64,000 nt of DNA from Eledone cirrhosa (Eukaryota). The translations under genes were made by a program, and so were the position numbers. Below, piece by piece: positions 1 to 64,000 of the stretch. The stretch is from the NCBI GenBank assembly GCA_964016885.1, contig OZ024753.1, positions 22,754,001 to 22,818,000 of the forward strand, given 5' to 3'. The notes under the pieces were generated by a model. It made no database searches and was not told the DNA's origin. It saw only the letters and a list, made by a program, of their open reading frames with translations. The stretch's first letter is position 1, and every line of letters begins with the position of its first letter.

Positions 1-841
1 TTAATATTAAAAAAAAAAATTTTAATATAATTTAATTTGGATTACCTTCGGGATGAAGAAAATATTAAGTCTCTTCTTTCTCATGTTTGCAAATACTTTA
101 AATATGATATTATACTATAATATAAATACTTATAAATTTTATAGCCTTTTTATACCTTTAGATTAATTCACTATTCTAACTAACATAAAGATTCGAAATT
201 TAACGGTCTTCCGGATGCGCTGGGATATATATATTTAATTAATTGACTATTTCTAATTAACTTAAGGATTCGAAAATAAACCGTCATATAACTACACCCA
301 GATATATATTTGATATTTTGATTGATTGATTATTTTTAGCTAATTTAACGATTCGAAATTATTCATTCACAAAGCCATGCCCAAATATATATTTATATAG
401 ATATATTTTTGCGTCATCTAATTATACGCTATTTATCCACGACAATACAAATCTCCCTCCCTATGTTTTATACTGTAAATATTATTTTCTCCTCCTCTCT
501 CTATCCTTAATAAATTTTCTTTTGCTTTCGTTCATAAGATAATTCTATACTTCTAGTCACTCTCTCTTTCCTCATCTGTTTCTCTCTCTGTCTTTCACGT
601 CTTCTTTCTTCAATAATTTAAATTATTTAAATTTCTAACAGTTATGTAGGTTTATATTATATTAGTAGTTGTTTATTATTATATATCTTTATAAGCTTTC
701 TCACACGCACCCTCTGTATTATATGTACTTTTTTCATGTCTCAATCTTAAGGTATATAAATATTGAGTTTTGTACTATCTTATTCACTGCCATGACTGAG
801 TTTTAACCATCTACTTAGTCAAGGTATGTCATGCATAATCT

Positions 842-908
842 TATTTTATCTGATGAGGACGTACTGGTGAAGATAGCTCAGTACCTCTGAAATATGTATA
901 ATAAAATA
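842..908 (+). ncRNA. Type I minimal hammerhead ribozyme (PLE pseudo-LTR type)
   Basis: TATTTTAT-CTGATGA-stem II (GTACTG...CAGTAC)-GAAA-TATGTA-TA-ATAAAATA. Stem I is a perfect 8 bp, core boxes are intact and stem III is near-palindromic. A related copy lies on the minus strand at 23934-23999. Confidence 0.75.
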
Positions 909-965
909 TACTTGATCACACGAATGTCTATATTTGTTAATATTTTGAATTAATATATATATATA

Positions 966-1027
<62 letters not shown>

Positions 1028-1030
1028 TAT

Positions 1031-1230
1031 AACGAGAAAAACGATGAAGTTTATTTTACATGTAATTAGGTTTATTTCATGGATCGACCTCTTACGCACG
1101 TTTCGCAGAGGTTTGGCTTCACAGTAAAAACCTACATACATGTAAACAAAATGTCATCGTTTTTCTCAGTATATACACTCTTCCGAGTGCTCGTACTGCT
1201 ACCACCATAAGATATTCACTGAATCACACT
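1031..1230. mobile_element. Short fold-back element with tail (probable PLE pseudo-LTR remnant) in (AT)n
   Basis: GAGAAAAACGATGA...TACATGTA is inverted by TACATGTAAAC...TCATCGTTTTTCTC, followed by an ATACACTCT tail. Flanked by (AT)n on both sides. Confidence 0.5.
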
Positions 1231-1528
1231 ATATATATATATATACAAGAATGACATTAAGAAAAATTGATGATGGTAGTTGATGTCACACTAAAGAGAA
1301 AGTGGAATTGTTATCGTTGTGACGCATGTCTTTATATATCTAGCCAAATAACCGTAATGAAGAACAGGGTTTATCGTAAGATTATCCAATATAAAGATAC
1401 TTGAAAGGACAATTTTTGTTGTACTCAACCAAGCGTTGTATTTAATTTTACATTCATTTAAATAAATTACAATTAATTTCCTTCCACATTTCCTTTAAAT
1501 ATTATCAGACATTCATCAACGATTTTGC

Positions 1529-1550
1529 TCTATCTATCTATCTATCTATC
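1529..1550 (+). repeat. (TATC)n microsatellite at the 5' junction of Tx1 copy 1
   Basis: tctatctatctatctatctatc directly precedes the element 5' UTR. Confidence 0.9.
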
Positions 1551-1770
1551 TCTCTGGGATGGACACACGCGTATAACTTGCTGAGTAAGTTCTGTTTAAA
1601 TTTCTATAGAAATTCTTGTCTGATAAATTTAATTTTTGTACCATTTTGTAGAGGGACTGCCAGGTCAAACTTTGATCTGGTCAGTCTCTCAAAATATTCT
1701 ACGCCTTTAGGCGAAATAGTTAAACAAAAAAAAAAAAGTTTTTTCTTGTTGAAAAGTCAATATTTTTTAA

Positions 1771-3564
1771 ATGGCCGAAGCTTCTTCACCAAAATTCGAA
1801 GGAGGAAAGGGGAAGATGAACTTACAGCTTCCCCCTGCCACTGTCACAGTAGCAGAGGTCAAGAAGAAAGGTCAGCCAGAGGAAGAATTCTCTCCACCTG
1901 TTAACCGACAGCTTGACGTTGCCATGGCAACAACCCAAAGAACCAGCAGCAACAGCAACAACAACAACAATGCGACGGACGAAAACAACACCAATAACAA
2001 TAACAACAACAACAACAACAAGACCAATAACGGTGACAACAACAACAATGATAACAACAACACCACCAACGACAACAACAACACAAACAAACAAAATTTC
2101 TCCTTCGCCGAGACGACAAGGAAAACCCTCGACTATCTGCCAGTAGATATAACAAAAGCGAAGGAGCTACTGGCGGATGCGAAAAAATATATAGTGTACG
2201 GGGAAAATGGTTCATTCACAATCCATTCCCCCCCGGAACTAAAAAGCCAGAGACTCCTAAACACGGTCATGTTTAGGACAATCTCGAACAAAAGTAAAAA
2301 ACCAGCTCAACCATCACAGAGCGAGATAGAGCTGGTTTTAAAAGACATCATGAAGGACATCACCTTCATTCAGAAGGATAGACTCTACGGGAGTCTATCC
2401 ATCCTCATGAAGGACAGGGACACAGCAGTGAAACTGTCCATCAAACCAATCACATCCACCGCATACACCTTCTACCCTACGTACATGGGTAGAAGAACAC
2501 AAAAAATAAAAATCCACACCATCCTGCCGATTATGGACATATGGTGGGTTTTGACAGGTTTTCTGGACCTGGAGGATGACATGCTGGTGTCCATGGGAAA
2601 GGCATCGGGTGACGCGTTCAGTGGAACGAGCCTCGAACTTGTAGTTCAAATGAGGCCCGAAAGGATCGCCCAGATCCCTGAACGCGTCATACTGGATGAT
2701 CTAACCTTCATCAACATTACCGTTGAGGGTAGACGGCCCTCGTGTTACCTCTGCGGAACCAGAGGTCACCTGAGGGCTGTCTGTCCCCAACTTAATAAGA
2801 AAACCCCAATCCTGCCTACACCACCAACAACTGCACAACCAACACAATCACCACAACTACCACTACAAAAACAACCACCACAGCTCAAACCAAAACAAAA
2901 CAATGTCCAACCCATCCCCTCCACTCAAAAAACAAAAACAATTTCCAAAACGCCCGTACCGCAAACACAACCCGAAAATATACCCCTCCCCTCCAACGCG
3001 GAAGATGACCCTAGTTCGTCGTCAGACGAGGAGGAGCACTTCCACACAATCAAAAGAAAAAAAAGAAAACACACCTCAGACACACAAATGAAAAATAACC
3101 CTCCCCAAAACATAACAGTGACACCAACACAAAAGAGCTCACAACAACAGCAAACAAAAAACACCACACAAAAACAAAAACATGCATACACATACATAAA
3201 TACAAGAAACAAAAAACTGTTAAACATTGTGTACAACAACAATCTAATAAAAACACAAGGGCCTAACTTCACCCAGGCAGGGGATTTCCCCCACCTCAAA
3301 ATGATTAAGGCCCCACAGGACACCTATAAAACTTTAAAAAACAATTTTAAAGAGGACGTGGGTCCCCCCTGCGTCGGGCCCATTAACCGCGTCCTCCTAA
3401 AAAACTATCCCACCCCCTCCCCAAACACCCACACAACTCCAAGCTCCCCAACCACACAACACACTGATGCCCCCACACTTCCACAAACCACCACCCCACC
3501 CAACAACCCATCCCCCACCCTAATGGAAATTGTGCAGCCCGATACCCGGGACGCAGAGAGGTAA
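1771..3564 (+). CDS. Tx1 ORF1 gag-like nucleic-acid-binding protein, 597 aa
   Basis: CCHC zinc knuckle CYLCGTRGHLRAVC, Asn-rich N-terminal tract, Pro/Gln/Thr-rich linker and basic KRKKRK patch. Homologous to ORF1 of copy 2. Confidence 0.9.
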   Translation: MAEASSPKFEGGKGKMNLQLPPATVTVAEVKKKGQPEEEFSPPVNRQLDVAMATTQRTSSNSNNNNNATDENNTNNNNNNNNNKTNNGDNNNNDNNNTTNDNNNTNKQNFSFAETTRKTLDYLPVDITKAKELLADAKKYIVYGENGSFTIHSPPELKSQRLLNTVMFRTISNKSKKPAQPSQSEIELVLKDIMKDITFIQKDRLYGSLSILMKDRDTAVKLSIKPITSTAYTFYPTYMGRRTQKIKIHTILPIMDIWWVLTGFLDLEDDMLVSMGKASGDAFSGTSLELVVQMRPERIAQIPERVILDDLTFINITVEGRRPSCYLCGTRGHLRAVCPQLNKKTPILPTPPTTAQPTQSPQLPLQKQPPQLKPKQNNVQPIPSTQKTKTISKTPVPQTQPENIPLPSNAEDDPSSSSDEEEHFHTIKRKKRKHTSDTQMKNNPPQNITVTPTQKSSQQQQTKNTTQKQKHAYTYINTRNKKLLNIVYNNNLIKTQGPNFTQAGDFPHLKMIKAPQDTYKTLKNNFKEDVGPPCVGPINRVLLKNYPTPSPNTHTTPSSPTTQHTDAPTLPQTTTPPNNPSPTLMEIVQPDTRDAER

Positions 3565-3588
3565 GTGCCTTTTCTCTTCACCACCAAC

Positions 3589-6500
3589 ATGGCTATGCTA
3601 AGAGTAGGCTGTTTAAATGCGCGTGGCCTGGGCTCAACTTGGAAGCAAGCAATGCTTCTAAATGACCTCAGGTCACAACGTATAGATGTGATGGTTATTT
3701 GCGAGGCCCGGATCAGCAACGTGCGACAGCTGGCCCCCACCTTTGATGACTTTGAGATGCACGCATCTCTCTGTCAGCCCGGAGGTGGGGGTGGAGTTGT
3801 CGTTCTGCTGCAAAAACATCTGGGTCTCGCAACACAGATGGTACATTTGGACCCGGAGGGTCGACTAGTGGTTCTGGACCTTGGCAGTGGTAAAGGCGGA
3901 ACGTTTAGGTTGGTAGCCGCCTACGGCCCTTTCGGGTCAATGCGGCCGGACTTCTTCCATCGTCTGGAGACTTTTCTGGGGACGTCCCGCTCCTTGCTAT
4001 TAGTGGGGGACTGGAATGGTATCCTAGATGCACGCTGGGACTACGTAGGGGCCTGTCCCGATAGAGAGGGGTGTAATAGCCTCAAAGGGTTAATCGGTCG
4101 ATTTGACCTGGCCGATAGATATCGACTAGATTTTCCGACTGCGACAACCTGGACTTGGGCAAATCGTAGCGGATCATCTAGGTCGTACCTAGATAGGTTC
4201 TTAGTTAGAATTAAGGATAAGGACTTTTTAAGTTGTCCAAAAATGCGCATGGTTGGCTATTCAGACCACAAATTAGTGACCTGCATGGTCAACCTTGACA
4301 GAACTCATAGACAGGGCACCGGTTACTGGAAGCTCAACTTGTCCTTGCCGGCAAGTAGAGCCTACAGGAATCGGATTAGTACGTTAGTTAAGGAACGGTT
4401 GACTGGAGCGATCGTCAACAGCAGGTGGTGGGTATCTCTAAAGAGAGAGATTAGAGTAGTCTCGATAGAATTTAGTAAGGTTCTAGCTGCGGATAGGAAT
4501 AGGAAGGAAAGGGAGCTAATAGATAGAGTAGAAGAGGCAATTAGAAGCGGCGACGTGGCCAGAGTGCTAGCGTCGAGAACGGCTTTGAGCCAGTTTTTCG
4601 ACGCGAAGCACGAAGGCTGCGTTGTCCGAAGTAAAATACGTGCTCTAGGGAACGAGGGGACCAAAGCTGTTAGCTGGGCCCGCGTGACAGAGGCCAACAG
4701 TGGAACTAAATCCACCATCCGGTCTTTGCGAGACCTGGATGGACGGGCGATTCTTGAGCCTAAGCAGATGTGTGAGGCCTTTCAAAGGCACTTTGCCCGA
4801 CTGTTCGGGAGGGGCGGGGAGCCGGTTGGGAACGTGGACTTCGGTCCATACCTCGACGGCCTGCCGCGCCTCTCGGACAGGGAGGCGAAGTCCTGCGAGG
4901 AGCCGATTTCGGCCGCTGAGATAGAGGACGTGCTGAGCCAATGCGGCAAACGCAAATCCCCGGGTCTCGATGGTCTTCCTTACGAATTATATCTAGCTAT
5001 GCCGGACTTGTTCCCCGATCTCCTCGAGGCGGTCTACTGCAACTGGCAACAGAACGGGAGAATTCCCTGTACTGTGACCAAGGGCGTAGTCACGCTAGTG
5101 AGGAAGGACGAGAACAAGGGGGACGAAATAAGTAACTTCAGGCCCATAACTCTGCTAAATACAGAGTTACAGATTTTGGCCAAGGTGCTAGCAAAGAGGT
5201 TGGCGCTTGTCGTGGGCAACCTGGTGGGAGATGCGCAGACATGCGCTATCCCGTCCAGGTCCATCCATGACAACCTCCACCTCATGCGATACATCATAGA
5301 GAGGGTTGGGCACGAACCCGGCTTTGGTGGGGCTCTGATCAACTTGGATCAATCTAAGGCGTTCGATAGGGTCGACCATGGTTACCTGGATGCGGTGCTA
5401 GCGGCGGCAGGCTTCGGACCCGTTTTCAGGGGCTGGATCACTGCTATGCACAGCAGCCGCATCTGCTCTAGGGTCAAGGTGAACGGCTACCTCTCGGAGC
5501 CGTTCCAAATCGCGCGGTCCATCCGACAAGGGTGCCCTCTCTCCTCCCTTCTGTATGTGTTGACTCTAGAGCCACTACTGCGGAAGTTGGAGTTGTTGCA
5601 GGGCATCCCTTTGGAACCGGGATTGCGGAAAGCGGTGTCGGCCTACGCCGATGACGTGACAGTAATGGTGTCGACGGCCTCCGAAATCGAGGCGGTCGGC
5701 ACCTTACTGGAGGAGTACGAAAGGTTCACAGGGGCTAAGCTGAACCGGGACAAGTCGATCGGTTTGCAACTCGGCACGTGGAGGGGCAGACCGATGCCCT
5801 CCGATGGCGTCGTCGGACGCTGGACGGAGGGCCCGGTGAAGTTGCTCGGGGTCTGGTTCGGACCGGACCTCCAGGTGGAGAAAAACTGGGCGGAGGTTAC
5901 GAACAGGGTGTTTGCACTGACCCAGAAGTGGGCCAGTTGCAAACTATCCCTGAAAGGTCGGGCGGAGGTGGCGAACACCTACATAGCGTCCGTCATCTAC
6001 TACCGCCTGACCGTAGTGCCCTGCCCAAGGGAAACCCTCACCAAGATGGAGCGCGCGCTCTTCCAATTCCTTTGGAAGAGGCGGGCTCCTATGGTGAGGA
6101 GATCCATCTGCTGTCAACACCCTTCGAAAGGAGGGCTGGGGATGCCGTGGCTAATGATGCGTAAACACGCATTAAGGCTACGGCACCTCTACGTATTCCT
6201 CACCGGACAACCGGTGTGGGCCTCGTTTGTGAGACGAACCTTTCCCAGACTCGTCTCACTCACCGAGCTGCAATCCTGGGTCAAGCAAAGACCGAGAAAA
6301 CTGGGCGCCTGGCACACTGAGTGTGCCCAGGCGCTCACCGCCCTCTGGCAGGCGGATCCGGTTATCAGTGGAGACTCCACCGCAACATTCTATAGAGGGC
6401 TGGTACGCAGCAGGTGCGACGACGCCCTCGGAGAAGCCCTAGACATGGAGGAGGACGAACTGGCCAGCCTGTTCGGTAGGACATTCAGCCCGGGACCTAT

Positions 6501-7026
6501 GGACAACTTCCAGAAGTCCCTGGCCTGGCAGTGCTACCGAGGGGCTTTACCCGTTCGAGAAAGGCTCTACAGACACGGGCGCCCGGGTAGGGACCCCGCC
6601 AAAAAGATCTGTCCCAGATGCGTGTGCGACGAGGAAACCGTTGCACACGCATTGGTACACTGCTCGGGCGTAGCCGATCTGTGGGGCTATGTCGAACAAC
6701 TGCTGTCAAGGGTGGGACCGATCCGGTTGACCACCGAGTCTATTGTAATGATCAAGCCGCCTCCCCCCTTCAAAGATGAAGCAGAGGCGGTGTTTCTGTG
6801 CGTAATAGCCATGGCGAAAGAGGTTGTATGGTGGACGCGTCTGAAAGGACTGAGGTCAGGCACCTTTCTCTCTGGCCAACAACTGGTCCGTTTCTTCCGA
6901 TATCATTTCGGAAGAAGGATCAGGATGGAGAGAGAGGTGCTGCACCCCAGCCGTTTCTATGAAAGATGGGTGAAAGTGGCGAGAATGGCCCGTGTGAATG
7001 GGCCTTCACTCTACATCAGACTATAG
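3589..7026 (+). CDS. Tx1 ORF2: AP endonuclease, reverse transcriptase and C-terminal zinc-binding motif
   Basis: APE motifs LNARGL, VGDWNG, SYLDRF, SDHKLV. RT motifs KSPGLDGLP, FRPITLLN, DQSKAFDRVDH, IRQGCPLS, AYADDV. C-terminal CPRC..ETVAHALVHC. First ATG at 3589, in frame with ORF1. Confidence 0.95.
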   Translation: MAMLRVGCLNARGLGSTWKQAMLLNDLRSQRIDVMVICEARISNVRQLAPTFDDFEMHASLCQPGGGGGVVVLLQKHLGLATQMVHLDPEGRLVVLDLGSGKGGTFRLVAAYGPFGSMRPDFFHRLETFLGTSRSLLLVGDWNGILDARWDYVGACPDREGCNSLKGLIGRFDLADRYRLDFPTATTWTWANRSGSSRSYLDRFLVRIKDKDFLSCPKMRMVGYSDHKLVTCMVNLDRTHRQGTGYWKLNLSLPASRAYRNRISTLVKERLTGAIVNSRWWVSLKREIRVVSIEFSKVLAADRNRKERELIDRVEEAIRSGDVARVLASRTALSQFFDAKHEGCVVRSKIRALGNEGTKAVSWARVTEANSGTKSTIRSLRDLDGRAILEPKQMCEAFQRHFARLFGRGGEPVGNVDFGPYLDGLPRLSDREAKSCEEPISAAEIEDVLSQCGKRKSPGLDGLPYELYLAMPDLFPDLLEAVYCNWQQNGRIPCTVTKGVVTLVRKDENKGDEISNFRPITLLNTELQILAKVLAKRLALVVGNLVGDAQTCAIPSRSIHDNLHLMRYIIERVGHEPGFGGALINLDQSKAFDRVDHGYLDAVLAAAGFGPVFRGWITAMHSSRICSRVKVNGYLSEPFQIARSIRQGCPLSSLLYVLTLEPLLRKLELLQGIPLEPGLRKAVSAYADDVTVMVSTASEIEAVGTLLEEYERFTGAKLNRDKSIGLQLGTWRGRPMPSDGVVGRWTEGPVKLLGVWFGPDLQVEKNWAEVTNRVFALTQKWASCKLSLKGRAEVANTYIASVIYYRLTVVPCPRETLTKMERALFQFLWKRRAPMVRRSICCQHPSKGGLGMPWLMMRKHALRLRHLYVFLTGQPVWASFVRRTFPRLVSLTELQSWVKQRPRKLGAWHTECAQALTALWQADPVISGDSTATFYRGLVRSRCDDALGEALDMEEDELASLFGRTFSPGPMDNFQKSLAWQCYRGALPVRERLYRHGRPGRDPAKKICPRCVCDEETVAHALVHCSGVADLWGYVEQLLSRVGPIRLTTESIVMIKPPPPFKDEAEAVFLCVIAMAKEVVWWTRLKGLRSGTFLSGQQLVRFFRYHFGRRIRMEREVLHPSRFYERWVKVARMARVNGPSLYIRL

Positions 7027-7290
7027 GTGAGGAAGATGAAAGACCAAGGGAGCACCCCTTCTCTGTGCTCCTGAGGAGAAGGGTTGCACACTTTTTTCGG
7101 GGGTGTGTGCGACCCCCCAAGGCGCCTCCTCTCTATTGAGGATTTTGTTAAAAATTTTATTTTTTGTTATATCTTATTTTATTTTTATATTTTGTTATTG
7201 CCTCCTCCTTATTGAGGACGCCTTTTTGTGTAAACTCCCCCCTTTGTACTTGTCCCACTTTTGATGCCCTAGTGGCAAATAAAAGAAATA

Positions 7291-12660
<5,370 letters not shown>

Positions 12661-12662
12661 CA

Positions 12663-12710
12663 TATCTATCTATCTATCTATATGTCTGTCTGTCTGTCTG
12701 TCTGTCTGTC
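12663..12710 (+). repeat. (TATC)n/(TGTC)n compound microsatellite between Tx1 copies 2 and 3
   Basis: tatctatctatctatctatatgtctgtctgtc... Confidence 0.9.
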
Positions 12711-14848
12711 TTAAGGGGGATGACATAGGAAACTTCCGGCCCATAACTCTGCTAAACACAGAGTTACAGATTTTGGCCAAGATGTTGGCAAAGAGGCTGG
12801 CGCTTGTCGTCGAAAACCTGGTGGGAGAAGCGCAGATATGCGCAATCCCGACCAGGTCCATACACGACAACCTCCACCTCATGCGATACATCATAGAAAG
12901 GGTAGGGTGTAAACCTGGCTTCGGTGGTGCCCTGATCAACTTGGATCAGTCTAAGGCTTTCGATAGGGTTGACCATCGTTACCTGGATGCGGTGCTCGAG
13001 GTGGCTGGCTTCGGACCCGTGTTCAGGGGCTGGATTGCTGCAATGCACAGCAGCAACATCTGCTCAAGGGTCAAGGTGAACGGCTACTTCTCGGAGCCGT
13101 TCCATATCACGCGATCCATCAGAGAGAGATGCCCTCTCTCCTCCCTTCTGAACGTACTGACTCTCGAGCCACTACTGCGGAAGTTGGAGCTATTACAGGG
13201 CATCCCTTTGGAACCGGGACTGCGAAATGCGGCGTCGGCCTACGCCTACGACGTGACAATAATGGTGTCGAGCACCTCGCAAATCGGGGAGGTCGGCACC
13301 TTACTGGAGGAATACGAAATGTTCACAGGAGCGAAGCTGAACCGGGACAAATCCGTCGGTTTGCAACTCGAAACGTGGAGAGGCAAACCGATGCCTTCCG
13401 ATGGCGTCGTCGGACGCTGGACGGAAGGACCGGTAAAGCTGCTCGGGGTCTGGTTTGGTCCGGACCTCCAGATGGAGAAGAACTGGATCGAGGTGACGGC
13501 CAAGGTGTTTGCGCTCACCCAGAAGTGGGCCGAGTGCAAACTATCCTTGAAAGGTCGAGCGGAGGTGGCGAACACTTTTATAGCGTCCGCCATCTACTAC
13601 CGATTGACCGTCGTGCCTTGTCCAGCCAAAACGCTCGCCAAAATGGAACGCGCGCTCTTCCAATTCCTTTGGAAGAGGCGGGCTCCTTTGGTGAGAAGAT
13701 CCATCTGCTGCTAACACCCTTCTAACGGAGGGCTGGGGAAGCCGTGGTTGACGATGCGCAAACACGCACTCAGGCTGTGGCATCTCTACGTATTCCTCAC
13801 CGGACAACCGGTGTGGGCTCCGTTCGTGAGGCGAGCCTTCCCACGACTCGTCTCGCTGACCGAGCTGCAGTCCTGGGTCAAGCAGAGACCGAGGAAAATG
13901 GGCGACTGGCACATCGAATGTGCTCAGGCGCTCACAGTCCTCTGGCAAACGGACCCGGCGATCAGTGGAGACTCCACTTCGACATTCTATAGAGCGTTGG
14001 TCCCTAGCATGTGCGACGAGGCGCTCGGAGAAACTTTATGCGTAGAGGAGGACGAACTGGCCAGTCTGTTCGGTAGGACCTTCCGCCCGGGACCAATGGA
14101 CAACTTCCAAAAGTCCCTGGCCTGGCAGTGCTACCGAGGAGCTCTACCAGTTCGAGACAAGCTCTACAGACACGGGCGCCCAGACAGGGGCCCTTCGAAA
14201 AAGATCTGTCCGAAATGCGTGCGCGACGAGGAAACCGTCGCGCACGCATTTGTACACTCCCCGGGCGTTACCGACCTGTGGGGCTATGTAGAACGACTAT
14301 TGTCGCGGCTGGGACCAATCCAGTTGACCACCGAGTACATTGTCATGATCAAACCGCCACCCTCCTTCAAAAACGAGGCAGAGGCGGTTTTCCTATGTGT
14401 TATGGTTATGGTGAAAGAGGTTATATGGTGGACGAGGTTAAAAGGGCTGAGGTCAGACACCCTTCTCTCCGGCGAGCAACTGATTCGTTTTTTCAAATAC
14501 CATGTTGGAAGAAGAATCAGGATGGAGAGAGAGGTGCTGTACCCCAGCAAATTTTATAAAAGGTGGGTGAATGTGGCAAAGATGGCCCGAGTAGTTGGGC
14601 CTTTTCTCTATATAAGCCTGTAGGTTGAGGAAAAAGAGGAAGATAGGAAGGGAGTACTCACTCTTGGTGCTCCTGGAGATGAGGGTTGTACATTTTTTAG
14701 GGGTGTGTACAACCCCTATGTAACGCATCCCCCCTATTGGGAATTTCAATTGTTGTTTATTAATAGTTTTATTTTCATATAACTGTATGTAAACTCCCCA
14801 TTTGTATTTGTCCTCTTCTTTTGTCCCCTTGTGGCTAATAAAGAAATT
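12711..14848 (+). mobile_element. 5'-truncated Tx1 element (copy 3)
   Basis: RT region 12773-13714 (AYAYDV, catalytic Asp mutated; premature TAA), C-terminus to 14623, 3' UTR ending AATAAAGAAA and then TATCTCTCTATCTA. Confidence 0.9.
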
Positions 14849-14862
14849 TATCTCTCTATCTA

Positions 14863-15944
14863 CGCTGAGGCTACGCCATCTCCAGGTGTTCCTGGCCGGT
14901 GAACCGCTGTGGCTGTCGTTTGTGAGACGAGCTCTTCCACAACTCGTCTCACTAACAGAGCTGCAGTCCTGGGTCAAGCGAAGACCGAAAATGGGCGCCT
15001 GGCACCTTGAGTACCTTCAGGCGCTCACAGCCCTCTACCAAGCGGAAACGGCAATCACCGGAGACTCCACTTCGACATTCTATAGGGTATTAGTGGAGGA
15101 TAAGTGCGACGACGTTCTCGGGGAAACTCTAGTCATCGAGGTAGACGAACTGACCAGTCTGTTCGGGAGGACTTTCCATCCAGGGCCAATGGATAACTTC
15201 CAGAGGTCTCTGGCCTGGCAGTGCTACCGAGGAGCTCTACCAGTTCGAGACAAAATCCTGCCAAAAAGACCTTTCGAAGATGCGAGCAGGACATCGAAAC
15301 CGTTCTGCACGCAATTGTTCAGTGTCCAGGAATGACCGACTTGTGGAATTATGTCGGACAGCTACTGTCACGTGTAGGATGCATCCAGTTGTCAGACGGT
15401 CCATCGTGAGGATCACCCCGCCGCCTTCATTTAAGAATGAAGGAGAGGCGGTCTTCCTCTGTCTGGCAGCTATAGCGAAAGAGGTAATATTGTAGACGAG
15501 GTTAAAAGGACTGAGGGCAAACACCTTTCTCTCCGGACAACAACTCATCCCCTTCTTTAAGTACCACTTCAGAAGGAAGGTGAGAATGGAGAGAGAGGTG
15601 CCACACCCCAGTAAATTCGCTGAAAGGTGGGTGAGTGTGGCGAAAATGGCCCGGGTGAATGGGCCTTCTCTGTATATAAATCTGTAGGTTGAGGAAGACA
15701 AACAGAGGGAAGTCGGAAACACCTACAAAACGTGTTCCTGGTGTTGAAGGTTGTTCCATCCACGGGGTGTAAAACAACCCCGCAATAACGTTAACCACCC
15801 TCCCCGCTCCTAATGGGGATTTCAATTGTTTTATTTTTATATAGTTTATTGTTATTTATCATTGTTAAAGATTTTATGTAAAACCTCCACCGTCACGTCT
15901 TGTAATGTCCCATTTTTGTACGCCCCTGTGGCAAATAAAGAAAG
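14863..15944 (+). mobile_element. 5'-truncated, more divergent Tx1 element (copy 4)
   Basis: LRLRHLQVFL...PMDNFQRSLAWQCYRGALPVRDK matches the ORF2 C-terminus. 3' end AATAAAGAAA followed by degenerate TATCTATTTGTCTATC. Confidence 0.88.
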
Positions 15945-16844
15945 ATATCTATTTGTCTATCAATCCTAGCGAATATATTATAAGATTCGACGAGGAAGAA
16001 AATTAAAATGTGTTTTTAGTCACGAGTGTTATGTCACTTGGCTATCTATGAACCTGAGTCAACGCTGTGTTATAAAGGTTTAGTTATAAAGGATATCAAA
16101 TGATATCAGATGATATCAAATGATATCGAATGATAATAAACACGAAGCAAATGTCTTTTTTATATCCCGTTCACTGTATGAAATAGCTTATATTTCAAAA
16201 GATTCAAGACTCTTTATTTTTACAGTCGTTTGAACAGGTTCAAAGTGAAAGTAAATAAACTGGCGTGTGTATGTCATTTCCACGGACAGATGTAGAAAAT
16301 AATAGAAGTTCTTTGATAACTCAGCGATATAATTTACATCATTGTAGAAGAACCAACTAAATATCAATGTAAATTCAACAGAGTAGAAATAATATAGCAG
16401 ACAAAGCTGTTAAGTTGTCAGATAATGCAAAACAGTCAAATAATCTCGATTAAGTAGAGTTATAACTGAGAGGGTTCCCATTATAATGATAATTTCTTTC
16501 AGATACTATGTAAGGGTCTATCTAGTAGAACATGTATGTGTATTCCTCTTTTTTCCAAGACAGTAAGGTTGATCTGTGGAAGATCTGGCTGTTATTTATT
16601 TATATGAAAGTCAATGACAGCACAGAGGTTCCTTCATCCATGTTTCTTACAGAATCAATCGATGTTGAAATTTAAGCTAAACATCGATTGATGTCGGCAA
16701 TTCGGACGGTAAAGTTTGCTGACATTTTTCTCCGACTCAATAAAATCTTATTGTAGACTAACTCTGTATTTCCGACGTCACAGAGTCAATAAGTTGTTTT
16801 ACTTTGCCATCCTTGCTAATAAGATGGTAAGCTCCACAGAATCC

Positions 16845-16985
16845 ATGTTCAAATCCCGCCGAGGTCAACTTTACTGTTCTTTCTTTTAAGGGTCGACAAA
16901 TAAAGAACCAGTTCAGTATTGGGGTCGACTCAGCCTCACTATCTTTTCCTTTCTCTTGAAGAAATTGGCTTTGCTCCAACTTGAA
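16845..16985 (+). mobile_element. tRNA-derived SINE, 3' part
   Basis: B-box-like GTTCAAATCCCGCCGAGGTCAACTTT...GGGTCGACAAATAAAG. Same family as 41410-41830 and 44975-45140. Confidence 0.7.
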
Positions 16986-17054
16986 GAGGAGTGGAATCTG
17001 TCAGGTTTAAAATGACCAACACACGCTTCTACAAATTTATCATTGTCACTGCAG

Positions 17055-17345
17055 TTAAACATTCCTCACAAAATCTCTCCAAAATTCACCATTTTCTATC
17101 ACTCCTGGCAACTGACATTTACTGAAGTTTGTATCATCTGAGAGTTGATCGATGAATGTTCCAGCAGGTTTTCCTTTACTGCGTCTCCCATGAATTGATT
17201 CCCACAATAGTAGCTTGTGTATAACTTCCTGCTTACTTCCCCAGCAATATCTTACCATTTTTTTTAGCAATTAGAGTTTTTATCTGGGGCAAGTTTTCCT
17301 ATAAAGTTTTATTTGTAATACGTTGAGGCTAGTTTATGTTTTGTA
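17055..17345 (-). mobile_element. RTE-clade LINE 3' fragment
   Basis: HKLLLWESIHGRRSKGKPAGTFIDQLSDDT resembles the RTE C-terminal LLWxPxHGxRxRGRP motif. Confidence 0.7.
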
Positions 17346-17786
17346 CATCGCGGCCCTTAATCTTGCTAATACTGTTGAAACCCCAGTAACTCTGACACCT
17401 TATAAACACCTGTACCTCTGTTAAAATACAGGTAAGCAGTTTTCTCAGCTGTATTCAATACAGAATTGTATGAATTTAACTAATTTTCCTTCTACAATAA
17501 TTCTCGCTCAAAATTTAACGTGAATATATTACAAATCAATAAATCTACTATAATTCGATCACAAATCAATAATTCTAACATTAGTCAGGGAATTTATTAT
17601 AATCAATACATTTAACATAAAGCTATCCATAAACTATGAATCTAGAAATATTGTCTAAACTCTAGGGGGAGCCATAGATAAGTGATCATTGCTTGCACCA
17701 TTTATTCGTATTCAATGTTCAGTTCTTTGATGTTTATGGCCATTCCATTTTATATTCTACCTTACATAATACATACATATATATAC

Positions 17787-17842
<56 letters not shown>

Positions 17843-17967
17843 CTACCAAAAGTTTACGGTAGTGTCCAATCCGTATGAAGAACTCAATGTAATCCGGATA
17901 TCATGAAAAGAAGAGATGCATTCAAAAATCACTTTCGGTGAAAGATAAACCGAAAACAGAGTCAAGA

Positions 17968-18352
17968 TAAATTATTTAAAAAATAATGAATAAACAAAGA
18001 AACAGTTCCTTATATTAAACAAAAAAAGTTCATTATTTTACGATCGTTTCTAGGACATATATGTGTTAGAATTGGTATGCATATTCAAAAGATCTATGTA
18101 CAAATTTATACAAACTATCAGAGAGAATATACATACCTTCACATATATATGCGGTCTTTCTGAAGACCGCATATATATGTGAAGGTATGTGTATTCTCTC
18201 TGATAGTTTGTATAAATTTGTACATAGATCTTTTGAATATGCATACCAATTCTAACACATATATGTCCTAGAAACGATCGTAAAATAATGAACTTTTTTT
18301 GTTTAATATAAGGAACTGTTTCTTTGTTTATTCATTATTTTTTTAATAATTT
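17968..18352. repeat. Near-perfect palindrome, arms about 190 bp
   Basis: Centre GCGGTCTT-TCTG-AAGACCGC at ~18160. Arms mirror outward to AATAATGAATAAACAAAG/CTTTGTTTATTCATTATT. Confidence 0.9.
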
Positions 18353-18494
18353 ATATATATATATATCTTTTCGCCTTAACTCTCCTGCCCTGAGCCAGTG
18401 CTACAGTAAAGCCAGAGTCCTGGTGTTTCTCCAGTGCAAGGCGCACACAATAGTCCACTACGATGATAAAAAGGTAGGGAGCCAATGTATCTCC

Positions 18495-18629
18495 CTGAGG
18501 TTAACGTATGTTGATGCCCTAAGGACAGACACTGGTCTTTTGGAGACGCAGTACATGGCAGCGATAATGAGGGACAGAGACCGCTGGAGAGAACTCGTCC
18601 ATGGATCTCGGGAAATTTACCCGCCCTAG
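18495..18629 (+). mobile_element. RTE LINE extreme 3' fragment
   Basis: [33 protein letters not shown]. Same family as 19505-19866 in the opposite orientation. Confidence 0.75.
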
Positions 18630-18639
18630 AATATATATA

Positions 18640-18932
18640 TAGTGAAAAGATAACAAGGACGATTGGTTACTCCTTCATTACATTTATTGGTTGGTGACGC
18701 GCGTTTCGCAGATAAGAGTCGGGTAAGATCGATACAGATCGAAACTTGAGCTGATAGGTGGCGAAACGCGCGTCACCAACCAATAAATGTAATGAAGGAG
18801 TAACCAATCGTCCTTATTATATTTTCACTACAATACACTCTCTATAGCTCTACACCTCGACACTGAAGTGAACCTAAACATCGAGTGCTCACCCGGGAGA
18901 ACCTACAGTAACTCCAAGTTACACTCCCTGGA
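18640..18932. mobile_element. Fold-back element carrying a hammerhead 3' half plus tail (PLE remnant) in (AT)n
   Basis: Arms 18640-18709 and 18761-18830. The right side reads CTGATAG-GTGGC-GAAA-CGCGCG-TC, and an ATACACTCT tail follows. Confidence 0.65.
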
Positions 18933-19398
18933 TATATATATATATATATATATGAACCCGTAACTCCTGTTGGGGTTGTAGGGACGACGTCGTGACATGA
19001 GGCGTATTTTGAGCACTTTAAATTCTGGCTAAGTCGGATTCCTCTCCAGGTCTAAAAACACGATTTCTTCCAGTTAAAGAGAGAGAGAATGAAAGAGAGA
19101 AAGAAAGAAAATAATATAGAAAAAACAATGGACCTCTCTATTGAAGTGGTACTCTTTTATCGACATGCATACACACATATATATATACATGTATATATAC
19201 ATATATATTCATAAATAAATGGAATAACAGCAAAATGCCGTCGAAATGGTGTTGAGTAAAACATTAGATCGAAAGAAATCAGCGGCTCGAAGTAAGTTGG
19301 TTTGAAAACCAATTCTTCGAGTCAAATCACACCGAGCCGCGTATCGAAAGTCGATATTTAAGTTAATTTTTTTTATGCATGTATATATATATTGTGTG

Positions 19399-19498
<100 letters not shown>

Positions 19499-19504
19499 AG
19501 TATA

Positions 19505-19866
19505 TCTAGACCGTGTAAAATTCCCGAGATCCATGGACGAATTCTCTCCAGTGGTCTCTGTCCCTCATTATCGCTGCCATGTCCTGCGTCTCCAACAAAA
19601 CAGTGTCTGTCCTTAGGGCATTAATATACGTTAACCTTGGTCTTCCTCTTCCATTGTGTCCATGCTGGGTTTTCCACAGGAGCACTGAGTGCAATGTCAA
19701 CTCTGGATGTCGGTGAGCAAAGATTGGGATTACGAAAGATGATGTGGTTGAGAGGAAGAGCAAAGCCTGGGCGGTGTGACAGAGCTTGAGATCGGTGTGG
19801 CAGTCTGACCCTCATAGAGACCTGAAAATCCGCCTCTTCATTGCTGTAGTGGAGTCTGTGCTGCTG
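19505..19866 (-). mobile_element. RTE LINE 3' end with inverted 5' segment, in (AT)n
   Basis: Minus strand: [38 protein letters not shown]. Plus strand 19720-19866 encodes upstream RTE sequence ([15 protein letters not shown]), which indicates a 5' inversion. Confidence 0.75.
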
Positions 19867-19878
19867 TATATATATGTA

Positions 19879-19977
<99 letters not shown>

Positions 19978-20390
19978 TAAATCATGTCCTTAGAATTATT
20001 ATATAAAATATATACCATTTCCTCTCCCAATTAGCATAATTAACCATATAACAAATCAATTAGACCAGGCTATAAGAATAAAGGCTCCTATGAAGAAATA
20101 TTTGATAAATAACCGAAAGCGGCCTCTTCGCGGTGACCACAATAGAGTATTTACCCAACATTTCAACACCATGTAGAAACTGACTAAATATACCGTCAAC
20201 CATACACAATTAGGTGTAAATTTAAACTTATAAGAAACGTGTACATACCGTAATTACATCTCTACCATGGTTTCGTTCGTATTTTGAGATATCCTATTAT
20301 TAAGGACGAATCTAGAGTAACGAACTCATCAGGAGACAAACTCAATCGGTCAGATGACTCGATCGCGCCAGATGTAGCTCACATATAATT

Positions 20391-20423
<33 letters not shown>

Positions 20424-20428
20424 GAAAT

Positions 20429-22080
20429 TATAGAAATTACATGAATCAAAGTTCTGTTTAAACCATTTATTCGCTTACAATTGTTTCTTCCAAACTGAGG
20501 TTTAGAGTCTTCGGAGCAATTTTTCAATGATCGTTTACATACTTGACCTCCTTTCCAACACAAGAGACATACAGAAACATATGTATATATTGACCCACAG
20601 TGGGTTGACATCCATTATAATATTTAAGCATGGCAATTTATATTCAAAGATTAAAGTCATATTAAAAGAAAACAAAATTGAAGTTAAAATACAACATTGG
20701 CAGTTTACGAAGAAAATGCAAGCTGATAGTTAGAAGTAGTTAGTGTATGCAATAGTTACACGTGGGGCATGGACGTGTGTCTTATTTATATAAGATTATA
20801 GTGCGGCAGGATGTTATATGTAATACAAGCACTTTAAGCGGGCAATCAAGAGTATTATGGGGGTTGTATTTGTAAAGTATTTTTTAATATGTATGATATA
20901 GGAGCTTGTGTGCAGATAAATATTAAAAATTAAAAATATTAAAAATGAGAAGCAAAACAATGTTATGGTTTTCGTATACACCACCATTTTCATAATCCAG
21001 GAAACGTAATATATAAATGATATGTCCTTCACATAATCTACGATGATTCAATGTTGGATGCTTGATGAATTAAGTTAGAATATGACAGCTTGTTGTTCTT
21101 TAATCCAATTTTATAGAGCAGGTTGTTTTTGTTGCGAGAATTAACATCGTATTATTTTCCGGAAGTGGGTGTGTGATTAAGGGGAGTTAATGCGTGAGGG
21201 GAGGTAACTAGCTGATTTCTATAACTAAATTTATTATCCTAATGTACATTAAATGGTGTCTCAAATGAGTCCCTAATCATATAAGGTTATAAACAGTTTC
21301 TAAATTTAAGTATCCTATCTATAATTACAGTGTAGTCTATCAAGAAGTACTAAAGGTGTTCATATTAGGATGATTACCCTCTATCATTGAGTGCCACAAC
21401 TGGATATTCTACATGAAGAGTCAGATCCCTAAATCAATGATCTATATTGACCAATATTGAATCATCGTAGATTATGTGAAGGATATATAATCTATATATT
21501 ACGTTTCCTAGATTATGAAAATGGTGGTGTATACGAAAACCATAACATTGTTTTGCTTCTCCTTTTTAATATTTTTAATTTTTAATATTTATCTGCACAC
21601 AAGCTCCTATATCATACATATTAAAAAAATACTTTACAAATACAACCCCCATAATACTCTTGATTGCCCGCTTAAAGTGCTTGTATTACATATAACATCC
21701 TGCCGCACTATAATCTTATATAAATAAGACACACATCCATGCCCCACGTGTAACTATTGCATACACTAACTACTTCTAACTATCATCTTGCATTTTCTTC
21801 GTAAACTGCCAATGTTGTATTTTAACTTCAATTTTGTTTTCTTTTAATATGACTTTAATCTTTGAATATAAATTGCCATGCTTAAATATTATAATGGATG
21901 TCAACCCACTGTGGGTCAATATATACATATGTTTCTGTATGTCTCTTGTGTTGGAAAGGAGGTCAAGTATGTAAACAATCATTGAAAAATTGCTCCGAAG
22001 ACTCTAAACCTCGGTTTAGAAGAAACAATTGTAAGCGAATAAATGGTTTAAACAGAACTTTGATTAATGTAATTTCTATA
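20429..22080. repeat. Inverted repeat with ~625-bp arms (20429-21052 and 21456-22080) and ~400-bp spacer; probable PLE pseudo-LTR pair
   Basis: Mirror ORFs 20527-20733(+) and 21776-21982(-). Each arm carries a hammerhead-like motif. Confidence 0.85.
21990..22038 (+). ncRNA. Hammerhead-like motif with variant core (CCGAAGA); mirror copy at ~20471-20519 (-)
   Basis: TTGCT-CCGAAGA-C-TCTAAACC-TC-GGTTTAGA-A-GAAA-CAATTG-TA-AGCGA: 8-bp stem II and palindromic stem III. Confidence 0.55.
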
Positions 22081-22240
22081 TAACTGCTCTGAAGAACAAC
22101 TGATGTTATTACATTGAGCTATTTATCTTACTGGTAATAAGGTAGTAATAAATTACTGTCTTTCACTATTTAGGGTTTAAAATATATATAACTATAAAAG
22201 GTTTTAGTATATACATAACCATAAATAGTATCCTTAATAC

Positions 22241-22300
<60 letters not shown>

Positions 22301-22509
22301 CATATGTGAGCTACATGATGCAGTTACTGCGAAGTTCACCTACATACTGTGATCTTTGGCTCCCAGACAATTGTCTGACAAGTACTAGAACTGCCATGTC
22401 TCCAACTGGAATAGCTATTTCAACACGCCTACCTTGCTTCCCGCTAAAGGAACGCGTTTTCCATTCTGTCTACTGGGATCACCTTAGGTGAGACAGCAAG
22501 CACAACTTC

Positions 22510-22620
22510 ACGCCAAAACGCTGTTTCCCATCAACGTTTGTAGATCATCCTCGTCAATTCCAGTGTCTTTTGCTATGGTATCCTGGTATCTGAGCTTTTG
22601 ATACCACGAGGTAGCCCACA
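22510..22620 (-). mobile_element. RTE LINE 3' fragment
   Basis: Minus strand reads RGYQKLRYQDTIAKDTGIDEDDLQTLM, an RTE C-terminal pattern. Confidence 0.5.
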
Positions 22621-23293
22621 CCTAAGAGTGTGCATGCCAGAGAGTGTTCTCCCACACCAGCCAGGCCTGTATCATTAGGGGATAGCAATAATTGGGCAGC
22701 CTTTTTCTCATTTCAAGCTTAATATTTAATTGTTTAAATTAAATATTACGTGTGTGTGTGTGTTTAGAATGTCTCAAGAGAGAATCACTGGACAGGACAG
22801 ATTTTACAGACAAAACCAACCGACAGAAGAAGCAGAGTTAGACCCTGATCAAGATGGTTGAATAACATCCGGATCAATTGGAAACAGTTGCTTCTGACAG
22901 GAACCGCTGGAAGGTGCATTTAAGGTGTCTTACTCCACGACTCTCCCAGGAATATGTGGGCCAAGAAGAACAAGATTAAATGTTGAACTCAACTAAATTA
23001 TTTTCCGTTGATCAGACTTTAGTTTAAACACCACTTAAATCAACTCAGTGTTTTTCTGTATCCGATTTTCCAATTTTTATGTTTCTGATGTTTAAACCGA
23101 TTGTGTGTTTTATAAATCGTATTTTATAATTAGTTCGTTATTATTGACTTCACCTACAAAATATCTCGTCATTAACAGCTATAGTCACTTCGCTATTAAG
23201 CTTTTATTTGCCTCTGGCTTATTTCTTTCTCTACCTCTATCTCTCTCAGTACGGCTCTCTCTTTATCTAACCCTCTCTCTCTATCTTTATTCT

Positions 23294-23341
<48 letters not shown>

Positions 23342-23933
23342 TCGACCCATTCTCTCTCCCCCTCCCCTTGCTCTCTATACTCCCTCTCTCTATTTCTTTA
23401 CACGTATTACAATGTCATATCAACGATGAATATTTCAATAATTTTCAAATTTGTTTAATATCTTCTAAGGAAACAGACGAACTAGAATCAGTGTAAGCAG
23501 TACATTCTATATTTCAACTGAGTGTGTATGTATATATATATATATATATATACATACACACACACACATTTATTCAGTGTGTGTGATGTATATATGTATA
23601 TACATACATTTCCCCCACCAAAATGGCTAACTGAACACACAAGTACTTTTCCTCCAGAATAATTATTTTTCCATTCCTTCCTCTTCCCAATCTCTTCTAT
23701 CTCTTTATTTCAATAATTTCTGATCCTGACTTTTGATGAAAGACTAGCCTCCGAAACGTTACGACTCTTTTCCTACTATATCAAGAGTTAAACTAATACT
23801 GTACTTCTTCATTGTGCTGTATTGTTTACTTTGTCGATTCTGTTTACTTTACCCGCGCTCGCGCGCTTGCACACACATAAATATATATAATGTATATATA
23901 TATTATTCAAAATATTCTCATAATCAAAATATA

Positions 23934-23999
23934 TATTTTATTATATATATTTCAAATGTACTGTGTTGTTTTTTCAGTACGTCCTCATCAGACAAAATA
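23934..23999 (-). ncRNA. Type I minimal hammerhead ribozyme (same family as 842-908)
   Basis: Minus strand: TATTTTGT-CTGATGA-GGACGTACTG...CAGTACATTT-GAAA-TATATA-TA-ATAAAATA. Confidence 0.75.
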
Positions 24000-24080
24000 T
24001 ATGATTTGATATATGACATACCGCTACGGTCTTGATTATTCAATTCCAGTATTGGCAGTATTCCAGTATAATGTATGTAT

Positions 24081-24135
<55 letters not shown>

Positions 24136-24165
24136 TATATATATAAATATATGTATATATATATG

Positions 24166-24219
<54 letters not shown>

Positions 24220-24244
24220 AATATATGTATATATATATGTATAT

Positions 24245-24326
<82 letters not shown>

Positions 24327-24489
24327 TTGAATTCAGTATTTCTAAAGAAATACGGTATGTTTATAAACAAACATTTAGAAAGCCATACCTATGAAAAGCA
24401 GTGGCAGCTAACACTACCAAGTGGTGCTTGACAGAATCAAGGGGGACAATCGTCGATGCATTTCGAACTCGACTGGTGCTCGTCAAGAC

Positions 24490-24545
<56 letters not shown>

Positions 24546-24739
24546 CTCGCAACTGCCGGACTTTGAAAACTTGCGAAAATATACAGTTTTTTCGTCTGTG
24601 GGAATGAGGTGATTCATCTTATTTGCATACGAAGCTGCATAAGTTAGTTTAACTTAATATAGAATGGAAGTAGAATTTAGCTTCGAACATAGCTGTATAC
24701 AAATTCATATACATATTTGTATATAGCTATGTTGGAAGC

Positions 24740-24799
<60 letters not shown>

Positions 24800-25479
24800 G
24801 TGTGTGTGTGTGTGTGCTTAACAACATAAAGTATGTCTAATGTCGTATCGGGTATTTACAGTTCGTACTGAACTATTGACATATAATTATCAATTACCTT
24901 ACAACTAATATTTCGACTTTCTGTTTACTGGCAAATATTGTATAATCCCAATTCTGCTATTCGTTGATTAGCTAAGCTAAAGATAGCCATTTTGGCTTCA
25001 ACTATTTTGAAAAAGATCCAATGAATCTTTAATGTCTTTTAGTCTCTTTGAATGGGAGTTATTCACGCATGTATTTCTTAAATCTTGAATATTCTACCGT
25101 AATATAACGTGCTCCAGGGGAAAGAGCTCCCACATTATCTCAAACGTAGGAAAATCAATCACATTTGACATTACCAAAGAGAAGGAAAGAAAATGTTTCT
25201 CTTTACATAGTGTGTCTTCTCTCTGTCTTCTCATCCATAACATCCTTGCATCTTGCTTTCAAAATTCAATTTTCGTTGCTTCATATTTTGAAACATTGAA
25301 AGTGAAAAATAAAGGTAAAAATCAAGTTAGATATTTTTTCCTCGGAAGATTCTTTTGAGCATCGTTACTAAATGGAATAGCTTGGAAATGAAAGAGACCC
25401 TCCAGTTACAACTAACACTTCTCCGAATTCAGAGACCACTGCTCTGATATTACAGAAATGTGGTTAGAATGGAGTTCAT

Positions 25480-25848
25480 CCGAAGGGTCTTTGGAATAAT
25501 GTTATTCGATAGAGTGCGAAGCTCGGAGATCAGGGAGTCGCTCCTGGTAGAGCCACTACTTCAAATTGAGAGATCACAGCTCCGATATTACGGACTTGTT
25601 GTCAGAATATCCTAGGATAAATTTATTGACATATTTTACCGACAATACCAACTGGCAGTAGATCCATGGGTATACGCCGAGCAAGATGGTTGGACAACAC
25701 CATGAGCTTGACTGGTCAATCTTGGGGATCAAGCCGGATCAATTGGAGACGGTTGCTTCTGAGAGGACCCACTGGAAAGTATGTTTTAAAAGTCTGCCTC
25801 CACGGCCCTCTCAGGAATAAGTGGAAGAAGAAGAAGAAGAAGAAGAAG
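25480..25848 (+). mobile_element. RTE LINE 3' fragment with (GAA)n tail
   Basis: DRVRSSEIRESLLVEPLL.QIERSQLRYYG...GSRSMGIRRARWLD, ending in GAAGAAGAA. A related shorter fragment lies at ~22770-22975. Confidence 0.7.
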
Positions 25849-26095
25849 CGTACGAGAAAGCAGTATATAACATTGAACTGCAGTTTATATCGACTTTCTT
25901 ATGTTTTTATGATATCGTCGTCTCCATATTGCCGCTGGTCAGCCGAAGCTTCTGGTTACAGGCCTTCTTAACCTACGATCGTTTTGTTTATTAAACTACG
26001 TGTTTACACAGAAATGAGGTCCTCAAGAGGGGTGGAATGGTAAAGGTGAGGTAATAGACTGTGTTACCTAATGGAAAGGGATTTTCTCGTATATA

Positions 26096-26286
26096 TAGAG
26101 GGCCGGCTGTAAAGTTCATAGGCTGACCAAGATACTCTCATGGAATGAGGTTTATCTTTTCCATATAGTCCCTGCAAAGAATCAGTGCAGGTATTCATAA
26201 GAAGAATGGAAGTTAATGCATGCAAGATTTCACAGCTCTAGTATCATTCCATAATCAGACTATGAAATTTTCAGTCTACTCTCGTA
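26096..26286. mobile_element. Mariner-like MITE / internally deleted DNA transposon
   Basis: Imperfect ~30-bp TIRs: TAGAGGGCCGGCTGTAAAGTTCATAGGCTGA and TCAGACTATGAAATTTTCAGTCTACTCTCGTA, with TA ends. Confidence 0.6.
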
Positions 26287-26734
26287 TTTATGGTTATCAT
26301 TTAAAGAGGGGGAGAGTGAGATGGGGGAGGAACAAAAGAGAAATTAATGTAGGAATCCGCCATTAAGTCCTGTAATCCTAGCAACAGAATATCAAGTATT
26401 TAGTATTCTCAGTTTCCTGTTTAATTGGAAAGCATTAAATAGATTCTGGTGTGTAAAGGTAATTAAAAACTTGAAGTGTTAATTATCGTCATTCATTAAG
26501 TACAAACACACACACACATATACATACACACAAAAACACATATACACGTAGGCAAACACACATATTCACACAGACAAACACACACACATCGACATACACA
26601 TATACATACAAACATGTACACACATATGCAAACACACATATACACACACATCGACATACACATACACGCATTTATATGTGTGGCATTTCTACATGTATTA
26701 TCACGAGACGTACGGCTGTTGTCAAGTTTAATTA

Positions 26735-26871
<137 letters not shown>

Positions 26872-26880
26872 GTATGTATG

Positions 26881-26915
<35 letters not shown>

Positions 26916-26957
26916 AATATGAAAACATGGCGTGCTGCGTGGTTGCAAATGGCTTAC

Positions 26958-27339
26958 ATATGAATAAATTTAGTCCTTCATCAGTGATCTTCCAACCTTC
27001 ATTGCTATGTCATCGCTTTAAAGACCATATACCTCTGGTTTAGTGCGAGCAACGGCTAAAGAAAGTCGTTGGGACATGTAAATAAGGAGAACGAACGAGA
27101 CAGTAAACAAACAAAGATGGTAATGCAACGAAAAGTGAGGAAGAAGGAGTCAAGTCCTTGAAATCGATGAACATAAGTTCTGTGAAATCGTAGATGAGAG
27201 AGAATCTCGCTCGTTTCCCCTATTTACGTGTCCCAACCACTTTCTTTAGCCGTTGCTCGCACCAACCAGAGGTATATGGTCGTTAAAGCGATGAAATACC
27301 AATGAAGGCTGGTAGATCACTGATGAAGGACTAAATTTA

Positions 27340-27346
<7 letters not shown>
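26958..27346. repeat. Inverted repeat, ~140-bp arms with ~105-bp spacer, next to (AT)n
   Basis: ATATGAATAAATTTAGTCCTTCATCAG... is mirrored by ...CTGATGAAGGACTAAATTTATTCATAT. Confidence 0.8.
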
Positions 27347-27392
<46 letters not shown>

Positions 27393-27642
27393 GCATACAT
27401 ATATATAATAATAAAACGAAAAATCATTGATGCATCTGGACTCAGTTTATTGTGTGTTACAATTGTTTCGCCGGCAGATAGCTCGAGACACGATCATTGT
27501 ATGGATCAGTCTGATTCTAGATCTGCAGGTTCTTCGGACACATGCAGTACTTTTGGAACAAACTTTATCACTGGGGTGTTTGCTTCAAAAAACATCTTCC
27601 TGTCTTGTCTTGCTATTGGCTGTTGTTTTTCTACGTCATCAT

Positions 27643-27980
27643 AAATTCTGGTCAATATTTGCTGCCAAACTGTCCATCAGCTACTCTCCGTCCGACACAC
27701 TTCAATGGACTCATGCTGGGTTTGGTATTTCACAAGTCCGCTCGCACACACATATATACCCACACATACACACACACATATATATGTATATGCATATATA
27801 TGTATGTGTGCGCGTATGTGTGTATGTATATGTGTATATATATGTGTGTGTGTATGTATGGGTATATATGTGTGTGAGAGCGGAGTTGTGAAATACCAAA
27901 CCCAGCATGAGTCCATTGAAGTGTATCGGACGGAGAGTAGCTGATGGACAGGTTAGCAGCAAATATTGACCAGAATTTAG
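27643..27980. repeat. Palindrome of a PLE coding fragment around an AC/AT microsatellite core
   Basis: Both arms encode KFWSIFAA(K/N)LSISYSPSDTL, similar to the PLE KIFNRNxVKISYS linker. The minus-strand PLE fragment continues to ~28150. Confidence 0.75.
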
Positions 27981-28149
27981 CCATCATCTTCTCTAGGATA
28001 GAGAAGAAGCGTTTAGGGATATTTGTGGCTAGATTAGATGAGAATGGGTGCTTAAGGCAGGTGATATTTCTAATCCTATTCCTGCTATGGGTTCTAGTGG
28101 AGTTGGTAAGGGCCTTCATAGGGTTATTATTATCTGGGCATTTGTTATT

Positions 28150-29352
28150 AAGCTACTACGCTTCAATAACCCCAGCACTGCTCAACAAAGCGTTAACCCT
28201 AGCCAGCACCAACTCTGACATAACCAATAACGAAATTGACATCATACTTATGGGTAGGCATCATTGAATTCAACGGAGCACTCTGGACTAGAAAAGACAG
28301 AAGAGACAACTTTGACATCACTATGGGCTCAAGCGACTCTGCGCAAATCACCAATTTAGTTGGAATTTACCTATTACATAATATCAGAGCTGAAATCCAA
28401 CCCTTGCAAGGCGGAATATATAGAGAAGACGCCCTATTTGCAGTCCACAATTGCACTAATCGAGGCATTGACTTCCTAAAAAAAAAATTACATAGATTCT
28501 TTAAAAATAACGGTCTCTCTATCACTATCGAGCCGAACCTCTAGAAGGAATAGGCCTAGAAATATCACCTGGCTTAACCCCCATTCTCATCTAATCGAAC
28601 CACTAATATCCCTAAACGTTTCTCCTCTATCCTTTCTAAACATTCCCTCCCCCCAACCATAGATATTACAAACTCTTTAATAAAATCAACATTAAAATCT
28701 CACCAACACCTAACCTAGCTAGCCACATCCCATTCAGTAACCATCATAAACTAAGACAGTTTATGATGGTTACCCACACCGCGGTACCACCACCCCCATC
28801 AACTACACCACGCCACTACACCAATACTTACTCTAGTAGCACACCTCCCCCATCTAATTCTTTTGGCACGGACCACCGCATAGTTTACACAACCCTACGC
28901 TCACTAACCGCAGAAGTAACTGCAACTGCCGTTACCCTAATGTATGCCCACTAAATGGACATTGCCTGACACCCAATATAATTTATAAGTGCACAGTTAA
29001 AACTGCTTCGCATACCAGCTCCTATATTGGCTCCACCTCTAACCCTTTTAAGGTACGCTATAACGCGCACTCTTTTTCCTTCCGAGACCCTAACAACAGA
29101 TGTTCGACATCTCTAGCTAGGCTCATTAAAAACCTTAAATTAACCAACATTGAACACTCACTAACATGGGATATCTTGGCTAGGGCCCAACCATTCAATG
29201 GACGAAGAAAATCTTGTGACCTCTGTCTTACCGAAGCATATTACATAACTCTATCACGACTTCTACCGATTAACGATAGAACCGAGGTAACTATTAGTTG
29301 TCAACATCGAAGGGCTAATTCCTTCACCAACAGAATATTTGACCCAACATAG
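28150..29352 (+). mobile_element. Degenerate Penelope-like element: RT fragments and GIY-YIG endonuclease
   Basis: FDITMGSSDSAQITNLVGIYLL...GGIYREDA (RT). IIYKCTV...SYIGSTSNPFKVRYNAH...WDILARA...CDLCLTEAYYI...SCQHRR (GIY-YIG). Confidence 0.85.
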
Positions 29353-43403: not shown

Positions 43404-44295
43404 TTAATCCACTGCTATTATGAGAGATGACCACCAGACATGCTGACGACTTAATCCACTGCTATTATGAGAGATGACCACAAGACAGGCTGACGACTTA
43501 ATCCACTGTTGTTATGAGAGATGACCACCAGACAGGCTGACGACTTAATCCACTGTTGTTATGAGAGATGACTACCAGACAGGCTGACGACTTAATCCAC
43601 TGCTATTATGAGAGATGACCACCAGACATGTTGACGACTTAATCCACTGCTGTTATGAGAGATGACCACCAGACATGCTGACGACTTAATCCATTGCTAT
43701 TATGAGAGATGACCACCAGACATGCTGACGACTTAATCCATTGCTATTATGAGAGATGACCACCAGACATGCTGACGACTTAATCCATTGCTATTATGAG
43801 AGATGACCACCAGACATGCTGACGACTTAATCCACTGCTGTTATGAGAGATGACCACCAGACATGCTGACAACTTAATCCACTGCTATTATGAGAGATGA
43901 CCACCAGACATGCTGACGACTTAATCCACTGCTATTATGAGAGATGACCACCAGACATGCTGACGACTTAATCCATTGCTATTATGAGAGATGACCACCA
44001 GACATGCTGACGACTTAATCCATTGCTATTATGAGAGATGACCACCAGACATGCTGACGACTTAATCCACTGCTGTTATGAGAGATGACCACCAGACATG
44101 CTGACGACTTAATCCACTGCTATTATGAGAGATGACCACCAGACATGCTGACGACTTAATCCATTGCTATTATGAGAGATGACCACCAGACATGCTGACG
44201 ACTTAATCCATTGCTATTATGAGAGATGACCACCAGACATGCTGACGACTTAATCCACTGCTATTATGAGAGATCACCACCAGACATGCTGACGA
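43404..44295. repeat. 47-bp minisatellite, about 19 copies
   Basis: Unit TTAATCCACTGCTATTATGAGAGATGACCACCAGACATGCTGACGAC. Confidence 0.95.
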
Positions 44296-44974
44296 TTGTG
44301 GTCACAATATTTATGAAATTTGCTTCACAACTCTAAGTACCCGAGCTTTATTCCACTGCAGCTTATCCAAGTATGATATACCACATCTTCGAGTTGATCC
44401 AAACCTATTGAGTGGAATTGGTTAGACAGAAATTGTTGGAAATTTCATCGAATGGACTGTATCTGTAATTCAAAGTACCATTCTTTCTATAGATTATGTA
44501 ACATTGAATCTAGCTGAGAACTAGTTTATGGATACACGAGTGTAGAATACACAACCCCATTCTCGTTAATTTTACGAGAAGGTTATTCGGTCGATCAAAG
44601 GATTTAAACACTAATTATCGAAATCAACAGAGATCCATTCCAGCCTAACAGGCGAAATGGAACAAACTCACTTGAGGCTTGATATTGATTTTAGCGGTTT
44701 TGGGAATTTATCTTTCAGCTGAACTGTTCATCATCAAAATTATAAAGATGAAAATACTGGCATTATAAGTTAAGTTTTAAAAAGTCTGTCCAAAGCCAGG
44801 AGGTTAATCAAGCCGCTGCTTACCCCGGTTAAGTGACGGACAGTACATGACTTCACCCCGGACAGAACACCATTCCACTGCAGAGATAACCCACAGCTGA
44901 TCCTCATTGTCAGCTGAGTTTGGGACCGCGAGGCGGACTGTCCCTTACGATATGCTGTTTGTATACTATGTTTT

Positions 44975-45140
44975 ATAGGCGGCAAATTGGCAGAGTTTTT
45001 AGAACGTCGGATAGAATGCTTTGCAGTATTCATTCCGACTTTCTGCTCACTGAGTTCAAATCCCACTCAGGTCAACTTTGCCTTTCATCTATTCAAGGTC
45101 GATCAAAAAAGTACCAGTCATGTACTGAGGTTGATTCTTC
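44975..45140 (+). mobile_element. tRNA-derived SINE
   Basis: A-box-like TGGCAGAGTTTTTAG and B-box-like GAGTTCAAATCC, followed by the family core. Confidence 0.75.
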
Positions 45141-45910
45141 CTCTGTATCTCTTTTTCACTTCATTTCTCTCACTCTCTATCATTCTCTAAAAGAAGTCTG
45201 CTGTATTCAGACCTGGGAAAAAGATGGGCTCTGCCAGAATTAAAATTGTCCTAGAACGGCCGTATGTCAATATGGTACCCTTACGACTGCCTTAGGAGCT
45301 AGGAATCCATACATAATATTGCGTTCTACTTTACTAGTTAAACCAATCACCCTACTGAGATGCCTTGCAGCTGTTTATTTTAAAGGTGTTTTTATTTATC
45401 TAAAAATCTTCCATCATAATTTTATGTTAAGTTTCATGAAAATGTTGCACTTTTCATTCTGTTCTGAATTTCTATTACGTTTTCGTATTTATTCCACAAT
45501 TAAGATTGATTAAGCGAATACCACTGATGATAACAGGTGACCAACAGAATGATATTATAAATTTCTTCCATAGAAAGCTACAATATTTGGTGGAAGGATT
45601 CTCCTGGCAGAATCAAAACCATATTTCACAGGGGGTTACCTTATCCCCCCCATGGTCGATTGCGATTATCTGAGGAACGAAATATAAAGAAAAGTTCGTC
45701 AAGGCATATAGAAAAATCCCGCAAGGCATAATATATAGTGTAATATATATATTAGGGCTGTCTAATATTTCTACCTCAATAGTGATTTAATCTTAAATAT
45801 AGTCATCCAGTATCACACAGATGCGCAGTTTAACTTAGTTTCCTGATATAACAATACTCTTCGTGTTTCTAAATTAACAGGTTGTGTAGAACATGCGAGG
45901 TGACGAATTA

Positions 45911-46958
45911 ACAGAGTGGTTAGAACGTCTGATAGAATGGTAGAGTGGTTAGAACAGCGGATAGAATGGTAGAGTGGTTAGAAGATCTGATAGAATGGTA
46001 GAGTGGTTAGAACGTCTGATAGAATTGTAGAGTCGTTAGTAAGTCTGATAGAATGGTAGTGTAGTTAGAACAGCAGATAGAATGGTAGAGTGGTTAGAAC
46101 GTCTGATAGAATGGTAGAGTGGTTAGAACAGCGGATAGAATGGTAGAGTGGTTAGAACGTCTGATAGAATTGTAGAGTCGTTAGAACGTCAGATAGAATG
46201 GTATTCGTTAGAACGTCTGATAGAATGGTAGAGTGGTTAGAACGTCAGATAGAATGGTAGAGTCGTTAGAACGTCAGATAGAATGGTAGAGTGGTTAAAA
46301 CGTCAGATAGAATGGTAGTCGTTAGAACGTCCGATAGAATGGTAGAGTGGTTAGAACGTCAGATAGAATGGTAGAGTGGTTAGAACGTCAAATAGAATGG
46401 TAGTCGTTAGAACGTCTGATAGAATGGTAGAATGGTTAGAACGTCAGATAAAATGGTAGAGTGGTTAGAACGCTTGGTAGAATGGTAGAGTGGTTAGAAC
46501 GACAGATAGAATGGTAGAGTGGTTAGAACAGCGGATAGAATGGTAGAGTGGTTAGAACGTCTGATAGAATTGTAGAGTCGTTAGAACGTCAGATAGAATG
46601 GTATTCGTTAGAACGTCTGATAGAATGGTAGAGTGGTTAGAACGTCAGATAGAATGGTAGAGTCGTTAGAACGTCAGATAGAATGGTAGAGTGGTTAGAA
46701 CGTCAGATAGAATGGTAGTCGTTAGAACGTCCGATAGAATGGTAGAGTGGTTAGAACGTCAGATAGAATGGTAGAGTGGTTAGAACGTCAAATAGAATGG
46801 TAGTCGTTAGAACGTCTGATAGAATGGTAGAATGGTTAGAACGTCAGATAAAATGGTAGAGTGGTTAGAACGCTTGGTAGAATGGTAGAGTGGTTAGAAC
46901 GTCAGATAGAATGGTAGAGTGGTTAGAAGGTCTGATAGAATGGTATGGTGGTTAGAAC
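45911..46958. repeat. 29-bp minisatellite derived from the SINE 5' head, with a 400-bp higher-order duplication
   Basis: Unit GAGTGGTTAGAACGTCAGATAGAATGGTA. Variant CGCTTGGTAG recurs at 46471 and 46871. Confidence 0.9.
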
Positions 46959-46970
46959 GAAGGTTAGAAC

Positions 46971-47253
46971 TGAGGATAGGACACAGATTAGTGTCTGAGG
47001 ATAGGACACAGATTAGTGTCTGGGGATAGGACACAGATTAGTGTCTGGGGATAAGACACAGATTAGTGTCTGGGAATAGCACATAGGTTAGTGTCTGAGG
47101 ATAGGACACAGATTAGTGTCTGAGGATATGACATAGGTTAGTGTCTGGGGATAGGACACAGGTTAGTGTCTGAGGATAGGACAGAGATTAGTGTCTGAGG
47201 ATAGGATATAGGTTAGTGTCTGAGAAAAGGAGGACATAGATTAGTGTCTGAGG
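46971..47253. repeat. 25-bp minisatellite, about 11 copies
   Basis: Unit TGAGGATAGGACACAGATTAGTGTC. Confidence 0.9.
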
Positions 47254-47699
47254 CTCAGAGATATCAGAAAAATTGAACAAATCATATCATCGTTGAATAT
47301 CAATGAATATTAATGCGATATCGCTTGACCAATTTAGTAAATAGATTTAGTAAAAAGCCTTAACTAAATTATTCCCTTGAATTGACTTTGACGATTATTT
47401 CTTCACTGTAAATCGTTTCTGCAATCTATTTCATATTCATATCCACGAATTTTTTCTTTCTCGCTTTCTTTTGTCTTTTTTTCTTTTTACCTCACTCTGA
47501 TAAACATCGGAATAATAACGGCAGCTATTATACTAAAACATTGACGAACATACATATATATATAAATACATGTACTCAACCAGAAAGATATAGATGCGTA
47601 TGGAGCATATATACACATATATAGATACACTTGCGCACATAGAAACACACACACACACACCATATTTTGACGTAGACATTACAATACAACGGGAGAAAA

Positions 47700-47766
47700 C
47701 ATAATAGTACCACTGATGATGTCAGAGGTTTGTGATGAAAGAACATTGATAGACTCTCTCTCTCTC

Positions 47767-47823
<57 letters not shown>

Positions 47824-48030
47824 AACCGTTGGTCAATCAATGATAAACATTGATTGCCAGCTAAATTAACTATAGGGATATAAATTATACAGAAAGGAAA
47901 ACCAATCCAAACCAAACAGTGAGTGTGTTTTATTATTATTTCTGGCAATATTATAAGAATATGACCCTCCCCCCAAATATAACAATATTGGTTTCAACAC
48001 ACGATTTCATATAAAAAACCTTGCAATATA
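47700..48030 (+). mobile_element. Probable solo pseudo-LTR related to the PLE at 34820-37606, with a degenerate hammerhead
   Basis: CTGATGA..GAAA at 47713-47740. 47960-48025 (ATGACCCTCCC..TATAACAATATTGGTTTCAACACACGATTTCA) matches 37527-37590. Confidence 0.55.
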
Positions 48031-48489
48031 TATAAGAAATCGATGGGACTAGCATAAGGTTACCCTGATAGTCCCGGTTGCATCTCAGCGTACTCAATAG
48101 GTAAGGTTATGTAAAAATCCCAGATTAGAAACAAAGTTATTTGCCTCAATACAACACACGTAAAGGGGTACCATAGTACTCGAGTTTCGGCTACACTTAA
48201 TGCGGTAAGAGAGCGTACAGCATGTATTGTCTACATACATTATGCAACAATGCACAATCGGCACAAGTGGTTTCGTCAGCAGGTCTTGTCTAATCAATAA
48301 ACAATCGATCGACAGAATTTGATTCCAGTCCGTGCAGCAGTAAACACAACAGGCCTCACAGTAGTACATTAGTAACTGAAATCCCTACGCGTCATCAAAA
48401 CATCGTCAACCGATTGGCCACTGGTTCAGACATTTATGTCTGTAGTATGCTGTATCACCCCACGTTGAATATTAATTATTAATGTCGAA

Positions 48490-48690
48490 ATAATAATAAT
48501 GTTTCTACTTTTGGCGTAAGGCCAACAATTACCCCAGTGTATTACTGGTGTTTTATTTTATCGACCCCGTAAGGATGAATGAATAGCTAACATCGATGGT
48601 ATTTGAACTCTGAACGTAAAGGGACGTAACTCTGTGCTGCAAAGCATAGTGTCTGATGTTCTACAGATACATCCAAACCACCGCCCTAAT
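48490..48690 (-). mobile_element. tRNA-derived SINE
   Basis: TCGACCCCGTAAGGATGAA...ATTTGAACTCTGAACGTAAAG, same family as 41410-41826. Confidence 0.8.
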
Positions 48691-48709
48691 AATATTAGTA
48701 ATGATAACG

Positions 48710-50335
48710 ATTTCTTTATTATTGGCCACAAGGGTCAAACATAGGGGACAAAGACGGGGACGGTGGGGTTGACAACAATATCGAGTAAAAAAATTAACAA
48801 AACAACAAAAAAATCAACAACAGAAATCCCCAGTAAGGAGTGGGATACCACCCAGGGGTGTCGTTAAGAAACCTACAAATCCCAACCCACCCTCATCTCC
48901 ACGAGGACCCTAGGAGGGCACCCCTCTTTCCCCCCATCCTTCCAGCCTATAGGCTAATTAACACGAGCCACCCTCGCAGCAATCACCCACCTTTTAAAAA
49001 ATGTTCTGGGGGCAGCACTTCTCTCTCCACCCTCATCTTTCTTTCTTAGCGCAACTTGAAAAAGTTGACGCGGGGTTGGCCGCAAAGGAAACTGTCTGTC
49101 TTCAGATTTTCAGTCGCATCCACCACACAAGCTCTACAGCTACAGCTATCAGACAGAGGAAAACTGACTGCTCTTCCTGGCCAAAAGAAGGCAGCGGGGC
49201 TATCTTCACGGTGGACACGGTTGATAGCCAGATCCGTTCCACACGCGATAACAGCTGTTCGACAGAACTCCACACTGGACGAATGCGTGTAAAACGGTTT
49301 CGTCGCCCAGCGCGCATCTCGGGCATGTCCGTCTCACAGCACTTACGTGCCTGTAGAGTTTATCTCCAACCGGCAAGACATCTCGGCAGCACTGCCAAGC
49401 GAGGGATTTCTAGAAATTGTCCATAGTCCCCGCCTCGAAAGTCCTCCGGAAAAGAATCTCTCCGAGAGCATCGTCACACTTGCCCACCACTAATCCTCTA
49501 TAGAACTCTAGAATGGAAGTTTCACAGACCACATTGCCCACCTGGCAGGGGGCAATGAGTGACTGGAAATATTCCAGGTGCCAGGTGCCCACTCTCGGTC
49601 ACTTCTTGAACCAGGACTACAGCTCAGTGAAAGAGACGAACTGAGGAAAAGCTCGTCTGACAAACGGTGACCACATCTGTTCACCGTTTAGGCAGAATAT
49701 CTGGAGATGCAGCATCCGCACCACATGTTTACGCATCATTAGCCACGACATGCCCAGCCTTCCGTACAGAGAAAGCTTCCTCTCGGAACATTTTAGAGTG
49801 AAAGTGGGTACCCACACCATTACCTCGGTTTTATCGAACAGCTTTGGCTCCCTCGTTTCTTAGAGAAGGCGCCTTAGCTCTAACAATGCAGCCTTCGTGT
49901 TTCGCATTGAGCAAGATCATCGAGCAAGCGGCCTAGCTTCCAGGTTGACCCCAGACCACGAACGTTTATGCACTACCTCTTAACATCCCTATGCTGATAA
50001 AAAAAAAAGAGAAAAAGAGGGTTACTTACTCTGCGGATGCTGTTGAAGGTCGGGTGGTTCGACATACATTTCTGGTTGGTGGGGTTTCTTTGGGAATCCC
50101 TTCAAAAGCCTATTTGAGGTTTTTACACTGGTGTTCACTCGTCGTTAGGAAGCTCTCCCCATTTATTTTATAATTGTCTAATGGCATCTGCACCAGAAAA
50201 AGTGTTTGAGGCAGTTTGAAGGAGCAGGTGCTGAATACCTTCCCCTCTTTCTCTATTTCCTTCCTTCATGTTATTAGGGCCATTAATGTTTGGTTGGATT
50301 TTCTGACGAACACGATCTTAGGTGACGGGTGGGAC
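48710..50335 (-). mobile_element. Multiply deleted Tx1 element (copy 5): ORF1 C-terminus, ORF2 fragments and 3' UTR
   Basis: Minus strand gives NQTLMALIT*RKEIEKEGKVF (ORF1 C-domain), MLR..CINVRGLGSTWK, NAKHEGCIVR, GMSWLMMRKH, TMDNF, VFLCLIAVAVELVWW. 3' end CCCTTGTGGCCAATAATAAAGAAAT. Confidence 0.85.
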
Positions 50336-53300
50336 ATGGTGTTTGTGTTGACTGTCGTGTTTTTGGTGGACGTGGTGTTGGTGTTGCCTGTCGTGTCGGT
50401 GATGGAGGTGGTGGAGGTGTTGACTGTCGTGTTGTTGGTGGTGGAGGTGGAGTTTGTGTTGACTGTCGTGTTGTTGGTGGTGGAGGTGGTGTTTGTGTTG
50501 ACTGTCGTGTTGTTGATGGTGGAGGTGGTGTTGGTGTTGACAGTCGTGTTGGTGGTGGTAGAGTTGGTGTTGGTGTTGACTGTCGTGTTGTTGGTGGCGG
50601 AGGTGGTGTTTGTGTTGACTGTCGTGTTGGTGGAGGTGGTGGTGTAGGTGGTGTTGGTGTTGACTGTCGTGTTGGTGGTGGTGGAGGTGGAGTTTGTGTT
50701 GACTGTCGTGTTGTTGGTGGTGGAGGTGGTGTTTGTGTTGACTGTCGTGTTGGTGGTGGTGGAGGTGGTGTTGGTGTTGACTGTTGTGTTGGTGGTGGTG
50801 GAGGTGGTGTCGGTGTTGACTGTCGTGTTGGTGGTGGTGGAGGTGGTGTTGGTGTTGACTGTTGTGTTGGTGGTGGTGGAGGTGGTGTCGGTGTTGACTG
50901 TCGTGTTGGTGGTGGTGGAGGTAGTGTTGGTGTTGACTGTCGTGTTGGTGGTGGTGGAAGAGGTGTTGGTGTTGACTGTTGTGTTGGTGGTGGTGGAGGT
51001 GGTGTCGGTGTTGACTGTCGTGTTGGTGGTGGTGGAGGTAGTGTTGGTGTTGACTGTCGTGTTGGTGGTGGTGGAAGAGGTGTTGGTGTTGACTGTCGTG
51101 TTGGTGGTGGTGGAGGTGGTGTTGGTGTTGACTGTCGTGTTGGTGGTGGTGGAGGTGGTGTTGACTGTCGTGTTGGTGGTGGTGGAGGTGGTGTTGGTGT
51201 TGACTGTCGTGTTGGTGGTGGTGGTGGAGGTGGTGTTGGTGTTGACTGTCGTGTTGGTGGTGGTGGAGGTGGTGTTGGTGTTGACTGTCGTGTTGGTGGT
51301 GGTGGAGGTGTTGTTGGTGTTGACTGTCGTGTTGGTGGTGGTGGAGGTGGTGTTGGTGTTGACTGTCGTGTTGGTGGTGGTGGAGGTGGTGTTGGTGTTG
51401 ACTGTCGTGTTGGTGGTGGAGGTGGTGTTGGTGTTGACTGTCGTGTTGTTGGTGGTGGTGGTGTTGGTGTCGACTGCGTGTTGGTGGTGGAGGAGGTGTT
51501 GGTGTTGACTGTCGTGTTGTTGGTGGTGGTGGTGTTGGTGTTGACTGTCGTGTTGGTGGTGGTGGAGGTGGTGTCGGTGTTAACTGTCGTGTTGGTGGTG
51601 GTGGTGGTGGTGTTGGTGTTGACTGCCGTGTTGGTGGTGGTGGAGGTGGTGTTGGTGTTGACTGTCGTGTTGTTGGTGGTGGAGGTGGTTTTGGTGTTGA
51701 CTGCCGTGTTGGTGGTGGTGGAGGTGGTGTTGGTGTTGACCGTCGTGTTGGTGGTGTAGGAGGTGGTGTTGGTGTTGACTGTCGTGTCGTTGGTGGTGGA
51801 GGTGGTGTTGGTGTTGACTGCCGTGTTGGTGGTGGTGGAGGTGGTGTTGGTGTTGACCGTCGTGTTGGTGGTGGAGGAGGTGGTGTTGGTGTTGACTGTC
51901 GTGTTGGTGGTGGTGGAGGTGGTGTTGGTGTTGACTGTCGTGTTGTTGGTGGTGGAGGTGGTGTTGGTGTTGAGTGTTGTGTTGGTGGTGGTGGAGGTGG
52001 TGTCGTAGTTAACTGTCGTGTTGTTGGTGATGGAAGTGGTGTTGGTGTCGACTGCGTGTTGGTGGTGGAGGAGGTGTTGGTGTTGACTGTCGTGTTGGTG
52101 GTGGTGGAGGTGGTGTTGGTGTTGACTGTCGTGTTGTTGGTGGTGGAGGTGGTGTTGGTGTTGACTGTCGTGTTGTTGGTGGTGGAGGTGGTGTTGGTGT
52201 TGACTGTCGTGTTGTTGGTGATGGAGGTGGTGTTGGTGTTGACTGTCGTGTTGTTGGTGGTGGAGGTGGTGTTGGTGTTGACTGTCGTGTTGGTGGTGGT
52301 GGAGGTGGTGTTGGTGTTGACTGTCGTGTTGTTGGTGATGGAGGTGGAGTTGGTGTTGACTGTCGTGTTGTTGGTGGTGGAGGTGGTGTTGGTGTTGACT
52401 GTCGTGTTGTTGGTGATGGAGGTGGTGTTGGTGTTGACTGTCGTGTTGGTGGTGGTGGAGGTGGTGTTGGTGTTGACTGTCGTGTTGTTGGTGGTGGAGG
52501 TGGTGTTGGGGTTGACTGTCGTGTTGTTGGTGGTGGAGGTGGTGGAGGTGGTGTTGACTGTCGTGTTGGTGGTGGAGGTGGTGTTGGTGTTGACTGTCGT
52601 GTTGTTGGTGGTGGAGGTGGTGTTGGTGTTGATTGTCGTGTTGTTGGTGGTGGAGGTGGTGTTGGTGTTGACTGTCGTGTTGGTGGTGGTGGAGGTGGTG
52701 TTGGTGTTGACTGTCGTGTTGGTGGTGGTGGAGGTGGTGTTGGTGTTGACTGTCGTGTTGGTGGTGGAGGTGGTGTTGACTGTCGTGTTGTTGGTGTTGG
52801 AGGTGGTATTTGTGTTGACTGTCGTGTTGTTGGTGGTGGAGTTGGTGGTGGTGGAGGTGGTGTTGGTGTTGAATGTCGTGTTGTTGTTGGTGGTGGTGGT
52901 GTTGGTGTTGACTGTCGTGTTGGTGATGGAGGTGGTGTTGGTGTTGACTGTCGTGTTGTTGGTGGTGGAGGTGGTGTTGGTGTTGACTGTCGTGTTGGTG
53001 GTGGTGGAGGTGGTGTTGGTGTTGACTGTCGTGTTGTTGGTGGTGGAGGTGGTGTTGGGGTTGACTGTCGTGTTGTTGGTGGTGGAGGTGGTGGAGGTGG
53101 TGTTGACTGTCGTGTTGGTGGTGGAGGTGGTGTTGGTGTTGAGTGTCGTGTTGGTGGTGGTGGAGGTGGTGTTGGTGTTGACTGTCGTGTTGTTGGTGGT
53201 GGAGGTGGTGTTGGTGTTGACAGTCGTGTTGGTGGTGGAGGTGGTGTTGGTGTTGACTCTCGTGTTGGTGGTGGTGGAGGTGGTGTTGGTGTTGACTGTC

Positions 53301-56300
53301 GTGTTGGTGGTGGTGGTGGAGGTGGTGTCGGTGTTGACTGTCGTGTTGGTGGTGGTGGAGGTGGTGTTGGTGTTGACTGTCGTGTTGTTGGTGGTGGAGG
53401 TGGTGTTGGTGTTGACTGTCGTGTTGTCGGTGGTGGAGGTGGTGTTGGTGTTGACTGTCGTGTTGTTGGTGGTGGTGTTGGTGTTGGTGTTGACTGTCGT
53501 GTTGGTAGTGGTGGATGTGGTGTTGACTGTCGTGTTGGTGGTGGAGGTGGTGTTGGTGTTGACTGTCGTGTTGGTGGTGGTGGAGGTGGTGTTGGTGTTG
53601 ACTGTCGTGTTGTTGGTGGTGGTGGTGGTGTTGGTGTTGACAGTCGTGTTGGTGGTGGTGGAGGTGGTGTTGGTGTTGACTGTCGTGTTGTTGGTGGTGG
53701 TGGTGGTGTTGACTGTCGTGTTGGTGGTGGTGGATGTGGTGTTGACTGTCGTGTTGGTGGTGGAGGTGGTGTTGGTGTTGACTGTCGTGTTGGTGGTGGT
53801 GGAGGTGGTGTTGGTGTTGACTGTCGTGTTGTTGGTGGTGGAGGTGGTGTTGGTGTTGACTGTCGTGTTGTTGGTGGTGGAGGTGGTGTTGGTGTTGACT
53901 GTCGTGTTGTTGGTGGTGGTGTTGGTGTTGGTGCTGACTGTCGTGTTGGTAGTGGTGGATGTGGTGTTGACTGTCGTGTTGGTGGTGGAGGTGGTGTTGG
54001 TGTTGACTGTCGTGTTGGTGGTGGTGGAGGTGGTGTTGGTGTTGACTGTCGTGTTGTTGGTGGTGGTGGTGGTTTTGGTGTTGACAGTCGTGTTGGTGGT
54101 GGTGGAGGTGGTGTTGGTGTTGACTGTCGTGTTGTTGGTGGTGGTGGTGGTGTTGACTGTCGTGTTGGTGGTGGTGGAGGTGGTGTTGGTGTTGACTGTC
54201 GTGTTGTTGGTGGTGGTGGTGGTGTTGACTGTCGTGTTGGTGGTGGTGGAGGTGGTGTCGTAGTTGACTGTCGTGTTGTTGGTGGTGGAGTTGGTGTTGG
54301 TGTTGACTGTCGTGTTGTTGATGATGGTGGTGGTGTTGGTGTTGACTGTCGTGTTGTTGTTGGTGGTGGTGGTGTTGGTGTTGACTGTCGTGTTGGTGGT
54401 GGTGGAGGTGGTGGTTTTGGTGTTGACTGTCGTGTTGTTAGTGGTGGTGGAGGTGGTGTTGGTGTTGAGTGTTGTGTTGGTGATGGTGGAGGTGGTGTCG
54501 TAGTTAACTGTCGTGTTGTTGGTGGTGGAGGTGGTGTTGGTGTCGACTGCGTGTTGGTGGTGGAGGAGGTGTTGGTGTTGACTGTCGTGTTGTTGTTGGT
54601 GGTGGTGTTGGTGTTGACTGTCGTGTTGTTGGTGGTGGAGGCGGTGTTGGTGTTGACTGTCGTGTTGTTGTTGGTGGTGGTGTTGGTGTTGACTGTCGTG
54701 TTGTTGGTGGTGGAGGCGGTGTTGGTGTTGACTGTCGTGTTGGTGGTGGTGGAGGTGGTGTTGGTGTTAACTGTCGTGTTGGTGGTGGTGGAGGTGGTGT
54801 TGGTGTTGACTGTCGTGTTGTTGGTGGTGGAGGTGGTGTTGGTGTTGATTGTCGTGTTGTTGGTGGTGGAGGTGGTGTTGGTGTTGACTGTCGTGTTGGT
54901 GGTGGTGGAGGTGGTGTTGGTGTTGACTGTCGTGTTGGTGGTGGTGGAGGTGGTGTTGGTGTTGACTGTCGTGTTGGTGGTGGTGGAGGTGGTGTTGGTG
55001 TTGACTGTCGTGTTGTTGGTGGTGGAGGTGGTGTTGGTGTTGACTGTCGTGTTGGTGGTGGAGGTGGTGTTGGTGTTGACTGTCGTGTTGGTGGTGGTGG
55101 AGGTGGTGATGGTGTTGATTGTCGTGTTGTTGGTGGTGGAGGTGGTGTTGGTGTTGATTGTCGTGTTGTTGGTGGTGGAGGTGGTGTTGGTGTTGACTGT
55201 CGTGTTGGTGGTCGTGGAGGTGGTGTTGGTGTTGACTGTCGTGTTGGTGGTGGTGGAGGTGGTGTTGGTGTTGACTGTCGTGTTGTTGGTGGTGGAGGTG
55301 GTGTTGGTGTTGACTGTCGTGTTGGTGGTGGTGGAGGTGGTGTTGGTGTTGACTGTCGTGTTGGTGGTGGTGGAGGTGGTGTTGGTGTTGACTGTCGTGT
55401 TGGTGGTGGTGGAGGTGGTGTTGGTGTTGACTCTCGTATTGGTGGTGGTGGAGGTGGTGTTGGTGTTGACTGTCGTGTTGGTGGTGGTGGAGGTGGTGTT
55501 GGTATTGACTGTCGTGTTGTTGGTGGTGGGGGTGGTGTTCGTGTTGATTGTCGTGTTGTTGGTGGTGGAGGTGGTGTTGGTGTTGACTGTCGTGTTGTTG
55601 GTGGTGGTGTTGGTGTTGACTGTCGTGTTGGTGGTGGTGGAGGTGGTGTTGGTGTTGACTGTCGTGTTGGTGGTGGTGGAGGTGGTGTTGGTATTGACTG
55701 TCGTGTTGTTGGTGGTGGGGGTGGTGTTCGTGTTGATTGTCGTGTTGTTGGTGGTGGAGGTGGTGTTGTGTTGACTGTCGTGTTGTTGGTGGTGGAGGTG
55801 GTTTTGGTGTTGACTGTCGTGTTGGTGGTGGTGGAGGTGGTGTTGGTGTTGACTGTCGTGTTGTTGTTGGTGGTGGTGGTGTTGGTGTTGACTGTTGTGT
55901 TGGTGGTGGTGGAGGTGGTGTCGTAGTTGACTGTCGTGTTGTTGGTGGTGGAGTTGGTGTTGGTGTTGACTGTCGTGTTGTTGGTGGTGGAGGTGGTGTT
56001 GGTGTTGAGTGTTGTGTTGGTGGTGGTGGAGGTGGTGTCGTAGTTAACTGTCGTGTTGTTGGTGATGGAAGTGGTGTTGGTGTCGACTGCGTGTTGTTGG
56101 TGGTGGAGGTGGTGTTGGTGTTGACTGTCGTGTTGTTGGTGATGGAGGTGGTGTTGGTGTTGACTGTCGTGTTGTTGGTGGTGGAGGTGGTGTTGGTGTT
56201 GACTGTCGTGTTGGTGGTGGTGGAGGTGGTGTTGGTGTTGACTGTCGTGTTGTTGGTGATGGAGGTGGTGTTGGTGTTGATTGTCGTGTTGTTGGTGGTG

Positions 56301-59300
56301 GAGGTGGTGTTGGTGTTGACTGTCGTGTTGTTGGTGATGGAGGTGGTGTTGGTGTTGACTGTCGTGTTGGTGGTGGTGGAGGTGGTGTTGGTGTTGACTG
56401 TCGTGTTGTTGGTGGTGGAGGTGGTGTTGGGGTTGACTGTCGTGTTGTTGGTGGTGGAGGTGGTGGAGGTGTTGTTGACTGTCGTGTTGGTGGTGGAGGT
56501 GGTGTTGGTGTTGACTGTCGTGTTGTTGGTGGTGGAGGTGGTGTTGGTGTTGATTGTCGTGTTGTTGGTGGTGGAGGTGGTGTTGGTGTTGACTGTCGTG
56601 TTGGTGGTGGTGGAGGTGGTGTTGGTGTTGACTGTCGTGTTGGTGGTGGTGGAGGTGGTGTTGGTGTTGACTGTCGTGTTGTTGGTGTTGGAGGTGGTAT
56701 TTGTGTTGACTGTCGTGTTGTTGGTGGTGGAGTTGGTGGTGGTGGAGGTGGTGTTGGTGTTGACTGTCGTGTTGGTGGTGTTGGAGGTGGTGTTGGTGTT
56801 GAATGTCGTGTTGTTGTTGGTGGTGGTGGTGTTGGTGTTGACTGTCGTTTTGGTGATGGAGGTGGTGTTGGTGTTGACTGTCGTGTTGTTGGTGGTGGAG
56901 GTGGTGTTGGTGTTGACTGTCGTGTTGGTGGTGGTGGAGGTGGTGTTGGTGTTGACTGTCGTGTTGTTGGTGGTGGAGGTGGTGTTGGGGTTGACTGTCG
57001 TGTTGTTGGTGGTGGAGGTGGTGGAGGTGGTGTTGACTGTCGTGTTGGTGGTGGAGGTGGTGTTGGTGTTGAGTGTCGTGTTGGTGGTGGTGGAGGTGGT
57101 GTTGGTGTTGACTGTCGTGTTGTTGGTGGTGGAGGTGGTGTTGGTGTTGACAGTCGTGTTGGTGGTGGAGGTGGTGTTGGTGTTGACTCTCGTGTTGGTG
57201 GTGGTGGAGGTGGTGTTGGTGTTGACTGTCGTGTTGGTGGTGGTGGTGGAGGTGGTGTTGGTGTTGACTGTCGTGTTGGTGGTGGTGGAGGTGGTGTTGG
57301 TGTTGACTGTCGTGTTGTTGGTGGTGGAGGTGGTGTTGGTGTTGACAGTCGTGTTGTTGGTGGTGGTGGTGGTGTTGACTGTCGTGTTGTTGTTGGTGGT
57401 GGTGGTGTTGGTGTTGACTGTCGTGTTGGTGGTGGTGGAGGTGGTGGTTTTGGTGTTGACTGTCGTGTTGTTAGTGGTGGTGGAGGTGGTGTTGGTGTTG
57501 AGTGTTGTGTTGGTGATGGTGGAGGTGGTGTCGTAGTTAACTGTCGTGTTGTTGGTGGTGGAGGTGGTGTTGGTGTCGACTGCGTGTTGGTGGTGGAGGA
57601 GGTGTTGGTGTTGACTGTCGTGTTGTTGTTGGTGGTGGTGTTGGTGTTGACTGTCGTGTTGTTGGTGGTGGAGGCGGTGTTGGTGTTGACTGTCGTGTTG
57701 TTGTTGGTGGTGGTGTTGGTGTTGACTGTCGTGTTGTTGGTGGTGGAGGCGGTGTTGGTGTTGACTGTCGTGTTGGTGGTGGTGGAGGTGGTGTTGATGT
57801 TAACTGTCGTGTTGGTGGTGGTGGAGGTGGTGTTGGTGTTGACTGTCGTGTTGTTGGTGGTGGAGGTGGTGTTGGTGTTGATTGTCGTGTTGTTGGTGGT
57901 GGAGGTGGTGTTGGTGTTGACTGTCGTGTTGGTGGTGGTGGAGGTGGTGTTGGTGTTGACTGTCGTGTTGGTGGTGGTGGAGGTGGTGTTGGTGTTGACT
58001 GTCGTGTTGGTGGTGGTGGAGGTGGTGTTGGTGTTGACTGTCGTGTTGTTGGTGGTGGAGGTGGTGTTGGTGTTGACTGTCGTGTTGGTGGTGGAGGTGG
58101 TGTTGGTGTTGACTGTCGTGTTGGTGGTGGTGGAGGTGGTGATGGTGTTGATTGTCGTGTTGTTGGTGGTGGAGGTGGTGTTGGTGTTGATTGTCGTGTT
58201 GTTGGTGGTGGAGGTGGTGTTGGTGTTGACTGTCGTGTTGGTGGTGGTGGAGGTGGTGTTGGTGTTGACTGTCGTGTTGGTGGTGGTGGAGGTGGTGTTG
58301 GTGTTGACTGTCGTGTTGTTGGTGGTGGAGGTGGTGTTGGTGTTGACTGTCGTGTTGGTGGTGGTGGAGGTGGTGTTGGTGTTGACTGTCGTGTTGGTGG
58401 TGGTGGAGGTGGTGTTGGTGTTGACTGTCGTGTTGGTGGTGGTGGAGGTGGTGTTGGTGTTGACTCTCGTATTGGTGGTGGTGGAGGTGGTGTTGGTGTT
58501 GACTGTCGTGTTGTGGTGGTGGAGGTGGTGTTGGTATTGACTGTCGTGTTGTTGGTGGTGGGGGTGGTGTTCGTGTTGATTGTCGTGTTGTTGGTGGTGG
58601 AGGTGGTGTTGGTGTTGACTGTCGTGTTGTTGGTGGTGGTGTTGGTGTTGACTGTCGTGTTGGTGGTGGTGGAGGTGGTGTTGGTGTTGACTGTCGTGTT
58701 GGTGGTGGTGGAGGTGGTGTTGGTATTGACTGTCGTGTTGTTGGTGGTGGGGGTGGTGTTCGTGTTGATTGTCGTGTTGTTGGTGGTGGAGGTGGTGTTG
58801 TGTTGACTGTCGTGTTGTTGGTGGTGGAGGTGGTTTTGGTGTTGACTGTCGTGTTGGTGGTGGTGGAGGTGGTGTTGGTGTTGACTGTCGTGTTGTTGTT
58901 GGTGGTGGTGGTGTTGGTGTTGACTGTTGTGTTGGTGGTGGTGGAGGTGGTGTCGTAGTTGACTGTCGTGTTGTTGGTGGTGGAGTTGGTGTTGGTGTTG
59001 ACTGTCGTGTTGTTGGTGGTGGAGGTGGTGTTGGTGTTGACTGTCGTGTTGTTGGTGGTGGAGGTGGTGTTGGTGTTGAGTGTTGTGTTGGTGGTGGTGG
59101 AGGTGGTGTCGTAGTTAACTGTCGTGTTGTTGGTGATGGAAGTGGTGTTGGTGTCGACTGCGTGTTGTTGGTGGTGGAGGTGGTGTTGGTGTTGACTGTC
59201 GTGTTGTTGGTGATGGAGGTGGTGTTGGTGTTGACTGTCGTGTTGTTGGTGGTGGAGGTGGTGTTGGTGTTGACTGTCGTGTTGGTGGTGGTGGAGGTGG

Positions 59301-62300
59301 TGTTGGTGTTGACTGTCGTGTTGTTGGTGATGGAGGTGGTGTTGGTGTTGACTGTCGTGTTGTTGGTGGTGGAGGTGGTGTTGGTGTTGACTGTCGTGTT
59401 GTTGGTGATGGAGGTGGTGTTGGTGTTGACTGTCGTGTTGGTGGTGGTGGAGGTGGTGTTGGTGTTGACTGTCGTGTTGTTGGTGGTGGAGGTGGTGTTG
59501 GGGTTGACTGTCGTGTTGTTGGTGGTGGAGGTGGTGGAGGTGGTGTTGACTGTCGTGTTGGTGGTGGAGGTGGTGTTGGTGTTGACTGTCGTGTTGTTGG
59601 TGGTGGAGGTGGTGTTGGTGTTGATTGTCGTGTTGTTGGTGGTGGAGGTGGTGTTGGTGTTGACTGTCGTGTTGGTGGTGGTGGAGGTGGTGTTGGTGTT
59701 GACTGTCGTGTTGGTGGTGGTGGAGGTGGTGTTGGTGTTGACTGTCGTGTTGGTGGTGGAGGTGGTGTTGACTGTCGTGTTGTTGGTGTTGGAGGTGGTA
59801 TTTGTGTTGACTGTCGTGTTGTTGGTGGTGGAGTTGGTGGTGGTGGAGGTGGTGTTGGTGTTGACTGTCGTGTTGGTGGTGTTGGAGGTGGTGTTGGTGT
59901 TGAATGTCGTGTTGTTGTTGGTGGTGGTGGTGTTGGTGTTGACTGTCGTGTTGGTGATGGAGGTGGTGTTGGTGTTGACTGTCGTGTTGTTGGTGGTGGA
60001 GGTGGTGTTGGTGTTGACTGTCGTGTTGGTGGTGGTGGAGGTGGTGTTGGTGTTGACTGTCGTGTTGTTGGTGGTGGAGGTGGTGTTGGGGTTGACTGTC
60101 GTGTTGTTGGTGGTGGAGGTGGTGGATGTGGTGTTGACTGTCGTGTTGGTGGTGGAGGTGGTGTTGGTGTTGAGTGTCGTGTTGGTGGTGGTGGAGGTGG
60201 TGTTGGTGTTGACTGTCGTGTTGTTGGTGGTGGAGGTGGTGTTGGTGTTGACAGTCGTGTTGGTGGTGGAGGTGGTGTTGGTGTTGACTCTCGTGTTGGT
60301 GGTGGTGGAGGTGGTGTTGGTGTTGACTGTCGTGTTGGTGGTGGTGGTGGAGGTGGTGTTGGTGTTGACTGTCGTGTTGGTGGTGGTGGAGGTGGTGTTG
60401 GTGTTGACTGTCGTGTTGTTGGTGGTGGAGGTGGTGTTGGTGTTGACTGTCGTGTTGTTGGTGGTGGTGGTGGTGTTGACTGTCGTGTTGGTAGTGGTGG
60501 AGGTGGTGTTGACTGTCGTGTTGGTGGTGGAGGTGGTGTTGGTGTTGACTGTCGTGTTGGTGGTGGTGGAGGTGGTGTTGGTGTTGACTGTCGTGTTGTT
60601 GGTGGTGGAGGTGGTGTTGGTGTTGACTGTCGTGTTGGTGGTGGAGGTGGTGTTGGTGTTGACTGTCGTGTTGTTGGTGGTGGTGTTGGTGTTGGTGTTG
60701 ACTGTCGTGTTGGTAGTGGTGGATGTGGTGTTGACTGTCGTGTTGGTGGTGGAGGTGGTGTTGGTGTTGACTGTCGTGTTGGTGGTGGTGGAGGTGGTGT
60801 TGGTGTTGACTGTCGTGTTGTTGGTGGTGGTGGTGGTGTTGGTGTTGACAGTCGTGTTGGTGGTGGTGGAGGTGGTGTTGGTGTTGACTGTCGTGTTGTT
60901 GGTGGTGGTGGTGGTGTTGACTGTCGTGTTGGTGGTGGTGGAGGTGGTGTTGGTGTTGACTGTCGTGTTGTTGGTGGTGGTGGTGGTGTTGACTGTCGTG
61001 TTGGTGGTGGTGGAGGTGGTGTCGTAGTTGACTGTCGTGTTGTTGGTGGTGGAGTTGGTGTTGGTGTTGACTGTCGTGTTGTTGATGGTGGTGGTGGTGT
61101 TGGTGTTGACTGTCGTGTTGTTGTTGGTGGTGGTGGTGTTGGTGTTGACTGTCGTGTTGGTAGTGGTGGAGGTGGTGGTTTTGGTGTTGACTGTCGTGTT
61201 GTTAGTGGTGGTGGAGGTGGTGTTGGTGTTGAGTGTTGTGTTGGTGATGGTGGAGGTGGTGTCGTAGTTAACTGTCGTGTTGTTGGTGGTGGAGGTGGTG
61301 TTGGTGTCGACTGCGTGTTGGTGGTGGAGGAGGTGTTGGTGTTGACTGTCGTGTTGTTGTTGGTGGTGGTGTTGGTGTTGACTGTCGTGTTGTTGGTGGT
61401 GGAGGCGGTGTTGGTGTTGACTGTCGTGTTGTTGTTGGTGGTGGTGTTGGTGTTGACTGTCGTGTTGTTGGTGGTGGAGGCGGTGTTGGTGTTGACTGTC
61501 GTGTTGGTGGTGGAGGAGGTGGTGTTGGTGTTAACTGTCGTGTTGGTGGTGGTGGAGGTGGTGTTGGTGTTGACTGTCGTGTTGTTGGTGGTGGAGGTGG
61601 TGTTGGTGTTGATTGTCGTGTTGTTGGTGGTGGAGGTGGTGTTGGTGTTGACTGTCGTGTTGGTGGTGGTGGAGGTGGTGTTGGTGTTGACTGTCGTGTT
61701 GGTGGTGGTGGAGGTGGTGTTGGTGTTGACTGTCGTGTTGGTGGTGGTGGAGGTGGTGTTGGTGTTGACTGTCGTGTTGTTGGTGGTGGAGGTGGTGTTG
61801 GTGTTGACTGTCGTGTTGGTGGTCGAGGTGGTGTTGGTGTTGACTGTCGTGTTGGTGGTGGTGGAGGTGGTGATGGTGTTGATTGTCGTGTTGTTGGTGG
61901 TGGAGGTGGTGTTGGTGTTGATTGGCGTGTTGTTGGTGGTGGAGGTGGTGTTGGTGTTGACTGTCGTGTTGGTGGTGGTGGAGGTGGTGTTGGTGTTGAC
62001 TGTCGTGTTGGTGGTGGTGGAGGTGGTGTTGGTGTTGACTGTCGTGTTGTTGGTGGTGGAGGTGGTGTTGGTGTTGACTGTCGTGTTGGTGGTGGTGGAG
62101 GTGGTGTTGGTGTTGACTGTCGTGTTGGTGGTGGTGGAGGTGGTGTTGGTGTTGACTGTCGTGTTGGTGGTGGTGGAGGTGGTGTTGGTGTTGACTCTCG
62201 TATTGGTGGTGGTGGAGGTGGTGTTGGTGTTGACTGTCGTGTTGGTGGTGGTGGAGGTGGTGTTGGTATTGACTGTCGTGTTGTTGGTGGTGGGGGTGGT

Positions 62301-64000
62301 GTTCGTGTTGATTGTCGTGTTGTTGGTGGTGGAGGTGGTGTTGGTGTTGACTGTCGTGTTGTTGGTGGTGGTGTTGGTGTTGACTGTCGTGTTGGTGGTG
62401 GTGGAGGTGGTGTTGGTGTTGACTGTCGTGTTGGTGGTGGTGGAGGTGGTGTTGGTATTGACTGTCGTGTTGTTGGTGGTGGGGGTGGTGTTCGTGTTGA
62501 TTGTCGTGTTGTTGGTGGTGGAGGTGGTGTTGTGTTGACTGTCGTGTTGTTGGTGGTGGAGGTGGTTTTGGTGTTGACTGTCGTGTTGGTGGTGGTGGAG
62601 GTGGTGTTGGTGTTGACTGTCGTGTTGTTGTTGGTGGTGGTGGTGTTGGTGTTGACTGTCGTGTTGGTGGTGGTGGAGGTGGTGTTGGTGTTGACTGTCG
62701 TGTTGGTGGTGGTGGAGGTGGTGTTGGTGTTGACTGTCGTGTTGTTGGTGGTGGAGGTGGTGTTGGTGTTGACTGTCGTGTTGGTGGTCGAGGTGGTGTT
62801 GGTGTTGACTGTCGTGTTGGTGGTGGTGGAGGTGGTGATGGTGTTGATTGTCGTGTTGTTGGTGGTGGAGGTGGTGTTGGTGTTGATTGGCGTGTTGTTG
62901 GTGGTGGAGGTGGTGTTGGTGTTGACTGTCGTGTTGGTGGTGGTGGAGGTGGTGTTGGTGTTGACTGTCGTGTTGGTGGTGGTGGAGGTGGTGTTGGTGT
63001 TGACTGTCGTGTTGTTGGTGGTGGAGGTGGTGTTGGTGTTGACTGTCGTGTTGGTGGTGGTGGAGGTGGTGTTGGTGTTGACTGTCGTGTTGGTGGTGGT
63101 GGAGGTGGTGTTGGTGTTGACTGTCGTGTTGGTGGTGGTGGAGGTGGTGTTGGTGTTGACTCTCGTATTGGTGGTGGTGGAGGTGGTGTTGGTGTTGACT
63201 GTCGTGTTGGTGGTGGTGGAGGTGGTGTTGGTATTGACTGTCGTGTTGTTGGTGGTGGGGGTGGTGTTCGTGTTGATTGTCGTGTTGTTGGTGGTGGAGG
63301 TGGTGTTGGTGTTGACTGTCGTGTTGTTGGTGGTGGTGTTGGTGTTGACTGTCGTGTTGGTGGTGGTGGAGGTGGTGTTGGTGTTGACTGTCGTGTTGGT
63401 GGTGGTGGAGGTGGTGTTGGTATTGACTGTCGTGTTGTTGGTGGTGGGGGTGGTGTTCGTGTTGATTGTCGTGTTGTTGGTGGTGGAGGTGGTGTTGTGT
63501 TGACTGTCGTGTTGTTGGTGGTGGAGGTGGTTTTGGTGTTGACTGTCGTGTTGGTGGTGGTGGAGGTGGTGTTGGTGTTGACTGTCGTGTTGTTGTTGGT
63601 GGTGGTGGTGTTGGTGTTGACTGTTGTGTTGGTGGTGGTGGAGGTGGTGTCGTAGTTGACTGTCGTGTTGTTGGTGGTGGAGTTGGTGTTGGTGTTGACT
63701 GTCGTGTTGTTGGTGGTGGAGGTGGTGTTGGTGTTTACTGTCGTGTTGTTGTTGGTGGTGGTGGTGTTGGTGTTGACTGTTGTGTTGGTGGTGGTGGAGG
63801 TGGTGTCGTAGTTGACTGTCGTGTTGGTGGTGGTGGAGGAGGTGTTGGTGTTGACTGTCGTGTTGTTGGTGGTGGTGGTGGTGTTGGTGTTGACTGTCGT
63901 GTTGTTGTTGGTGGTGGTGGTGTTGGTGTTGAGTGTTGTGTTGGTGGTGGTGGAGGTGGTGTCGTAGTTAACTGTCGTGTTGTTGGTGGTGGAGGTGGTG
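50336..64000. repeat. 39-bp satellite array (>13.6 kb, runs off the window) with 3.0/3.7-kb higher-order repeats
   Basis: Unit GTTGACTGTCGTGTTGGTGGTGGTGGAGGTGGTGTTGGT. Diagnostic variants recur at offsets of about 3032, 3732 and 6764 bp. Confidence 0.97.

What the first reader, a model, noticed from the sequence alone, without database searches (positions are those of the whole stretch)
3555..3600. In-frame ORF1/ORF2 junction with splice-donor, polypyrimidine and acceptor-like signals in three divergent copies
Seen: copy 1 AG|GTAAGT-GCCTTTTCTCTTCAC|CACCAACATG. Copy 2 (9564-9597) G|GTGAGT-GATCTCTTTTCCTCTTTTAACTTTTCAG|CACCAACATG. Copy 5 (minus, 50029-49994) GA|GTAAGT-AACCCTCTTTTTCTCTTTTTTTTTTATCAG|CATAGGGATG. 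The ORF1 stop lies in or overlaps the GTRAGT, and the ORF2 ATG is in frame with ORF1 in all three although spacer lengths differ. Removing 21 nt (copy 1) or 36 nt (copy 5) would fuse the ORFs. Caveats: the 34-nt segment of copy 2 would not, copy 1 has CAC rather than CAG, and these lengths are below usual spliceosomal minima. Inference: a conserved device for ORF2 expression, such as a micro-intron, separate use of donor and acceptor, U1 binding, readthrough or re-initiation.
Basis: partly seen in the sequence, partly recalled or inferred. Interest (0 to 1): 0.75.

Follow-up and report, generated by a model that had tools for sequence, protein, structure and literature searches.

The report
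Retrotransposon splice donor inside RNA zipper
In an abundant jumping-gene (LINE) group, a splice-donor-like sequence is kept at the end of the first gene across distant lineages and lies in a predicted RNA zipper joining both ends of the second gene, so the cell likely cuts out that whole second gene, not a tiny intron, to make a message for the first protein alone; this is untested in RNA.

Summary
The letters are as described, in an L1/Tx1-type LINE with more than 1,400 related copies, but the three signals differ in standing.

Donor (GTRAGT at the ORF1 end): conserved. It is present in 7 of 7 lineages in this genome, in all three codon phases, and in relatives with 41% ORF2 identity that look like animal DNA inside a bacterial bin.

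Acceptor AG and in-frame spacing: not conserved (AG in 3 of 7 lineages, in frame in 3 of 7). Copy 5's AG and frame look like decay. None of about 1,517 copy-1-type junctions lacks the segment. Micro-intron and readthrough are rejected.

Pyrimidine tract: best explained as one arm of a predicted, co-varying long-range RNA duplex with the ORF2 end and 3'UTR start (best partner in 9 of 9 lineages).

Best reading (0.45): ORF2 is made from its own AUG on unspliced RNA. The donor likely splices to a distal acceptor at or beyond the ORF2 stop, giving an ORF1-only mRNA, as copia does for Gag. U1 docking without splicing is the main rival. No RNA evidence was available.

The parts
1556..7288 (+). Full-length, intact L1/Tx1-type LINE, copy 1 (family F1), between (TATC)n runs
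1585..1590 (+). 5'UTR donor-like GTAAGT followed by a T-rich tract; similar sites in most otherwise unalignable 5'UTRs of relatives
   Evidence: no processed copy found
1771..3564 (+). ORF1, 597 aa, CCHC knuckle at residue 325, no Pfam hit
3559..3566 (+). Conserved 5' splice-site-like motif AG|GTAAGT holding the ORF1 stop TAA (3562-3564)
3568..3581 (+). Pyrimidine tract ending in CAC (no AG); predicted to pair with 3'UTR positions +6 to +24
3548..3622 (+). 5' arm of the predicted long-range duplex (ORF1 end, donor, spacer, ORF2 AUG and first codons)
3589..7026 (+). ORF2, 1145 aa: APE endonuclease, reverse transcriptase, C-terminal CCHC
6988..7072 (+). 3' arm of the predicted duplex; includes the ORF2 stop TAG (7024-7026), which is also the candidate distal acceptor
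7278..7283 (+). AATAAA at the element's 3' end
7483..7488 (+). Copy 2 5'UTR donor-like GTGAGT
9564..9607 (+). Copy 2 (family F2) junction: GTGAGT, ORF1 stop TGA 9569-9571, second in-frame TAA 9587-9589, CAG 9595-9597, ATG 9605
12380..12466 (+). Copy 2 ORF2 end (stop ends at 12420), predicted partner of its junction (-67.7 kcal/mol)
49984..50029 (-). Copy 5 (decayed, F3a-type) junction: donor real; CAG and in-frame reading look like products of decay
48901..48987 (-). Copy 5 ORF2 end (stop ends at 48947), predicted partner of its junction (-55.8 kcal/mol)

Best explanation
The junction holds a conserved splice-donor-like motif at the ORF1 stop plus one arm of a predicted RNA duplex with the far end of ORF2; the donor likely splices to a distal acceptor at or beyond the ORF2 stop, which would remove all of ORF2 and give an ORF1-only mRNA, while ORF2 is likely made from its own AUG on unspliced RNA. 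Shown by sequence: conservation of the donor, non-conservation of AG and frame, co-varying complementarity between the two ends of ORF2, absence of processed copies. Predicted by folding only: the duplex, in which the pyrimidine tract pairs with the purine-rich 3'UTR start and CCAACATG faces the ORF2 stop region. Inferred: U1 binds the donor during the 3.4 kb of transcription before the 3' arm exists; the duplex then either bridges donor and acceptor or masks them, setting the ratio of ORF1-only to full-length RNA; a donor at the stop leaves ORF1p nearly unchanged and should avoid nonsense-mediated decay (own knowledge); ORF2 translation is by re-initiation after ORF1, as proposed for L1.
For: Donor: GTRAGT lies 27-41 nt before the ORF2 ATG in 7 of 7 lineages, in ORF1 phase 2 (F1, F1c, F6), phase 1 (F2, F3d, F5) and phase 0 (F3c, where ORF1 reads through it), so it is not tied to the stop codon. 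ORF2 identity among the five young families is 68-90%, and only 82 of 268 four-fold sites are invariant, about 0.003 for five free positions (rough and post hoc). Position +3 varies A/G, as the recalled donor consensus allows. It is present in 30 of 30 F6 and 30 of 30 F2 loci and in 75 of 75 junction matches in 41%-identical relatives (overlapping loci of one assembly). Duplex: the ORF2-end window is the best partner among 443-537 windows in 9 of 9 lineages, z -4.8 to -7.3; matched pairs beat swapped pairs in 31 of 36 comparisons; sense beats antisense in 9 of 9; the tract is 71-85% paired to positions +4..+31 after the stop; the distant relatives also pair, at -74 and -66.5 kcal/mol. Distal acceptor: the AG of the ORF2 stop ranks 5/111, 2/112, 9/121 and 8/117 by pyrimidine count. 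F6, which ends in TAA, has a 3'UTR site ranking 2/125; the distant relatives have 3'UTR sites ranking 1/130 and 1/134, with the AG invariant among the 3'UTR variants shown. In the donor's phase a stop follows within 2 codons in 6 of 9 lineages, against 1 of 18 other frames. Precedent: PMC5580714 (passages).
Against: There are no RNA data. No ORF1-only processed copy was found among 1,490 intact plus 27 variant F1-type junctions or 7 F2 hits; cis-preference lowers the expectation but does not make it zero. No GT-AG deletion was found in 40 tandem loci of the distant relatives, although their 3'UTR has its own donor-acceptor pair. The conserved TAG-G at the ORF2 stop is equally explained by the duplex, and it lies inside the predicted stem with a weak tract. 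No early stop follows in F1c (34 codons), F1d (56) or F6 (19), and probably not in the minor F2 sub-lineage with an extra G. One distant lineage (L354) keeps the duplex but lacks the junction donor. F1's duplex beats its next-best window only narrowly (-62.1 vs -60.6). The acceptor score is a crude pyrimidine count, and the 3'UTRs are T-rich.
Confidence: 0.45

Rival explanations
1. The donor is a U1 docking site that is not spliced. It would protect or stabilise the full-length bicistronic RNA (suppress premature 3' end formation, aid transcription or export), while the duplex controls ORF2 translation.
For: No processed copies (47/50, 73, 98/100). Donor-like motifs recur at landmarks: 5'UTR, ORF1 stop and, in the distant relatives, just after the ORF2 stop. 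U1 suppresses premature termination in EVD (PMC5580714, passages). The human L1 5'UTR donor is conserved yet rarely spliced (PMC5860796, discussion part 1).
Against: Few poly(A) hexamers lie downstream of the donor inside ORF2 (0 in F1, 1 in F5, 0 in L359). It does not explain the phase-matched stops or the either/or distal acceptors.
Confidence: 0.27
2. Only the long-range duplex matters. It would hide the ORF2 AUG until a ribosome finishing ORF1 opens it (translational coupling), and GTRAGT is an inherited by-product of overlapping stop codons and pairing.
For: The duplex is found in all own-genome lineages and in L354, which lacks the donor. GTAAGTAA and GTGAGTGA carry stops in two frames. 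RNA structure couples ORF2 translation in SART1 and re-initiation is proposed for L1 (PMC5972666, passage).
Against: The donor stays fixed while its pairing partners change and its centre is often unpaired. It persists in all three phases, including one with no stop inside it, and at 41% identity. Predicted AUG masking is inconsistent: F6 becomes more open with the 3' arm.
Confidence: 0.15
3. The junction AG is used as an acceptor from the 5'UTR donor, which would give an ORF2-only mRNA like human SpORF2, in the families that have the AG.
For: The junction AG is the top pyrimidine-rich YAG in F2, F3c and F5. 5'UTR donors exist. SpORF2 exists in human L1 (PMC2896524, abstract).
Against: No AG in F1, F1c, F3d, F6 or the distant relatives. 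37 of 37 F5 loci with a non-standard frame length keep ORF1 upstream. No hit in F1. Not tested directly in F2.
Confidence: 0.07
4. One reading: a 21-36 nt micro-intron, or stop readthrough, fuses ORF1 to ORF2.
For: In frame in F1 and F2; donor, tract and AG look like an intron in copy 2.
Against: The most abundant family has no AG. In frame in only 3 of 7 lineages; the young intact families F5 and F6 are out of frame. A second in-frame stop lies in the F2 spacer. The gap is 13 nt in distant relatives. None of about 1,517 F1-type copies lacks the segment, although by cis-preference such RNA should be the main template (inference; PMC5860796).
Confidence: 0.02

Closest known systems
Tx1-group non-LTR retrotransposons that target microsatellites (Kibi, Koshi, crocodilian Tx1; PMC4494074, passages)
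   Same: Two ORFs, APE-RT-CCHC ORF2, microsatellite flanks ((TATC)n in 21 of 33 F1-type 3' flanks; (TAT)n seen beside F3c, F5 and F6 copies).
   Different: No donor at the ORF1 stop or ORF2-closing duplex was found described in my ten searches. Relatives at 24-29% identity show neither at the positions tested. Clade placement against named Tx1 references was not tested.
Ty1/Copia subgenomic Gag splicing: Arabidopsis EVD shGAG and Drosophila copia (PMC5580714, passages)
   Same: A conserved donor at the end of the structural-protein ORF; U1 both enables a Gag-only RNA and protects full-length RNA; in Drosophila copia a roughly 3-kb intron removes pol.
   Different: Those are LTR elements with one gag-pol ORF, and their splicing is proven. 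Here there are two ORFs, a predicted duplex over both sites, and no RNA evidence.
Human L1 splice donor G98U99, SpIREs and SpORF2 (PMC5860796 abstract, discussion part 1 and passages; PMC2896524 abstract)
   Same: A LINE keeps a 5'UTR donor; rare splicing leaves processed genomic copies (about 2% of full-length L1).
   Different: The L1 donor lies in the 5'UTR and is explained by a RUNX3 site, and its splicing removes 5'UTR or ORF1. Here the best-kept donor is at the ORF1 stop and no processed copies were found.
Termination-reinitiation on bicistronic LINE RNA: L1 and SART1 (PMC5972666, passage; the primary papers were not held)
   Same: ORF2 has its own AUG after a short spacer in any frame; RNA structure is implicated in SART1.
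   Different: SART1 uses an overlapping stop-start with a local downstream structure; here the predicted partner lies 3.4 kb away.
Structure-bridged introns of zebrafish (PMC4691745, abstract)
   Same: Complementary sequences at both ends of an intron can enforce splice-site pairing and replace the need for U2AF2.
   Different: Those are simple AC/GT repeats inside host introns; here the predicted stem covers the splice sites and coding sequence.

Membership tests
L1/Tx1-group LINE | ORF2 with N-terminal APE endonuclease, RT and C-terminal CCHC | tested here: met
   Pfam PF03372, PF00078, PF13966 (the last below its cut-off); closest solved structure is L1 ORF2p, E 1e-48; GDWN, SDH, YADD and CCHC motifs
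L1/Tx1-group LINE | Separate upstream ORF1 with a zinc knuckle | tested here: met
   597 aa ORF1, CX2CX4HX4C at residue 325; no Pfam hit
Tx1 clade (microsatellite-targeting) | Target preference for a repeat | tested here: met
   21 of 33 3' flanks hold TATC repeats; criterion of more than 20% from PMC4494074
Tx1 clade (microsatellite-targeting) | RT phylogeny with named Tx1 references | not testable with these tools
   The close homologs returned carry no names
Spliceosomal micro-intron | Conserved terminal AG | tested here: not met
   AG in 3 of 7 lineages, at differing positions; none in 28 F1 loci or 30 F6 loci
Spliceosomal micro-intron | Removal keeps the frame across the family | tested here: not met
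   Stop-to-ATG distances 27, 26, 36, 12, 35, 32, 37 nt; 34 nt segment in F2
Spliceosomal micro-intron | Processed copies or split reads | tested here: not met
   0 processed among 27 variant and 1,490 intact F1-type junctions; split reads could not be tested
Stop-codon readthrough | A single in-frame stop between the ORFs | tested here: not met
   Out of frame in 4 of 7 lineages; two in-frame stops in F2
Copia-type subgenomic splice (works like) | Conserved donor at the end of the structural ORF | tested here: met
Copia-type subgenomic splice (works like) | Downstream acceptor that leaves a terminated ORF1 | tested here: inconclusive
   Candidates rank 1-9 of 111-134 YAG sites; early stop in 6 of 9 lineages; confounded with the duplex
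Copia-type subgenomic splice (works like) | Spliced RNA detected | not testable with these tools

The most novel reading that the evidence does not exclude
A clade of animal Tx1-type LINEs builds its whole reverse-transcriptase gene as an optional 3.4-kb intron closed by a co-evolving RNA zipper. The race between U1 binding at the ORF1 stop and zipper closure switches each transcript between an ORF1-only mRNA and the full-length template, a LINE counterpart of copia's Gag splice.
Probability: 0.35. Interest if true: 0.8.

Novelty: new variant of a known kind. Interest (0 to 1): 0.56.

Why it matters
How two-ORF LINEs make much ORF1p and little ORF2p from one RNA is a long-standing question, usually answered by inefficient re-initiation. 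A conserved donor at the ORF1 stop and a 3.4-kb-range duplex give a different, directly testable answer in a group with several young, intact, high-copy families. If the donor is used, it would also let thousands of insertions splice into host transcripts. The duplex is worth a test on its own, whichever way the splicing question falls.

Tried and rejected
RNA: no RNA holder listed. Laying four contig sets of unknown kind on 1556-4000 listed 6 joints, none at either donor; contigs cannot show absence, so this is not counted either way. The span from the ORF1 end to the 3'UTR has no read-laying result.

Processed-copy searches all came up empty:
- F1 donor: 7 + 14 + 6 variant hits, all point changes or small indels. 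Exons beginning GTA would be invisible.
- F1 5'UTR donor: 0 hits. Its prefix is in 7 of 40 sampled copies, so about 260 copies were at risk, a weak bound.
- F2: 7 hits, none spliced, denominator not counted. One hit first looked like the predicted splice and was a one-base change.
- Internal deletions in 40 F1-type loci showed no GT-AG ends.

A possible 5'-truncation hotspot in the spacer (2 of the first 30 loci) was not seen again in 38 further F1 loci or 37 F5 loci; these were the rows with a non-standard frame length not already seen intact.

The column-invariance count (6 of 9) is partly circular because rows were anchored on the motif, so it is not used as evidence. AG depletion in the distal 3'UTR was nominal in only 2 of 9 lineages and was dropped.

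No Rfam match in 1500-16100. No relatives in viral contigs. The protein atlas did not answer. The primary L1 and SART1 translation papers were not held. For the four most distant elements only the stop-centred window was examined for the duplex, so an offset partner is not excluded. No supplements were read.
Full report
What the element is. The finding lies at the ORF1/ORF2 boundary of an intact non-LTR retrotransposon (1556-7288). ORF1 is 597 aa with a CCHC knuckle; ORF2 is 1145 aa with endonuclease, RT and C-terminal zinc motif, and its closest solved structure is L1 ORF2p. The genome is 3.0 Gb. No call named the host; an octopus-like cephalopod is my inference from genome size and repeats, and active L1-Tx1 families are listed for Octopus vulgaris (PMC13282606, passages). 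The group is abundant and young: 150 of 150 scored hits were identical over the first 100 ORF2 residues, and 1,490 places carry the copy-1-type junction 18-mer. Copies sit beside microsatellites (21 of 33 3' flanks), as Tx1 elements such as Kibi and Koshi do (PMC4494074, passages).

Checking the observation. All three strings are present as written. The in-frame claim fails on inspection. Copy 2 has a second in-frame stop in its spacer. In copy 5 the homologue of the ORF1 terminal peptide is in another frame than ORF2, and its CAG and ATG correspond to the decayed start context of its relatives. I sampled lineages with own-genome searches and full-length fetches; the labels F1-F6 are mine. Over seven lineage representatives the stop-to-ATG distance is 27, 26, 36, 12, 35, 32 and 37 nt, in frame in 3 of 7, and an AG lies in the spacer in 3 of 7, at -9, -11 and -3. 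The young families F5 and F6 are out of frame, and F1 and F6 have no AG.

What is conserved. GTRAGT preceded by G lies 27-41 nt before the ORF2 ATG in 7 of 7 lineages and in all three ORF1 codon phases. The F3c frame rests on copies with 186-238 open codons. Only 82 of 268 four-fold sites of ORF2 are invariant across the five young families, so five free positions would stay fixed about 0.3% of the time (rough). It is found in 118 of 144 distinct junction contexts and in neither control window. A scan of prokaryote genome contigs returned tandem arrays of 41%-identical relatives, apparently animal DNA inside a MAG. There ORF1 ends in TAA, followed after one G by GTAAGT, and ORF2 starts 13 nt later, out of frame, with no tract and no AG (75 of 75 junction matches; overlapping loci from one assembly). 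One lineage there (L354) lacks the junction donor. Elements at 24-29% identity lack it too (L205, L208, L211, L392).

Processed copies as a proxy for RNA. LINE copies are made from RNA, and human L1 leaves spliced copies at about 2% of full-length elements (PMC5860796, discussion part 1). I retrieved every exact match of the 15-nt exon-side motif whose next bases depart from GTA: 14 at +1, 6 at +2 and 7 at +3. All were point changes or small indels. Seven F2 hits were unspliced, and 38 of 38 F1 and 37 of 37 F5 loci fetched for non-standard frame length kept the junction. If ORF2p came from a micro-intron-spliced RNA, cis-preference should make such copies common (inference), so this rejects the micro-intron. 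It says less about an ORF1-only RNA, which makes no ORF2p.

The pyrimidine tract. An earlier AI note (e1-8673698) suggested that the two ends of ORF2 pair, and I tested it. An 86-nt window around the ORF2 start pairs best with the window around the ORF2 stop, out of 443-537 windows, in 9 of 9 lineages, z -4.8 to -7.3 against 100 shuffles (the F6 arms came from two adjacent copies, and F1's margin is slim). Matched pairs beat swapped pairs in 31 of 36 comparisons, the five misses being close relatives. The sense strand is more stable than the antisense in 9 of 9. The tract is 71-85% paired with the purine-rich first 31 nt of the 3'UTR. In the distant relatives the partner lies inside the ORF2 end (-74 and -66.5 kcal/mol), which accounts for their lack of a tract. 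In the window the arms are 3548-3622 and 6988-7072. The donor keeps its sequence while its partners change, and its centre is usually unpaired, so the duplex does not explain it. All of this is prediction from folding.

A distal acceptor. I noted, before seeing earlier notes, that the ORF2 stop reads as YAG-G. It ranks 5/111 (F1), 2/112 (F2), 9/121 (F3c) and 8/117 (F5) by a crude pyrimidine count. F6 ends in TAA but has a 3'UTR site ranking 2/125, and the distant relatives have 3'UTR sites ranking 1/130 and 1/134, plus a second donor just after the ORF2 stop. In the phase set by each donor a stop follows within two codons in 6 of 9 lineages, against 1 of 18 other frames; F1c, F1d and F6 miss. 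Against this reading: the TAG-G is also explained by the duplex, no processed ORF1-only copy was found, and 40 tandem loci of the distant relatives showed no GT-AG deletion.

Mechanism. I give 0.45 to splicing out ORF2 to make an ORF1-only mRNA under control of the duplex, 0.27 to U1 docking without splicing, 0.15 to duplex-only translational coupling, 0.07 to an SpORF2-like RNA in AG-bearing families, and 0.02 to a micro-intron or readthrough. The first three are not exclusive; EVD uses U1 for both splicing and protection (PMC5580714, passages). ORF2 translation by re-initiation is taken from L1 and SART1 as summarised in PMC5972666 (passage). The NMD argument and the donor consensus are my own knowledge.

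Novelty. Ten searches of the held library showed no listing that describes a donor at a LINE ORF1 stop or a duplex closing ORF2. Subscription papers and Repbase notes were not searched. It works like copia's Gag splice but in a two-ORF LINE, so I file it as a new variant of a known kind. Earlier notes of this scan on the same genome reached similar readings; they are unchecked and not independent support. New here are the processed-copy census, the three-phase conservation and the 41%-identical relatives. Papers seen: PMC5860796 (abstract, discussion part 1 of 2, passages); PMC5972666, PMC4494074, PMC13282606, PMC5580714 (passages); PMC2896524, PMC4691745 (abstracts); others as search listings only.

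Noticed in passing
   Followed up: no
window 1585 and 7483; L129, L132, L134, L154, L244, L359:1780: Most full-length 5'UTRs, though unalignable, carry GTRAGT plus a T-rich tract some 25-70 nt from the 5' end; F3c and F6 have weaker versions.
   Followed up: partly
window about 1650-1712: Predicted hairpins before the ORF1 start (5'UTR z -3.0); similar GGGCC..GGCCC hairpins are seen by eye in F3c, F5 and F6.
   Followed up: no
L355-L396 (CAXXMW01 contigs), L397, L392, L393: Bacterial MAGs in the genome collection contain what looks like animal LINE DNA; one holds dozens of tandem 6.4-6.8 kb units, which points to host contamination.
   Followed up: partly
L359:7486 and about 7735; L354:3893: The distant relatives have an intron-like donor-acceptor pair in the 3'UTR, retained in all copies examined.
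   Followed up: partly
L354 about 380-394: This lineage has a near-overlapping stop/start (TAA then ATG close by) and the duplex, but no junction donor.
   Followed up: partly
G000:C1:423365263-423418069: Ten F5 copies in tandem at about 5.84 kb spacing; families differ in target, (TATC)n for F1/F2 and (TAT)n for F3c/F5/F6.
   Followed up: no
window 3523-3564: A short ORF1-terminal peptide starting Met-Glu in a good start context is kept in F1-F5 but not F6.
   Followed up: no
L123-L126: Four F1-type copies have GTTAGT, which removes the ORF1 stop and runs in frame into ORF2; they may be independent mutations or a small sub-lineage.
   Followed up: no
window 35403-36791 and 32923-33708: ORFs that look like Penelope-type RT and GIY-YIG pieces (recalled resemblance, not searched).
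   Followed up: no
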